Shown one piece after another: positions 1 through 64,000 of a stretch of 64,000 bases of DNA (its first letter is position 1; each line of letters starts with the position of its first letter). The stretch is from Planctomycetota bacterium. GTDB lineage: Bacteria; Planctomycetota; UBA1135; UBA2386. The notes beneath the pieces are model-generated. The model did not search any database, was not told the DNA's origin, and was given only the letters and a program-made list of their open reading frames with translations. The stretch is from positions 4,608,001 through 4,672,000 of the forward strand of contig OZ245006.1 of assembly GCA_965223545.1 (NCBI GenBank), in the 5' to 3' direction. Made by a program: the position numbers and the translations under genes.

Positions 1-176
1 CCGGGGACTCCTCGTCGGGCTTCTTTGCGACTGGAGAAAGTCGTCGACCGAGGAGAAACCACCGATTCGTGTGCACCCGGATCGGGTCTTGGGGCCAGTT
101 GTCAGGCCCCGCCAGCGGTGCCGCACCGCGCAGCTCTTGACGTTGACCGGTCGGCGCCAACGATAGGAGCGGAGTC

Positions 177-1697
177 ATGTCTCTCACCGAACACTCCCGT
201 CGCCGCTGGATTGCCGCGCTGCTCGCCGTCGGGTTGGCCGCGGGGTCGGTGTTCGCCCAGTCCGAGGCGCGCCGCGTCGCGAGACTGCGAGCGGCCTTCG
301 CGCGTGAGGCCAAGTCCGGCGAGGACTTCGACCGCCGGCTGGAGGCGCTGCGGAGCGTCGAGCCACTGAGCGAGCGCATCGTCGAGACTCTGGTCGCCGT
401 CTACGATCGCATGGAGCGGGAGGCGAAGCCGATCGAGGAGCGCCGCGACCGGCCGTTGCAGTCGGGGGGTGGCAGTGCGCGGCTGGTGCCGTTGCGCGAC
501 GCGTTGCAGCGGTTGCGCTCGTTGCAGGATGTCGTGGTCGCGGTCGTGACGCGGGCGCGGGGCGAGCCGCTGGTCCGGTTGGTGGGGCTGGCGCTGGGTC
601 GCAAGCGACTGCCCACGCGTTTGGCGCACGGCATCGTCGGGAGCGCGCAGCACCTCGAAGCCGGCGAGGCCGATGTCGTCTTCGACAAGCTCACCAAGAG
701 CTCGTCGCGAGAGGTCGTCGTGCTGGCTCTGGCGGCGGTGGCGGCGATCGGTCCCGCAGCCCACGCCGCCGGCAACCGGGTCGTGGAGCTGCTCGGGCAC
801 GAGGATGTCGATGTCGCCGTTCAGGCGGTACGCGCCCTGGAGGCCCTGCGCTGGCCGGCTTCGCTTCCCGCGATGATCGATCGCCTCGACGGCGCCGAGG
901 GGCGCCTGCGGCGGTCCTTGATCGGCGCGCTGCGAACGCTGACCGGCGCCAACCCCGGCGCTGCTGTCGCGTCGTGGCGCCTTTGGCTCGAGCACGAGGG
1001 GCGGGCAATGGTCGAGGGGAAGGCCCCGCTCGCCGCCGCGGACGCCGCCGAGGCGAGTGCGCAGCCCGAACCACAGCTCGAGTCGGTGCCGGGGGCGACC
1101 GGCTCGTACTTCGGGATTCCGCAGGATGGCGACGCGATCCTGTACGTCGTCGACGCGTCGCAGTCGATGCGACAGCCTGGCGCCGGCACAAGTGATGAAA
1201 CCCGGATGGAGCGTTGTCAGCGTGAGCTGCACCGGGCGCTCGACGCGCTGCCGCGCGGCAAGCGCTTCAACTTGATCACCTTTGCAAACGGCGTGGTGGC
1301 GTTCGACACCGCCATGCAAGAGGCGACCCCGGACAACCTGCGCCGGGCGCACGAGTGGGTCGACGCCATCCAGCTGCAATATCAGACCAACGTGTACGAT
1401 GCCCTCGACCTCGCCTTCCGGGTTGCCGGCCGCCGCGGCGAGGACGACCTCTATCCCCTCGAGGCCGACACGATCTTGTTCTTGTCCGACGGTGAGCCGA
1501 CGCGCCGATCTACAACGCGAGCCGGCATGCAGCCCGATTCGGCCGACGAGATCCTCGCCGCGGTCCATCGCTGGAACCCGTTGCGGCGCATCGTCGTGCA
1601 CGTCGTCGCCCTGGGAGTCAGACCCAGGGCCGAGCGACCGCGCAACTTCTTGCGGCGGTTGGCGCAGGAGAACGGCGGGCGCTTCGTCGAGCGCTGA
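177..1697 (+). CDS. Secreted HEAT-repeat / von Willebrand factor A domain protein
   Basis: Signal-like N-terminus (RRRWIAALLAVGLAAGSVFAQ), HEAT-like helices, vWA MIDAS motif VVDASQSM and FLSDGEP. Confidence 0.8.
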   Translation: MSLTEHSRRRWIAALLAVGLAAGSVFAQSEARRVARLRAAFAREAKSGEDFDRRLEALRSVEPLSERIVETLVAVYDRMEREAKPIEERRDRPLQSGGGSARLVPLRDALQRLRSLQDVVVAVVTRARGEPLVRLVGLALGRKRLPTRLAHGIVGSAQHLEAGEADVVFDKLTKSSSREVVVLALAAVAAIGPAAHAAGNRVVELLGHEDVDVAVQAVRALEALRWPASLPAMIDRLDGAEGRLRRSLIGALRTLTGANPGAAVASWRLWLEHEGRAMVEGKAPLAAADAAEASAQPEPQLESVPGATGSYFGIPQDGDAILYVVDASQSMRQPGAGTSDETRMERCQRELHRALDALPRGKRFNLITFANGVVAFDTAMQEATPDNLRRAHEWVDAIQLQYQTNVYDALDLAFRVAGRRGEDDLYPLEADTILFLSDGEPTRRSTTRAGMQPDSADEILAAVHRWNPLRRIVVHVVALGVRPRAERPRNFLRRLAQENGGRFVER

Positions 1698-3142
<1,445 letters not shown>

Positions 3143-3146
<4 letters not shown>

Positions 3147-6079
3147 GGCTTGTGCAGCGTCTCGTCGAGATTGAGTAGCACGCTTGCGGCGATGGTCCAG
3201 GCGGCGAGGTCGGCGGGGGAGGTGTCGATGGGCGTCGCGCCGGCGAGCGCGTGGGCGGCGGCCGGCGCACCGGCGTAGTGCCGGCGCTCGCGCTCCAGAA
3301 GCTGGAGCAGGCGGTTGCGCTCGTCGTCGGTCGGCTCGCGCACCAGGCACAGCCGGACCGCGTGGTCGATGCGGTCCAGGTCGGTGCCGTCGGGGCACTC
3401 GCGCAGTGCGCGACGCGCCAGCGCGCGGGCGGCCTCGACGTAGACCGGATCGTTGAGCACAACGAGCGCCTGCAGGGGCGTGTTGGTCGGCGTGCGCCGC
3501 ACGACGCAGAACTCCCGGCTCGGCGCGTCGAAGGCGACCATCGACGGGTACGGGTTGGTGCGCCGCCAAAACGTGTAGAGCCCGCGGCGATAGCGATCTT
3601 CGCCGGTGGCGTCGGTCCAGCGGTCGCTGCTGTAGACCACCTGCCAAAGCCCCTGCGGCTGAGGGGGCATGACGCTCGGACCGCCGATCTCGTCGGACAG
3701 CAGCCCGGCGATGGCCAGCGCCTGGTCGCGGATCGTCTCGGCGGGCAAGCGGCGCCGGGGGCCGCGACCCAACCAGGTGTTGTCCGGATCGGCAGCCCGG
3801 CGCGCGCTCGGCACGGCGGCGGTCTGCCGATAGGTCGCCGAGGTCACCATCAGGCGCAGCATGCGCTTGACGCTCCAGCCGTTGTCGATGAGCCGCCGGC
3901 TCAACCAATCCAAGAGCTGCGGGTGGCTCGGCGGGTCTCCCTGCGTGCCGAAGTCTTCACTGGTCGCCACCAGCCCGCGGCCGAACAGTCCCTCCCAGAG
4001 GCGGTTGACGACTACCCGTGCGGTCAGCGGGTTTTCGTTTCCCACCAGCCACTGCGCGAACCCCAACCGATCGCGGCGTGCGTCGGCCGGCAAGTTCGGC
4101 CAGATCGATGGCAGGCCTGGCTCGACGGCCTCGCCCTTGGCGAGAAAGCTGCCGCGTCGATGCACGTGGGTCGTGCGCCGCGCGTCGGGCGGCAGCTCGC
4201 GCATCACCGGTACCGAGTTGCCGCGGATCTTGTCGATCGACGCCTGCAACGCGTCGGCCGCCGCGATCAGCGGCCGCGTCGCCTCGTCCTGGGCGAGGTA
4301 GGCGTCGGTCAGGGCGCGCTGTTGCGCGGCCGACCGCTCGGCGGCCGCGACCGCGAGCGCGGCCTCCGCCTCGCCGCCCAGATCATCGGGCCGCAGCGCG
4401 AACGCGAAGCCCGCCGCCCCGCCGTGGTTGGTGATGCGGAGCACGACTTCGTTGTCGCCGGCCCGCAGCCGGCCGGCGGCGCGGTCTTGATCGGGCGCCG
4501 CGCCGCGGCGCACGTCGCGGTGCAGCAGGCGTTCGCCGTTGAGCCAGAGCTCGACGCCGTCATCGCTGCCGATCGAGAACACGACGTCGAGCGCTGCGGC
4601 CGCGACCAGCTTGCGCCGCAGCAGCCAGCTGGCCGGTGCGCCGTCGGGCAGGGCGTGGACGACTCCGTCTCCCCATTCGGGGTGTGGCTGCCAGGCGGCG
4701 TCATCGGCGGGACTCGGCTCCGCGTCGGCCGCGCCGGCGGGCGGTATCGGCAGCGGTCCCGCCAGCTGCCAAGCGCCGCTCTCGAGGTCGGTGTCGGCAA
4801 AGCGCGCGCGGTGCAGCTCGCGCTCGGCGAGCCACGCGTCGCGCGCCACGGTCACGGCGGCCGGCAGGTCGTCCAGCACGGCGCGCTGCCGTGCGAGCAG
4901 GGCCTCCAGGCGCGCCCGCTCGGCGCGTTGGCTCGCGTCGAGCACGCGCAGCAGTGGCCGGTCGTCGTCCTTGTCGCTGTCCTCGGTGTTGTTGAAGAAG
5001 GCGAAGGCGCGGTAGTAGTCGCGCTGCTCGATCGGGTCGTATTTGTGATCGTGGCAGCGGGCGCACTCCATGGTCGTGCCGAGCCACACCTGTGCCGTCG
5101 TCGACAGCCGGTCGTGCACCGCCTCGACGCGGAACTCCTCGTCGTCGGTGCCGCCCTCGTCGTTGGTCATCGTGTTGCGGTGGAACGCCGTGGCGATGTG
5201 CTGGGCTTCGGTGGCATCGGGCAGCAGATCGCCGGCCAGCTGCTCGATCGTGAACCGGTCGAACGACAAGTCGCGGTTGAAGGCGTCGATGACCCAATCG
5301 CGGTAGAGCCAGATCTCGCGCCGCGCATCCTTCTCGAATCCCTTGGTGTCGGCGTAGCGCGCGAGATCGAGCCATCCGCGCGCCATGTGCTCGCCGTATC
5401 GGGGGGATGCGAGCAATGCGTCGACAGCGCGTTCGTAGGCGCCCGGGGCGTGGTCGGCGGCGAACGCGCGGCGGAGCGCCTCGCTCGGTGGCAAGCCGGT
5501 CAGGTCCAGGCTGACCCGCCGCAGCAGCGTCTGCCGGTCGGCGCTGGGCGCGGGTTGCCAACCCCGCGCCTCGAGCCGGGCCAAGGCGAACGCGTCGATG
5601 GCGTTGCGCAGCCAGTCGGGCTGGGCGACCGCCGGCGGGGTCACCGCGGCGATCGGGCGGTAGGCCCAATGGGCGAGCGGGGCGGCGGTGTCCGGCTCGG
5701 CGGGCCACGGTGCTCCGGCGTCGATCCAACGCCGGAGGACGTCGATCTGCGCGTCGGTCAGCGGTGCTTCGCGGGGTGGCATCCGTCGCTTGCCGCGACT
5801 CTGCGTGATGTGCCACATCAGCAAGCTGCCGTCGGCGTCGCCGGCGCGGATCGGTGGCCCGGAGCGGCCGCCCGCCAGCGCACTCTGCCGCCGGTCGAGG
5901 CGCAGGCTCTTGCGCTGCACGCGCGGGCCGTGGCACGGCACGCAGCGGCGCTCCAGGATGGGCGCGACGTCGCGGCGGAAATCCGGCGGCGCCGCCGGTT
6001 CCTGCGCCCGCGCGGCGGGGCCGAGACCGGCCGCGCCGAGAGCGAGCAACGCGACGGTGGGGGCGCAGCGGGCGGACAT
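3143..6079 (-). CDS. PSD1 / planctomycete cytochrome c (DUF1549/DUF1553) protein with PA14-like insertion
   Basis: CxxCH motifs CVPCH and CARCH, WLDLARYADT, NPLTARVVVNRLW, TNTPLQAL; SDDGVELWLNG insert; typical partner of DUF1501. Confidence 0.92.
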
Positions 6080-6113
6080 CGCCCGGGATCATAGCACCGG
6101 AGGCGGGGGCTCC

Positions 6114-6779
6114 TCAGGTCGGGGTGCCGCCGGCGCGGCGGGCATGCGTCTTGCGGTGGCCGCGCAGGTCGAACCAGATCTTCAGCGCCACCAGCACGAT
6201 CAGGACGCCGTGCGGCAAGTCGAGCACGACGACCAGGACGGCGCCGAGCACGATCGCCAAGTGCATCACCAAGATGCGCGGGTAGATCGACGACATCTCG
6301 CGGTTGACCGTGGTGCGCCGGTATTCGCCGCGGCCGATGTAGTTGACGAAGAACGACAGCGTGTGGCTGATCGCCAGCCCGCCGATCGCCACCGCCGTCT
6401 CGGTGCGCTCGAGGAGGGTCCACGCGCGCTGCAGCGCTTGCCAGCCCTCGCGCGCGTGAAAGCCACTGTCCGTGATCGCGCTCAGCAGCATCAAGTGCGC
6501 GAACAAGAACATGCCGTAGTGGACGCAGAAGAAGGCGATCAGGAACAGCTTGGGCGTGCCCGGCTGCCGCATCGGCGCCAGCGCCATGCGCGGCAGATTG
6601 AGCACGCCGAGCACCGCGTTCTCCAGCCAGTAGAGAATCAGCAGGTGGTACGGATCCCAGTCGAAGGCCACCACGCCGATCGCGGGGACGAGGTTGGCCA
6701 GCACCAGCGCTAGTTGCGACAGGCGCAGCGCCGCAAGAGGTTGCGGAGACTCGTTGCGGTCGGCGGCGGGCGGCTGCAT
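6114..6779 (-). CDS. DUF6498-like membrane protein
   Basis: LVLANLVPAIGV, LYWLEN, FFCVHYGMF, YPRILVMHLAI hydrophobic pattern. Start chosen at ATG 6779. Confidence 0.75.
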   Translation of the reverse strand: MQPPAADRNESPQPLAALRLSQLALVLANLVPAIGVVAFDWDPYHLLILYWLENAVLGVLNLPRMALAPMRQPGTPKLFLIAFFCVHYGMFLFAHLMLLSAITDSGFHAREGWQALQRAWTLLERTETAVAIGGLAISHTLSFFVNYIGRGEYRRTTVNREMSSIYPRILVMHLAIVLGAVLVVVLDLPHGVLIVLVALKIWFDLRGHRKTHARRAGGTPT

Positions 6780-6866
6780 CGAGGCAACCGTAGTGCGTCG
6801 AATCGGCGCGGCGCAACAGATCTCAGCGCGCGCGACCCCGGCGGTCCGCCGTGCTACAACCCGTCC

Positions 6867-7796
6867 ATGCATTCGACAGCGGTGCGTGGCGTTCGGTATG
6901 CCCTGTTGTGGTTCTCGATGCCGGTGTGGGCGGCGGCGTGCGCGGTGCCCGAGGCCCGGACTCTCGATGGTCGAGCACTGCACCGGCCGGCGCTGCCGCC
7001 CGCCGTTCTCGACGGGCGCCTCGCCGCGCTGCGCGACGCCGAAGCGGAGCTGTTGGCGTCGCCCGACAGTCTCGATGCGCTGATCTGGGTCGGTCGTCGG
7101 CAGGCATACTTGAGCCGCTACCGCGACGCGATCGCGACCTACGATCGCGGGTTGCGCGTGCACGGCGAGCACCCACGCCTGCTGCGCCACCGGGGCCATC
7201 GCTGGCTGACGTTGCGAGCGCTCGATGCGGCGCGCAGCGATCTGCAGCGCGCCACCGCGCTGATCGAGGGACAGGCCGACCGGGTCGAGGCCGATGGCTT
7301 GCCCAACGCGCGCGGCATCCCCACCAGCACGCTGCACACCAACATCCACTACCACCTGGGCTTGGCTTGCTTCCTGCAGGGGGACTACGCCGCTGCCGAG
7401 GCCGCGTACCGCCGTTGCCTCGCGGTCGCGGCAAACCCGGACATGTGGTGCGCGACGGCGTACTGGCTGTGCCTCACCCTGTGGCGGCAGGGTGGTGATG
7501 CGGTAGACCTCTTGCGGTCGGTCGACGCGGACTTCGACGTCATCGAGAACCACGCCTATCACGAGTTGCTCTTAGTGTTCGCCGGGAAGCGCGCGGTGGA
7601 CACGGTGCTCGCCGGAGTCGAGGAGGGCAGTGGCGACTTCGCGACCCGCGCCTTCGGTGTGGCCGAGTGGCTCCACCGCCGCGGGGATCCCGCTGCCGCG
7701 CGGGATCTGCTGCGACGCATCTGTGCCGGCGACTCGTGGGCGTCGTTCGGCCACATCGCCGCCGAAGCCCGTTTGCTCGAGACCGGCGTGCGCTGA
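6867..7796 (+). CDS. TPR-repeat exported protein, possible lipoprotein
   Basis: Hydrophobic N-terminus ending AAAC; TPR-like helices (IWVGRRQAYL, RHRGHRWLTLR, YHLGLACFL). Confidence 0.75.
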   Translation: MHSTAVRGVRYALLWFSMPVWAAACAVPEARTLDGRALHRPALPPAVLDGRLAALRDAEAELLASPDSLDALIWVGRRQAYLSRYRDAIATYDRGLRVHGEHPRLLRHRGHRWLTLRALDAARSDLQRATALIEGQADRVEADGLPNARGIPTSTLHTNIHYHLGLACFLQGDYAAAEAAYRRCLAVAANPDMWCATAYWLCLTLWRQGGDAVDLLRSVDADFDVIENHAYHELLLVFAGKRAVDTVLAGVEEGSGDFATRAFGVAEWLHRRGDPAAARDLLRRICAGDSWASFGHIAAEARLLETGVR

Positions 7797-7801
7797 CCGC
7801 G

Positions 7802-8350
7802 CTACCAGGTGTCGATCGCGCGGGCCAAGTTGGCCCGGGCGGTGGCCTCCAAGCCCGCACCCCAGCTGGTGTGGTAGATCCGGTCGCGGGCCAGGAAGCG
7901 CTCGAAGACCTCGCGCTGACCGCGGTAGAAGTCGTCGTCGGAGTAGCAGGAATACTCCGCGCGGATGTCGTCGGTGTTGGCGCGGAACCTCGGCCAGTCA
8001 CTCGCCAGCGAGGACAGGTCGAGGTCGAGGACCGCGGCCGAGGCGTCGCAGCTGGGCTCGTGCTGGACGGTGTCGAGCACGATCTGGCGCACGAGGTCGA
8101 CACTGTCGGTGGGCCAGCCCGCGGCGCCCAGCTGCTGCGCCGCCAGCGCCGCGCTGTCCGCCTCGTTGGTGGTGCTCGGCACCTTGTAGATGGCGTCGTG
8201 GTACCAGACCGCCAGCACCTGCTCCGGCGACAGGCGCAGGTCGCGACCCTTCCACAGCATGTCGGCGATGTGCTCGATCGTGTGGTAGCGCCGGTGAGGC
8301 TCGCAGTAGCGCCGGCTGAGGTCGACGAGAACCGAATTGGGCAGTGGCAC
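7802..8350 (-). CDS. Predicted HD-superfamily metal-dependent phosphohydrolase (COG4339-like)
   Basis: EPHRRYHTIEHI, WYHDAIY, LDLDLSSL, IRAEY, ARANL motifs. Confidence 0.85.
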   Translation of the reverse strand: MPLPNSVLVDLSRRYCEPHRRYHTIEHIADMLWKGRDLRLSPEQVLAVWYHDAIYKVPSTTNEADSAALAAQQLGAAGWPTDSVDLVRQIVLDTVQHEPSCDASAAVLDLDLSSLASDWPRFRANTDDIRAEYSCYSDDDFYRGQREVFERFLARDRIYHTSWGAGLEATARANLARAIDTW

Positions 8351-8430
8351 CGAGGAGTCTTGCGGCGGGGATGCGGGCGACGGGCGGGGACAGACTGTAG
8401 CGTCTGCCGCGCGCCGTCGCGAGCTTGGCG

Positions 8431-9495
8431 CTACGGCCGGCGCTCCATCTCCTGCCAGCCGTTGTAGGTCACGTAGCGGCCGCTGGCGCGGTTTGCCAAG
8501 GCGATCGCGGCCGACGAGTAGTAGATGTTGAGCGTGCCCTTGATCTCGAAAGTGCTCGCTCCCGGCCCCTGGATCAGCGCGCCGCGGATGGTAGCGGTGC
8601 CGGCGCTGTTGTCGATGTTGCCGGCGACCAAGACGACGCCGTCGAACTCGAAGGTGCCGGTGATGGTCAGATCGCCGTTGACGACCAGCACGCCGGCGCC
8701 GCGCGAGTTGCCGGAGAACGTGACGTCGCCGCCGCGGTAGGCGACGTTGGCGATGCCAGCCGCGCCGTTGCCGAACGAATACGACGAGTACTTGCTGCTC
8801 GTCAGTACCAGGTTTGCCGTGTTCTGGATCTCGGCGACGACGGCGGCGAAGTTGAGCGGACCGGTGGGGCCGACTTGTGGGCTGCCCGCCGAGTAGCTGC
8901 TGATCGTCGCCGTCATCGTCGGCGAGGCGCCCGGTGACGCGACCCCGACCCCCATCACCGACACGCCGGTGCTGGCGCCGGTCATGGTCACCTCGTTGCC
9001 CGAGATCAGCGGCGTGCCCTTGCCGATGAAGTTGACGTTCGGGTTGAGCAGAGCCACGGCACTGGTGATGTTGGGCAGCACCTTGACCGGGCCCAGGTAG
9101 GCGACCACGCGTCGCTGCACCGCGCGGTACTGACCCGCCACGAGGATCTGGAACACGTCTTCGTCGGCCTCGTCGATCTGGCCGTCGCCGTCGTTGTCGA
9201 GTCCGTCGGTGGCCAGGTAGGTCGGCGTCACGGTGAAGGACAAGCCGCTGCCCAACGCCCGGTTGTAGCTGACGCCGGACTGCAACGTCGGTGGCGTCGA
9301 CTGCGCGCGGAAGACTGCGTCGTCGATGCCGGACTCGGCCGCCAACAGCGCCTTCTCGTCATCGAGCACCGCGGCGTGCTCGGCCGAGCGCTTGGCCATC
9401 ACCGAGGTGAACGACGCCGCGGTCAACAACAGGGGCATCAAGAAGGCGAACAGCGCCAGCAACACGGCGCCGTTCTCGCCGGTGGGCAACCCCAT
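8431..9495 (-). CDS. PilX-like type IV pilus-associated protein
   Basis: ENGAVLLAL prepilin-like start, ALLAAESGIDDA, DGLDNDGDGQIDE Ca-binding-like loop, G-V-L-V-V-N-G-D beta-helix-like C-terminus ending WQE. Confidence 0.65.
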   Translation of the reverse strand: MGLPTGENGAVLLALFAFLMPLLLTAASFTSVMAKRSAEHAAVLDDEKALLAAESGIDDAVFRAQSTPPTLQSGVSYNRALGSGLSFTVTPTYLATDGLDNDGDGQIDEADEDVFQILVAGQYRAVQRRVVAYLGPVKVLPNITSAVALLNPNVNFIGKGTPLISGNEVTMTGASTGVSVMGVGVASPGASPTMTATISSYSAGSPQVGPTGPLNFAAVVAEIQNTANLVLTSSKYSSYSFGNGAAGIANVAYRGGDVTFSGNSRGAGVLVVNGDLTITGTFEFDGVVLVAGNIDNSAGTATIRGALIQGPGASTFEIKGTLNIYYSSAAIALANRASGRYVTYNGWQEMERRP

Positions 9496-9601
9496 CGAGG
9501 TTGCATGACACCGAGCATGACGATGATGAGATCGAATACGCATGGCTGGACTCCACTGCTCCCCCTGCTGAGTGGAACCCGTTTGACTGAGACTCCTGTC
9601 G

Positions 9602-11626
9602 TCATCCTGGACGGCGGAGATGAGGAGTGGGGTGCGGAGTGTCTCGTCCCGGGACTGGTGCCGGGTTCGCGTAGCGTTGCCGTTCGTGAGTTTCCGTGAC
9701 CGCTTCGAGCTCGGCGATGACGGCCGGCGGCAGGCCGGCGGCGCGCACCCGTTGCATCAGCTCGCGCGGTGTTTCCCCAGGGAGAAGGCGGACTTTGGCG
9801 CGCGCTATCGCGCGTGCATAGGTCCACACCGCGGGGTGGTGGCGTCGCCGTCGCCGGCGTCGTAGCCCGAGCACGGCGGCGGCGATCGACAGCGCCCACA
9901 ACAGGGCCTGCAGTGGGTTGGCGAGCCCCCAGGTCGCGAGCTGGCGCGGTGCAGCGCGCAGCCAGGCGAACGCTGCGGCGCGGGCGTCGTCGTTGAACGT
10001 GGTCAGCCGCGTCCAGAGGCCGCCGATCCAGGCGCGCGCGCCAGCGAGAAGACCGGGCTCGGCATCGCCCGCGCCTTCCGCCGCCGGAGTCGCGTCGACG
10101 GCGTACCAAAAACCGTTCGGGTCGAGGACCTCGACCCAGGCGTGCGCGTGGCGGCGGCGCACGACGATCTCGGTGCGGTCCGCGCTCCACTCACTGCAGA
10201 GATAGCCGGTGACCATCCGCGCGGGGATGCCCTCGCTGCGCAGCATCAGCGCGAGCGCGGTGGCGAAGTACTCGCAGTGTCCGACCGTACCGCGCTCGAA
10301 GAAGTCGGTGAGATTGCGGGCGGCGTCCGGCTCTCCCGGCAAGGCGTAGCGCCCGTTGTTGGCCAGCTCTGCCCGCAACGCCTCGACCAGCGCGTGCGGC
10401 GGCGCGCCCTCGATCCGGCGGACGACCCGGCGGCACAGCCGCCGGGCGGCGCGCGGCATGGTCCTGCCCAGCAGCTCGATGTAAGGGAGCACTGCGCGGC
10501 TGGTGTGGCGAGCGCGGTGGTCGGCGTGCTCCAGCGCGCGGCTCCGCAGGCCGAGGCGGTAGTGCAGCGGTCGCTGTGCGTCGCGGCGGTGGTCGAGCAG
10601 GATGGAGACCGTGCCGTCGTGATTGGCGCTGGCGAAGGCTTCGTCGGCGACGCGGATGCGATCGGCCTCGAGTGGCGCGAACAGGCGTGGGCTCTCGGTG
10701 TCCTCGAGCGTGATGTCGAGCTGGGTGACCGCGTCGGCTCGCGGCCCCGGCCGGTAGAGCTCGGTGTCACTCTGCCGCAGCCACTGCGGGTCGAGAGCCC
10801 GGCCGTGGGCGGGGCCGCTGAGCACCGTTCGCCACCGGTTGGCTTCGAATCGGTCGAAGGTGGCGCCGCGCCACAGGGTCGGAACCGCCGCGCGGTCGCC
10901 GCCGACGACGCGGATGCGCATGACCACCCGGTCGCTCTGCACTACCGCGCCGCTCTGGCCGAGCTTGACGGTCTCGCTGAAGCCGGTCTCGGCGATCTGC
11001 TGGCTGAGCAGGTGCTCGGCGACGAGGCCCTCGCGCTCGAAGTCGCGCGGCAGGAGCGCGAAGCCGCCGAGCGTGAGGCCGATCACCACCACGCCGCGCA
11101 GCATCGCGTCGCGGAGCTGGGCCCGGTCGACCCTGGTGCCGAACCGGGCCGCGTGCGCCAGCGTCATCGCCATCAACAAGACGGTGACGTAGACGATGAA
11201 CAGGGCCGCGTAGGCGACGTCTTGACAGAAGAAGCTGGTGACGAGAGCGATCAGGAAGGAGTTGAAGAACAACAGGTCGGGTCGTTGTTGCCGCGACAAG
11301 TTGTTGAGCAGGTGCACCTGGCACAAGGCCGCCAGCATCAGGCCGTCCTCGAGCAGGAAGCGGATGCCGGAGGTGGCGTGGTGCACGAGCAGGGCGAAGA
11401 CGCCGAGCACCGAGCCGTTCCACAGCGCGCGGTACAACAGCCGGGGTTGCCAGCGCGCGGTCCAGGGTGCGATCGCGGTCAGCAGCCACAGCGGCAGCAG
11501 CCAGTGCGTGCCGACCGCGCCGGTGAGCTGGACGAAGGCGAGGTTGACGAGCACCACTGCCAGCAGCGCATGGCGCAGGCCGCGCGGGTGGTGGAACGTT
11601 CCGCCCGTTGGCGCCCGGCCGCTCAC
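9602..11626 (-). CDS. TgpA-like transglutaminase (DUF3488 + transglutaminase domain) membrane protein
   Basis: Multiple TM helices; catalytic motifs GHCEYFATA, HAHAWVEV, DAT. GTG start overlaps the DUF58 stop. Confidence 0.88.
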   Translation of the reverse strand: MSGRAPTGGTFHHPRGLRHALLAVVLVNLAFVQLTGAVGTHWLLPLWLLTAIAPWTARWQPRLLYRALWNGSVLGVFALLVHHATSGIRFLLEDGLMLAALCQVHLLNNLSRQQRPDLLFFNSFLIALVTSFFCQDVAYAALFIVYVTVLLMAMTLAHAARFGTRVDRAQLRDAMLRGVVVIGLTLGGFALLPRDFEREGLVAEHLLSQQIAETGFSETVKLGQSGAVVQSDRVVMRIRVVGGDRAAVPTLWRGATFDRFEANRWRTVLSGPAHGRALDPQWLRQSDTELYRPGPRADAVTQLDITLEDTESPRLFAPLEADRIRVADEAFASANHDGTVSILLDHRRDAQRPLHYRLGLRSRALEHADHRARHTSRAVLPYIELLGRTMPRAARRLCRRVVRRIEGAPPHALVEALRAELANNGRYALPGEPDAARNLTDFFERGTVGHCEYFATALALMLRSEGIPARMVTGYLCSEWSADRTEIVVRRRHAHAWVEVLDPNGFWYAVDATPAAEGAGDAEPGLLAGARAWIGGLWTRLTTFNDDARAAAFAWLRAAPRQLATWGLANPLQALLWALSIAAAVLGLRRRRRRRHHPAVWTYARAIARAKVRLLPGETPRELMQRVRAAGLPPAVIAELEAVTETHERQRYANPAPVPGRDTPHPTPHLRRPG

Positions 11627-12654
11627 GCAGTCGCTCCCGTGGTCGTCGTGCGCGGCAACCGCAGCACGCCGGGCGCCACTGGCGGCGGTGCCGGTGCGTC
11701 GCTGGGCAGCGGCGCAGCCGTGGCCAGATAGGTCCACAGCTCGTCCCAGGGTCGTTGGCACTCGCCGTAGCTGCCGCTGACGTCTTGGCTGTGCAGCACC
11801 AGCACGTCCTTGTTGGTCCGCGCCCACTGCGCCAGGCCGGCGATCAGCTGCAGTGCCGGCTCCAACGTGTCCGGATCGTGCCGCAGATCGAGCAGCACCT
11901 CGATGCCGGTGCGCGCGTCGGTCTCGCGCTCGATCACGACGAGGCCGGCGCGCCGCGCGCTGGCCTTCCAGTGCACCGTGCGGGGTTCGTCCCCCGGCCG
12001 GTAGTCGCGCAGGCCGACGGCTTCGCCGGCGTCCGGCTCACCGCCGGCGAGCTCGCCCTCGAGCTGGGCGATCAGCTGCCGGCGGTCACGCGCCGCGCCG
12101 AGGTCGACGGGGGCTGGATACACCACGATGTAGGGCGGAGACTTCGCCCGGCGCCAGGCGCGGGCGAAGCCGAAGGGGTAGCTGCTGGTCAGCCGCGCCT
12201 CCGACAATGAGTGCAGTCCGCGCGGCAGCGCCGGCAGAGTGCCCTCGACGATGCAGTCGGCGTCCGCTGCACAGCGCCCCGCAGTCGCCACCGGCAGTCG
12301 TTTTCCGGCGATCGATACGGTGCATTGCAGCGTGTAGCGGGTGCGGGCCGGTGCACGCACCAGCACGGTGGCGCGCGGCGCGACGCCGGCGGGCGCCGGC
12401 TCGACATGCAGCACCGCCGCGCTCGCACCGGCGACGTTGCGCCACGTCCACCACAGCGAACAACCCGCGACGGTGGCGGCGAACACCATCAGCAGGAAGA
12501 ACAAGTTCATGTAGGGCGCCGCGTAGAACGCGGCGATCAGCGTCGCGTAGAACAGCAGCGCCTTCATGCCCAGCGCGGTCGGGACCAAGCGGACTCCGCC
12601 ATCCGGGCCGTCGAGACGCTGGCTGGGCGGAGACTTGGCCGGCCCCGGCTTCAT
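11623..12654 (-). CDS. DUF58 domain protein
   Basis: LPRG, SYPFG, VVYP, LRDYRPGDEPRTVHWKASAR; lies between MoxR and TgpA-like genes. Confidence 0.88.
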   Translation of the reverse strand: MKPGPAKSPPSQRLDGPDGGVRLVPTALGMKALLFYATLIAAFYAAPYMNLFFLLMVFAATVAGCSLWWTWRNVAGASAAVLHVEPAPAGVAPRATVLVRAPARTRYTLQCTVSIAGKRLPVATAGRCAADADCIVEGTLPALPRGLHSLSEARLTSSYPFGFARAWRRAKSPPYIVVYPAPVDLGAARDRRQLIAQLEGELAGGEPDAGEAVGLRDYRPGDEPRTVHWKASARRAGLVVIERETDARTGIEVLLDLRHDPDTLEPALQLIAGLAQWARTNKDVLVLHSQDVSGSYGECQRPWDELWTYLATAAPLPSDAPAPPPVAPGVLRLPRTTTTGATA

Positions 12655-13586
12655 AGTGGTACGGGCGTGCGGTCGATGAGCTCTTGCAGCACCGCCGCGG
12701 CGTCTCCACTGCCGCGCAAGAACACGCGGTGGGCGAGCACCGGGCGCGCCAGTGCCTTGAGGTCGTCGGGCACGACGTGATCGCGCCCGTCGAGCAGCGC
12801 GCGCGCGCGCGCTGCCCGCAGCCAGGCCAGCGCGGCCCGTGGGCTGGCGCCGAGCAACACCTGCTCGTGGCGGCGGCTTTCGCGCACGACGGCGTAGGCG
12901 TACTGCGCGACCGGCTCGCTGATGTGCACCTCGTCCACCGCCGCACGGACCGCGACCAGGTCTTGGCGGGTGACCACTGGTGTGAGTCGCGCCAGCCGCA
13001 GCTCCGGTTGGTCGCCGGCGTACAGCGCCAGCTCCCGCTCGGGCTCGGGATAGTCGAGCTCGACCCGCACAGTGAACCGGTCGAGGGCGGCCTCGGGTAC
13101 CGGGAAGGTGCCGTGGAACTCGATCGGGTTGCGCGTCGCCAGCACCGAGAACGGGTCGGCGAGCTCGACCGGACGGCCCTCGACCGACACGCGGCCGTTC
13201 TCCATCGCCTCGAGCAAGCACGACAGGGTGCGCGGGCTGGTGCGATTGATCTCGTCCGCCAGCACGATGTTGGCGAACAGCGGTCCCCTTGCGAATACGA
13301 ACTTCTCCGCCCGCGGCTTCCAGATGCTGGAGCCGACGATGTCCGACGGCATCAGGTCGTTGGTGAACTGCACGCGGTTGAAGTCGCAGTCCACGCAGCG
13401 CGCGAGGGCGCGCGCCAGCAGGGTCTTGCCGGTGCCGGGCACGCCCTCGATCAAGGCGTGGCCGCCGGAGACCAACGCGACCAGTAGGGTGTCCAGCACC
13501 TCTGGCCGCACGGCGACGACCGCTGGAATGGCGGTTCCGATCTCACGCCGCAGCGTGGCGGCATCGGCTGATAGGCTGACGGTCAA
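12651..13586 (-). CDS. MoxR-family AAA+ ATPase
   Basis: Walker A GVPGTGKT, RVQFTNDLMPSD, LADEINR, NPIEFHGTFPVPEAALDRF. Start uncertain (TTG chosen). Confidence 0.93.
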   Translation of the reverse strand: MTVSLSADAATLRREIGTAIPAVVAVRPEVLDTLLVALVSGGHALIEGVPGTGKTLLARALARCVDCDFNRVQFTNDLMPSDIVGSSIWKPRAEKFVFARGPLFANIVLADEINRTSPRTLSCLLEAMENGRVSVEGRPVELADPFSVLATRNPIEFHGTFPVPEAALDRFTVRVELDYPEPERELALYAGDQPELRLARLTPVVTRQDLVAVRAAVDEVHISEPVAQYAYAVVRESRRHEQVLLGASPRAALAWLRAARARALLDGRDHVVPDDLKALARPVLAHRVFLRGSGDAAAVLQELIDRTPVPL

Positions 13587-13728
13587 AGGTGCGCTTCCCC
13601 CAGACAGCAATCGGCCGACCCGCGTCTCCAGCTGGTGTCCGAAATCGAGACCGGAAATTGCTTCTTGGCATCGGGAGTTCACACTCCTCGACTCGACCTC
13701 GCTCCCGCATCGATTCGAAGAACAACGC

Positions 13729-15042
13729 ATGGAAGTGACCTACCTCGGGCACGCCGCCATCCTCGTGCGCAGTGGCGGCACCAGCCTGTTGATGGACCCG
13801 TGGCTCGAGGATCCGGCGTACTGCAACAGTTGGTTCCACTACCCGCCGCTGGAGCTGCGCATCGAAGACGTCGCACCGGTGGACTACGTCTGGTGCTCGC
13901 ACGACCACCCCGACCACTTCGACCGCAAGACCCTGGCCAAGCTGCCGCGTGATCAGAAGATCCTGGTGCCGCAGTTCGCTTCCGGTCGGCTGGGCCGTCA
14001 GTTGCGCGCCGAGGGGTTTACCGACCTGGTGCCGATGCCATTCGACCGCGAGATGGAGCTGGGGCCCGATCTGCGCGTGACCGGGATGCGCACCGATCTG
14101 GTGTGGGAAGACAGCGCGCTGGTCGTCGAGGGCGGCGGCGTGCGGTTGTTCAACATGAACGACTGCAAGCTCGGTGATGATCTGCTGCGTGCCATCGGCG
14201 AGCGCTACCCGCTCGACATCGCGTTCGTGCCGTTCTCCGGCGCGATCCAGTTTCCGACCTGCTATGGCTACGACGCCGCTGCGCTCGAGGAGATGTGCGC
14301 CGAGCGCCGCCAGCGGCATCTGCGCTGGTTCGTGCACCGCATCGAGCTGCTCGGGGCCAAGCGGGCGGTGCCGTTTGCCGGCAACTTCGCGCTGCTGCAC
14401 CGCGACCAGGTGTGGATGAACGAGCCCGAGAGCAACAACATCAACACCCCCGACGAGGCCATCGCCGCCCTCGCCGAGGGGCTGCCGCACGTCGAGGGAG
14501 TGCAGATGAACCCCGGCGACCGTTGGACCGTGGCGGGCGGGCTGGAGCTGCACAAGCCGGCGCCGGCGTTCGCCGACAAGATGCGTGAGGTGCGCGCGCT
14601 CGCGCGGAAAGTCGCCGACGACGTCGATGCGCTGCGGAGCAGCGAGCCGCCGGCGCGTTCGACGCTGCGCGCCGATCTCGAGGGCTACTTCGCCGGCGTC
14701 GCGCGGCGGCATCCGGAGCTGCCGGGCCGGATCGACGCCCGGGTGGTGATCGAGGCCGAAGGCAAGCACGGGGGCGTCTGGTGCCTGGTCTTCGACCGCG
14801 AGGGGTTTCGCTGCGAGGACTTCAACGACGGCGATGCGTGGAATCTGCGCATGACGATGTCTTCGTCGTTGCTCCAGCAAGCGGTCGATGGAGCGATCTC
14901 CTGGGACGAGCTCGCGCTCTCGTTCCGGGTCCGTTTCGCCGAGAACCCCGAGTTCTTCAACCAGGACTTCTGGGTGATGCTCTACAACAACGAGATGGAG
15001 TTCTTGGCGGCCTATCTGCGGGATCCCGCGCCCAAGTTCTGA
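13729..15042 (+). CDS. MBL-fold metallo-hydrolase (UlaG / CMP-Neu5Ac hydroxylase-like) with SCP2-like C-terminal domain
   Basis: MEVTYLGHA, DPW, SHDHPDH metal motif, DSA, NMNDC, VPFAG. Confidence 0.8.
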   Translation: MEVTYLGHAAILVRSGGTSLLMDPWLEDPAYCNSWFHYPPLELRIEDVAPVDYVWCSHDHPDHFDRKTLAKLPRDQKILVPQFASGRLGRQLRAEGFTDLVPMPFDREMELGPDLRVTGMRTDLVWEDSALVVEGGGVRLFNMNDCKLGDDLLRAIGERYPLDIAFVPFSGAIQFPTCYGYDAAALEEMCAERRQRHLRWFVHRIELLGAKRAVPFAGNFALLHRDQVWMNEPESNNINTPDEAIAALAEGLPHVEGVQMNPGDRWTVAGGLELHKPAPAFADKMREVRALARKVADDVDALRSSEPPARSTLRADLEGYFAGVARRHPELPGRIDARVVIEAEGKHGGVWCLVFDREGFRCEDFNDGDAWNLRMTMSSSLLQQAVDGAISWDELALSFRVRFAENPEFFNQDFWVMLYNNEMEFLAAYLRDPAPKF

Positions 15043-15061
15043 GCGCGTGGCGGTGACCGCG

Positions 15062-16408
15062 ATGAAGGTGCTGCACGTCGGGCACGGCTTCTTCCCCGAG
15101 AGCCAGGGCGGCGTCGAGTCGTACTTGCGCGATCTGCTGCGCGAGCAGGGGCGGCAGGGTCTCGATGTCACGTTGTTGACGGGCAGCATGGCGCCGTGGC
15201 CCGAGTGCGGCGTCGAAGAGCTGTCGATCGAGGGGCTGCGCGTCTTGCGGCTGCACCGGGACGACGCCTACTTCGACGTGCACAGCAAGGCCCATCACCC
15301 CGTCGTGTCGGCGTTGTTCGCCGAGCTGATTGCGCGCGAGCGTCCCGACGTCGTGCATCTGCACCAGTGGATCCGGCTGAGCAGCGACCTGGTCGAGGTG
15401 GCGTCCGGCCTCGGCGTGCCGGTCGTGGTCACGCTGCACGATCTGTACACCTCGTGCCCGCGGGCGTTTCGGGTCGACGCGCGCGAGCAGCCGTGCACGC
15501 GGCCGCTGTCGGTCGAGGCATGCGGTTGGTGCGTGCCGCGCTACGGCCACGAGGACGACGCGGAGATCGCGCTGGGCATCGACCTGCACCGCGACCAGTA
15601 CCAGGGCGAGCTGGCGTTGGCGTCGGCAGTGCTGGTGGCGTCGGAAGCCACCGCCGACCTGATTGCGGCGACCACTCCGTGTCCAAGAGACCGCTTCACG
15701 ATCGCGCCGCTCGGCTATCGCCGTCGCTACGACCAGCCGCTACCACCGCCGCCACTGCCCGCCGCGGGCGAGCCGTTTCGCTTCGGCTACTGGGGCAGCG
15801 TCGCGCCGCGCAAGGGTGGCATCGTCCTGCTCGAGGCGATGGCGCAGCTGATGCAGCAGGGGGCGCCGCGGCCGGTCGAGCTCTGCATCTTCGGCAAGTG
15901 CGACACCGAGGCGTTCCGCACAGCACTGCTCGAACGCGCCGCGGGCCTGCCGGTGCGGTTGCTCGGCCCGTACGACTACTCCGGTCTCGCCAGCGCCGGC
16001 GTGCACATGGCGGTGTTCCCAATCGTCTGTTTCGAGACGTTCGGCTTCGTCCTGGACGAGGCGCACGAGCTGGGCTTGCCGGCGATCGTCACCGATCACG
16101 GCGCGCTGCCGCGGCGCGCCGCCGGCGCGTCGATCGCGGTGCCGCCCAACGACGCCGCGGCGCTTGCCGCGGCGATGCGCTCGGTGCTCGAGGAGCCCGG
16201 GGTCAGGGATACCCTGGCGGCGCGGCTGCCCGCGCTGCCGCCCACTCCGGCGGAGCACGCGGCGGCGCTGCTGGCGATCTACCGGGCGCCAAAGGGTCCG
16301 GCGGCCGGCGGGGCTCCGGTCGTGGACCGCCGGCGGCGTGGGGCTTTTACGGTCAAGCAGCGCGAGAGTGCGCTGCGCGCCCTGCACCCCGGCCGCGGCC
16401 CGTATTGA
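15062..16408 (+). CDS. Glycosyltransferase family 4
   Basis: MKVLHVGHGFFPESQGGVE, VTLHD, PRKG, ETFGFVLDEA (EX7E). Confidence 0.88.
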   Translation: MKVLHVGHGFFPESQGGVESYLRDLLREQGRQGLDVTLLTGSMAPWPECGVEELSIEGLRVLRLHRDDAYFDVHSKAHHPVVSALFAELIARERPDVVHLHQWIRLSSDLVEVASGLGVPVVVTLHDLYTSCPRAFRVDAREQPCTRPLSVEACGWCVPRYGHEDDAEIALGIDLHRDQYQGELALASAVLVASEATADLIAATTPCPRDRFTIAPLGYRRRYDQPLPPPPLPAAGEPFRFGYWGSVAPRKGGIVLLEAMAQLMQQGAPRPVELCIFGKCDTEAFRTALLERAAGLPVRLLGPYDYSGLASAGVHMAVFPIVCFETFGFVLDEAHELGLPAIVTDHGALPRRAAGASIAVPPNDAAALAAAMRSVLEEPGVRDTLAARLPALPPTPAEHAAALLAIYRAPKGPAAGGAPVVDRRRRGAFTVKQRESALRALHPGRGPY

Positions 16409-16504
16409 TTTTGGCCGGCGCGGAACCATGGTTCCGCGTATCCACCGCTATGCTGCCCGGTTCGCTTCCCGGCGGGCCCCGCCGGCAGCAGCCTCCCGAA
16501 GATC

Positions 16505-17728
<1,224 letters not shown>

Positions 17729-17902
17729 CGGCGTGAGGGCGGGCGGCCCTGGACTCCTCGGCTGGCGGCTCGATGTCCGACCACGCGAGCTAGTGCTCGA
17801 GGGCGTCGGCCAGCGACGTAGGTCACGATCTCTATGTCGCAGTGGCCGTGCTCGCCGAATCCTGGCCCGGCCGCACGCGATCCTGGTGATCATGACGCAC
17901 AC

Positions 17903-18907
17903 TCAAGAGACCCGGCCCCGTAAGAGTTCCCCGGCCGCCTCCTCCATGCTCAGCCAGGGTTCGTCGTCCGGCCACGCCAAGGGAGCTGCGGGGAAGAAGG
18001 CAAGTCGGACGATCGCCTCGGGGTCCCGTTGGTCGTGGGGCCAGAGCTGGTCGAGCAGGAGGCCTGCCGTGTCCACGAACTTGCCCCGCCGGGACTCGGG
18101 CATCTCCGGGGAAAGCAGAGCCTGCGCCTTCTCCAGGGCTTGCTTGCGGGCCCGTTGGTCGGAGTTCTGCCGCCACACCTCCAGCAGCTGGAGCACGGCC
18201 AGGTCCGCGCCGTCGGCGACGACGATGGGACGCTCGCCGCGCCACTCTCGCCAGGTCTGGGACTCGGTGAACACCCACGGGGCGCTCAAGGAATTGACCG
18301 TCAGGGCGATCAGTAACGCGTCGGCCCGTTCCAGGTGCTCGCGGATGACGTCGCAGATGTGCTCGCCTGGCCGCAGCTCGGCTTCGGCGAGCCACCCGTG
18401 CACGCCGAGGTTGGCGAGGTGCAGTCGCAGGCGCCCGCAGAAGTGGCAGTCCAGCCCGGAGTGCGCCAGGAAGATCCGAGGGGCTCCTTCGCGCAGCGTG
18501 GGCAACGTCTCGAAAGGCAGCCCGGGACCGGTGAGCAGGGGCTCGAGCAGCTCACGCGGGGCATCGCCCACGTGTTCCACGAGCCCCCAGAGGCGCCTCA
18601 TGTCCCTGGCGTGGGGGTAGCGCGCGGGCCGGAGGACGGTGTCTTCGTTCGCCCACCACCAGTTCTCCAGGGCCTTGTCCAAGTCCCTGGCGTCGAACGG
18701 GTGACCTTCTTCGTTGATCAGGGGGCGCCCGCATTCTCGGCCGCAGGCAACCAAGCGCTCGGCGTCGAAGAAGCTCCGCGTCCGCTCCCCTTCCGCCTGG
18801 TCCAGAGGTACTGCGTGCTTGCTGAGCAGCGCCAGGACATCCCGGACCCAGGCTGGCTCTCTGGCGTTCTCAGAGCCGCTATTCACCGCTCTCGCCAACT
18901 TCCGCAA
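17903..18907 (-). CDS. TIR-domain protein (TIR_2-like)
   Basis: RIFLAHSGLD, LGVHGWLAEAELRPGE, IREHLERADALLIALTVNSLSAPWVFTE (candidate catalytic Glu). Start uncertain (TTG). Confidence 0.8.
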   Translation of the reverse strand: MRKLARAVNSGSENAREPAWVRDVLALLSKHAVPLDQAEGERTRSFFDAERLVACGRECGRPLINEEGHPFDARDLDKALENWWWANEDTVLRPARYPHARDMRRLWGLVEHVGDAPRELLEPLLTGPGLPFETLPTLREGAPRIFLAHSGLDCHFCGRLRLHLANLGVHGWLAEAELRPGEHICDVIREHLERADALLIALTVNSLSAPWVFTESQTWREWRGERPIVVADGADLAVLQLLEVWRQNSDQRARKQALEKAQALLSPEMPESRRGKFVDTAGLLLDQLWPHDQRDPEAIVRLAFFPAAPLAWPDDEPWLSMEEAAGELLRGRVS

Positions 18908-19352
18908 CCTGCTCGGCGCGGGGTGCAGGCGCTCGCCCGGTCGGACGGAGAGTCGGTGGGCGATGTTGCTGTGTGCCTCCTTGCTGGCGCAAGTGAATCG
19001 AATTCACCATCGACTTCGGATCACGAGGAGTTTGGAGTTTCCGCGGTGCCTCACGGATCGTGCAGCGATGGAACCAAGCCCGTCGAGCATGCGGCAAGGT
19101 GTCGAGCTTGGCAACTCCTGTGCGAACTCGCGCGCTAGTTCGCAACCACAGCGCGGAGCCAGCCAACACGCCCCTGCCGCTCAGGAGTAGCGGACGCCCC
19201 AGTGTTCCGGCACACGAGGCCGGGGTAGTGGGCGGTCGTCATTGCTGTGGGGCTCAGGGGCGAGAGGGACGCGGAGCCACGCCAAGGGACCACCGACGAC
19301 GGAACCACAACGGGGACCGCTTCCGCGTGACCCGTGCTGCGCCGTTTCTGCA

Positions 19353-19676
19353 ATGACAGAGCCCACCCCCGACATCTACGTCTCGCGGATGTCCAATCGC
19401 ACCGCGCAGACCATGACTCTCCACCAGTTCGCCGCTCGCTTCGAGCGAGTGGCGCCGGCGCCATGGTGTGTCGCCGCCGGGGTAGGCTCACGCGATGCCG
19501 CCGAGGACGTGGTGCAGGCGGTTGCCTCGCAGGCGATCACGAAGCCGAAGAACTTTGGGACAACCTGTTTCGCAGACCGTGCGGTCCGCTCGTGTCGTAT
19601 GACTCACGCCGCTGGACGAACGCCGCGGATTGCAGTGCCTGTCCGCGCGCGAGCAGCCACCCGCGAGTGCCCATGA
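19353..19676 (+). pseudogene. Truncated ECF sigma factor (region 2 remnant)
   Basis: FAARFE..WCVAAGVGSRDAAEDVVQAV resembles ECF region 2; no region 4 follows. Confidence 0.55.
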
Positions 19677-20484
19677 ACCCGAACCGCAAACAGCCGGCGG
19701 TGATTGCCGTGGTCCTCGCGCTGGCGATCGCCGTCTACTTCGCGGTAGGGCGGACCGGAGCACCGTCGATGACGACCGGCGAGCCGGCGGCGGACGAAGG
19801 AGTCGCCATGGGAGTTGCGAGCGGGCAGCCAACCGGCCGCCCGAGCACTGCGCCGTTGGAACGGGCCATGGTCCCGGTGCAACCGCAGGCCGACGAGAAC
19901 ACGGCACGGCCGGTTGGACCGAGTTTCTGGCCGGGGGTCACGCTCGACGTGCTCGACGCGCACACACGCGCGCCGCTCGCCGAGTTCCACTACCGCCGCA
20001 AGGAGCCGCTGCCGGGTCAGAAGCAGATCGACGGGGCCATGGCCGACACCGAGGAGCCCGGCCGTTTCCGTTTTCGAACCACACCCGGTGAGGTGTCGAT
20101 CTGGCCGCGCGGCCAGGGCACGCTCGGCTTCGGCCAGGCTTGGATGGACGTCGATCTCGTCGCGGGCCTCCAGACCGTGCGACTCGTGCTCAAGCCTGCG
20201 TGCCTGATCCGTTTCGAGTCCGCGTCGACGGTGCCCCAGCACGGCTGTCGGACGAGATCGGGGACTGGTTGCGGTACGGCACGATCAAGGGGATCCGCGG
20301 CGTTGGTCACGAGGGGCGATCGCTGGGCGGCACGCAGGAGCGATTCGAGGTGAGCGCGCCCGGGGTGTACGAAATCGACTTCGACGGGCTCACCAAGGAC
20401 CGCTTCCGATGGATTCCGGCGCAGCTCGCTTCGGTGCGCGCCGGCGAAACCACGAGCGTGGTCGTCGAACTGCACAGGAAGTAG
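19673..20484 (+). pseudogene. Membrane-anchored beta-sandwich protein, frameshifted near 20219
   Basis: N-terminal TM helix; protein-like reading CLIRFE continues in another frame as RVDGAPARLSDE...VRAGETTSVVVELHRK. Confidence 0.55.
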
Positions 20485-20782
20485 GCAGTCCCTCGGCAAT
20501 CACCACTGCCCCCCGGCCGGTGGAGGGCGCCGCCGGCCGCTCTGCCCGAATTCGGCCGCACGCTGTGCGCGCAGAGCACCGGGCGGCAAGAGCCGGATCT
20601 GTGCCGAGGCGCGCGGATCGCGTAGACGGTGTACTTCGGGCCGCAAGCCCCGCGGGCCCAGACCCGGCTCTTCTCCGCTGCGTCAGAATCCACCCCATCG
20701 CGTCCTCTGCGCGCGCCCGTTTGCGCATGGGGTGTGGGTGGTCACAGACGGCCGCCATTCACCCCTAACGACGAGGCTACCG

Positions 20783-23059
20783 ATGCAGCTCGTGGATCGT
20801 GTCTACCCAACCGTTGTCGTCGCTGCTGTCGCCCTGAGCGCGACCCTGGCGGCGTTCCCCCAGCAGCCGCCTGTCGACCGTTCCTCGGGCGAAGCGCTCG
20901 ATCGTCCGATCCCGATGAACGCGTTCTCGGTGCCAATCCACACGGCGGAGGCAGACAAGGGGCTGGAGTACGGCATCTGGGCGTCCGGCCCGGACTACAA
21001 GGTGTCGTTTCACGACGGGATGGCGTTCTACCCGATGTTGGGCAAGGACGCGCCGCGCAACCTACCGGTCCGCTGGGTGACGACCTCGGTGCGCGTTGGT
21101 GATCGCGAGCTCTTGCAAGACGCGCCGCGCACCGCGTACACCGATTGGCGTTTCGAGTTCCAACACGATGAGTTCACCGAGGCGTACGACGTGCGTGCCG
21201 ACGGTGTCGAGCAGACTTTCGTGCTGCATCGCCGCCCGGATGCGGTTGGCGACCTCGTCATTCGCGGACGTCTCGACACCGAGCTTCGTGCCGATCGCTT
21301 GCCCGCGCAGGTGAGTGATCTCGAGCTGCGCGACGACCGTGGCAACGCGGTGGTGCGCTACGGCCGAGCGCTGGCGTTTGACGATTCCGGAGCGACGCGC
21401 GACGTGTCGACGCAGTACGATGGCGACGCTGTTGAGCTGCGGCTGTCTCAGGAGTTCCTCGCCAATGCGACGTACCCGCTCACCGTCGATCCGCTCCTGA
21501 GCAATGCGATGGTTTCCCCTGGCGGAGGCACGATCTGGGGTGTCTCGATCGGCCGCAACGACAGCCACGATGAGCTCATGGTGGCCTTCCTTCGCGAGTT
21601 CTCATCCGGGGACGAAGACGTGTACGTTCACTTGCTGAAAGACAACTGGGCGTTCACGACACCGATCTTCACCGATGTCTCGACGCAGTGGGGGCATCGT
21701 TCCATTGATGTGGCCTACGTCGCCGGGGCGAAGCGCTGGGTGGTCGCCTACAACCGGACGTTTCAGTTCTCCAGCAGCGAGATGCGCGTGCACTACCACG
21801 ACGGCGGCGATTTCTCGATGAGCACCGTGCTGCAGTTCCTCACCAATGCTGACTTCGCCGACGACATCGCTGTGGGAGGTGCGACCGATCCGTCTTCCGT
21901 CGAGGCGTTGATCGTCTACCGCAAGGACGTCGGTCAGATCAACGGCCCGAACTCCGCTGTCCGCGGTTTCATCGTCGACGCAGCAACGTACTCGAAGCTG
22001 TCGGATTTCCAGATCAGCAATCAGAGCACTATCCACGATGCCGAGGCTTGCCAGGTCGTCGAACGCAGGCAGCTGGGCAGCGTTCCATGGCTCGTGACCT
22101 TCCACGAGTCTGAGAGGATCTATAACCCGGGCGATGACTGGGATCTCTACGTCACCCGCGTCTGGGACGATGGCCGGAGGGATAGAGTCGTGGAGATCGG
22201 TGACTCCAACATCGTGAACCACAGCGTCAGGCCGTTTATCGACGGCGGCCACGATCGCGCGATCGTCGCCTATCACGGGCTTCTCAATACGACGCCGGGC
22301 CCCGCCCCAACGTTCACCAGGCAGATCATGGTCCAGCGCGTGGATTGGTCGCTGTCGGCCAACTGGCCGGTCGTCACTTCTCCTGAGGAGATCATTCGGT
22401 CCTCGGAGTTTCTGGCGATTGGTGGAATCGCGTACGACAACCAAACCAGAAGCCACTGGACGGTTGTCGTGGCGCAAGTCTCGGGTCCCTCACAGATCGA
22501 GGTGCTCCGCCTCGGCCACGACAGTCGCGTTGCCGAGTCGGCAACCATCAGCGGTGGTACCGGCTACCAGTGGACGGCCGTGACGTTCGACGACGACGCC
22601 AAGGAGTACTCGATTGCATTCCACAGCGGCGGCAACGTCCTGGGAACCAAGCTCGCCTATCCCCAAGGTGCCGGCACCACCTACATCGGTACCGCCTGTG
22701 GGAGCGCGACGATCAGTCCGCGCGGCACGTCGCACGCGTATCTGCCGTGGTCGGGTACGTCGAACTTCGGCGTGGCACTCTACGGCGCGCCAACCGCCAC
22801 CTCGGCCGTCCTGATGCTGGCCGGCGGCACCAGCTCGATCCCGTTGGGGACGCTGGGGTTGCCCGGCTGCACCGTCTACCTCGACCCCGCGCAGCTGGCT
22901 GGCAGCATCGCGGTGCAGCTGACGAGCTCCTTCTACGACTTGCCGATGAAGATCCCGAGTGGCCCAACCGGCGACATCTACATGCAGTGGGTGTATCTCA
23001 ACCCCGGGGCGGTCGGTGGCATCGAGTTGACGCGTGGAATGAGTGTTGCTGTGCGTTAG
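20783..23059 (+). CDS. Large secreted protein with shared C-terminal domain
   Basis: Signal peptide; EAYDVRADGVEQTF...YPLTVDP N-terminal module, beta-rich middle, C-terminal GTAC...GC...Q...TRGM domain. Confidence 0.8.
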   Translation: MQLVDRVYPTVVVAAVALSATLAAFPQQPPVDRSSGEALDRPIPMNAFSVPIHTAEADKGLEYGIWASGPDYKVSFHDGMAFYPMLGKDAPRNLPVRWVTTSVRVGDRELLQDAPRTAYTDWRFEFQHDEFTEAYDVRADGVEQTFVLHRRPDAVGDLVIRGRLDTELRADRLPAQVSDLELRDDRGNAVVRYGRALAFDDSGATRDVSTQYDGDAVELRLSQEFLANATYPLTVDPLLSNAMVSPGGGTIWGVSIGRNDSHDELMVAFLREFSSGDEDVYVHLLKDNWAFTTPIFTDVSTQWGHRSIDVAYVAGAKRWVVAYNRTFQFSSSEMRVHYHDGGDFSMSTVLQFLTNADFADDIAVGGATDPSSVEALIVYRKDVGQINGPNSAVRGFIVDAATYSKLSDFQISNQSTIHDAEACQVVERRQLGSVPWLVTFHESERIYNPGDDWDLYVTRVWDDGRRDRVVEIGDSNIVNHSVRPFIDGGHDRAIVAYHGLLNTTPGPAPTFTRQIMVQRVDWSLSANWPVVTSPEEIIRSSEFLAIGGIAYDNQTRSHWTVVVAQVSGPSQIEVLRLGHDSRVAESATISGGTGYQWTAVTFDDDAKEYSIAFHSGGNVLGTKLAYPQGAGTTYIGTACGSATISPRGTSHAYLPWSGTSNFGVALYGAPTATSAVLMLAGGTSSIPLGTLGLPGCTVYLDPAQLAGSIAVQLTSSFYDLPMKIPSGPTGDIYMQWVYLNPGAVGGIELTRGMSVAVR

Positions 23060-23271
23060 CGCGCGACTGGTCGCTGACGCGGGCGATTCAGCCCTTTACG
23101 CGACCAGGTTCCGAAGGCATTCGGCAGCGCTGAAGTCGCGGTCGCCGAGGTGGAAGGCCGTGACCATACGCGCCCACTCGAGCTCGCTGGGCGGCGGAGG
23201 CTCGAGATCGGTGCAAGCAGGCGAGCTGCGACGGCACTGGGCGGGTTGGCGCCGAAGGATCAAGCGGAATC

Positions 23272-23500
23272 AGCGGCACCTCGCCGCCCGCGCTGGCGCT
23301 CGAGAGGGCGCTGGGCCAGACCCTGCGGCGGTACGAGGCGCTGCGCACGACCTTCGAGCAGGGTGACGACCCGCCTGATAGGGAGGCGGAGCCGCGCGAG
23401 GTCGTACACCCGCCGGACGACTTCGCGCTGCGCGTCGAGCGGGGGATTCCATGGCCCCATGACCCGCGAGGGGCAGCGCTCACGCGGGTCCGAGCACTCG
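23272..23500 (+). pseudogene. NRPS condensation-domain relic
   Basis: Frame +1 reads ALERALGQTLRRYEALRTTFEQG...EPREVVHPPDDFALRVE, matching the C-domain RHEALRTTF core; no start codon. Confidence 0.6.
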
Positions 23501-23502
23501 CG

Positions 23503-26500
23503 TCAGCGGCGCAGCAGCGTCTCGACACGTTGTCTCTCGTACGGCGTGAAGTCGCGGAAACACAGCACCTCCGCCAACGCCTCCAGCTCGTCGTCGTCGA
23601 TGGGCCAGATCCGAACCGCGCGATCGGAGCCCGCCGTCAACACGCCCTTGCCGTCGGGGGAGAACGCAGCCCAGGTCACGATGCCTCCGTGCGGCAGGTC
23701 GATGAACGGCCCGCCCTCACGGGTGAACACGCGGGCACGACCGTCCGCGCCGGCCGTCACGAACCGCCGACCGTCGGGGGAGAACGCCACGCACTCGATC
23801 CGGCTCTCGTGCGCTGCTTCTTGCCGTTCGATCGTCCCATCGGTCCGCAGCAGCCAGAACGAGCCGCCGACTCCAGCGGCCAGCAAGCGTTGTGGATCGA
23901 ACGGATCGACGTCGAGACCCAGCAGGTACTCCACGGAGTCCTCGGTGTCGAGTTGGCGATGGCTGCCAGCCTCGAGTCGACGGATCCCGTGCTTCTCTGC
24001 CAGGAACGACACTCCATCGGGACCCGTGGCGACGGCCGCACCCCCGGTGGTGAGAGGCACGGTCCACAGCACGCGTCCGTCCGCCGCGTAGCAGGTGACG
24101 CCGGCTGTGTAGTACGGCACGATGAGCTCACCGCTCGGGGAGAAACCGATCGCGTATGCCCGTCGGCCGGCTCCGTCGAGGACCGGTAGCTCGGCGAAGG
24201 GCTCGGGGTCTCCTGGCCGGCATCGGAAATGGCGCATCGGCGAGAGCGCGCCACAGGTTGCGAGGCGCACGCTGCCGTCCGGGAGCCGCTGCGGGGAGAC
24301 GGCGATGCGCAGGGCCCCGCCGGCTCCCCCGCGGAGTTCAGGGAGGGGTACCTCGCCGACGATCGCTCCGGTCTCGGTGTCCCAGAGGCTCAGGGTGTTC
24401 GGCGCGGCAGCGCAGACGACGTAGCGCTCGTCGATCCAGGCCGCGCACCACACGTACCGCTGGGCCGGGCGAAGCACCGGGAAACCGGGCACCATCGTCT
24501 TCCAGCGTCGCACCGTGTCGTGACCTGCGCTCAAGAGCTCTTGGCCGGATGCGGAGAAGGCGATGTGCGAGGGGGTTCCGCTGTGGCCGCGCAGGACCGA
24601 GCGAACTTCACCGTTGAGACCGAGGACGTGGATTGGTCCCTGGTGAAACGCCGCGACGAGGGATCCGTCGTCGGGCGCGAACGCACAGGACTCCGGGTTG
24701 CTCTCGCCGAGGTGGGACCACTCGGGGCGGGCTTGGTTCGTCGCCCATAGGCGGACTCTGCGATCGAGGGAGCCGACGAGCAATCGAGTGCCCTTGTCGT
24801 CCATCGCGAGACAAGTGATCGTGTGCGCTAGCTGCTTGGGCTCGGCGATCGACTCGAGTGACTCGGTGTCGAGGACCTCGATCGATCGGTCCAACAGCCC
24901 CAGCGCAAGCCGTCTTCCGTCGCGTGACAGCGCACTTCTCAAAACCTGTGTCGTGGCTCCTACGCCGCGCGAGAGCATGACGACCGCGGCGTCTGCACGG
25001 AGTTGTCTCTGAATGGCTCCGGTGGCGTCCTCGCGCGTCGCGTCGCGTCGTACCGGCGCGCGGGCAAGCAGCCTGGATCCCGAAGCCGCGTTCGTGACGA
25101 CGACCGATCCGTCGGTCGCCACCGACAGCAGCTTGTCGGCCTCGGCCAACACATACAGGGCGAGCACCTGGGCGCTATCGTCGTGCGCGGGAGCGCTCCA
25201 CAGCATTGTTCCGCTGGCCGAGACGGCATGGACACGCCCCGACGCATCTCCCCAGAAGAGCCGTCCCGCCAGATCGAAAACCGGGCGTGTGCGCATGCCA
25301 GCTTGCGCCTGTTGCGAAGCATCGTCGCCCGCAGCGTCTTCTCCTGGGAGCTTCGTCGGGAGGTCGAGCTGCTCGCCGGAGGCCGCCGAGTACAGACGTG
25401 GCCACTGCCCGGGGTTTCCCACAACGAACCGTGTGCCGTCCGGTGACCAGGTGGCGAAACGACCGTTCCCCCGGAGAACGCGACCCCAGGTACCCGCGGT
25501 CGACGTGAGCGACTCCGATGGCCCCCAGACGCCGCACAGCAGCGTGCCTTCGTCGGTCGGCGACGGTGCCGCCCACCAAGCAATGTCACCGGTCCGGACT
25601 TCGTCTGTCTGGTGCATCCGCTGCAAGGCAGCGACGAGGCGCGTACGCGTCGCGTAATTCCGAGCGCGGTCGAAAGCGTCCCTGGCCAGCAGCGCTCCGA
25701 ACACCGGATCGCCACCGGACAGCTCGTGCATCGCGCTGACCTCCAGCTGCGCGGCGATGTCCGCGGCCTCTCGCTCCACCGAGACCAGCCGCGCGAGCAA
25801 GGCGAGAAGAAGCAGGACCGCGGCGACCGACGTCGCGACGATGGGATGCCGGCGCGCCAACACAGCGCTGTGCCGCAGCGGCCCGGGAGCGCGGGCCGTG
25901 ACGTGCTGGCCGCGCGTAGCGCGCTCGAGATCGTCGGCCAGGGCTCCCGCGTCGGCGTAGCGCCGCGCTGGGACCTTCTCGAGGCACCGGTGCACGACCA
26001 GCGCCAGCGTGCGCGGGACCTCTGGGTTGTGCCGCCGCACCGGCGTCGGCTCGTCGCCGAGGATCCTGCGGTACAGGTTCTCGCGGTGTACGGCCTCGAA
26101 CGGGGGCCGCAGCGCCAGGCACTCGTACAAGGTGGCGCCGAGCGACCAAACGTCGGCACGCGGCGTGACCCGCGCGTCGCCGCGCACTTGCTCGGGGGGC
26201 ATGTAAGCCGGCGTGCCGAGGGCCGAGCCGGTGCGCGTCAGGCTGGCCGCGGCGTCGCTCCAGGCCAGGCCGAAGTCGAACAGCACCGGTGCGCCGCACT
26301 CGCGCAGCATCACGTTGGCGGGCTTGACATCGCGGTGCACAACGCCCTCGGCGTGCAGCCGCGCCAGGCCGCGCGCGATCTCCGCGACCCAGCGGGTCGC
26401 CGCGCGCCAATTCGGCGCGTCGGCAGCGACGTGGCGCCGCGCTCGCGCGAGCCGGTCGGTCAAAGTCTCGCCGGCCAGCAGCTCCATCGCCAGAAACGGC

Positions 26501-26949
26501 GTGCCGTCGACCGCGCCGATCTCGTGAACGCGGCACAGCGCCGCGTGCCGGTGACGCGCCAGCACCTCCGCCTCGTGGCGAAACCGCCGCTCGGCCGCGG
26601 CACTCTCGATCAGCTCGGGACGCAGCACCTTCAGGGCGACCGGCTCGTCCGTCCGGCGGTCCACGGCGCGGAACACCACGCCCATCGCTCCGGCCCCGAG
26701 GAGCTCGTCGAGGCCGTAGTTTCCGAACTGGCTGCCGCTCCGCAGCGCCACCGCAGGAGCGTCGTCCGGGGCAACGCCGAGCCGCTGCAAGTAGCGGAAC
26801 CGCTGCCGCAAACCCCGGGCCCGCTCCGGGTGCTCTCGACACACTCTGTTGAGCGCGCCGCTCCACTCGGCTTCGGGCGCCGACAGCACTCGGTCGAGGA
26901 GCCGGTCGAGTTCGTCCTCGAACGAAGGCGACGGTACGGCGTCCGGCAT
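23503..26949 (-). CDS. Ser/Thr protein kinase with C-terminal WD40 beta-propellers
   Basis: LGAGAMGVVF, VALK, HRDVKPAN, DFG, GTPAYMPPEQ, TM segment, WD40 repeats (AFSPDG..VTAGADG). Confidence 0.93.
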   Translation of the reverse strand: MPDAVPSPSFEDELDRLLDRVLSAPEAEWSGALNRVCREHPERARGLRQRFRYLQRLGVAPDDAPAVALRSGSQFGNYGLDELLGAGAMGVVFRAVDRRTDEPVALKVLRPELIESAAAERRFRHEAEVLARHRHAALCRVHEIGAVDGTPFLAMELLAGETLTDRLARARRHVAADAPNWRAATRWVAEIARGLARLHAEGVVHRDVKPANVMLRECGAPVLFDFGLAWSDAAASLTRTGSALGTPAYMPPEQVRGDARVTPRADVWSLGATLYECLALRPPFEAVHRENLYRRILGDEPTPVRRHNPEVPRTLALVVHRCLEKVPARRYADAGALADDLERATRGQHVTARAPGPLRHSAVLARRHPIVATSVAAVLLLLALLARLVSVEREAADIAAQLEVSAMHELSGGDPVFGALLARDAFDRARNYATRTRLVAALQRMHQTDEVRTGDIAWWAAPSPTDEGTLLCGVWGPSESLTSTAGTWGRVLRGNGRFATWSPDGTRFVVGNPGQWPRLYSAASGEQLDLPTKLPGEDAAGDDASQQAQAGMRTRPVFDLAGRLFWGDASGRVHAVSASGTMLWSAPAHDDSAQVLALYVLAEADKLLSVATDGSVVVTNAASGSRLLARAPVRRDATREDATGAIQRQLRADAAVVMLSRGVGATTQVLRSALSRDGRRLALGLLDRSIEVLDTESLESIAEPKQLAHTITCLAMDDKGTRLLVGSLDRRVRLWATNQARPEWSHLGESNPESCAFAPDDGSLVAAFHQGPIHVLGLNGEVRSVLRGHSGTPSHIAFSASGQELLSAGHDTVRRWKTMVPGFPVLRPAQRYVWCAAWIDERYVVCAAAPNTLSLWDTETGAIVGEVPLPELRGGAGGALRIAVSPQRLPDGSVRLATCGALSPMRHFRCRPGDPEPFAELPVLDGAGRRAYAIGFSPSGELIVPYYTAGVTCYAADGRVLWTVPLTTGGAAVATGPDGVSFLAEKHGIRRLEAGSHRQLDTEDSVEYLLGLDVDPFDPQRLLAAGVGGSFWLLRTDGTIERQEAAHESRIECVAFSPDGRRFVTAGADGRARVFTREGGPFIDLPHGGIVTWAAFSPDGKGVLTAGSDRAVRIWPIDDDELEALAEVLCFRDFTPYERQRVETLLRR

Positions 26950-26974
26950 GGGCACGAAGATAGGCGCTGGATCG

Positions 26975-28432
26975 TCAGAGGATGGTCACCCTCAGGCCCT
27001 CGGTGGCGTGCACGCCGGTGCCGGCGAGGTGGAGGGACTGCAGGAAGAGGGCGGCCCCCAGGGGGGCAGAAGCAGGGAGCGGGAAGCTCAGCACGCTGCG
27101 CCCGCTGCCTGGTTGCAACATCATGGGGAGGGACAGCAGAGCCGCGGGATTGAGCAGGAGGCTGACGCCGAGGCTCGGGATCGGGATCGGTTGCGCGGCC
27201 TTGGCCACGCCAGCGAAGCACACGCTCAGCGCTGGCGACGTCGCCGGCGCCGGCCACGCGACGTCGACGAAAAAGGCCGCGTTGCCCGCGCGCGGCAGGC
27301 GATCCGGGTGAGGGGAGGTGGACCAGCGGTAGGTGGGGCTCGGGCCCGAAGGCGTGCCACACCGCACGGGGGCAGGCGCCACAGCGATGCCGGACAACGG
27401 CCCGCGGGCCCCGCACAGAGTGAGGTTTGCCAGCGGCGTGATGGCGCCGGTCGCCTGCTCGAACCAGTGTACGCCACCCGTCGCCGTGCTGGCGAGCAGG
27501 CGGCTGCCCGCCAACGCCAGCGCGCCGGTCGTCGGCTCGACGGCGACTGCGCAGACGTTCGCCCAGGTCGTGCTCAGCGCCGTGGTGGCGAACGGTGGAT
27601 CCGGGTCGACGCGCAGGAGTGAGGGCAGTCCCGCTCCATTGAGCTGCACCGAACTCACGATCACGTTGCCGTCGGATTCGACCGCGAGATTCCGGCACGC
27701 GCCACTCATCCCTGGCAACATCGTGCTGACCTGCGCCGGGGCCTGAAGCGGGAAGCGGTACAGCGCACTGCTCGTTGGCGTTTCGACCCCGAGATAGGCC
27801 ATCCCCGATACACGGTCGTAGGCCACGGCTCGGACGGCACCGGTGGGGTTCCAGCCACCGAAACTCAGAGGCGTCACAGCGCCCGTGGTCAGGTTCGTGG
27901 TGAACACCTGGACCCACGTGGTCGGCCCGGTGCCAGCGGGCAGCCCTGCGAGGTTGTTGGCCGCCACCAGCACCACGTCGGGCTGGACGAACGCGAACTG
28001 CAAGATCGCGCCGCCCGGGTTGCGCGCCCTGCCCAGGGGGATCGTGCGCACGACAGTGCCGGCCGTCCCGGTGAGTGACACGACGTGGAGGCTGATCGGC
28101 TGTCTGGCCGGCGCGGTCGTTCCCACGACCAGGTGGCCGGTGGACGGATCGAGGACGATCCCCGAAGCGCCCAAGGACCCGGAGCCGCCGTAGCCGGCGC
28201 CGGTGAGGGCGGCCGGCAGGCCGGTGACGCAGAGCAGCGACCCCGGCCGGCGGGGGTGCGCGAGGTAGATGCCCCCATCGCCCGTGAACACAGACGCGGG
28301 CTGGCGCCATGAGCTGACCGCGTAGTACCCGTCCGGCACCTGCGACGAGGCAGGTGCCGCCAGGGCGGCGGCGGTCACGACGAGGGAGACGAGGCCTGCG
28401 TTGCGGAGGCTCGGGATCGACTGCGAGTTCAT
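26975..28432 (-). CDS. Secreted beta-propeller protein with shared C-terminal domain
   Basis: Signal peptide (AALAAPASSQ), repeats such as AVAYDRVSG / LAVESDG / VAVEPTTG, C-terminal LPRAGN...FLQ...TEGL. Confidence 0.75.
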   Translation of the reverse strand: MNSQSIPSLRNAGLVSLVVTAAALAAPASSQVPDGYYAVSSWRQPASVFTGDGGIYLAHPRRPGSLLCVTGLPAALTGAGYGGSGSLGASGIVLDPSTGHLVVGTTAPARQPISLHVVSLTGTAGTVVRTIPLGRARNPGGAILQFAFVQPDVVLVAANNLAGLPAGTGPTTWVQVFTTNLTTGAVTPLSFGGWNPTGAVRAVAYDRVSGMAYLGVETPTSSALYRFPLQAPAQVSTMLPGMSGACRNLAVESDGNVIVSSVQLNGAGLPSLLRVDPDPPFATTALSTTWANVCAVAVEPTTGALALAGSRLLASTATGGVHWFEQATGAITPLANLTLCGARGPLSGIAVAPAPVRCGTPSGPSPTYRWSTSPHPDRLPRAGNAAFFVDVAWPAPATSPALSVCFAGVAKAAQPIPIPSLGVSLLLNPAALLSLPMMLQPGSGRSVLSFPLPASAPLGAALFLQSLHLAGTGVHATEGLRVTIL

Positions 28433-28535
28433 GTCGTCTTCCAGTTGAGAGAAGCGTTCCCCGTCTCGGACGGATTCCTCGCGGGCGGCGTAACGGCGCG
28501 CGATCGAGAAACCCGGATGCTGACGGCTACCTGGG

Positions 28536-29168
28536 TCAGGGCCGGCCAACGCCACCCTGATCGATCCGCTCGAGCTCGCGGGCCAGGTTGACCATCCCGC
28601 GCCGCAGCAGCATGCGGGACGCGGGCTCGGTACGACCAAGCGCTGCCGCAATCTCGCTGTGCGGCATGCCGAGGAGCCGCGCCATCGTGACCGCCTGCCT
28701 CTGGTCCTCGGGGAGCCTTTCGAGCGCGCGCTCGAGGATGCGCGCGTCCTCGGCGCGCATCGCTTGGGCGCTGGGCGTCGACAGCGCGCGGACGGCGGCC
28801 GCGAGGTCGAAGTCGCCCGCGACCGATGGCGATACGCCAGCCTCGCGGTGCACATCGCGCTTGCCGGCGCGGTGGTGCCGCTGCTTGTCGATGATCTTGT
28901 TGAGCGCTGCCCGCCGCAGCCACGCGCGGAAGCCAGCGCGGTCAGCGAAACTCTCGCGCCCGAGCTCGGGCAGCAGGTCCGCGGCCACGGACTGCGTGAC
29001 GTCGCTGACCGACTCGCGAGCCAGAACGTCACGGCCGACATTGAGGCGTACGAACACCGACAGCTCGGGCAGGTGAGCGGCGAGCAGCGTGCGCAGCGCG
29101 GCAACGTCGCCTTCCTGCGCGCGTCGGGCGAGGTCTTCGGGCCAGGGGACCGCCGGATCCTCCGTCAT
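28536..29168 (-). CDS. ECF sigma-70 factor, planctomycete kinase-associated type
   Basis: RAQEGDVAAL, ESVSDVTQSV, FRAWLRRAALNKI, KRDVHRE, STPS linker motif, region 4 LERLPEDQRQAV...HSEIA. Confidence 0.9.
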   Translation of the reverse strand: MTEDPAVPWPEDLARRAQEGDVAALRTLLAAHLPELSVFVRLNVGRDVLARESVSDVTQSVAADLLPELGRESFADRAGFRAWLRRAALNKIIDKQRHHRAGKRDVHREAGVSPSVAGDFDLAAAVRALSTPSAQAMRAEDARILERALERLPEDQRQAVTMARLLGMPHSEIAAALGRTEPASRMLLRRGMVNLARELERIDQGGVGRP

Positions 29169-29235
29169 GCCCCGCCAAGCATAGCACCGGCTTCGCGCAT
29201 TGCGCCGTGACGCCATCCGAGTGAAGCAGCAGATC

Positions 29236-29267
29236 TGACCTCCCCCGTTGAGTTGACACGGGGGGTC
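29236..29267 (+). mobile_element. Possible orphan IS3-family terminal inverted repeat / hairpin
   Basis: TGACCTCCCCCGTTGAGTTGACAC resembles TGACCT(G)CCCC-type IS3-family ends; also self-complementary; no transposase follows. Confidence 0.35.
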
Positions 29268-29393
29268 TCGCGGGACCCGGAGCAGACGAATGACAACGTA
29301 GACTCGCGGCAAAGCAGACGGCGATCGCGGTGAAACGGGCGAGTTTCCGAGCTGCGCGCAGACCCGATGCGCGCGGCGAGCGCGATCGCAGCA

Positions 29394-29637
29394 TCAGTCA
29401 CTGGAACTGGAGTTCCGGATCGGCGGGCTGCGAGCGGCCGCGATGAGCGGCGGCTCCACGGGCAGGCCGACGTGGCGCAAGATGCGGTCGAGGGCCACGG
29501 GGTCCGTGAGGAGGTCGAGGACCTGCGCGGTCCGCTGCAGTGCGGGCACAGCAGGACGTCCACCTTGAAGATCCGCAGCATGAGCTCGGCCCACGAGTAC
29601 CGCCGCTGCCCACGACGGCGTGGCGGCGGCTCAACAC
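29394..29637 (-). pseudogene. IS91-like transposase C-terminal remnant (frameshifted)
   Basis: SWAELMLRIFKVDVLLCPHCSGP, then in a shifted frame LTDPVALDRILRHVGLPVEPPLIAAARSPP; typical IS91-like C-terminus. Confidence 0.75.
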
Positions 29638-29832
29638 CTGGAAGGAAGCCGCCGACCTGATCACCAACGGCGTCGATGGCGCGCCAAGACGGTGACCTAC
29701 TATTCGCCCGCCTGATGGACGGCGCCACCCAGGTCAAGTGCAGCGAGTTTGGCGAGGCGGTGATCGCCCACATGTAGCGGCGCGCGGCCGGGCCGCCCTA
29801 TACTCCGCGGCTCGATGTCCGACAATGCAAGC
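29638..29832 (+). repeat. Right copy of the direct repeat: decayed icd 3' end (icdC-like stub) running into the SDR start; attR-like
   Basis: Matches 17581-17790, with 7-nt and 1-nt deletions in the icd part and a 7-nt shorter intergenic stretch. Confidence 0.93.
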
Positions 29833-30594
29833 GTGCGTCCGTCCTTCTCGCTGGCTGGTCGGGTGGCTTTGGTCACCGGCAACAGCACGGGGCTCGGGCG
29901 CGAGATGGGGTTGGTGCTCGGCCGGGCCGGCGCCAAGGTGCCGGTCAACTACCACAACAACACCGCGCGCGCCGAGGCCGCGTACGAGGAGTACCGGGCA
30001 GCCGGCATCGAGACGGTGCTGGTGCGTGCCGACGTGACGACGGAAGAGGGCGTGGAGGCGTTGTACGCCGAGACCGAGCGCGCTTTGGGCAAGGTCGACG
30101 TGGTGGTGCCCAACGCCACCTGCGAGCAGCCGCTCAAGCCGATCGAGGAGTACGACTGGGCGTTCTACCAGCGCATGCTCGACTTCTTCGTCAAGAGTCC
30201 GTTCTTGTTGACGCGGCGGGCGCTGCCGCACTTGAAGCAGCAGGGGTGGGGGCGCATCGTCAACATCGTCAGCGAGGTCTACCACCGCAGCGTGGCGCCG
30301 TTCAGCGCCTACGTCGCGGCCAAGGGCGGGCAGATCGGCTGGTCGCGCAGCATGGCGAGCGAGCTGGCGCCGTTCGGCATCACCGTCAACATGGTGGCGC
30401 CGGGGTGGATCCCGGTGGAGCGCCACGAGAGTGACCCGCAGGAGATGAAGGACGAGTACCGCGCGTTGATTCCGATGGGTCGGTGGGGAGTGCCCAGAGA
30501 CGTCGCCGACGCGGTGCTCTACCTGGCGAGCGACGAGGCCGGGTTCGTCACCGGGCAAACGATCTGCGTCAACGGCGGAATGACGCCGTGGTGA
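29815..30594 (+). CDS. Short-chain dehydrogenase/reductase (FabG-like)
   Basis: VALVTGNSTGLG, YVAAK (YxxxK), VNMVAPG, FVTGQTICVNGG. Confidence 0.93.
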   Translation: MSDNASVRPSFSLAGRVALVTGNSTGLGREMGLVLGRAGAKVPVNYHNNTARAEAAYEEYRAAGIETVLVRADVTTEEGVEALYAETERALGKVDVVVPNATCEQPLKPIEEYDWAFYQRMLDFFVKSPFLLTRRALPHLKQQGWGRIVNIVSEVYHRSVAPFSAYVAAKGGQIGWSRSMASELAPFGITVNMVAPGWIPVERHESDPQEMKDEYRALIPMGRWGVPRDVADAVLYLASDEAGFVTGQTICVNGGMTPW

Positions 30595-32132
30595 GTTTGG
30601 ACGGCGATCGCACGGGCCCGTTTCGACGAATCCTGGTGGCCAACCGCGGCGAGATCGCGGTGCGCGTCGCGCGTGGTTTGCGCGAGCTGGGGATCGAGCC
30701 GGTCGGGGTCTACAGCGAGGTCGACGAGCGCGCCACGCACGTCGCGGCGATGTCGCGCGCGGTCGCGCTGGGCGGCACGGCGGCCGCCGACTCCTACCTG
30801 TCGATCGACAAGGTCGTCGCCGCGGCGCGCGACCAGGGCTGCGATGGCGTCCACCCCGGCTACGGCTTCTTGTCCGAGAACGCCGCGTTCGCGCGGGCGG
30901 TCGCGGAGGCGGGGCTGGTGTTTCTCGGGCCGAGCCCGGCGGCGATGGAGCAGCTGGGGCAAAAGCGCGGCGCGCGTGAGCTCGCCGAAGCCGCCGGCGT
31001 TCCCGTCGTGCCCGGCTATCACGACGATACCGGCGACGACGCCGCGCTCTGCGCCGCCGCCGGTCGCGTCGGCTTTCCACTGATGCTCAAGGCCTCGGCC
31101 GGCGGCGGTGGCAAGGGAATGCGATTGGTCGACGACCCCGGCGCGTTGCCCGACGCGTTGGCCGCCGCGCGGCGCGAGGCCAAAGCGGCGTTCGGCGACG
31201 ACCGCATGCTGCTCGAGCGGCGCGTGTTCCCCGCCCGCCACGTCGAGATCCAGATCGTCGGTGACCAACACGGCGACGTCGTCTCCCTGCACGAGCGCGA
31301 GTGCTCGGTGCAGCGCCGCCACCAGAAGGTGTTGGAGGAGTCGCCGTCGCCGGCGGTCTCGGCCGAGCTGCGGCAGCGCATGGGGGAGGCCGCGGTGGCG
31401 CTCGCCAAGCACGTCGGCTACGCCAACGCCGGCACCGTCGAGTTCTTGCTGGACGAGGCGGGCGAGTTCTACTTCCTCGAGGTCAACACGCGGCTGCAAG
31501 TCGAGCATCCGGTGACCGAGATGGTGACCGGGTTGGATCTCGTGCACTTGCAAGTCGCGGTCGCCGCCGGGGCGCGGTTGACGGATCTGGTCGGTGGCCG
31601 AGACACCACGCCGCGTGGCCACGCGATCGAAGCGCGGATCTACGCCGAGAACCCGGAAGCCGGCTACCTGCCCGCCGCGGGCCGGCTGGCGCGCGTGCTC
31701 GAGCCGAGCGGGCCGGGCGTGCGCGTCGACTCGGGGGTCCATTCAGGCGTCGAGGTCTCGCCCCACTACGATCCGATGCTCGCCAAGCTGATCGTGCACG
31801 CGCCCGATCGGCCCTCGGCGTGCCGCCGGCTGCTGCACGCGCTCGGCGAAACGGTGTACCTCGGCATTCCCACCAACGTCGACTTCTTGGCGCGGGTCGT
31901 GCGGCACGAGGCGTTCGCGCGGGGCGCGCTGCGCACCGACATGCTCGACCTGCATCCCGAGTTGGCAAAGCCCCCGGAGTCGATGCCGCCGGACATCGCC
32001 TTCATCGCCGCCGCGCTCTGCCGGTCGTTGCCGGGAGCGGCGGGCGAGGGGCAGGCGGCAGGCGCCGCGGCCGCGGCGCAGCACGATCCATGGCAGGCCA
32101 TGGGGCCAGTGCGTTTGTGGAGCGCGTCATGA
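30591..32132 (+). CDS. Acyl-CoA carboxylase biotin carboxylase subunit
   Basis: ILVANRGEIA, HPGYGFLSEN, GGGGKGMR, RECSVQRRHQK, EVNTRLQVEHPVTE. Confidence 0.95.
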   Translation: MSLDGDRTGPFRRILVANRGEIAVRVARGLRELGIEPVGVYSEVDERATHVAAMSRAVALGGTAAADSYLSIDKVVAAARDQGCDGVHPGYGFLSENAAFARAVAEAGLVFLGPSPAAMEQLGQKRGARELAEAAGVPVVPGYHDDTGDDAALCAAAGRVGFPLMLKASAGGGGKGMRLVDDPGALPDALAAARREAKAAFGDDRMLLERRVFPARHVEIQIVGDQHGDVVSLHERECSVQRRHQKVLEESPSPAVSAELRQRMGEAAVALAKHVGYANAGTVEFLLDEAGEFYFLEVNTRLQVEHPVTEMVTGLDLVHLQVAVAAGARLTDLVGGRDTTPRGHAIEARIYAENPEAGYLPAAGRLARVLEPSGPGVRVDSGVHSGVEVSPHYDPMLAKLIVHAPDRPSACRRLLHALGETVYLGIPTNVDFLARVVRHEAFARGALRTDMLDLHPELAKPPESMPPDIAFIAAALCRSLPGAAGEGQAAGAAAAAQHDPWQAMGPVRLWSAS

Positions 32133-32632
32133 GCGGGTCGTACGAGTACTTGCGCGGCGACGAGGTCGTGCGCGTCGGTGTGCGCCACGACGGAGGGGCC
32201 GGCTACGTCGTGCAGGTGGGCGACCAAGCCCTGCCGGTGACGGCGTCGCGTCTGCCCGACGGCCGGGTCGCGTTCGAGCTCGCCGGAGCCCGTTACACCG
32301 CGGATGCGGCGGGAATCGGCCGCGCGACCCAGGTCCGCGTGTGTGGACCCGCGGCGCAGACGTACACACTGCCGCGCTACGAAGGCCAAGCCACCGAGTC
32401 CGCCGGCAGCGGGGCGGTCGAAGCCCCGATGACCGGCACCGTCCTGGCCGTAGAGGTCGGCATCGGCGACGTCGTCGAAGCCGACCAGACGCTGCTGGTG
32501 CTCTCGGCCATGAAGATGGAGCACAAGCTGCGCGCCGGCATCGCGGGCGTCGTGCGCGAGCTGGCTGTCGAAGCGGGCGAGACGGTCGAGCAGGGCGTGC
32601 TCCTGGCGCGCGTCGAGCCCGAAGCGAAATGA
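32129..32632 (+). CDS. Biotin carboxyl carrier protein (BT + BCCP domain)
   Basis: APMTG, LSAMKMEH biotinylation motif; ATGA overlap with the BC gene. Confidence 0.92.
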   Translation: MSGSYEYLRGDEVVRVGVRHDGGAGYVVQVGDQALPVTASRLPDGRVAFELAGARYTADAAGIGRATQVRVCGPAAQTYTLPRYEGQATESAGSGAVEAPMTGTVLAVEVGIGDVVEADQTLLVLSAMKMEHKLRAGIAGVVRELAVEAGETVEQGVLLARVEPEAK

Positions 32633-32654
32633 GTGGCGCTCTCGCTGAGGCGCG

Positions 32655-33707
32655 TCACCGGCGCTTGCCCTTGACTGGGCAGTACGCGCCTCCGCGACAG
32701 TAGGTCTCCTGGAGCTCGGGCAAGAACCCCTCCAAGTCGTTGGCCATCACCTGCAGCACGACGATGTCCGGTTCCAAGTAGCGCCCGCGTTCTTCGAAGT
32801 ACGAGGTCTGATCGCAGATCGTGTAGCCCGCGACACCCGCGTTGATCGCTTCGATCTCCGGGTTGGCCTGTTCGAGCAGTTGGGGATAGCAGTGTGGGTT
32901 GTGGACGGCGTGGCCGAACGTGTAGGAGTCGCCGACGCAGAGCACGCGGACACGAGTCTTTGGAAACGCGACGTCGGTCTTTCGTAGCAGTCCCTGCGAG
33001 TTGGTGATCAGGCGGCAGGGGAGGGGAGCCGCCATCCAGAAAATCTCGTTCTGGTCCGGGCGCAGATCGCCCAAGAGGGCGGCGCGCTGTTCGAACGTCA
33101 CGCTCGACCGGTGGTCGAGCAGTGGCTCCAACTTCTCTCGCAGCGCGCGCGCCAAGATCGCGTTCCCGAAACGCGACAGGTGCCCATCCTCGGGCATGAG
33201 GTAAACCAGATCGAGCGGCAACGGTCGGAAGGTCTCGGTCAAGTCGAGCAACGGGACACCGTGCTTGCTTGTCAGCTCGGTGAACATCTCGATCGCCAAC
33301 GCGTCGACGTAGCTCGGCGGTGGCACGTATACGACGATGACGCGAGCGTCGGCTCCGCGGCAGACCTCGATGAACCGGTCGAAGATCGGCTCGTACTGCA
33401 CTACCAGCCCCTGCCGGCTACCGTCGCGTTCGGCGAGCGCGACGCGTTCGCGCAACTCGAGAGCTGCCTCTTGGATGCGCTCCTTCTGCCAAGAATCCGC
33501 GATACTCCGGAACGCGCGGGTCACGGCGAACGTCTCTTCTCCGTCGACCTGGAAGAAGTAGCAGCGGGCCGCGACCTCGAGAATGGCGCCGGTGATCAGC
33601 AGCGGCACGCAAGCGAACACGATCTTCTTGGCCAAGCTGGTCGTCGTCGTGCTGCGCGCTGCGCTGGCTCGCGCACTGGGCTGACCGGCGTCACCGAATC
33701 GTTCCAT
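32655..33707 (-). CDS. SGNH/GDSL hydrolase, circularly permuted, membrane anchored
   Basis: N-terminal TM; DGH block precedes the GDS, NAGVAG and ANDL blocks. Confidence 0.8.
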   Translation of the reverse strand: MERFGDAGQPSARASAARSTTTTSLAKKIVFACVPLLITGAILEVAARCYFFQVDGEETFAVTRAFRSIADSWQKERIQEAALELRERVALAERDGSRQGLVVQYEPIFDRFIEVCRGADARVIVVYVPPPSYVDALAIEMFTELTSKHGVPLLDLTETFRPLPLDLVYLMPEDGHLSRFGNAILARALREKLEPLLDHRSSVTFEQRAALLGDLRPDQNEIFWMAAPLPCRLITNSQGLLRKTDVAFPKTRVRVLCVGDSYTFGHAVHNPHCYPQLLEQANPEIEAINAGVAGYTICDQTSYFEERGRYLEPDIVVLQVMANDLEGFLPELQETYCRGGAYCPVKGKRR

Positions 33708-33717
33708 CGCAATGAAC

Positions 33718-33745
33718 GTACGGAGTCAGGCTCGATTTTCTCGCT
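33718..33745 (+). repeat. 28 bp palindromic intergenic repeat, copy 1
   Basis: GTACGGAGTCAGGCTCGATTTTCTCGCT. Confidence 0.85.
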
Positions 33746-33751
33746 TCCCGC

Positions 33752-35864
33752 TCACCGCCCGATCTCGAGGTCCAGCGCCCCCGAAGTCCGCCACACGCCG
33801 CTGTTCCAGACGGCCCCCTGCGCCGAGAGGCGCATTCCGTTGAAGGCTGGTTGAGAGGGGATGGGCAAGACGAGAGAGACCACCCCGGTCGAGCTCGTCA
33901 GGAGGGCGGGCGCCAGCACGATGCCGGCTGGGTCCACGAGAAGCGGGCAGCCGAAGATCGAGGTGCTCGCAGCCGCGGTCGAGATGAGGACGGTGGACGG
34001 CTGACTCATGGCGGGCCCGCCCACGCGCAGCTCGAAGTGAGCGTTGCCCGCGCGTGGAAGGCCGACGTGGACCAATGATGGGGCAAACGGACTCCCAGGG
34101 CACGGTGCGCCGCGCGGGGTCGCCTTGGCGGTCGCGGCCGTCGTCCCGATCCAGGTGTCGAAGTCACCGGCGACGATGATCTCGTTTCGGCGGCTGTCGT
34201 GCGCGACGCGGGCAAGAAAGCCGACGGGCGGCAGGGCGAGGGCTTGCCAGTCCCGGCCATCCCACAGCCAGTTCGCCTGGTCACCGAAGAGGACGATGCC
34301 GCCGATCGCTGGATCGAAGAGCATGCCATGGTAATACGTACCGCTGGTGGCGGGGGGCGGCGCCGTCGTGGTCGACGCGGCGGCCCAATTGGAACCGTTC
34401 CAGAGCCAGGTGTCATTCGCGGGGTTCCCCCCGAGCAGCTTTCCCCCAAACAACACCACGTTGCGGTTCGTGGGGTCGTAGGCCGTGCAAGCCTGGGTGC
34501 GAGCAGATGGGGCGTTGGACGGTGTCCGCTGGGACCAATCCGTGCCGTCCCACTCCCAAGTTTCTTGGGGCATGCTGCTGTTGGCGGGAGTCGCGACGGC
34601 GAAGACGGTTTGGCGTGCACCGTCATATGCAGTGCTCACGTCGCTGAACCACTGGGGGTGTGGTCGCGTGGGGGCTCCGCGCCCAGCTGCCGTCCCACAA
34701 CCATGTCTGCATCAGCGCCGACCTGTCGGTAAGGACGTAGACACCCTCTTGCCGTGCTTCGTCGTAGCAGAAGGCCTCCCAGCCCGTCGTCCAGGGCGCG
34801 GTCTTCGCGGCGAGATTCCAGATCGAGCCGTCCCACTCCCACGTCGAACCCCCGGTCACGCCCACGGTGCGATCACGACTCTTGTCGTAGATGAGCCCAC
34901 CGAAGGGCGTGCGGTTGAACGCGGGGAAAGACTGCACGAAGGTCCAGGCCGTCCCGGTCCACTCGACGAAGCCTTCGGAAGCAACCCTGCGCAACCGTGA
35001 TCGGGTCCCATCGTAGATGAGATTGCCTACACCCGCACCGACTACGCCGCCGGTGGTGAGGTGGTGCCAGCTCTTGCCGTCCCACGACCACGTCTCCGTG
35101 CGAGCGGCCCGCACGACCATGATGACGCGCTGGCTGACCGGGTCGAATGCGGCCGTGGCGAGGCCATTCGGAGGTTTGGGCAGGCCTTGGTGTTCGACCC
35201 ATGTCGCGCCGTCCCAAAGCCACGTATCGCCGAGCGTGCTCCGGCTGCCTCCGAACATGACGACCTGTTGCCGGACTGGGTCGTAGGCCAAGGCATGGTT
35301 CTGCCGCGCTGGCGGCACCAAGGTGGGAAAGTGCTGGGCCCAGTTGGTGCCGTCCCACTCCCAGGTGTCGGCGAGTGACGTGGTTGAGCGCCTGGGGTCG
35401 ACGCCCCCGAAGACGAGAATGCGCTGTCTGGCCGCGTCGTACACCAGCGGCGAGTTGTGTCGCCCCGGAGGGCTCGTGGCAGGAAAGGCCTGCGTCCAGC
35501 CGATCCCGTCGAAGAGGTGTGTCTCGCCAGGAAGCGCGGAGCCTCGTGACGAGCCGAGCAGGACCAGATTCTTGCGGGCGGCGTCATGGGCGAAGCCGAA
35601 CCCGTTGGTGGTGCGGAATCCGAGCTCGTTGGTTGGCACCACCTGTTGCCACCGACTCCCTCGGGACTCCCACGTGCGGTCGGGTAGCCCAGAGGTCGGG
35701 TTGGGCTCGGGGGCGACCGCGACCACCACGCCGCGATGACTGTCGTAGGCCCAGTTGTAGACCCCGACCGTGTCCTGCTTGGTCCAGCTCCGTTGGGCCG
35801 GTGCCGAAGTGCCCGTCAAGAACAAGGCGAACGCGGGGACGAGGCAGTGTCGCAGTGCGTGCAT
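33752..35864 (-). pseudogene. Secreted Kelch-like (TWxWDG repeat) beta-propeller with shared C-terminal domain; frameshift at G5 run 34654-34658
   Basis: Signal peptide MHALRHCLVPAF..., many AYD..R / TWEWDG repeats continuing across two frames; the frameshift may be a sequencing error. Confidence 0.8.
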
Positions 35865-35869
35865 GGTCA

Positions 35870-35897
35870 GTACCGAGTCAGGCTCGATTTTTTCGCT
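35870..35897 (+). repeat. 28 bp palindromic intergenic repeat, copy 2
   Basis: GTACCGAGTCAGGCTCGATTTTTTCGCT. Confidence 0.85.
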
Positions 35898-35902
35898 ACA
35901 GC

Positions 35903-38900
35903 TCACCGCCCGAGCGTCCACACGAGCCCCGGCGTCAAATCGTATCCCCACGGGCTCGCCGTTGGGCCGTGGAACGCCTGCAGCCCGACACTCAATCCCA
36001 GCAACGCGGGAGTCGGCGGGATCGCGAGGTCGATCGACCACGCTCCGCTCACGCTGCCGACCGCCAGCACCACCGGTGCCGTGACGTAGACCGGGCACGT
36101 ACCGATTCGCGCTGGCACCGGGCCGGCTGGCGTGCCGATCAGCAGAGCGCTCGCCGCTCCTGGCGCGGCGCCACTGCCACCGACAGTGGCGATTCGGCCG
36201 AGCACCGGGTCGTCGCCGCGCAGGGTGGGCGCCCAGCCCGCGGCTGCGCACGGTCTCCCCAGCGGCGCCGCGGTCGCGCCGGGAAATGTGTACAGCAGCT
36301 GACTGCCGAGACCGGGCCACACCTGTGCCTGGAAGTAGAGCGTGCCTCGAGACAGGGTGGGTTCGCTCGGAGCGTAGAGTCCGGGGTAGTACGCGTAGGT
36401 GCCGGCCGCGCTGCCGTCGCTCCACCACAGCGACGATGCCGCGCTGCCCCAGGCGACGTGACGGCTGCCGACCGCAGTGACGAACGACAGCGGCAGACCA
36501 TGGCCGCCCTGCAGCTCGACGGTGCCGGCCGTTGTGCCGTCGGTCGAAAAGACCGAGTAGGACCGCCCGTCGGGGCGCGCCACGAACGCCGCGAAGTTGT
36601 CGGCAGAATCGATCTGCATCGGCACCGAGCTCGAAGCGCCGGCGAACAGGTCGGCGACCAGCCGGGTGCCGGCGGCAGTGCCGTCGCTCTTCCACAGCTC
36701 TCGTCCGACCGCGAGATCGTCGGCGGCGAACAGCACCGAGTCGCCGAACGCCGCAAAGCCGCCGGGCACCGAGCTCTCCGGCCCCGCGATGATGTCGGCG
36801 ACCAGGCGGGTGCCGGCCGTGGTCCCGTCGGTGGCCCAGAGCTCGCGCCCCGCCGGCGGCTGGGTGGCGACGAAGTAGAGCAGCGATCCTGCCGCGGTCA
36901 TGTCGGCGGGATTGCCGTCGGCAAAACCGGGGCGGATGTCGGCGACGATCGCCGTGCCGGCCGCGGTGCCGTCGCTGCTCCACAGCTCACGCCCGAACAC
37001 CGGATCGCTGGCCGCGAAGAACAATCGGCCGCGAAACTCCACGAGGTTGGTCGGCGTCGAACCCATCGGTCCCGGCCAGATGTCGAGCACTGGCCGCGTG
37101 CCCGTGGCCGAGCCGTCGCTGCGCCACAGCTCGGCGCCGTTGACGCCATCATCCGCGACGAACATCAGGAGTCCGCCGAGCGCTTGCAGTGCGCGCGGCT
37201 GTGCGCTGCCCCGGCCCGGCACCAGGTCGGCGACCAGGCCGGGAACCCCGGTCTGCAGATCGACCCGCCACAGCTCGGTGCCGACTCGGTCGTCCTTGGC
37301 GACGAAGAAGAGCGCGTCGTCGACGAGCGTCAGCTGCTCCGGGGTCGACCCCTCGCTGCCCGGAAAGAGATCGGCGACGAGCTCGACCTCGGGGGCTCCG
37401 GGCGATTGGCGCCACAGCTCCCGGCCGTGGACACCATCATCGGCGACGAAGTACAGCGTGCCGTAGGCATCGGTGAGCTCGGAAGGCGAGGATTGCTGCT
37501 GCGCGCGCCGAGTCTCGACGTTGGCGATCAACTCCGTGCCCGGCCCGGTCGTGTCCGTCACCCACACCTCCGCGCCGCTCGAGCCGTCGTCGGCGACGAA
37601 GAACGCGCGCCCTTGGCTTCGGTCCGCGACCAACTGGTACGGGTACGAACCCTCCGGCCCGGGGAAGACGTCGCGCAGGCGCCGCGTCCCGGCCGCGGTG
37701 CCATCACTGGCGAAGATCTCCTCGCCCGCCGTGCCATCATCGGCGGCGAAGACCACCTCGTCGCCGAGGTTGGCCAGATAGGGCACCAGGAATGGGGTGA
37801 TGCCGGACGCCGCACCGGCTTGCACGTCGGCGACCCGCCGCGTCCCGGTCGCCGTGCCATCCGAGAGCCAGAGCTCGCGGCCCCCCGCGAGATCGGTGGC
37901 GAAGAACGCGGTCTCGGTCCCCAACTCGGTGAACCGCTCGGGCAACGAGCCGCTCGGCCCCGGCCAGATATCGGCGACGCGGCGGGTGCCGGCGACGGTG
38001 CCGTCGCTGGTCCAGGGCTCGAGTCCGTTGATGCCGTCGTTGCCCGCGAACCACAGGCGGCCGTGCACCACGGCCAAGGGATCGCGGCGCAGACCTCTCG
38101 CCGCGCCGGGCAGCAGGTCGAGCAGCATTCCCGTGCCCGCGGCGGTGCCGTCGCTCGACCACAGCTCGCGGCCAAAGGCCCGGATGTCCGCCGTGAAGTA
38201 GATGCGGTTTCCCAGGCGTTGCAGCGACAGCGGGTCGGGTGGGGCGCCGGTCGTCAGCCGAAGCGTTCCGGCGGCGGTACCGTCAGTGCGCCAGAGGTGG
38301 GCATCAGCGCCGATGAACAGCATGGCTCCGCCGAGCTCGGCGACGGCGCCGAAGGCCGAGCCGAGCGCGATGCCGGCTGCGACTTCGTGGGTTCCGGCGG
38401 CAGTGCCGTCGGTCAGCCAGAGAGAGTAGCCGGCGCCGGACGGCGACGCGGAGAACAGCACGCCGGCGCTGGTCGGCCACAGTCGCCACGGCGATGAGCC
38501 CGTCGGCCCCGGCGCGAGGTCGGCAATCATCGTCGTGCCGCCAGGCGTGCCGTCGGTGCGCCACAGCTCCCTGCCGTGCACGCCGTCGTCGGCGGCGAAC
38601 ACCACCGTGTTGCCGAGCACCGTCATCTCCCTGGGGTTCGAGCTCGCCAACCCCGGCAGCACGTCGGCCACCAACGTCGGCGGGCTGCCTGGAGTGGCCG
38701 CGTGGAACAACTCGGTCCCCACGCCGATCTGGCTGGCTGCGAACAGGATGCCGTTGCCGAACGGCACGAGGCTGGTGGGGTTGCTGCCGAGCTCGGCCCC
38801 GGAGTTTCGCATCGACTTGAAGCCCACCGCCGGCAGGGTTCGCGGCGATTGTGGTCGGAGCTCGACCGCTCCGGCGAGCAGCACCCCGGCCAGGTAGGGC

Positions 38901-38959
38901 AGCATGACCGAGAACGTGCGCGGGGTAGAGGCGAGGGGTCGCGGCTGCGCGGTGCTCAT
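35903..38959 (-). CDS. ELWxxDGT-repeat secreted protein with shared C-terminal domain
   Basis: About 17 ELWxxDGT-like repeats (e.g. GRELWRTDGT, GRELWSSDGT). Confidence 0.92.
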   Translation of the reverse strand: MSTAQPRPLASTPRTFSVMLPYLAGVLLAGAVELRPQSPRTLPAVGFKSMRNSGAELGSNPTSLVPFGNGILFAASQIGVGTELFHAATPGSPPTLVADVLPGLASSNPREMTVLGNTVVFAADDGVHGRELWRTDGTPGGTTMIADLAPGPTGSSPWRLWPTSAGVLFSASPSGAGYSLWLTDGTAAGTHEVAAGIALGSAFGAVAELGGAMLFIGADAHLWRTDGTAAGTLRLTTGAPPDPLSLQRLGNRIYFTADIRAFGRELWSSDGTAAGTGMLLDLLPGAARGLRRDPLAVVHGRLWFAGNDGINGLEPWTSDGTVAGTRRVADIWPGPSGSLPERFTELGTETAFFATDLAGGRELWLSDGTATGTRRVADVQAGAASGITPFLVPYLANLGDEVVFAADDGTAGEEIFASDGTAAGTRRLRDVFPGPEGSYPYQLVADRSQGRAFFVADDGSSGAEVWVTDTTGPGTELIANVETRRAQQQSSPSELTDAYGTLYFVADDGVHGRELWRQSPGAPEVELVADLFPGSEGSTPEQLTLVDDALFFVAKDDRVGTELWRVDLQTGVPGLVADLVPGRGSAQPRALQALGGLLMFVADDGVNGAELWRSDGSATGTRPVLDIWPGPMGSTPTNLVEFRGRLFFAASDPVFGRELWSSDGTAAGTAIVADIRPGFADGNPADMTAAGSLLYFVATQPPAGRELWATDGTTAGTRLVADIIAGPESSVPGGFAAFGDSVLFAADDLAVGRELWKSDGTAAGTRLVADLFAGASSSVPMQIDSADNFAAFVARPDGRSYSVFSTDGTTAGTVELQGGHGLPLSFVTAVGSRHVAWGSAASSLWWSDGSAAGTYAYYPGLYAPSEPTLSRGTLYFQAQVWPGLGSQLLYTFPGATAAPLGRPCAAAGWAPTLRGDDPVLGRIATVGGSGAAPGAASALLIGTPAGPVPARIGTCPVYVTAPVVLAVGSVSGAWSIDLAIPPTPALLGLSVGLQAFHGPTASPWGYDLTPGLVWTLGR

Positions 38960-39072
38960 GACGGCTCCTGTTCGAGTGGGGCTCCCGTTTCCCGTCAACG
39001 GAATGGCGTCGCTGGCGTCATCATACCGGAGAGCGCCGCCCGCGGATCGCCGTCGCGGCCGCCCGCCCCCCG

Positions 39073-42000
39073 TCAGCGACTGCGCAGACGCGCGAGCTCG
39101 GCCTCGATCGTCCGTCTCTCAGTCGGATCGTCGACCACCGCAACCGCCCTTTGCAGGGCGTCGATCGCACCCGCGGCGTCGCCCGACGCCTCGCGCGCGC
39201 GGGCCAGCGTGCGCAGCAGCGGCGCGGCGTCGCCGCCGTTGCGCTGCAGCGCCAGTTCGGCCAACCGCACGGTCGTGCTCGCGTCGCGCAAGTCCTCGAA
39301 CTCGACCGCCAGCATCGACTCGGTCGCCGATGCCAGTTCGGCGGGGCTGCCGCCGCCCGCCGCGGCGTACTGCTCCCAAGCGGCGCGCCACTCGCGAAAC
39401 GTGGAGCGCGTCGTGGCGGAGTCCTGCAGGGCTTGGCTGGAGTCGAGTGCCACGCCGAGCGCCTGCACCCGGTACGCGAGCATCGTGCGGTTGATCTCCG
39501 AGTGCTCGCCCCAGGCGTCGGTGTGCGCGACCACCGCCATCGCCTCGCGCCGCGCCGCCGCCGGCTGATCTCGCTCGGCCTCGAGCGCGGCACAGCGCAG
39601 CCGGCGGAACATCAGGTTGGTGGCGATCTGGTAGTCCTCCGGGTAGCGGTCGGCCAGCTCGACCAGCACGCCGACCGCTTCGCGGTAGGCCGCCAGCGCG
39701 GCGTCCGCGTCGCCGCGCGCGACCAGGACGTCGCCCCGTTCGGCGTGGGCGAACGCGAGCGACGTGCGTGCCCCCTTGCTCGGCGCCCGCTCCAGCCAAG
39801 CGCGGCAGAGCTCGACATCGCGGTCCGTGGCTTCCAGTGCGGCGTCGAGGTCACCAGTCTGCGTGTGCAAGTCTCCGGCGCGGCGGTGGGCATTGGCGAG
39901 CGTTGCAACGACCGGCACGCTGTCGGGCTGCTCGCGGAACAACCCCTCCATGACCGCGATGCCTCGGTCGAGCTCGGTCGTCGCCGCAGCGAGGTCCCCG
40001 CTCTTGGCCAGCAGAGCCGCCGACTGCTCCCGCATCCACCCCAGGTGGCGCCGCACTTCGGGCGTGCGCCCGCCCTCGGTGAGCTGCTCTCCCAGCGCGC
40101 TGGCGCGGCGCGCCAGCTGCAACGCGGCCTGGTCGTCGCCGTCCTGGTTGAACACGAGGACACCGATCATCGCGACGCTCATCATGTGGACGCCGAAATC
40201 GATGTTGAGGGGGTCGCTGGCCAGCAGCTCTTCCTGCACCGCGAGCGCGTGCTCGATCGGTGCCCGTGCCGCCGCGGCGCGGCCGCTTCGCGCCAACAGC
40301 TCGGCGGCACCGGCCTCCACCTGCACCCACAGCTGGCGGTGGTGCACGTGCGCCGGCGCGCGCACCACCAATTGCTCCGCCCGCTCGGCCGCGCGTTGGT
40401 AGTGTTGCAGACTCTCGGCCTGTTGTCCCGCGTGCAGCAGGCTCTCGGCGGCATCGCGCAGCGCGAGGACGACGTTGCGTTCTGCGCGGTCGTGCGCGCC
40501 CGCGGTGTCGGCGATGGCCTCGCACACACGCACCAGCCGCTGGCGCTCCGCCAACGCCACCGCGTCGTCGCCGCGCAGGTAGGTGACCCTCGCCAGCGCG
40601 CGTTCTGCCTCCGCGGCGTCGAGCTGCGCGTCGACCGTGCCGCGGTCGGCGGCGATCGCGCGCGCCAGTTCGACGGCCGCGCCCAGCTGCGCCTCGGCCG
40701 CATCGAGCTCGCCCTGTTGCAGATCGAGTCGACCCTGCGCGAACACGAGCTGCCGGCGGGCGTCGCGCAGTACCGCGTCGTCGGTATCCGGCAAGCTCGC
40801 GAGAATGTCCCGCGCGGCGGCCAAGTGGTGCTCGGCGGCGGTTGCGTCGCCGAGGCTGCCCTTGCCGCTGATGCCGAGCAGATGGCCCAGCCGTAGATGC
40901 GCCAGGCCGAGGTCGCGCGAGACCGAAGGGTCCTCGCTCCGCAGCGCGATCAGCTTGTCGAGCAGGCGCTGCGCCCGCTCGATCACCAAGCGGCGCGCCG
41001 CGGTCGCGCCGGGCAGCGCCTCGATCGCGCCGTGAAAGTCGAACAAGAACTCGCCGGCGAGCTGGCGCAGGTCGCGGGCGTGATCGCGGGCGACGTCGCG
41101 CTCGGCAGCCAAGGCGACGCCGTGCGCCCGTTCGCGCTGCGAGAAGACCACACCGCCGACCGAGGTCAGCGCCATGCCGGCCAGGGCTGCCGCGCTGAGC
41201 CGTGGATGCCGCTGCGCCCAGCGCACCAGTCGCACGCCGACGCCGAGTCGTCGCGCCTCGATCGGGTGGTGCGTCAGCAGGTTGCCCAGGTCGCGGGCCA
41301 GGGCACCGGCGGTCTGATAGCGGCGGTGCGGATCGCGGTCCATCGCCGTCAGACAGACGGTCTCGACGTCGCGCGCGACGCCGCGGTTGTACTCGCGCGG
41401 TGGTCGCACCTCGCCGACGAGGATCCGCTGCATGGTCGCTTCGCTCGACGGGTGCTCGAACGCCATCTGCAGCGTCAGCAACTCGTACAGCGTGACGCCG
41501 AGCGAGTAGACGTCGGTGCGCTGGTCGAGCGGCTCGCCGCGCACCTGCTCCGGCGACATGTACGGCACCGAGCCCTGCTGGCTGCCGGTGCGCGTCAGCT
41601 TGGCGGTGCGGGTGGACGCCGCGAGCCCGAAGTCCAGCACCTGAACCCGTCCGTCCGCGGTGATCGCCAGATTGGAGGGCTTGACGTCGCGGTGCACGAT
41701 GCCGCGCGAGTGCGCGTAGTCGAGGGCTTCGGCCGCCTGCCGCACCAGCCGTAGCGTGATCTCGACCCAGGACCCGCGGAACGGATCCGCGCCGTCGACG
41801 CGGTCCTCGTGGCCGAGCGCTTTGCGGATCGGCGCAGCCCGGCGGCGGACCGCAGCCGCCACCGCGGCGCCGTCGATGTCGTCGATCGGACCCCCGCGCA
41901 GCTCGTCGCAAAGGTCGGTGAGCGAGCAGCCGTCGATCAGCTGCATCGCGAAGAACGGAATGCCGCGCTCCGCCCCGACCGTGTAGATCGGCACGATGCC

Positions 42001-42387
42001 TGGGTGCTGCAGACTGGCGATGACCTCGACCTCGCGTTGGAACCGCGATTGGGTGGCCTCGAAGTACGCCAGCTCGGGGCGGATCAGCTTGAGGGCGACG
42101 TGGCGCTGCAGGGACTCTTGTTCCGCCAGATAGACGACGCCCATGCCGCCGGCGCCGAGCTTGTCGACCAGGCGAAAGTCGCCGATGCGATCGAGCTCGC
42201 CCGGCTGCGCGGCGGGTTCGCCGAACAAGCCGGCGCGGCGCAGCACGTCGATGCGCTCGCGCAGTGGGCCGGCGAGCTGGGGGTGTTCGGCACACAGCGC
42301 CTCGATGACCGCATCGCCTTCGGCCTCCCAGCGCTCGAGGCAGTCGAGGAGCAGGCGGTCGACGGGATCGCTCTCGGTGCGCGTCAT
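39073..42387 (-). CDS. Ser/Thr protein kinase with TPR-like C-terminal region
   Basis: LGAGGMGVVY, VALK, HRDVKPSN, DFG, YMSPEQ, TM segment, helical TPR-like repeats. Confidence 0.93.
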   Translation of the reverse strand: MTRTESDPVDRLLLDCLERWEAEGDAVIEALCAEHPQLAGPLRERIDVLRRAGLFGEPAAQPGELDRIGDFRLVDKLGAGGMGVVYLAEQESLQRHVALKLIRPELAYFEATQSRFQREVEVIASLQHPGIVPIYTVGAERGIPFFAMQLIDGCSLTDLCDELRGGPIDDIDGAAVAAAVRRRAAPIRKALGHEDRVDGADPFRGSWVEITLRLVRQAAEALDYAHSRGIVHRDVKPSNLAITADGRVQVLDFGLAASTRTAKLTRTGSQQGSVPYMSPEQVRGEPLDQRTDVYSLGVTLYELLTLQMAFEHPSSEATMQRILVGEVRPPREYNRGVARDVETVCLTAMDRDPHRRYQTAGALARDLGNLLTHHPIEARRLGVGVRLVRWAQRHPRLSAAALAGMALTSVGGVVFSQRERAHGVALAAERDVARDHARDLRQLAGEFLFDFHGAIEALPGATAARRLVIERAQRLLDKLIALRSEDPSVSRDLGLAHLRLGHLLGISGKGSLGDATAAEHHLAAARDILASLPDTDDAVLRDARRQLVFAQGRLDLQQGELDAAEAQLGAAVELARAIAADRGTVDAQLDAAEAERALARVTYLRGDDAVALAERQRLVRVCEAIADTAGAHDRAERNVVLALRDAAESLLHAGQQAESLQHYQRAAERAEQLVVRAPAHVHHRQLWVQVEAGAAELLARSGRAAAARAPIEHALAVQEELLASDPLNIDFGVHMMSVAMIGVLVFNQDGDDQAALQLARRASALGEQLTEGGRTPEVRRHLGWMREQSAALLAKSGDLAAATTELDRGIAVMEGLFREQPDSVPVVATLANAHRRAGDLHTQTGDLDAALEATDRDVELCRAWLERAPSKGARTSLAFAHAERGDVLVARGDADAALAAYREAVGVLVELADRYPEDYQIATNLMFRRLRCAALEAERDQPAAARREAMAVVAHTDAWGEHSEINRTMLAYRVQALGVALDSSQALQDSATTRSTFREWRAAWEQYAAAGGGSPAELASATESMLAVEFEDLRDASTTVRLAELALQRNGGDAAPLLRTLARAREASGDAAGAIDALQRAVAVVDDPTERRTIEAELARLRSR

Positions 42388-42431
42388 CGATGCGGGCAGG
42401 CGGCGCCGGGCGGGCGCCGCAGGCTCGGATT

Positions 42432-43937
42432 CTACTCCCCGACCGTGCCCTTGCCGGCGTTCGTCAACACCACGCCGGCGGGATTGGCGCCGAAGTCCAC
42501 CGCTGCGTACTGGTTGAAGAAGTCGTGGCCGATCAGCGCCGCGGTGGTCGGCACCCGCAGGTTGTAGGAAGGGTTGCCGGAGCCGGTCGACAGCGGGACC
42601 GGCGAGTCGAGACTGACCAGCAGCGAGCAGCCCGTCATGCCGTAGCTGTCGAGGGGCATCGGCAGCGGCGAACCCGACCACGTCGCGTCGGAGGCACCGA
42701 ACCACAGCACGCCCATTTGGTTGGCCGGCACGTTGTCGACCTGGATCGTCATCGAGCGGCCGACATCCGGAAAGCCCACCGAGCTCAGTGTCGCGGTGCC
42801 GGCCGAGCCGGCGCAGCCGTTGCCGAACGCGTTGTAGAAGCCGCCCGGACTCTGCAGCAGTGCTTGCAGTGCCGAGCGCAGGTTGCTGCGGTCGATGCGC
42901 GTGCCCTGGTTCGAGCCGCCGCTCGAGCTGCAGCCGCCATGCGTGTGGATGCCGATCGCGTTGCCGGTGTTCTCGTGGATCACCGGCGAACCGGAGTTGC
43001 CGCCGGTGGTGTCGGTGCGGTAGCGCAGCGAAGTCGAGCCCAGCGACGCCAGGGGGCCGACGTGGGTCTTCTGCGCGCCGTTCCACTGCCGCGGCACGCC
43101 ACTGCCCGTCGTCCCGTAGCCCGTGATGCGGATGTTGTTGCCGCCCACGCTGCCGGGCAGAGTGCCGACGTTGTACCAACCGCCCTGACCCTGGCCGGGG
43201 TAGAGGCCGGTGTTGCTGTTGCGGCCGGCGTAGGCGCACATCCAGTCGGCGCCGACACCCGAGTTCTGCAGCTGGCGGGTCGCGGTGATGACCGGATACT
43301 GATCGTCCGGCGGTGGCGCGACGTATCCGCCACTGCCGGTCGAGAGGGGCACGTTGACGTGGATCTGGTTCGCGCCCGAAGCGCAGTGACCGGCGGTGAG
43401 CACGACGCGCGGGCCGGCGAGCCACATCGAGCAGCCGTTGGGCGCGGCGCGCCCTGCGCGGGGGTCTTCGCTCGGTCGGCGGTCGTCGGTGCGGCCGCAG
43501 ATGGTCTCCGCGATCGCCACACCACCGTCGCGCACTTGGAACACGAACACGCGGTTGCCGCGGGTGTTGGCGCCCGCGACCAGCTCGACGTCGACGGCGT
43601 TGCCGTTGAAGTAGGCCGATTCGTTCGAGTAGTCGCGCAGACTGCCCGCGTCGAACCACTGCACGGCGCCGTCGAGCCGCGAGGTCAGCCGCAAGCGTGT
43701 GCCGGCCGGCAGGTTCGTGTTCTGGAAGTGCAGCTGGATCCAGTCCGCGTCACGCGCGAGCTCGACCGTGCCGCGGAAGACGACGCGCGCCGAGGCGGCC
43801 GGGTTGGCGAGATAGCCCGAGTCGAGCGTGTAGGGCCGGTCGGTGTAGGTGACGGGTGGCGGATACTGGATCTGGGCGACGGTCGCGCTGGTGGCGATCG
43901 AGAAGCCTGCGAGAACGAGCAGTGAGCGATGGCGCAT
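42432..43937 (-). CDS. Secreted trypsin-like serine protease with shared C-terminal domain
   Basis: Signal peptide, prodomain, ETICG, LTAGHC, GADW, TGGNSGSP catalytic triad motifs. Confidence 0.92.
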   Translation of the reverse strand: MRHRSLLVLAGFSIATSATVAQIQYPPPVTYTDRPYTLDSGYLANPAASARVVFRGTVELARDADWIQLHFQNTNLPAGTRLRLTSRLDGAVQWFDAGSLRDYSNESAYFNGNAVDVELVAGANTRGNRVFVFQVRDGGVAIAETICGRTDDRRPSEDPRAGRAAPNGCSMWLAGPRVVLTAGHCASGANQIHVNVPLSTGSGGYVAPPPDDQYPVITATRQLQNSGVGADWMCAYAGRNSNTGLYPGQGQGGWYNVGTLPGSVGGNNIRITGYGTTGSGVPRQWNGAQKTHVGPLASLGSTSLRYRTDTTGGNSGSPVIHENTGNAIGIHTHGGCSSSGGSNQGTRIDRSNLRSALQALLQSPGGFYNAFGNGCAGSAGTATLSSVGFPDVGRSMTIQVDNVPANQMGVLWFGASDATWSGSPLPMPLDSYGMTGCSLLVSLDSPVPLSTGSGNPSYNLRVPTTAALIGHDFFNQYAAVDFGANPAGVVLTNAGKGTVGE

Positions 43938-44004
43938 GAGAGGCCTGAGTCGTCGCGAGACGACGCAAAGAGGACCGGGTGGGAGACGGCAGGCCCGCGC
44001 GAGT

Positions 44005-45561
44005 CTAGCGGTGCGCCGGTGGTGCTGCAGCCTGGTCGACCGGGTCTGGCAGATTGCCGGTGCGCGGTGCGCGTTCCGGCACGCTCAACCGCAAGATCGA
44101 GTGGAAGTCGACCGGGCCTTCGACGCGGTGGCATCGGGAGTCGGCGATCCGCTCGGTCAGCTGGCGCGCGGTTTGGTCCGGATTGGTGCTGATCACCAGC
44201 ACGCTGCCGTGGGTGGCGAGCGCGTCGCGCAGCGCGGCAGCCGGCCGCGGCGTCAGTCCTTCGCGCTCGAGGTAGAGACGCATGGCCGGCAAGTCGACTT
44301 CGCCGAAGAACACTCCGCCGCCGCTGGCCAGCGCCCGCGCCCGACGCGCGACCGCGCCCGGATCGAATGGCCCGAGGTAGTAGGCGGCGCACAGGTCCTG
44401 GGGCTTGATGCCGCGCTGTAGATCCTCGAGCTGCTGGGCGTCATGACGGCGCAGCTGCCACACCAGCGTCGTCGGCAGCGAGATCGCGATGGCGGCGATC
44501 GCCGCGAGCGCGCCGGGCCAGCGGCGGATCGCGGTTGCCGCCGTGGCGACGCCGACGCCCACCAGCACGGAGAAGGCGGGAAGCAGCGGGACGAAGACGC
44601 GGTCGAAGGGGCGGTCGCCGCGAACGAAGCTCAGGGCGAACGGCACCAACAGCGCGATGGCGGCCAGCGCGAGGACGGGCTGTCGCACCCGGCCTCGCAA
44701 CGCCAGCAGGCCACCGGCGGCGGTCACCAACAACAGCCAGCGGCCACTGCCGAACGCCACCAGCACACGCGGCATCGTCTCGCTGAGCGTTGCCCATCGG
44801 AACGGCGCGTCGGCGCGGACGAAAGGGCTGCTCGCGATCTGGCGAAGCATCGGCGACAGCAACAGCGCGGCCGTGAGGATGCCGAGCACGACCATCGCGC
44901 CGCCGCGAAGGCAGCGAGCCCACGGCTGGCCAGAGGCGCGGGCGGCCAACGGCAGGGCTGAGCCGATGGCGAGGGCCGCGTACAGATTGCCCGGACTGGT
45001 GTAGAGCAGCGTGGCAGTGGCCAGGACCAGGCCGACCGCGCCTCGCCGCGACGGTGCCGTGGATTCTCGCAGGCCGAAGTCGAGCATGGCGGCGAAGGCC
45101 AACATCGCCAGGCCGTAGCCGCGGGCTTGGCTGGCGAAGTGCGCGGCGGGCACCGCGGTCAGCAGCGTCGCCAGCGACCACAAGCCGGCCGCGGTCCCGC
45201 CGGCGCGGCGCGCCGCGCGGAACGTCAGCCATGCCGCCGCGAGCACGGCGAAGAGCGTAGGCGCGCGCAGCAGCACCGGGTGGGTGCAGATCGCGTCGAG
45301 GTCGGCGCCCAGCAGCCGCAGCCACAGGCTGCCGAGCAGGTTGAACAACACGTGGTTGTTCGGGGTCGCGTAGTCGGTCGCGGTGTGGGTGAGCGGAGCC
45401 AGCTGGTAGTTCTCCAAGCTCCAGACCTCGTCGTACCACAGACCGAGTGGCGCGCTGCGCGTCACGACCAGGGCGGCGAACGCGCCGAGCATGGCGATCA
45501 CGCCGAGTCGGGTGCGCCACGACAGTGGCGGCGAGGCGTGCGGTTGGGGGTGGCCGGGCAC
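44005..45561 (-). CDS. GT-C (PMT/ArnT-like) membrane glycosyltransferase
   Basis: LWYDE, PNNHVLF, LLRAP, SQARGY, multiple TM helices. Confidence 0.75.
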   Translation of the reverse strand: MPGHPQPHASPPLSWRTRLGVIAMLGAFAALVVTRSAPLGLWYDEVWSLENYQLAPLTHTATDYATPNNHVLFNLLGSLWLRLLGADLDAICTHPVLLRAPTLFAVLAAAWLTFRAARRAGGTAAGLWSLATLLTAVPAAHFASQARGYGLAMLAFAAMLDFGLRESTAPSRRGAVGLVLATATLLYTSPGNLYAALAIGSALPLAARASGQPWARCLRGGAMVVLGILTAALLLSPMLRQIASSPFVRADAPFRWATLSETMPRVLVAFGSGRWLLLVTAAGGLLALRGRVRQPVLALAAIALLVPFALSFVRGDRPFDRVFVPLLPAFSVLVGVGVATAATAIRRWPGALAAIAAIAISLPTTLVWQLRRHDAQQLEDLQRGIKPQDLCAAYYLGPFDPGAVARRARALASGGGVFFGEVDLPAMRLYLEREGLTPRPAAALRDALATHGSVLVISTNPDQTARQLTERIADSRCHRVEGPVDFHSILRLSVPERAPRTGNLPDPVDQAAAPPAHR

Positions 45562-45638
45562 TGCTCCTGCATCGTCGCGCGCCCCGCGGCGGCTTCAGTC
45601 TTCGTGTCGCCCCGGCCGCTCGGACCGCCCGGCGGGCG

Positions 45639-46961
45639 TCAGCGCCCCCAGAGGCCGAGTTGGCGATAGCGCTCGCGGTATTTTTCGGCCAGCGCGGTCT
45701 GCTTGTTGGCCAGGTCGATCCGCCGTCCGTCGATGAACGCGTGCAGCACGCGGGTCTCCAGCTCGAGCGGGTCGCCGTCGGTGACGATCAAGGTGGCCGA
45801 CTTGCCGCGTTCGAGCGAGCCGTAGCGGTCGGCAATGCCGAGGACCTCGGCGGCGCTCAGTGTGATGGCGCGCAGGGCGGCCTGGCGATCGAGGCCGTAG
45901 GCAACGGCGGTGGCGGCGTGATACGGCAGGTTGCGCTCGTTGTAGAAGCTGCCACTGCTCGCCAGGCACCACTGCAACCCGGCTGCCTCGAGCGCGGCAG
46001 GCAACGAGAACGGTGCGTCGTAGGCTTGGTCGCGGCGCTGCGGCAACCGATGAGTGCCGGTGACGATGACCGGAACCTCGAGCCGGAGCAGGAGATCGCG
46101 GCACGCGTGCGCGCCGGTGCCACCGATCAGCACCGCGTGGAGCCCTTCGCTCTCGGTCCAGGCAAGCGCCGATTCGATCGCTTCGCGGTCGGCGGCTCGG
46201 ACGAACACCGGGTGGTCCTCGAGCAGCGCCCCGCGCAGGGCCTCGTGCCTGACGTCGAGCGGGACGGTCGGGTCGGCGGCGCGCGCCTGCAGGTAGCTGC
46301 GCGCGGCGAGCACGTGGCGCTCGATCGCGGCGCGCCGTTCGTCGACGGACGGCCTCGAGTCGCCGCCGCGCGGCGGGCCGAAGCGGCGTTGCGGCCGCCG
46401 CGAGGGCCACTCGATGACGACACCGGCATCGGCGCGCACCGCCAGGTCTTCCCACGTCCAGCCATCCATGTGCGCGACCGCCGCCCGGCCCGCGATCAGG
46501 CCGCCGCTGGGGAACACGCCGGCGAGCAGGACGCCGTTGCTGCGCGCCACCGGCAGCGCGGTGGAGTCCGGGTTGACCGCGACGATGGCGCGGGCCTCCG
46601 GCGTCAAGTCACCGATCTCGGTGCGGTCGATGGTCGCGCGCGAAGAGCCGATCTCGACCAGACCGAGCGTCGTCACCGCCGAGATCAGGCCGGGGTAGAC
46701 GTGCAGGCCGCGGCCGTCGATGTGCTCGGCGTCGGCCGGGGGCGTCGTGCCGCCGGCCGCGCCCAGGGCTTGGATCGAGCCCTCGCCGAACCACAGCGAG
46801 CCACCGGCGATGGTCGGGCCGGACACCGGGTGCAGGGTGGCGTCGGTGATCACCACCGGTCGGGCTTGCGCGGGCGCCTTGTGGCCGAGATCTTGCGCAG
46901 CCCCCGGCGCTGCCAACGCGAGGCCGAGCGCCGTCAGACCAAGACAGCGGACGTCGTTCAT
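45639..46961 (-). CDS. Secreted amidohydrolase-family protein (metal ligands apparently degenerate)
   Basis: IDGRGLHVYPGLI lacking the HxH motif, ALRAITLSAAEVLGI, GSLERGKSATL; ATGA overlap. Confidence 0.85.
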   Translation of the reverse strand: MNDVRCLGLTALGLALAAPGAAQDLGHKAPAQARPVVITDATLHPVSGPTIAGGSLWFGEGSIQALGAAGGTTPPADAEHIDGRGLHVYPGLISAVTTLGLVEIGSSRATIDRTEIGDLTPEARAIVAVNPDSTALPVARSNGVLLAGVFPSGGLIAGRAAVAHMDGWTWEDLAVRADAGVVIEWPSRRPQRRFGPPRGGDSRPSVDERRAAIERHVLAARSYLQARAADPTVPLDVRHEALRGALLEDHPVFVRAADREAIESALAWTESEGLHAVLIGGTGAHACRDLLLRLEVPVIVTGTHRLPQRRDQAYDAPFSLPAALEAAGLQWCLASSGSFYNERNLPYHAATAVAYGLDRQAALRAITLSAAEVLGIADRYGSLERGKSATLIVTDGDPLELETRVLHAFIDGRRIDLANKQTALAEKYRERYRQLGLWGR

Positions 46962-49900
46962 CGGTGTGCTCCTGCTTCGCTCGCGCCGCACTCGCACGCA
47001 CCGCGCTCGTGGCTGGCTTCCGTGTACTCGAGCAGCATCGCGTCCAGGCCGGGGCCGTCCGGCGAGCGCGCCCCTCGCGACCGCTTCTTGCCCTTCGCCC
47101 GCAGCTTGCCGAGGATGCGCTGGCGCTCGGCGGCCGCGACCTCGCGCAGCTCCGCGTCGCGTGTCCGAGAGAACCGCAGCACGCCGTCGACCCAGGTGGC
47201 CTCGCAGCGCGCCGTGCTGCTCAGCGGCGGCGCCGACCAGAGCGCGAGGTCGGCGTCCATGCCGACCGCGATGCGGCCGACGCGATCCTCCATGCGCAGC
47301 TGCGCCGCCGGGCCCGAAGTGACGAAGCCGAGGGCCTCGTCGGGGTCCAGGCCGCCGTACTTGACTGCCTTGCCGGCCTCGGTGTTGAGCCGCCGCGCGA
47401 GCTCGTTGGAGTCGCTGTTGAACGACACCGTGACGCCGACGCGATGCAGGATGGCGCCGTTGTCCGGAATCGCGTCGTAGACCTCGAACTTGTAGCCCCA
47501 CCAGTCGCTGAACACCGACGCGCCGAGCGCCGCCTCGCGCACTGCCTCGGCGACCTTGTAGCACTCGAGACCGTGCTGGAAGGTGCCGATGACGAAGCCG
47601 AAGTCGCGCGCCACGCGGCACAGCATCAGGATCTCGTCCTGCCGGTAGCTGTGGCAGTGCACCAGCCGGTCGCCGGCGAGGATCTCCGCCAGCGCTTCGA
47701 GCTCGAGGTCGCGCCGCGGCGCATAGCGCGCCGCCTGCTCCTCGGGCGGGAGTGCGGCGTAGCGCGCCCATTCGGCGGCGTAGTCGCGCGCGGCGGCAAA
47801 GCGGTCGCGGATCAGGGCTTCGACGCCCATGCGCGTGCCCGGGTAGCGCGTGGAGTCGGGGCTGCGGGCGCGCTTGGGGTTCTCGCCGAGCGCGAACTTG
47901 ATGCCGGGGGCGGCGTGCTCCGCGCGCAGGTCGGCGGCGCGGGCCGCCCCCCAGCGCAGCTTGACGACGTTGCTCTGGCCACCGATGGGATTGGCCGAGC
48001 CGTGCAGCTGCTGCACCATCGTGACGCCGCCGGCGAGCTGCCGATACCAGCTGATGTCGTCGGGGTCGACGGCGTCGGCGATGCGCACCTCGCTGGTCAC
48101 CGCCTGGCTGCCCTCGTTGATGCCCCGCGAGATGCCGGTGTGGCTGTGGCAGTCGATCAGGCCGGGCGTCAGGTGGCGGCCGCCGCCGTCGACGAGCTGC
48201 TCGGCCCGGTCGGTCGGTGCATCGGCGTCGGCGCCGACCCATCGGATCGCGCCGTCCGCGAACAGCACCGCGCCGTCGCGGATCACACCGGACGGAGTGT
48301 GCCAGACGGTGACGTTGCGGATCAGCGTCGGCACCGCGATGCGTGGCTCGAGCTCGCCGTACGCGCCGAGCGGCGTCGGCAGGGCTTCGGGCACCCCGGC
48401 GTCGGCTGCCGCATCTTCGCCCTCACCGTCGTCGTCGCCATCGTCGCCGGCGTCCGCGTCGTCGGGTTCACGGTCGCCGCCGGAAGGCATCCGCGACGCG
48501 ACCAGCTCGAGCGGTCGTCCGCTCGTATCGACCGCGCTGCCGATCAAGCCGTCGCCGGCGCGCAGCACGCGCACTGCCAACCAACCGCCGCGGCCGAGCG
48601 CGGTGCCGGGCACCAGACACTCGATCCGATCGGCGGTGACCGTCGCGTTGCGCGTGCTTTCGGTCGTGCGCTCCCCGTCGTCCGCCACCGACAGCGAGAC
48701 GTCGTCACCGTCGACCACCAGGCGGGCGTCGAGCAATTGGCGGTCGAGCTCGAGCGACCAAGTTCCGTCGAGGCGCTCGTCGCGCGGGTCGTGCACGACG
48801 TGTCGGCGACCGCGCACCCAGACGTCGAGTACGCGCGTGGCTTCGGCGAAGGGCTCGCCGTCGGACACGACGAGGTTGGCGAGCTGGCCCGGTGCGACCT
48901 TGCCCAGCTGTCGTTCGAGCCCGAGCATCCTCGCGGGCACCGTCGTCAGCATTGCCAGTGCCTGCGCGGGCGTCAGACCGTGCTGCAGGGCGTCGCGCAG
49001 CCGCGCCCAGGCGTCTTCGCGGCGCTCGAGCCCGTGCGTGGTCAGCGCCGCGGTCAGGCCTGCGGCAACCACCCGGCGCGGGTTGGTCGGCGCCTGCTCC
49101 CAGGTCATCAGCTGGCGCAGACTGACTTGGTCCGCGAGGTGCTGCTCGTGCACGTCGGGGGCGTCGGGGAACGCGAGCGGCAGGAGCAGCTCCGGTCGAT
49201 CCTCCGCCAGCGCGGCCAGTCGGCGGAACTCCGTGCCGCTGCCCAGAATCAGGAACGGTCGGTCGTGATCGCGCGCGAGGGCGCCTGCCGCCAGGGCCTG
49301 ATGCTCGTCGGCACAGACGAACAGCAGTGGAGTGGGGTTGTCGCTGCCGCCGAGTGCTGCCAGCGCCGCGTTCGCCGGCGGTGGCTCGCGGCCATCCGGC
49401 GCCGCCGCGTACAGCGCGTGGTTGCGCTGATGCCGGTCGGCGTCGAGCAGCGTTTGCCGCACCACCGCGAACGCGCCCATCAACGAGCGCGGATAGCCAT
49501 CGCGGTTGCGGTCGAAGGCGACGGCCTGGAACGGCCGCCGCGCGACGACCCCGGTGGGCGTCGTGCCGTCCTCCGCCGGCGCGTCGAGCAACACGACCGC
49601 GCCGGTGCCGCGGAAGATACCGCCGCTCGGCGCGGCGGCGGCGGCGGCGAAGCCCAGCGCCCGCAGCTCCTCGCGCAGCGCGGCGGGCACTCCGGTGCCG
49701 TCGAGTGCCGAGCGCTGCGGCGTGACGACCGGGTTCCAGTGCGCGTTCTCCGCCAGCTCGGCGGGCGGCGGTGCGGCCACCTCGAGGTACGGCTCGATCA
49801 GGCCCGCGTGCACCACGCGGCCGGTGCAGTCCCAGACGCGGGCGCCCGGCGGCGGCGCGATGCCGGCGCCGACCGCGGTGATGACGCCGTCGCGCAGCAC

Positions 49901-50071
49901 GACGGTCGCGTTCTCGATGCGTTCGTCGGGCGCGGGAATGAGCGTGGCGTGCACGAGGGCGTGCCAGCGGGCGTCGACGTGGCGGGGGCCGTTGGCGGGG
50001 GGCGACTGTGCGGTCCCCGGCGAGGGACACGAGCACAGGCCCAAGACGAGGAGGGCGAGCGGTCGCTTCAC
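46958..50071 (-). CDS. Secreted tandem amidohydrolase
   Basis: Two amidohydrolase domains; second has PGLIDCHSH, KFALGENPK, HCHSYRQDE, FQHGLE, NSDS. Confidence 0.88.
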   Translation of the reverse strand: MKRPLALLVLGLCSCPSPGTAQSPPANGPRHVDARWHALVHATLIPAPDERIENATVVLRDGVITAVGAGIAPPPGARVWDCTGRVVHAGLIEPYLEVAAPPPAELAENAHWNPVVTPQRSALDGTGVPAALREELRALGFAAAAAAPSGGIFRGTGAVVLLDAPAEDGTTPTGVVARRPFQAVAFDRNRDGYPRSLMGAFAVVRQTLLDADRHQRNHALYAAAPDGREPPPANAALAALGGSDNPTPLLFVCADEHQALAAGALARDHDRPFLILGSGTEFRRLAALAEDRPELLLPLAFPDAPDVHEQHLADQVSLRQLMTWEQAPTNPRRVVAAGLTAALTTHGLERREDAWARLRDALQHGLTPAQALAMLTTVPARMLGLERQLGKVAPGQLANLVVSDGEPFAEATRVLDVWVRGRRHVVHDPRDERLDGTWSLELDRQLLDARLVVDGDDVSLSVADDGERTTESTRNATVTADRIECLVPGTALGRGGWLAVRVLRAGDGLIGSAVDTSGRPLELVASRMPSGGDREPDDADAGDDGDDDGEGEDAAADAGVPEALPTPLGAYGELEPRIAVPTLIRNVTVWHTPSGVIRDGAVLFADGAIRWVGADADAPTDRAEQLVDGGGRHLTPGLIDCHSHTGISRGINEGSQAVTSEVRIADAVDPDDISWYRQLAGGVTMVQQLHGSANPIGGQSNVVKLRWGAARAADLRAEHAAPGIKFALGENPKRARSPDSTRYPGTRMGVEALIRDRFAAARDYAAEWARYAALPPEEQAARYAPRRDLELEALAEILAGDRLVHCHSYRQDEILMLCRVARDFGFVIGTFQHGLECYKVAEAVREAALGASVFSDWWGYKFEVYDAIPDNGAILHRVGVTVSFNSDSNELARRLNTEAGKAVKYGGLDPDEALGFVTSGPAAQLRMEDRVGRIAVGMDADLALWSAPPLSSTARCEATWVDGVLRFSRTRDAELREVAAAERQRILGKLRAKGKKRSRGARSPDGPGLDAMLLEYTEASHERGACECGASEAGAHR

Positions 50072-50130
50072 GGCCGCAAGGGTAGGCGATGCGCGCCGGC
50101 CGCGCCCGGCCGCGGGCCGGGGAAAAAGCG

Positions 50131-51015
50131 CTATGCGCCGCCGGCCGGAGCCCACGCCGGGCCGAATGCCTCGACCAGCGCGCGCACCGCGCCGTCGCGG
50201 GTGGCGAACACCGCGATGAAGCGGTTCTTGTGGCAGAAGCGCGCGCCGGGGATGCCGGTGACCTGCTCGAGGGCGGCGTCGGTGAGGCCGGCCCACTCCG
50301 CGGGCAACGAGCGCTTGTTGGCGAAGCTGCCGGGCTCGGGAGGGATCGCGATGATCCGCCACGCGTCCTCCGCCGGCAGCAGCACGAATTCGGTCGGGTG
50401 CTCGCGGCCGCCGGCGGCAAAGTAGGTCTCCTTCCAGGGCACGTACTCGGTGAGCTCGATGGTGTGGCGTCCGGCGTCCGCGGCACGCTGCATGCAGGCC
50501 AGCACCGCGTTGCGCGCGTGCTGGCGCGCGCGCAGGCCGGCGGCGATGCCACGCACGTAGCGCTGCGCGAACGCGACCGCATCGGCGAACCGGCCGTCGA
50601 AGTCGTCGCCATCGTCGGCGTCGTGCGTCAACGAGCCGACCATGCTGGCGAAGCACGGCACGCCACGGTCGGGCGTGCGCCGGCCGTTGTCGACATCGTC
50701 GACGTAGTCGACCAGCTCGGCGCGCAGGGTGGCGGCGAGCGCGGTGTCGACGGCGGTCTCTTGCTCCAGCCAGTCGAGCACCATTCCCGCCGAGGAGCGC
50801 GGGCCTTCGTAATCGGTCTGGTGGTGGTCGAACCGCCGCCTTGCTGTGTCGAACTCGCCGCCGACGTCGACGACGACGTCGCAGCGCGCCAGCCGGTCGA
50901 GCTCGCGGCTGCGCACGATGGTCGCCTCGGCGTCGACGAACTCGCGCAGCATGGCGACGGCCAGGACGTCGTCGGCGTGGAAGCCGCCGGAATGGGTGCC
51001 GACCACGAGGGGCAT
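50131..51015 (-). CDS. MYG1 family protein
   Basis: GTHSGGFHADD, VVDVGG, FDHHQ, SSAGMV, VDDVDNG, FCHKNRFI. Confidence 0.9.
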   Translation of the reverse strand: MPLVVGTHSGGFHADDVLAVAMLREFVDAEATIVRSRELDRLARCDVVVDVGGEFDTARRRFDHHQTDYEGPRSSAGMVLDWLEQETAVDTALAATLRAELVDYVDDVDNGRRTPDRGVPCFASMVGSLTHDADDGDDFDGRFADAVAFAQRYVRGIAAGLRARQHARNAVLACMQRAADAGRHTIELTEYVPWKETYFAAGGREHPTEFVLLPAEDAWRIIAIPPEPGSFANKRSLPAEWAGLTDAALEQVTGIPGARFCHKNRFIAVFATRDGAVRALVEAFGPAWAPAGGA

Positions 51016-51089
51016 GGCGCGACGGTAACCCCGCCGTTCGGGATCCGTCCGCGCCGGCGTGATAGAACGAGCGGTTTTCTTGCGAGCCC

Positions 51090-52481
51090 ATGCGTGATCC
51101 CGAGGAGCTGGCGCCGCCGAGCGAAGCGTTGGGGCGCCGCGCATTCTTTGCGCGCGCCGCGGCATTCGCGGTGGGTGCGCGGGGCTTGCGCGCGGCGTGG
51201 TTGAGCGGGGCCTTGACGGCCTGCAGCGGTGCGCGTTCGCCCACCGGCAGATACGGCCCGCTGCGCCCGGACCCCCACGGCGTGCTCGATCTACCGGCCG
51301 GGTTTCGTTATTCCGTGTGGTCGAGCACCGGCGAGCGGATGAGCGATGGTCTGGCGGTGCCCGCTGCGCACGACGGAATGGCGGCGTTCCCCGGTCCAGA
51401 GGGAAGCACCGTGCTGGTGCGCAACCACGAGTTGATCACCGCGCCGCGCACCGCCGGCACGGTCGGGGCGGTCGAACCGGTGTACGATCCGGGCCGCGGT
51501 GCCGAAGCCGTCGTCGGGGGCACGACCACGCTGGTGTTCGACACCCGTGCGCAGCGGCTGGTCCACCACCGTGCCAGCCTGGTCGGCACGGTGCGCAACT
51601 GCGCGGGTGGGCCGACGCCGTGGGGGACGTTTCTGTCGTGTGAAGAGACGGTGCAGCAGGCCGATGCGGTCTTCGCGCGCGACCACGGCTACGTGTTCGA
51701 GGTGCCGGCCGTCGCCGCGCTCGCGGCGGAGGCGCCGGAGCTCGAGGAGCCGCGGCCGCTCGTCGCGCTGGGCCGCTTCCGGCACGAGGCGGCGGCCGTC
51801 GACCCCGACACCGGCGTGGTCTACCTGACGGAGGATCGGCCGGAGGGGTTGCTGTACCGCTTCGTCCCCGACCAGCCCGGTGCCCTGGCGCGTGGCGGCC
51901 GCTTGCAGGCCTTGGCGGTGCGCGCTTGGCCGTCCGCCGATCTGCGCAACTGGAACTCGATGGTGCGCGGCATCGAGTGCGGCCGGCCGGTCTCCGTTTC
52001 TTGGGTCGAGCTGTCGGACGTCGAGGCGCCGCTCGACGATCTGCGCTTCCGCGGCCGGCGGGCGGGTGCTGGGTGCTTCGCGCGCGGCGAGGGCGCGTGG
52101 TGGGCGCGCGATCGGCTGTACTTCACCTGCACGACGGGCGGCAGCGCGCAGAAGGGGCAGCTCTGGTCTCTGCACGACGATGTGCTGACGCTGGTTCTCG
52201 AACCCAACGACGCCGGCGTGCTCGACTGCCCCGACAACATCGCGGCGGCGCCGGATGGAGATCTGGTGCTCTGCGAGGACGGTCCGGGGCGACAGCTCGT
52301 CCTCGGGGTGTCACCGCGCGGCGAGGTCTATCCGATCGCGCGCAACGCCCTCAACAACAGCGAGTTCGCCGGCGCCACGTTCTCTCCGGACGGCACCACG
52401 CTGTTCGTCAACATCCAGCGGCCGGGCCACACGCTGGCGATCACCGGCCCCTGGAGTGCGTCCGGTCCCTCGCGCGGCTGA
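51090..52481 (+). CDS. phoX: PhoX-family (DUF839) alkaline phosphatase, Tat-exported
   Basis: GRRAFF Tat motif, HDGM, RNHE, NCAGG, SCEE, GRFRHEA, RGEG, PDN, LCEDG, FVNIQ. Confidence 0.88.
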   Translation: MRDPEELAPPSEALGRRAFFARAAAFAVGARGLRAAWLSGALTACSGARSPTGRYGPLRPDPHGVLDLPAGFRYSVWSSTGERMSDGLAVPAAHDGMAAFPGPEGSTVLVRNHELITAPRTAGTVGAVEPVYDPGRGAEAVVGGTTTLVFDTRAQRLVHHRASLVGTVRNCAGGPTPWGTFLSCEETVQQADAVFARDHGYVFEVPAVAALAAEAPELEEPRPLVALGRFRHEAAAVDPDTGVVYLTEDRPEGLLYRFVPDQPGALARGGRLQALAVRAWPSADLRNWNSMVRGIECGRPVSVSWVELSDVEAPLDDLRFRGRRAGAGCFARGEGAWWARDRLYFTCTTGGSAQKGQLWSLHDDVLTLVLEPNDAGVLDCPDNIAAAPDGDLVLCEDGPGRQLVLGVSPRGEVYPIARNALNNSEFAGATFSPDGTTLFVNIQRPGHTLAITGPWSASGPSRG

Positions 52482-52495
52482 GCCGCGTGGACCGC

Positions 52496-52627
52496 TCAGC
52501 CCTGCTCGGCTGGCGCGTTGGCGGGCGGGGTCTTCGCCTTCGCCATTTCCTCGCGGCGCTTGGCCTTCATGCGATTGCGGTGCTTGCGGTGCTTCTTCTT
52601 GACGGCGCGGGTTTTGGCGTTGGACAT
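52496..52627 (-). CDS. Small basic protein (43 aa)
   Basis: MSNAKTRAVKKKHRKHRNRMKAKRREEMAKAKTPPANAPAEQG; AAG/GC3-rich codons suggest it is coding. Confidence 0.55.
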   Translation of the reverse strand: MSNAKTRAVKKKHRKHRNRMKAKRREEMAKAKTPPANAPAEQG

Positions 52628-52818
52628 GGATCGTGGCTCGGAAGGGGCGAGAAGTGTGCCCGACCCGGCCGGCAGGCACAAGCTGTGGTTCGTCCGGTCG
52701 GCCGCAACTCGATCCCGAGGGCCGTCGGCGGCGCGCTCGGCGTTGACCGGGGTGGTCCCGGCTCGGACACTCGCGCCGCGCGAACCCCTGACCTCGGGCC
52801 GACCGCCCGAGCACACGC

Positions 52819-54405
52819 ATGACCGCTATCGTCACGGCCCAAGATCTCTCCCAGCGCGACCGGAGCCTGCTGTTTTGGGCGAGCTTTCTGTCGCTGGCCG
52901 CCGCCGGCGTCGGGTTCTCGTTCCGCGTGGCGATGGGGGGTGCCTACGGCGGTGAGCTCGGCCTCACCAACCAGCAGGTCGGGCAGATCTTCGGCGCCTC
53001 GCTGTGGCCGATCGCGCTGACCATGATCGGCTTCAGCCTGGTGGTCGATCGCACCGGCTACAAGCTGCCGATGTTCGCCGCGTGCGTGCTGCAAGTGGTG
53101 TCGGGCGTCGGCACCTACTTCGCCGGCTCGTATGACGCGCTCTACGGCTACGCGCTGTGCGCGGGACTCGCCCACGGCATCATCGAGGCGGTCATCAACC
53201 CGGTCTGCGCCGCGGTCTATCCAAAGCAGAAGACCAAGATGCTGACCATTCTGCACGCGGCTTGGCCGGCGGGGTTGGTCGTGGGGACGCTCTGCATCAT
53301 CGGCGCCGACGGGATCGCCGACGGGCTGCGCTGGCAGCTGCACGCGCTATGGATCGTGATTCCGGCAGTGATCTACGGGCTGATGTTCTTGCCGTGCCGA
53401 GTGCCGGTCGACGAGCGGGTCCAGGCCGGCGTGCCGTATCGCGACATGCTGCAGCAGGTCGGATTGCTGGGCGCCGCGCTCGCCAGCTTCATGATGATCT
53501 ACGAACTCGGCAACCAGGGCGTCGCAATGCAGATGTGGAGCTTCCCGGCGAGCTGGGCGCCGGAGACCTGGTTCTACGTCAGCCTCGCCGCGGGCGTCGC
53601 CGTCGGCATTGCCTTCGGCTTCGCCGTGCGCTCCGTGGGGCAGCCGCTGTTCTTCCTGATGTGCCTCTTGATGATCCCGGTGGCGACCGCGGAGTTGGGC
53701 ACCGATCAGTGGATCAAGAACCTGATGACCCCGGTGCTCGACGACGAGGGGTGGAACCCCGCGTTCGCGCTGGTGTTCTCGGCGTTCATCATGCTGGTGT
53801 TCCGCGTGTTTGCCGGCGGCATCCTGCGCGTGTTCAGCCCGCCGACGCTGCTCTGTCTCAGCGGCGTGTTCTCGGCCGTCGGCCTCTGGTGGCTGTCGAG
53901 CGCGACGGGTGCGGCGATCTTCACCGCCTTCGTTCTCTACGCGCTCGGCCAGACCTACTACTGGCCCTGCGTCTTGGGCTTCGTCTCCGAGCGTTACCCG
54001 CGCGGCGGCGCGCTCACCCTCAACACGGTCTCCGCGATCGGCCTCCTGTCGGTCGGCATCATCGGCGGCCAGCTCCTCGGCGTCGCCTTCGACAAGTCGA
54101 TCCAGGGCCGCGTGCAGGCCGAGGCCCCGGCCGTCGCCGCGGCCGCCACCGAGAAGGGCGGCTTCTTGTGGATGGAGCACGACAAGCTGATCCCGACCAA
54201 GGTGCAGACCCACATCGCCAGCCTGCCCGAGGCGGAATCAGAAGCCGCACAGGCCACCTACAACGCGGCCGAGGTCGCCGCCGGCCGCGACGTCCTCTCC
54301 TACGCCGTCCGCTTCCCCGCGATCCTCATCCTCGCCTTCGGCGCCATCGCCCTCTGGTTCCGCGCCCGCGGCGGCTACCGCCCCATCGAACTCACCAACG
54401 AGTAG
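52819..54405 (+). CDS. MFS transporter
   Basis: About 12 TM helices, VDRTGYK, EAVINP, ATAELGT, SERYPRGGAL. Confidence 0.9.
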   Translation: MTAIVTAQDLSQRDRSLLFWASFLSLAAAGVGFSFRVAMGGAYGGELGLTNQQVGQIFGASLWPIALTMIGFSLVVDRTGYKLPMFAACVLQVVSGVGTYFAGSYDALYGYALCAGLAHGIIEAVINPVCAAVYPKQKTKMLTILHAAWPAGLVVGTLCIIGADGIADGLRWQLHALWIVIPAVIYGLMFLPCRVPVDERVQAGVPYRDMLQQVGLLGAALASFMMIYELGNQGVAMQMWSFPASWAPETWFYVSLAAGVAVGIAFGFAVRSVGQPLFFLMCLLMIPVATAELGTDQWIKNLMTPVLDDEGWNPAFALVFSAFIMLVFRVFAGGILRVFSPPTLLCLSGVFSAVGLWWLSSATGAAIFTAFVLYALGQTYYWPCVLGFVSERYPRGGALTLNTVSAIGLLSVGIIGGQLLGVAFDKSIQGRVQAEAPAVAAAATEKGGFLWMEHDKLIPTKVQTHIASLPEAESEAAQATYNAAEVAAGRDVLSYAVRFPAILILAFGAIALWFRARGGYRPIELTNE

Positions 54406-54432
54406 TACCGAGTCAGACTCGATTTTCTCGCT
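54405..54432 (+). repeat. 28 bp palindromic intergenic repeat, copy 3
   Basis: GTACCGAGTCAGACTCGATTTTCTCGCT with perfect CGAGTC-A-GACTCG inverted repeat. Confidence 0.85.
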
Positions 54433-54446
54433 TCGCCGCGCGCACA

Positions 54447-55400
54447 CTAGCGAAACGTGCGGCGATACGCGGTTGGTGAAGTGCCAACCACGCGCTTGAA
54501 GTGCAGGCGCATGATCTGGGCGTCGCCGAAGCCGGCGCGCTGCGCGATGCCGTCCAGCGAGATCGACGTCGTCTCCAGGAGATCCTGCACGACGCGCACG
54601 CGCTCGCGCTGCAGCCAGCGGTGCGGCGTGGTGCCGGTGACCTCCCCGAACCGCCGCGCGAACGTCCGGGCCGACATCTTGGCCTGGCGCGCCATGCTGG
54701 CGACCGTGTGCTTGGCGCGGAGGTCGGCGCGCAGCCGGTCGAGCAGGGCGGCAAACGCCAAGTTGCTGCCTTCGGTTGCGATCGGCGCGTCCACGAACTG
54801 TTTCTGCCCGCCGTCGCGGTGCGGAGGCACGACGAGCCGGCGGGCGACCGTGTTGGCGACCGACGCGCCGAAGTCGCGCCGGATCAGGTGCAGGCCCATG
54901 TCGACACCGGCCGCGCTCCCGGCGGAGGTCAGCAGGTTGCCCTCGTCGACGTAGAGCACGTCGCGGTCGACACGCACTGCCGGATAGCGCCGCGCCAGGG
55001 CATCCGCGTACTTCCAGTGGGTCGTTGCCCGCTTGCCGTCGAGCAGGCCGGCATCCGCCAGGACGAACGCGCCGGAACACACCGACAGAATCCGCGCGCG
55101 CTCGGCGTGCGCGCGGCGCAGCTTGCGGCAGAGCAGTGCGGGCACGGGTTGGCCGAGGCCGCGCCACCCCGGCACGATGATCGTGCCCGCGGTGTCGAGC
55201 AGGCGGAGCGAGTGCGGCGCCTCGACGGTCACGCCGCCGGTGGCGCGCAACGGTCCGCGCTCGACGCCGGCGACGCGCAGTCGGTACCACCGTTCGAACT
55301 CCGGGCGCGGCAATCCGAACAGCTCGATCGCGATCCCGAACTCGAAGGTGCACAGCCCGTCGTAGGCCAGCACGACCGTGTCCAGGGGGTCACGCGGCAT
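54447..55400 (-). CDS. ftrA: AraC/GlxA-family regulator (DJ-1/PfpI + HTH), FtrA-like
   Basis: AYDGLCTFEFG, SVCSGAF, ATTHW, TSAGSAAG, HRDGGQKQF, AraC HTH; divergent from a rhodanese gene. Confidence 0.85.
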   Translation of the reverse strand: MPRDPLDTVVLAYDGLCTFEFGIAIELFGLPRPEFERWYRLRVAGVERGPLRATGGVTVEAPHSLRLLDTAGTIIVPGWRGLGQPVPALLCRKLRRAHAERARILSVCSGAFVLADAGLLDGKRATTHWKYADALARRYPAVRVDRDVLYVDEGNLLTSAGSAAGVDMGLHLIRRDFGASVANTVARRLVVPPHRDGGQKQFVDAPIATEGSNLAFAALLDRLRADLRAKHTVASMARQAKMSARTFARRFGEVTGTTPHRWLQRERVRVVQDLLETTSISLDGIAQRAGFGDAQIMRLHFKRVVGTSPTAYRRTFR

Positions 55401-55518
55401 GGCAGGATCTTATTGGAAGTTGTCGTTTCTGCCAGCAGCGGCCTGCCGCCCGAATCCGCATCATCCAGGCATCGCGGGCGGAGTCTCGCCGCGCGTGCAC
55501 CAACCGAAAGGAACCCAG

Positions 55519-55965
55519 ATGCAGATCCAGCGGAAGAACCGCGTCACCGAAACCCCCACACGTCCCCCGCAAGAGGCGCGCGCTCACTTCGCGGCCAAGC
55601 TCGCCCACGAGACCGACTGCGCGGACGTGCGCGCCGGCCTCGCGCTCGACGAGCCCGGCTTCGTCTTGGTCGACGTGCGGTCGCGCGACGCGTTCGACCG
55701 CGGCCACGTGCCTGGGGCGGTGCACATCCCTCTCGCCACGTTGACCGAAGAGCGGCTCGCGCAGTACCCCGCGGACCTACTGTTCGTCGTCTACTGCGCC
55801 GGGCCGCACTGCAACGCCTCGACGCGCGCGGCAGGGCGCTTGGCCGGCCTCGGTCGGCCGGTCAAGGAGATGATCGGGGGGACCACGGGCTGGCTCGATG
55901 AGGGGTTCGCGCTGGCGACGGCTACGTCAGCGGCTGTGAGTCCGGGCTCAACGCCAAGAACTTGA
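55519..55965 (+). CDS. Rhodanese-like domain protein
   Basis: HFAAKLAHETDC, LVDVRS, GHVPGA, VVYCAGPHCN, EMIGG. Confidence 0.9.
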   Translation: MQIQRKNRVTETPTRPPQEARAHFAAKLAHETDCADVRAGLALDEPGFVLVDVRSRDAFDRGHVPGAVHIPLATLTEERLAQYPADLLFVVYCAGPHCNASTRAAGRLAGLGRPVKEMIGGTTGWLDEGFALATATSAAVSPGSTPRT

Positions 55966-56731
55966 CGCGCATCAGGCGCGGGACGGCGGCGTGGTTGGGC
56001 GCCGCGCTGTGCACGATGCCGAGGCTGCAGAACACCGCGTCTCCCGGCGAGCCCGTGAGCTCCACGGCTTGACTATCGATGCCGTCGATGTCGGTCCGGC
56101 GCTTCGCGAACGTCGTGACCCGTTCGTCGCCGCCCATCCCAGCTCCGTCCTGCAGGACTCGAAGCCACGGATGGCTCTTGAAGAACATCTTGCGGTGCGC
56201 CTTGTGTGGCCGAGCGCGCTCTTCCTCGGACAGAGAGTCGTAGAACCGTGCCACCAAGTCGTGGGAGCGGTGGAGGATGTAGGTCCCGCCGCCGCCCGGC
56301 TCGACTTCGGAAAAGAAAGAGAAGACCAGCAACCCATCGCCGCGCGGGTTGCCATCCCAGTGCCAGTCCCCCGACGGCACGCTCGGCGCCGGCGTGCGGG
56401 CATTCGGGAACGTCACCAAGAAGCCGCCCCAGTTGCTGGGCCGCGACCAGTCGTCCCGTCCGAGCAGGTCGCTGATCGCGCCGGTGAAGCGCGGGCCGAT
56501 GAGGTCGTCGTTGAGCGGGGCGCACTTGGCGCGGCGCAGGCCGTGTCGCGGCTGCCGCCACGTCGCGACGTCCTCGCGGTCGATGCCGTGGTCGGTGTGG
56601 AGCTCGTCCCACAACGCCGCCTGCATGCGCAGCGTGGGCTCGGGTGGCATGGCTTGGGGCACCCGCAAGAACCCTCGGCTGCGGAACGCCGCGATCTGCT
56701 CCGCGGTCAGGACTCGTGGACTACCGCCCAT
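55922..56731 (-). CDS. Phytanoyl-CoA dioxygenase (PhyH) family Fe(II)/2OG enzyme
   Basis: LTAEQIAAFRSRGFL, WHWDG (HxD), GGGT, GSPGDAVF, VHSAAPN, PRLM. Confidence 0.85.
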   Translation of the reverse strand: MGGSPRVLTAEQIAAFRSRGFLRVPQAMPPEPTLRMQAALWDELHTDHGIDREDVATWRQPRHGLRRAKCAPLNDDLIGPRFTGAISDLLGRDDWSRPSNWGGFLVTFPNARTPAPSVPSGDWHWDGNPRGDGLLVFSFFSEVEPGGGGTYILHRSHDLVARFYDSLSEEERARPHKAHRKMFFKSHPWLRVLQDGAGMGGDERVTTFAKRRTDIDGIDSQAVELTGSPGDAVFCSLGIVHSAAPNHAAVPRLMRVKFLALSPDSQPLT

Positions 56732-57962
56732 GCTCGCCGAGCATCGCCGAAACTTCGGTCTGTCCGGCGAACGCGGCCCAGCCGGCGGCGGTGCCATCGT
56801 GCAGCGCGTCGCGGATCTCGCGGTCCGCGCCTCGATCGAGCAGCAGCGCGACGGCGTCGGCGTTGCCGAACTGCGCCGCGAGGTGCAGCGCGGTCGCACC
56901 CCCACCGTGCTCGGCGCCGCCGAAGTCGTGGGCCAAGTTGACGTCGGCGCCGTGATCGATGAGCCAACGCATCGTTGCCAACTGCCCCGCGTAGGTCGCC
57001 CACAGCAGCGCCGTGCCCCGGTACGGGTTCGCGTTGACGTCGGCGCCGCGCCGCACCAGGCGCTCCAGGCACTCGATTTGGCCGCAGCGCGCCGCCCAGC
57101 CGAGCGCTTCGTCGAGGATCTGTCGCGGATCGTCGTTCGGCTCCCACGCCGGGAACAGAAACAGCGGACGATAGAATGCGCGACCGTCGCCGGCGCCGGC
57201 CCGCAGCGCGCCGTCGGCTTCGAACCAGCCGTCGACCGCCTCTGCGTCGCCGAGGGCTGCCACGGTGCGCAGGTTGTGCGGCTCGGGGCCGCCGCGCGCG
57301 AGGACCTTGGCGGTCTCGAGGTGCGCATAGAACAGCGCGTAGGCGAGCGGCGTGGCGCCGTCCGTCTGCCAGGCCTCGGCGGACGGATCGGCGCCAGCGT
57401 CCAGCAGCGTCGCGGCTAGCGCGCCGTTGCCACTGAAGCCCGCGCTGTGCAGCGCCGTCCAGCCGTGATCGGCGGCGGCGGACGGGTCGGCGCCCGCTGC
57501 CAGCAAGTCGCCGACGACCGCAAGCCCCGCCGGCGCCGGTCGGCTCGGAATCGCGTGGTCGCTGGTCGCCGCGCGGCTGGCGACGGTGAGCAGTCGGTGA
57601 CCGTGCGTGCCGCGCTCGTCGAGCACCTCGGGATGCGCCGCGAGCAAACGCCGGACCGTGTCCCGGTCGCCGCTCCGCGCCGCCGCCGCTGCCGACCACA
57701 GCGTAGACCGCGCGCGACCGCTGTCTGCGTCGCGCGCGGTGCCGGCCAACTCGGTCCACGACTCGGCACCGTGTTCGGCGGCGATCACCGCGCGCGCCTG
57801 GCCGAGGTCGAGCACGTCCGATCCTCGGGTCGCCGGAGCGGCGGCGTGGATTGCGCTCCACCACACCGATGGCGCGCGCGGGGCATCGCGCACCAGCCGT
57901 GCCGCGCGCTGTTCGAGCGCGGCTTCGTTTGCGTCGGTCAGCGTCGTCGGCGCGTTCAGCAC
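56721..57962 (-). CDS. Ankyrin-repeat protein
   Basis: GWTALHSA, GATPLAYA, GTALLWA, GATALHLAA, GADVN; N-terminal AEHGAESW motif. Confidence 0.88.
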   Translation of the reverse strand: MLNAPTTLTDANEAALEQRAARLVRDAPRAPSVWWSAIHAAAPATRGSDVLDLGQARAVIAAEHGAESWTELAGTARDADSGRARSTLWSAAAAARSGDRDTVRRLLAAHPEVLDERGTHGHRLLTVASRAATSDHAIPSRPAPAGLAVVGDLLAAGADPSAAADHGWTALHSAGFSGNGALAATLLDAGADPSAEAWQTDGATPLAYALFYAHLETAKVLARGGPEPHNLRTVAALGDAEAVDGWFEADGALRAGAGDGRAFYRPLFLFPAWEPNDDPRQILDEALGWAARCGQIECLERLVRRGADVNANPYRGTALLWATYAGQLATMRWLIDHGADVNLAHDFGGAEHGGGATALHLAAQFGNADAVALLLDRGADREIRDALHDGTAAGWAAFAGQTEVSAMLGEHGR

Positions 57963-57994
57963 GAGCCGGTCCGTGATGCCGACATCGGCGGCGG

Positions 57995-60151
57995 TCAGGC
58001 GGTCTTGGCCGTGGCCAGCGGCCGGGTCGGCTGCGGTGCGACCTCCGGCGACTCACCGAGCTCGAAGCGCGGGCGCTCGGCGCGCGCCTTGGCGAGCGTG
58101 CGGTGCATCACCTTGTTGCGCGCCATCTCGACCAGCGAGCGTTTGCCGGTGAGGACGCTGGCCACGCGTCGCACCCAGCTCTTGCCCGGCAGGGAGACCG
58201 TGTCGGCGCGCGGCGGCGCGGGACGTCCTTCGGTGATGCTGCCGCCCGGAAAGACCTTCGGGAAGGCGCGGTAGCCGTAGCGCGGATCGGTCGCCAGCGC
58301 CAGATACCGGTCGCCCCGCTGCAGCATGAGCATGTCGTCGCAGAACTCCTTCAAGATCGCCCGCACCTGGTCGGCGTCGGCTTCGCTCTCGAAGTGGCGG
58401 ACGATGTCGCGCTCACCGCGGATCTTCCAGCAGAACTCGTAGACCTTGCGCTTGACGCCGGTGAGCTTGCGGTGGAACCGCTTGGTGCCCGGGCGCGTAT
58501 CGAGCAGCATCAAGTTGCCGCTGCGGGGCACCGCGATGAAGTGCGCCCGGCCCCACGCTCCCTTCCAGCCCTGCACCAGCTTGCGCAGGCGTTGGTAGGG
58601 CTCGCCGCGTTCCTTCTCGGAGAAGTGGTCGCACTCGAAGAAGAACGCCAGGTTGTTCAGCGCCTCCTCGGCGAAGGGGTAGACGTAGCCGTAGGCCTTG
58701 GACGGGCGGATGCCGGTCAGTCCCCACTCTTCGGGGGACGTGTGGTACGGCGCGAAGCGCTCGAGGTAGAGCACCGAGGTGCCCGACGGCGGCTGCAGGT
58801 GCGCGAGTGCGCGCGCGGTGCGCTCGTGGTCGGCGATCTCGCTGTCGTCCTCGCCCGGGAACCCGTACAGCCAGTTCCACGTGATGCGCACGCCGGACTC
58901 GGTGCAGTTCTTGAGCAGCTGCACGTTCTGCAGCTGCGTGCTGCCCTTGCGCATCAGCTTGAGTGACAGGTCGCTCAGGCTCTCGATGCCCGGCTGGATC
59001 CAACGGATGCCGGCGTCGGCCATCATCCGCACCTGATCGCGCGCCAGGTTGGCCTTGGTCTCCCAGAAGAACTCGGCCTTGGAGCCGCTGGCCAGGGCCG
59101 GCACCAGCGACTTGAAGTAGGCCATGTCGAGGATGTTGTCGGTGAGCTCCATCCGGGTCAGGCCGAACTTCTCGATCTGCGCGGAGATCTCCGCGAGCGC
59201 GCGCTCGGGCTGCTTGCTGCGGAACACCATGCCCTCGCGGTTGAAGGCGCAGAACGTGCAGTGCTGTTTGGCGCCCCACCAGCAGCCGCGCGACGTCTCG
59301 GCCACCAGGCCCGGCACGACCTGCTTGGCCACCTCGAGTCCGTTCAGCTGCTCGAAGTAGTCATCCAGATCGGCGTGCGGTTGCGCGTCGAGGTCGGGGC
59401 CGTGCAGGGGGCGGCTGGGCGGGGTCTCGGTTGCCGCCTTCGCCAAGAAACCGTCGACCCCACTGCCGTCGCCGCCGCTCTTGAGGTTGCGGACCAGCTC
59501 GACGATGGTCTTGTCGCACTCCCCGCGCCCGACGAAATCGATCTCGGGGTAGAGCTTGCGAATCTCGGCGCCCATCTCGGCTTCACAGTTGGCGCCACCC
59601 ATCATGGTCAGCACCTCGGGGGCGGCGCGCTTGACCGCGCGCAGCAGCGTCACCGACGAGCAGTTGGCTTGGAAGGTCGAGCTCATGCCCACCAACCAGG
59701 GGTTGCGCGCCAACATCTCCGGCACGGCGTCTTCGTCGACGAAAGCCCGCGCCTGATCGACCAGTCCGCGCAGGCCGTCGAAGGCGGTGGCGCTCTTGGT
59801 CCAGTGCTTGAACCCTTCCTCGACCTGGGTGCCCGCGATGACCTCGTCGCAGTAGCGGCGCAGGTCGTCGTCAGTCCGATCGTGTCCGATCTGCGAGAAG
59901 ATCAGGTCACCGAGCAGATACGGTCCGGTGCCGCTGAGCCACTCGTACAGCATCGTGCCGATGCGTTGCGCGAAGCGCAGGTTGAGATACAGGACTTCCG
60001 AGTGGAAGCCCGCAGCCAGCAAGTTGGCCTTCAGCTGGCTGACGCCAAGAGCGGGACACCCGAGTCCATGGTACGGGGGTACCACGAGGAGCGCGGTGGA
60101 CTCTCCGTGCGAACTGGTACGCGACTCGACCTCGGAAGGCGCTGTGGTCAT
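57995..60151 (-). CDS. RiPP-maturation-type B12-binding radical SAM protein (rSAM_ocin_1-like)
   Basis: PALGVSQLKA, MGGANCE, ETSRGCWWGAKQHCTFC (Cx7Cx2C), DNILD, ETKANL, IQPGIES, HLQPP. Confidence 0.88.
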   Translation of the reverse strand: MTTAPSEVESRTSSHGESTALLVVPPYHGLGCPALGVSQLKANLLAAGFHSEVLYLNLRFAQRIGTMLYEWLSGTGPYLLGDLIFSQIGHDRTDDDLRRYCDEVIAGTQVEEGFKHWTKSATAFDGLRGLVDQARAFVDEDAVPEMLARNPWLVGMSSTFQANCSSVTLLRAVKRAAPEVLTMMGGANCEAEMGAEIRKLYPEIDFVGRGECDKTIVELVRNLKSGGDGSGVDGFLAKAATETPPSRPLHGPDLDAQPHADLDDYFEQLNGLEVAKQVVPGLVAETSRGCWWGAKQHCTFCAFNREGMVFRSKQPERALAEISAQIEKFGLTRMELTDNILDMAYFKSLVPALASGSKAEFFWETKANLARDQVRMMADAGIRWIQPGIESLSDLSLKLMRKGSTQLQNVQLLKNCTESGVRITWNWLYGFPGEDDSEIADHERTARALAHLQPPSGTSVLYLERFAPYHTSPEEWGLTGIRPSKAYGYVYPFAEEALNNLAFFFECDHFSEKERGEPYQRLRKLVQGWKGAWGRAHFIAVPRSGNLMLLDTRPGTKRFHRKLTGVKRKVYEFCWKIRGERDIVRHFESEADADQVRAILKEFCDDMLMLQRGDRYLALATDPRYGYRAFPKVFPGGSITEGRPAPPRADTVSLPGKSWVRRVASVLTGKRSLVEMARNKVMHRTLAKARAERPRFELGESPEVAPQPTRPLATAKTA

Positions 60152-60453
60152 GGGCAGTGTCTAACTCAGGGGTGAGATGAGGAGCCGCAGCATCGATGCG
60201 GAGGCGCCGTCCCGCGCGGTGCGCAGGGGGCAGTGGCGCCAACACTCTCGCGCGCGGGAGGGTTGTCTGGCGGATCCTACCATGCGGCCGGCGATGCGGC
60301 CTGCAGGGCTCACCGAAGGCTATCCGATTTCGGCGCCCCGGGGGTCGCGCGGCGGCCGATTCCGCCGACCGCTCCTTGCCATCGAGGAATGCGCGATGGC
60401 CTTCCCGGCCGCCGTGGAGAGCACCTCGGCGCCCCCCGGCGGCGCGGCGAACA

Positions 60454-60852
60454 TCAGTGGCTGGGCGAGGTCGCCGTGGTCGCGGCGAGCTTCTCGATCG
60501 CACCCTCGATGTCGCTGGCCATCTCGAAGTAGGGCGTCAGGCGCATCATTTCGAGCATCCGCTGGAACACCGGGAGCAGCCCGGCCAGCGCGAGCTGGCC
60601 GCCGTGTTCGACCACCTGTTCCCGCACGCGGATCAGGAGCTCGACGCCGCATGAGTCCATCACCTCGACTTCGGTCAGGTCGAGCACGATTCCGCTCAGC
60701 CCCTTCGCGGTCGATTGTTGGACCTGGGCGCGGATCAACTCCTTCAGGCTGTCCGCGACGTAGAAGTTGACCGCGCGGTCGAGCACGCGCAGCACGGCGA
60801 GTTGCTTGTCGGGAACCTCTGTGAGGTGGATGCCGCGCGAGTTCGTTGCCAT
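60454..60852 (-). CDS. STAS domain anti-sigma factor antagonist
   Basis: IVLDLTEVEVMDSCGV (phosphoacceptor Ser), GGQLAL, MLEMMRL. Confidence 0.88.
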   Translation of the reverse strand: MATNSRGIHLTEVPDKQLAVLRVLDRAVNFYVADSLKELIRAQVQQSTAKGLSGIVLDLTEVEVMDSCGVELLIRVREQVVEHGGQLALAGLLPVFQRMLEMMRLTPYFEMASDIEGAIEKLAATTATSPSH

Positions 60853-60912
60853 CGGTGCTCTGCCCTAACCTGCCGTAGATGGCCATCGGTTCGCGGTTGC
60901 CCAGAACATGAG

Positions 60913-60956
60913 AAAACTCGAGGCCCGCCGTGCATTTGCGCGGCGGGCCTCGAGTT
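60913..60956 (-). terminator. Rho-independent terminator
   Basis: AACTCGAGGCCCGCCG...CGGCGGGCCTCGAGTT 16-bp stem ending in a T run on the minus strand, just after the 60999 stop. Confidence 0.8.
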
Positions 60957-60998
60957 GGTCCGGGCGTAGGGCGCGGCTACGGCGCGCCGTGGCATCGC

Positions 60999-61904
60999 TC
61001 AGAGCAAGCGGGTCGAAGCGTAGGGGACGCTCCAGTTGGCGAGCGTCGTGCTGACCGGGATGAAGGGCGGCAGCATGGCGTCGATCTTGATCAGGCCGCG
61101 CATCGCGCCGCGGTGGAAGATCAGGTTGCCCGAGCGGCCCCAAGTGGTGGTGGCGTTGATATCGGGCTGGGCGGTGGTCCAGTTGGCGTCCAGCTTCTGC
61201 TCGTTGGCGTAGAAGGAGAAGCTGAGGTTGGCGTACATCAGGAGGCTGATGACGGTGGCGCTGGCGCTGCCGTTGCCGGAGACCGCGGCCTCGCCGTTGA
61301 AGCGGACCTTCGCTTTGCACGGGTCGAAGGTGCCGTCGAGTGCCGCGCGGACGCGGCCGTAGGCGCGGCCGCTGAGCAGGGCGACGCCGGCGCCGACGGG
61401 CACCGTCAGAGTGGGCGTCATGAAGCGGAGGCGGATCGTGCTGCGGCCGCTGAAGCCGGTGCTGAACGAGCTGTTCCACAGCACCGAGTTGCCGACCCGC
61501 AAGTAGACGCTGCCCGAGGAGTAGCAGGAGGTGCCCATGAGCCGGCCGAGGGTGCTCGTCTTGACGGTGCCGACGGCGGCGAGGTTCATGCGGAAGTCGC
61601 CGGCGCGGCCGGAGCTGCCGAGGAAGCGGAGGTCGGCGACGGCGCGGGTGCTGCCACTGGCGGCGAGGGTGGTCTCCCAGTAGGGCGCGGTGACGATCCA
61701 GCCCGAGCCGGAGCTGGGCACGTATCGCGTGCTCTTGCCGGCGGCGATGTAGCCGGTGCCGTAGGTGTAGACGCCGGCGTCGCTGTCGCCGAACGACTTC
61801 GAGTAGGTGCGGGTCAGGGACATGTTCTGGGCGTGGCCGGCGCTGGCCAGGGTCAGCAGGGCGGCGGCGACGGGGGCGAACAGGGCGGCGGTGGTGGTCT
61901 GCAT
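60999..61904 (-). CDS. Secreted beta-rich protein, candidate LLTP beta-sheet (DUF1943-like) subunit
   Basis: Signal peptide (ASAGHA-Q); alternating beta-strand pattern; TYSKSFG, ADLRFLG, SVYLRVG, TVPVG segments. Confidence 0.6.
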   Translation of the reverse strand: MQTTTAALFAPVAAALLTLASAGHAQNMSLTRTYSKSFGDSDAGVYTYGTGYIAAGKSTRYVPSSGSGWIVTAPYWETTLAASGSTRAVADLRFLGSSGRAGDFRMNLAAVGTVKTSTLGRLMGTSCYSSGSVYLRVGNSVLWNSSFSTGFSGRSTIRLRFMTPTLTVPVGAGVALLSGRAYGRVRAALDGTFDPCKAKVRFNGEAAVSGNGSASATVISLLMYANLSFSFYANEQKLDANWTTAQPDINATTTWGRSGNLIFHRGAMRGLIKIDAMLPPFIPVSTTLANWSVPYASTRLL

Positions 61905-62000
61905 CGTTCACTTCCTGGGTTTCGAGCCGGCGTTTGGCGACGTTGCCCGCCGGCACAAGACGGAACGCCGCGCCGCGCGCGATCGACCGGCCGCGCCGCC

Positions 62001-62033
62001 AAAAAAGAGGCGCGACGGCGAGCGCGCCGTCGC
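62001..62033 (-). terminator. Possible terminator or attenuator hairpin
   Basis: GCGACGGCG-N4-CGCCGTCGC stem followed after 5 nt by T6 on the minus strand. Confidence 0.45.
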
Positions 62034-62204
62034 AGGTCCGGTTGACCACCGAATCCGGCGGCGCCGTTCTTGCCGAACGGCGGCGCGGCTCAGCGGTGGT
62101 GACCGCGAGCCGCGCAAGGGGCGCCGAAACCGCGATCGCGCGGTGGCTGCCTCATGAGAGCGCGCGCAGGGCGCGCGCTCTCGTGCAAGAGAATGGCGCG
62201 GACG

Positions 62205-64000
62205 TCAGTCGGCGCGCAGCAACAGCTCGGTCGCCAGGCGGCGCAGCTCTTCCTCGGCGTCGTTGATCGACGCGTGCTGCAGCGCGTTGCGGGCGTGGTC
62301 GTCGAGCACCCGGCCGATGGCCTGGATCGCGGCTTCGCGCACCCGCACGTCCGGGTCCTGTAGCACGATCTCGGCGAGTGCGCTGCGCGCGCGGTCGGTG
62401 CCCAGCTCGGCCAGCGTCTCGGCGGCGCGGCCGCGCACGTTGTGGGACGCGTCACCGCGCGCTGTGGCGATCAGCCGCTGCTCGGCGGAGGCGCCGCGCG
62501 CGCTGCGCATGGCGATCACCGCCGCTTCGCGCAAGCGCTCGTCGGCGTGGTCGAGGTAGGCTTGAGCGTGCGCGGCAGCCTCGGCAGAGCCGGAGTTGCC
62601 CAGGGCGTGCAGCCAGGCGTCGAGGTTGTCGCTGCCCTCGTACTGCTCCTCCAGCGCGACCAATGCGTCCAGCGCGCTGCGGCCGTCGGCCAGCGGCGCG
62701 GTGGCGCGCGGCGCGACCGTGCCCAGCACCATCAGGCCGAGGCGCCCGAGGTCGTCGCCGTCTGCCGCGGTTGCCGAGGCCAGCATGCGTTCCATCGTCG
62801 CCGGGGTCGGCTCTTGCACCTGGGTCAACGCCATCGTCGCGGCGCCGCGCAGGGCGGGCGGCACGTCGCCGTCGTGTTGGATGCGCAGCAGGGCGGCCTG
62901 CGCGCGGTCGGTGCCGGCCGCGCCGAGGGCGGTCAGCAGGGCGACGGCGGAGGACTCGTCCAGCGCACCCGGCCGCAGCCACGCCGCCACCTCGTCGGCC
63001 AGCTCGGGGCGCAGCTCGAGCAGGCGCGCGAGCTTCTCCCAGGCGTCGCGGTAGTCCTCGGTGTCCTCGGCGCCGCTGGCGGCCAGCGCCGCCATGCGGC
63101 CGATCAGATCGCGCAGCTCGACGCCCTCGAGCTCGCGCTGCCAGCTCAGCATCTCGCGCTCTTGCGCCAGGGCGAACGCGGCGTCCTGGTCGCCGCCGAC
63201 CGGCTCCCACGCGGCGTCCCAATCGACGCGCGCCAGAGTCGAGAGCGGCAGCTTGGTGCACTCTTCGAGCCGCACCGAGCCGGTGCAGCGGGCGGCGATG
63301 TCGACGTCGAGCGCGTCGAACGAGACCGTCGTGCGGTCATCGAAGTCGGCGTCGGCGAGCCAGCCCGCGGCCTCGCTGAGGCGCGCGGTCGAACGGCCCT
63401 GCACGGTGATCGTCAGGTCGCCCTGCCCGCGGGTGCGCACGTTGGGGGCGGTGTAGTGTTCGCGTTCGCGGACCAGGGTGCGATCGGCGTCCGCCACCTC
63501 CAGCCAGCGGTACGCCGCCTCGAACTCGCCGGTGTCGTCCTGATCCAGCGCCGTCCAGGTCGGCTGTTGTTCCGCCTCGTGCGGGACGATGAAGCGCAGA
63601 CCGGCGAGCACCGCGCGCACGTGCGCCTTGTGCAGGTAGGTGAAGCGCTGGGGAAACCGGTAGCCGGTGACCTGGCCCTCGGTGTCGATGCGCATCAGGG
63701 TGGGCTGTGCCAGCGCCGCACACAGCTCGTCGACCACCGGCTTCGCGGCGTCCGACGCGGCGATGCCGCGCGCCCCGTGGAGCCCCGGCAGTCGGACGGC
63801 GACCACCGCCTCCTGCTCGCGCCGGTCGAGCACCGTGAGCTGCAGCTGGCCGGCGAGGTGGGCTTGCGAGTTCTGTGCCCGGGCGCCATCGGTCCGGCGC
63901 GCCAACTCGCTGCCCACGGTGAACTCGAGGGCGTAGGAGAGCTGCTGCCCGATCGGTGCGACGTACACGCCCTCGAGCCGCGCGGCGGGGCGGCTCTGCC
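62205..64000 (-). CDS. HEAT-repeat protein with vitellogenin/MTP-like N-terminal lipid transport module (5' end outside window)
   Basis: Frame open to the window edge; QDDTGEFEAAY, LTALGAAGT, LMVLGTV, LHALGNSG, LREAAVIAMR motifs. Confidence 0.7.
   Translation of the reverse strand, partial: QSRPAARLEGVYVAPIGQQLSYALEFTVGSELARRTDGARAQNSQAHLAGQLQLTVLDRREQEAVVAVRLPGLHGARGIAASDAAKPVVDELCAALAQPTLMRIDTEGQVTGYRFPQRFTYLHKAHVRAVLAGLRFIVPHEAEQQPTWTALDQDDTGEFEAAYRWLEVADADRTLVREREHYTAPNVRTRGQGDLTITVQGRSTARLSEAAGWLADADFDDRTTVSFDALDVDIAARCTGSVRLEECTKLPLSTLARVDWDAAWEPVGGDQDAAFALAQEREMLSWQRELEGVELRDLIGRMAALAASGAEDTEDYRDAWEKLARLLELRPELADEVAAWLRPGALDESSAVALLTALGAAGTDRAQAALLRIQHDGDVPPALRGAATMALTQVQEPTPATMERMLASATAADGDDLGRLGLMVLGTVAPRATAPLADGRSALDALVALEEQYEGSDNLDAWLHALGNSGSAEAAAHAQAYLDHADERLREAAVIAMRSARGASAEQRLIATARGDASHNVRGRAAETLAELGTDRARSALAEIVLQDPDVRVREAAIQAIGRVLDDHARNALQHASINDAEEELRRLATELLLRAD

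Follow-up and report, generated by a model that had tools for sequence, protein, structure and literature searches.

Does a bacterial genome encode, in two pieces, a protein of the kind that handles lipid in animals? MTP is an animal fat-handling protein and a relative of vitellogenin and apoB. In the excerpted text of PMC12214520, LLTPs are described as lipid carriers of animals, and their emergence is tied to multicellularity. The question arises from two co-oriented genes at the end of the window, as we call the whole stretch of 64,000 nucleotides that was analysed. A preliminary description made from the letters of this DNA had proposed that they form a two-subunit secreted lipid-binding complex. 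One public contig is identical across 60400-64000 and may itself be the source of the DNA. The two genes and the domains of the larger one are located as follows:

60999..61904, minus strand: partner gene P0002, 301 aa, co-oriented with P0001 and 300 bp downstream of it.
62205..64000, minus strand: large gene P0001, which in the genome sequence runs past the window edge to an ATG at 64193 and encodes 662 aa.
62211..63188, minus strand: helical clamp of P0001, residues 336-661, ending in HEAT-like repeats (model).
63252..63947, minus strand: N-sheet / beta-barrel domain of P0001, residues 83-314, with a central helix at 186-197 (secondary structure of the model).

The large gene had been placed at 62205-64000; of this, the C-terminal stop after the helical clamp held and the 5' extent did not, the real start being at 64193. 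P0001 is present in a single copy in the genome. Its product starts with a hydrophobic segment (residues 13-32) followed by a flexible linker, and such a segment occurs in 137 of 139 full-length large homologues. The protein contains four cysteines. In some relatives (L067, L068) the barrel is absent from the large gene.

Using Foldseek, the model of P0001 (pLDDT 91) gave 11 top rows that were all MTP, lipovitellin, vitellogenin or apoB (E 4e-16 to 1e-7); the apoB barrel entry 9bd8 was matched at E 1.4e-7. In the structural alignment, residues 78-653 were superimposed on lipovitellin 17-619 (Z 19.7, rmsd 5.9, 543 residues). The whole-family profile of the large protein matched lipovitellin at 2.9e-17 and MTP at 2.4e-12. 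Lipovitellin and vitellogenin (1lsh, 9enr) and apoB (9bd1) are the best profile matches of the family, with structural matches across the Vitellogenin_N region. With the helical-only profile the values were 1.4e-8 for lipovitellin and 0.0024 for MTP; designed HEAT repeats outscored the LLTPs in this search, yet solely over the last 45 positions. The barrel-only profile found lipovitellin 85-162 as its best PDB match, at a borderline E of 0.051. All six motifs cited from the large protein occur in the minus-strand translation in the order given. They stand above chance: the first two lie within the stretch of the barrel profile aligned to lipovitellin 85-162, and the whole-family profile reaches lipovitellin and MTP at the values given above. 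Pfam reported HEAT_2 on P0001 (6.7e-15) and Vitellogenin_N (PF01347) with 21.1 bits (E 1.3e-4), under the gathering cut-off of 24 bits; a precomputed PF01347 match exists for 3 of its 5 first relatives. Model, alignment and barrel profile agree on an N-terminal barrel around a central helix, so the LLT beta-barrel, which had been set as a test, was recovered by Foldseek, structural alignment and barrel-only profile. The helices of residues 336-661 and the helical-only profile give the two-layer alpha-helical clamp. By computation, the large protein is homologous to the LLT barrel together with the helical clamp.

The structural matches of P0001 to the animal LLTPs stop where the lipid sheets of the latter start. 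Translation, model and structural alignment all place the end of P0001 after the helical domain, as the preliminary description had stated, and the C- and A-sheets are not part of this polypeptide. The neighbouring gene product begins with a signal peptide-like stretch (residues 1-25) followed by an all-beta amphipathic two-sheet domain. It is basic (net charge +14) and has two cysteines. In its model (pLDDT 85.7) the strands alternate between apolar and polar residues, and on the long sheet the apolar face has many Gly and Ala residues. The signal peptide-like start and the all-beta model bear out a separately exported, beta-rich protein of 301 aa, and the four motifs quoted for it are found in the minus-strand translation in the order given. 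Within the partner family, P0002 was aligned by hhalign at 98.2% (E 3.5e-14), and it scored 52 bits, compared with at most 12.6 across 1000 shuffles.

A Foldseek search with the P0002 model returned only 2 matches at E<=0.001, both of them MTP chains (best E 4e-5). Among 48,161 chains MTP 8eoj ranked first (Z 8.1, rmsd 4.8, 203 aligned), with residues 5-276 placed on MTP 613-874; MTP 6i7s was aligned over 614-868 (Z 9.0, rmsd 5.6, 230 aligned). MTP was the best match in three structure searches, at modest scores (Z 8-9, 4-11% identity, TM about 0.45). Lipovitellin came seventh in the Foldseek ranking, and the fit to vitellogenin/lipovitellin is weak (1lsh E 0.027, 9enr E 0.14). Sequence searches of P0002 against PDB and Pfam gave nothing significant and no LLTP match, and its ESM Atlas matches were all under 0.9. 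The idea that segments of the small protein echo the LLTP sheet region survived as a structural link to MTP and failed as a sequence match, none being significant. The C- and A-sheet fold is found in trans in the P0002 model (MTP 613-874), as a modest and purely structural likeness. As modelled, the partner is shown by computation to be all-beta and amphipathic, with two sheets, and the structure closest to it is that of the MTP lipid-binding domain.

In a sample of the phylum independent of the profiles, a partner match lay within 2 kb of 33 of the 44 barrel matches. The pairing of large and partner genes is conserved in both the class and the phylum samples, which is the co-occurrence that the preliminary description had asked for. 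For 20 of 32 pairs the nearest neighbour is identical in both gene trees, and the closest relatives of both genes are found in a genome of another genus (G177) in the same gene order. Most relatives have the partner first; the clamp-then-partner order of this window is rarer. Helical domains are acidic in 38 of 39 cases (net charge -24 in P0001) and partners basic in 39 of 55. A fused clamp-plus-partner reading frame was found in none of 94 large-type and 98 partner-type hits, from partly redundant loci. Long open frames that could be taken for fused genes were rejected, since they represent passengers or a non-coding upstream frame. Among the neighbours up to about 1.5 kb away at 29 loci, only an ECF sigma gene is recurrent besides the partner; the few other recurrent neighbours are confined to close kin, and no lipid-handling genes are indicated among them.

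The best explanation of these data, and in our view a fairly probable one, is that P0001 and P0002 are the two halves of an MTP-like protein, both exported and joined as a heterodimer around a narrow hydrophobic pocket. Its parts differ in strength. Split homology to MTP is very probable and a physical complex of the two proteins is likely, while the predicted job, binding of lipid or of a hydrophobic ligand, has somewhat better than even chances. Both proteins would cross the inner membrane by Sec, and the large protein would be tethered by its N-terminal helix on the flexible linker, or set free by cleavage of the helix. The acidic helical clamp may be the docking site of the basic partner. 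The first sheet of the partner (about 26-149) would line the clamp in the manner of the MTP C-sheet, and the long second one (about 150-301) would extend to the barrel as the A-sheet does. Between the apolar faces of both sheets there could then be a narrow pocket with room for one or a few lipids, or for other hydrophobic molecules, and the pair may take its ligand from envelope membranes or pass it to them. The genome has two extra partner genes, which might provide the single clamp with additional pocket subunits or with alternative ones.

According to the excerpt of PMC6717300, the MTP lipid domain comprises residues 604-884, that is 281 residues compared with 276 in the partner, and the cavity of MTP measures about 2,100 cubic angstroms. 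In fold and size, residues 21-603 of the MTP large subunit (6i7s, 8eoj) correspond to P0001 and residues 604-884 to the partner. The order of these domains from N- to C-terminus is the gene order in this window. In contrast to MTP, which is one chain, the bacterial form consists of two separately exported chains, and its large chain carries an N-terminal hydrophobic segment and linker. About 15 strands are predicted in the partner model versus 12 in MTP, the model lacks the C-terminal helix, and the apolar face is Gly/Ala-rich whereas the MTP pocket is lined by Leu, Ile, Val and Phe (MTP features as given in the excerpt of PMC6717300). MTP has an obligate PDI subunit and conserved disulfides; by eye, no PDI-like gene lies next door to the bacterial pair, and no thioredoxin-like gene was seen in 20 kb around the locus. 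Identity between MTP and the bacterial proteins is 10-14%. The bacterial pair lacks the large funnel, vWD domain and beta-belt found among lipovitellin, vitellogenin and apoB. The MTP-type design seems to occur in bacteria as two pieces, as far as the models indicate.

The front half of this design is already annotated automatically in databases: relatives of P0001 are labelled as bacterial 'HEAT repeat domain-containing proteins' with automatic PF01347. This label covers the large chain alone, and the partner family is without a Pfam family. In look-alike clusters from Myxococcota and Pseudomonadota, PF01347 is carried by 12-75% of members. A scan of metagenomes with patterns of the P0002 family confirmed 0 of 598 stretches, and a scan of named genomes gave only 2 loci, both already in the locus set, so that the range beyond the phylum rests on database labels. 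A literature search, largely of titles and abstracts, found no paper on bacterial LLTP homologues or on the gene pairing.

If true, a bacterial two-chain version of clamp and lipid pocket would represent a prokaryotic branch of the LLTP family, and the origin of this family would become testable by phylogeny and structure. It would also serve as a compact model of MTP-type lipid loading that does without PDI and lends itself to expression in laboratory strains, and about one in nine sampled genomes of the phylum (35/301) would contain an unrecognised lipid-handling or surface-display system. The furthest-reaching version is tentative: a working two-chain MTP lipid-transfer machine in the bacterial envelope with exchangeable pocket subunits, and animal MTP, vitellogenin and apoB derived by putative fusion of such a pair. 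The clamp-then-partner order of the window is the one that such a fusion would require.

The diversity of the partners suggests another role for a true split LLT homologue pair that binds. The large protein could act, tethered to the membrane, as an anchor or chaperone for a variable amphipathic partner, which it would fold, shield and display without carrying lipid; the passenger domains of the partner would do the work on the surface or the cell wall. Variability is far greater among partners than in the large protein, and some partners carry wall-binding or adhesion domains: SH3b (L091), FG-GAP (L067, L068) or CARDB (L045, L060, L079). One genome contains 8 barrel matches with diverse partners, and the genome studied here has three partners, one strongly diverged, for one large gene. 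The Gly/Ala-rich apolar face of the long sheet and the nearly universal N-terminal hydrophobic segment (137/139) point in the same direction. However, in P0002 and in most other partners the two-sheet domain stands alone, with no passenger, and has the size and shape of the MTP lipid domain; this argues against a mere display function because bare cargo would require a function of its own. We consider this explanation rather unlikely. By eye, the L093 partner has a LysM-like start, which would also fit a role at the cell wall.

It is improbable that the partner is an amphipathic sheet protein of unrelated kind, such as a barrel or pore subunit of the outer membrane, which the LLT-like protein escorts. 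The partner's likeness to MTP would then be that of a generic beta-meander, consistent with the absence of an LLTP match for its sequence and with outer-membrane barrels and pore-formers ranking just under MTP (Z 6-7.8). The runners-up within 1 Z of 8eoj were FhaC (Z 7.8, 101 aligned), OmpU (7.5, 83) and FyuA (7.5, 150). But these matches span about half the length of P0002; barrels fit one half with a Z of at most 7.8, or else all of it at an rmsd of 17-27, and MTP alone was aligned over the full length, at rmsd about 5. The stretch of MTP that aligns is, moreover, exactly the part absent from the neighbouring gene, which is not expected of a generic match. The small protein probably does not fold as a porin, an outcome that would have refuted the preliminary description, its model being closest to the MTP lipid-binding domain in three structure searches; an oligomeric barrel is a less probable alternative.

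The sequences around P0002 contain the following further features:

60913..60956, minus strand: long hairpin and four T after P0002 (inverted repeat 60915-60956), likely intrinsic terminator.
60997..61989, no strand assigned: duplicated block of 993 bp, also present elsewhere in the genome.
61905..61989, minus strand: 85-bp stretch upstream of P0002, common to all three genomic partner copies.
62011..62034, minus strand: terminator-like hairpin and six T between P0001 and P0002, by pattern match only.

The terminator reported behind the gene pair is a real hairpin, with inverted repeat and four T on the minus strand. Hairpins as a class are weak evidence, since 5 terminator-like sites occur in 6 kb versus 2.2 +/- 1.6 in shuffles. 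The implied single operon is doubtful because of the terminator-like hairpin between the genes and the 85-bp stretch, common to the stand-alone copies, which is a candidate promoter or leader of the partner gene's own; no sigma-70-type promoter was matched around either gene. Incidental adjacency, in which a small gene, mobile or duplicated and driven by a promoter of its own, lies behind an unrelated HEAT-repeat gene, would suit a block that is duplicated without the large gene and has its own upstream stretch and a preceding hairpin, but it is very improbable and was rejected as largely refuted by the pairing across class and phylum, the order in G177 and the linked gene trees.

The duplicated block is 97.9% identical to C1:6739494-6740486 and 79.3% identical to C1:6740755-6741749; the two further partner copies lie 2 Mb away, without a large gene. 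Read depth doubles over the block in 3 of 4 runs (the four runs being contigs of one study). P0002 and its twin differ by 15 synonymous codons and 1 non-synonymous codon, and the third copy is strongly diverged, with 113 non-synonymous codons.

Translation of the region (8.1 Mb genome, 70% G+C) yielded the two minus-strand ORFs and every motif quoted in the preliminary description. The host is presumably a member of Planctomycetota: a partner found in another genome of its order has the same sequence as a protein labelled Planctomycetes bacterium at NCBI. The gene for the large protein P0001 (662 aa) starts outside the window at 64193, and the gene for its partner P0002 (301 aa, with a signal-peptide-like start) lies 300 bp downstream. 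The terminator described after the pair was located as a long hairpin with a T-run; a second terminator-like hairpin sits in the intergenic gap. The features of this genome are:

62205..64000 (-), large gene, start beyond the window edge
60999-61904 (-), partner gene
60454-60852 (-), downstream of the pair, presumably a STAS-like anti-sigma antagonist (by its motifs)
57995-60151 (-), which we take from its motifs to be a 718-aa B12-binding radical SAM protein, RiPP maturase-like; both downstream neighbours span 57995-60852 (-)
L001:10417-19776 (+), in the excised window region but beyond the window, divergent upstream operon that was not seen next to relatives; by eye an exported beta-helix-like protein, a TonB-dependent receptor and MotA/TolQ/ExbB-type genes
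C1:6739496-6741749 (L002:7496-9749), second partner locus, two partner genes in tandem and no large gene
L002:106-5539, denitrification-like cluster next to the second partner locus on its downstream side; by eye copper nitrite reductase, cytochrome c, SCO, Rrf2 regulator and NnrS-like genes

A Pfam scan of P0001 showed HEAT repeats and Vitellogenin_N below threshold (21.1 bits vs 24). The matches listed by profile search comprised 150 proteins; once 5 very long repeat proteins had been removed along with 3 fragments, and two earlier matches had been added, 144 sequences were aligned. This profile matched lipovitellin (2.9e-17), MTP (2.4e-12) and apoB (0.0014); many designed HEAT-repeat proteins rank higher, but cover the last repeats only. 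In the structural model (pLDDT 91, pTM 0.84) the N-terminal helix is followed by a linker of low confidence, then by strands (83-314) and finally by helices (336-661). Large lipid transfer proteins (LLTPs) fill all top 11 Foldseek rows, and in a wide structural alignment residues 78-653 superpose on lipovitellin 17-619 (Z 19.7, rmsd 5.9, 543 aligned), with designed repeats that tie in Z covering the helical part alone. Using separate domain profiles of 39 sequences each, the barrel found lipovitellin as best match (E 0.051) and the helical domain matched it at 1.4e-8. The profile and model matches therefore demonstrate true homology between P0001 and the LLT barrel plus clamp, as its motifs had led the preliminary description to propose. 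The protein had also been described as stopping after the helical domain, and its end does coincide with the start of the MTP lipid domain, at residue 604 (PMC6717300). A hydrophobic N-terminal 17-mer exceeds 1.6 in 137 of 139 full-length relatives; that of P0001 itself reaches 1.56, slightly below this threshold.

P0002 has few close relatives (7 proteins), and the genes adjoining other large genes exposed a diverse partner family. Among 1082 ORFs, a profile of 10 partner genes, with P0002 and close kin excluded, matched P0002 at E 1.3e-9. Profile-profile comparison with 23 partners gave 98.2% (E 3.5e-14), and the 23-member profile scored 52 bits on P0002 vs 5.1 on the reversed sequence and at most 12.6 across 1000 shuffles (980 reported). 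Sequence searches of Pfam and PDB returned no significant match. The P0002 model (55 sequences) is all-beta (pLDDT 85.7, pTM 0.67). Foldseek at E<=0.001 gave two matches, both to MTP (4.1e-5 and 1.0e-4; TM 0.43-0.45), followed by an autotransporter (8e-3, TM 0.20). In an independent wide alignment MTP ranked 1 of 48,161 chains, with residues 5-276 on 613-874 (Z 8.1, rmsd 4.8, 203 aligned), and a second structural look against MTP (PDB 6i7s) gave Z 9.0, rmsd 5.6 and 230 aligned over 614-868. Taken alone these model-based scores are modest; the match gains weight because it lands precisely on the domain absent from the neighbouring gene. The small protein, suspected earlier to echo the missing sheet region, thus has the MTP lipid domain as its best structural match. 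Its strands mostly alternate apolar and polar residues (face difference >1.05 in 10 of 14), and the apolar face of the long sheet is Gly/Ala-rich. P0002 is basic (+14) and the P0001 domains are acidic (-8, -24); in the family as a whole, net charge is positive for 39 of 55 partners and negative for 38 of 39 helical domains.

A survey of gene neighbourhoods, advised in the preliminary description, revealed that both genes co-occur in a class and a phylum sample. Among 201 class genomes the large gene was found in at least 34 (stricter first look), the partner in 33 and both in 32; the excised locus of the 33rd partner genome (G112) shows a large gene adjoining the partner. By hand count, a co-oriented partner match adjoined 37 of 46 non-self large-gene places, 7 were contig-end or ambiguous, and 2 had no significant partner match, each of these being adjoined by an exported ORF of ~300 aa (one at E 0.012). 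The partner profile had drawn on 23 of the 37 paired places; outside it the partner adjoined in 14 of 16 evaluable places. In 301 phylum genomes the barrel and partner profiles matched 35 and 34, respectively. For the pairing count G000 (the window's genome) and G008 were omitted, and the remaining genomes were unused for the partner profile. At their 44 barrel places the partner lay upstream in 31, downstream in 1 and on the opposite strand in 1, with none listed in 11; when these 11 were excised, 6 proved to have a partner at E<=1e-3 and 1 had a weak one, 2 were cut by the contig end and 2 had none. A barrel lay <=3 kb from 34 of 41 partner places, and 4 of 7 lone partners had an adjacent large gene; these counts include non-independent kin. 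Tree distances of 32 pairs correlated with rho 0.40 (3 of 2000 permutations), with relatedness left in; the nearest neighbour was common to both trees in 20 of 32 pairs, and in four two-pair genomes 0 of 8 pairs were nearest to the other pair of their own genome. The large-first, MTP-like gene order of the window is the minority arrangement; it is common to G177, the nearest relative of both genes, and turns up separately in G086, G289, G300, G419 and G465. Homology and pairing of the two chains are computationally demonstrated. The G104 partner gene (L029:3182-4159) runs across two frames, either by a frameshift or by an error of assembly, and L025 looks alike.

In the window's genome a single large gene stands against three partner genes. 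A block of 993 bp, made up of the partner gene and the 85 bp before it, is repeated at 97.9%, 2.07 Mb distant, in tandem with a 62%-identical partner paralogue; the 20 kb around these distant copies hold no large gene. Between the tandem partners lies a partial repeat of the 5' end of the divergent amidohydrolase-like gene, the trace of a tandem duplication. Of the codons in which the twin departs from the P0002 gene, 15 are synonymous and 1, within the signal peptide, is non-synonymous; the paralogue differs in 113 non-synonymous codons. Since the twin's differences are nearly all synonymous, both copies look maintained. Three runs from one sample show doubled read depth over the block; in a further, fourth run the depth is flat and a single contig spans the locus; from this pattern the duplication is real, with a weak hint that it is possibly strain-variable. 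The extra copies and the inner hairpin suggest that the partner may be expressed on its own.

We consider it fairly probable that the pair is an exported heterodimer rebuilding MTP. The clamp chain would be exported and then tethered or released, the two-sheet partner would dock to it, and at the envelope the docked pair would enclose a narrow apolar pocket with room for one or a few lipids; we infer the export, the docking and the ligand. The main rival, a pair of holder and cargo, is possible but rather unlikely: it would account for the passenger domains on partners of relatives (SH3b, FG-GAP, CARDB; matched in 6 of 20 long ORFs scanned), for short clamps without barrel beside giant partners, and for several partners per large gene. 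An unrelated membrane sheet as partner fits worse and seems improbable; membrane barrels fall <1 Z below MTP in the wide alignment of P0002, covering about half. Incidental adjacency of the two genes also fits worse and is highly improbable. As an MTP-like heterodimer the pair would resemble MTP by fold in its way of working, but it is not a strict LLTP member, because the sheets sit on a separate chain and the lipid-binding role is putative. Many look-alikes of the large chain are already tagged PF01347 in databases, and searches of the open-access literature yielded no account of bacterial LLTP homologues or of the two-gene pairing. A bee vitellogenin paper links LLTPs to animals and multicellularity (PMC12214520). 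This analysis adds the Planctomycetota-wide pairing, the MTP-collinear gene order and the surplus partner genes.

Of 29 related loci, which as kin are not independent, 11 (L006, L007, L008, L009, L010, L012, L015, L019, L020, L027 and L029) carry an ECF-type sigma gene <=~1.5 kb from the large gene, often together with a Ser/Thr kinase (by eye). The window locus has no such ORF, with 42 in the 8.1 Mb genome; a regulatory link with the large gene is possible. At L067:3990-9107 and L068:3617-9272 a giant FG-GAP partner (1350-1500 aa) precedes a short large-type gene with the helical clamp only and no barrel. In L091, L093, L096, L098 and G239 the partner domain is fused to five SH3b domains, to a start that by eye resembles LysM, or to long extensions at the C-terminus, and G239 has 8 barrel matches, some adjoining kinase genes.
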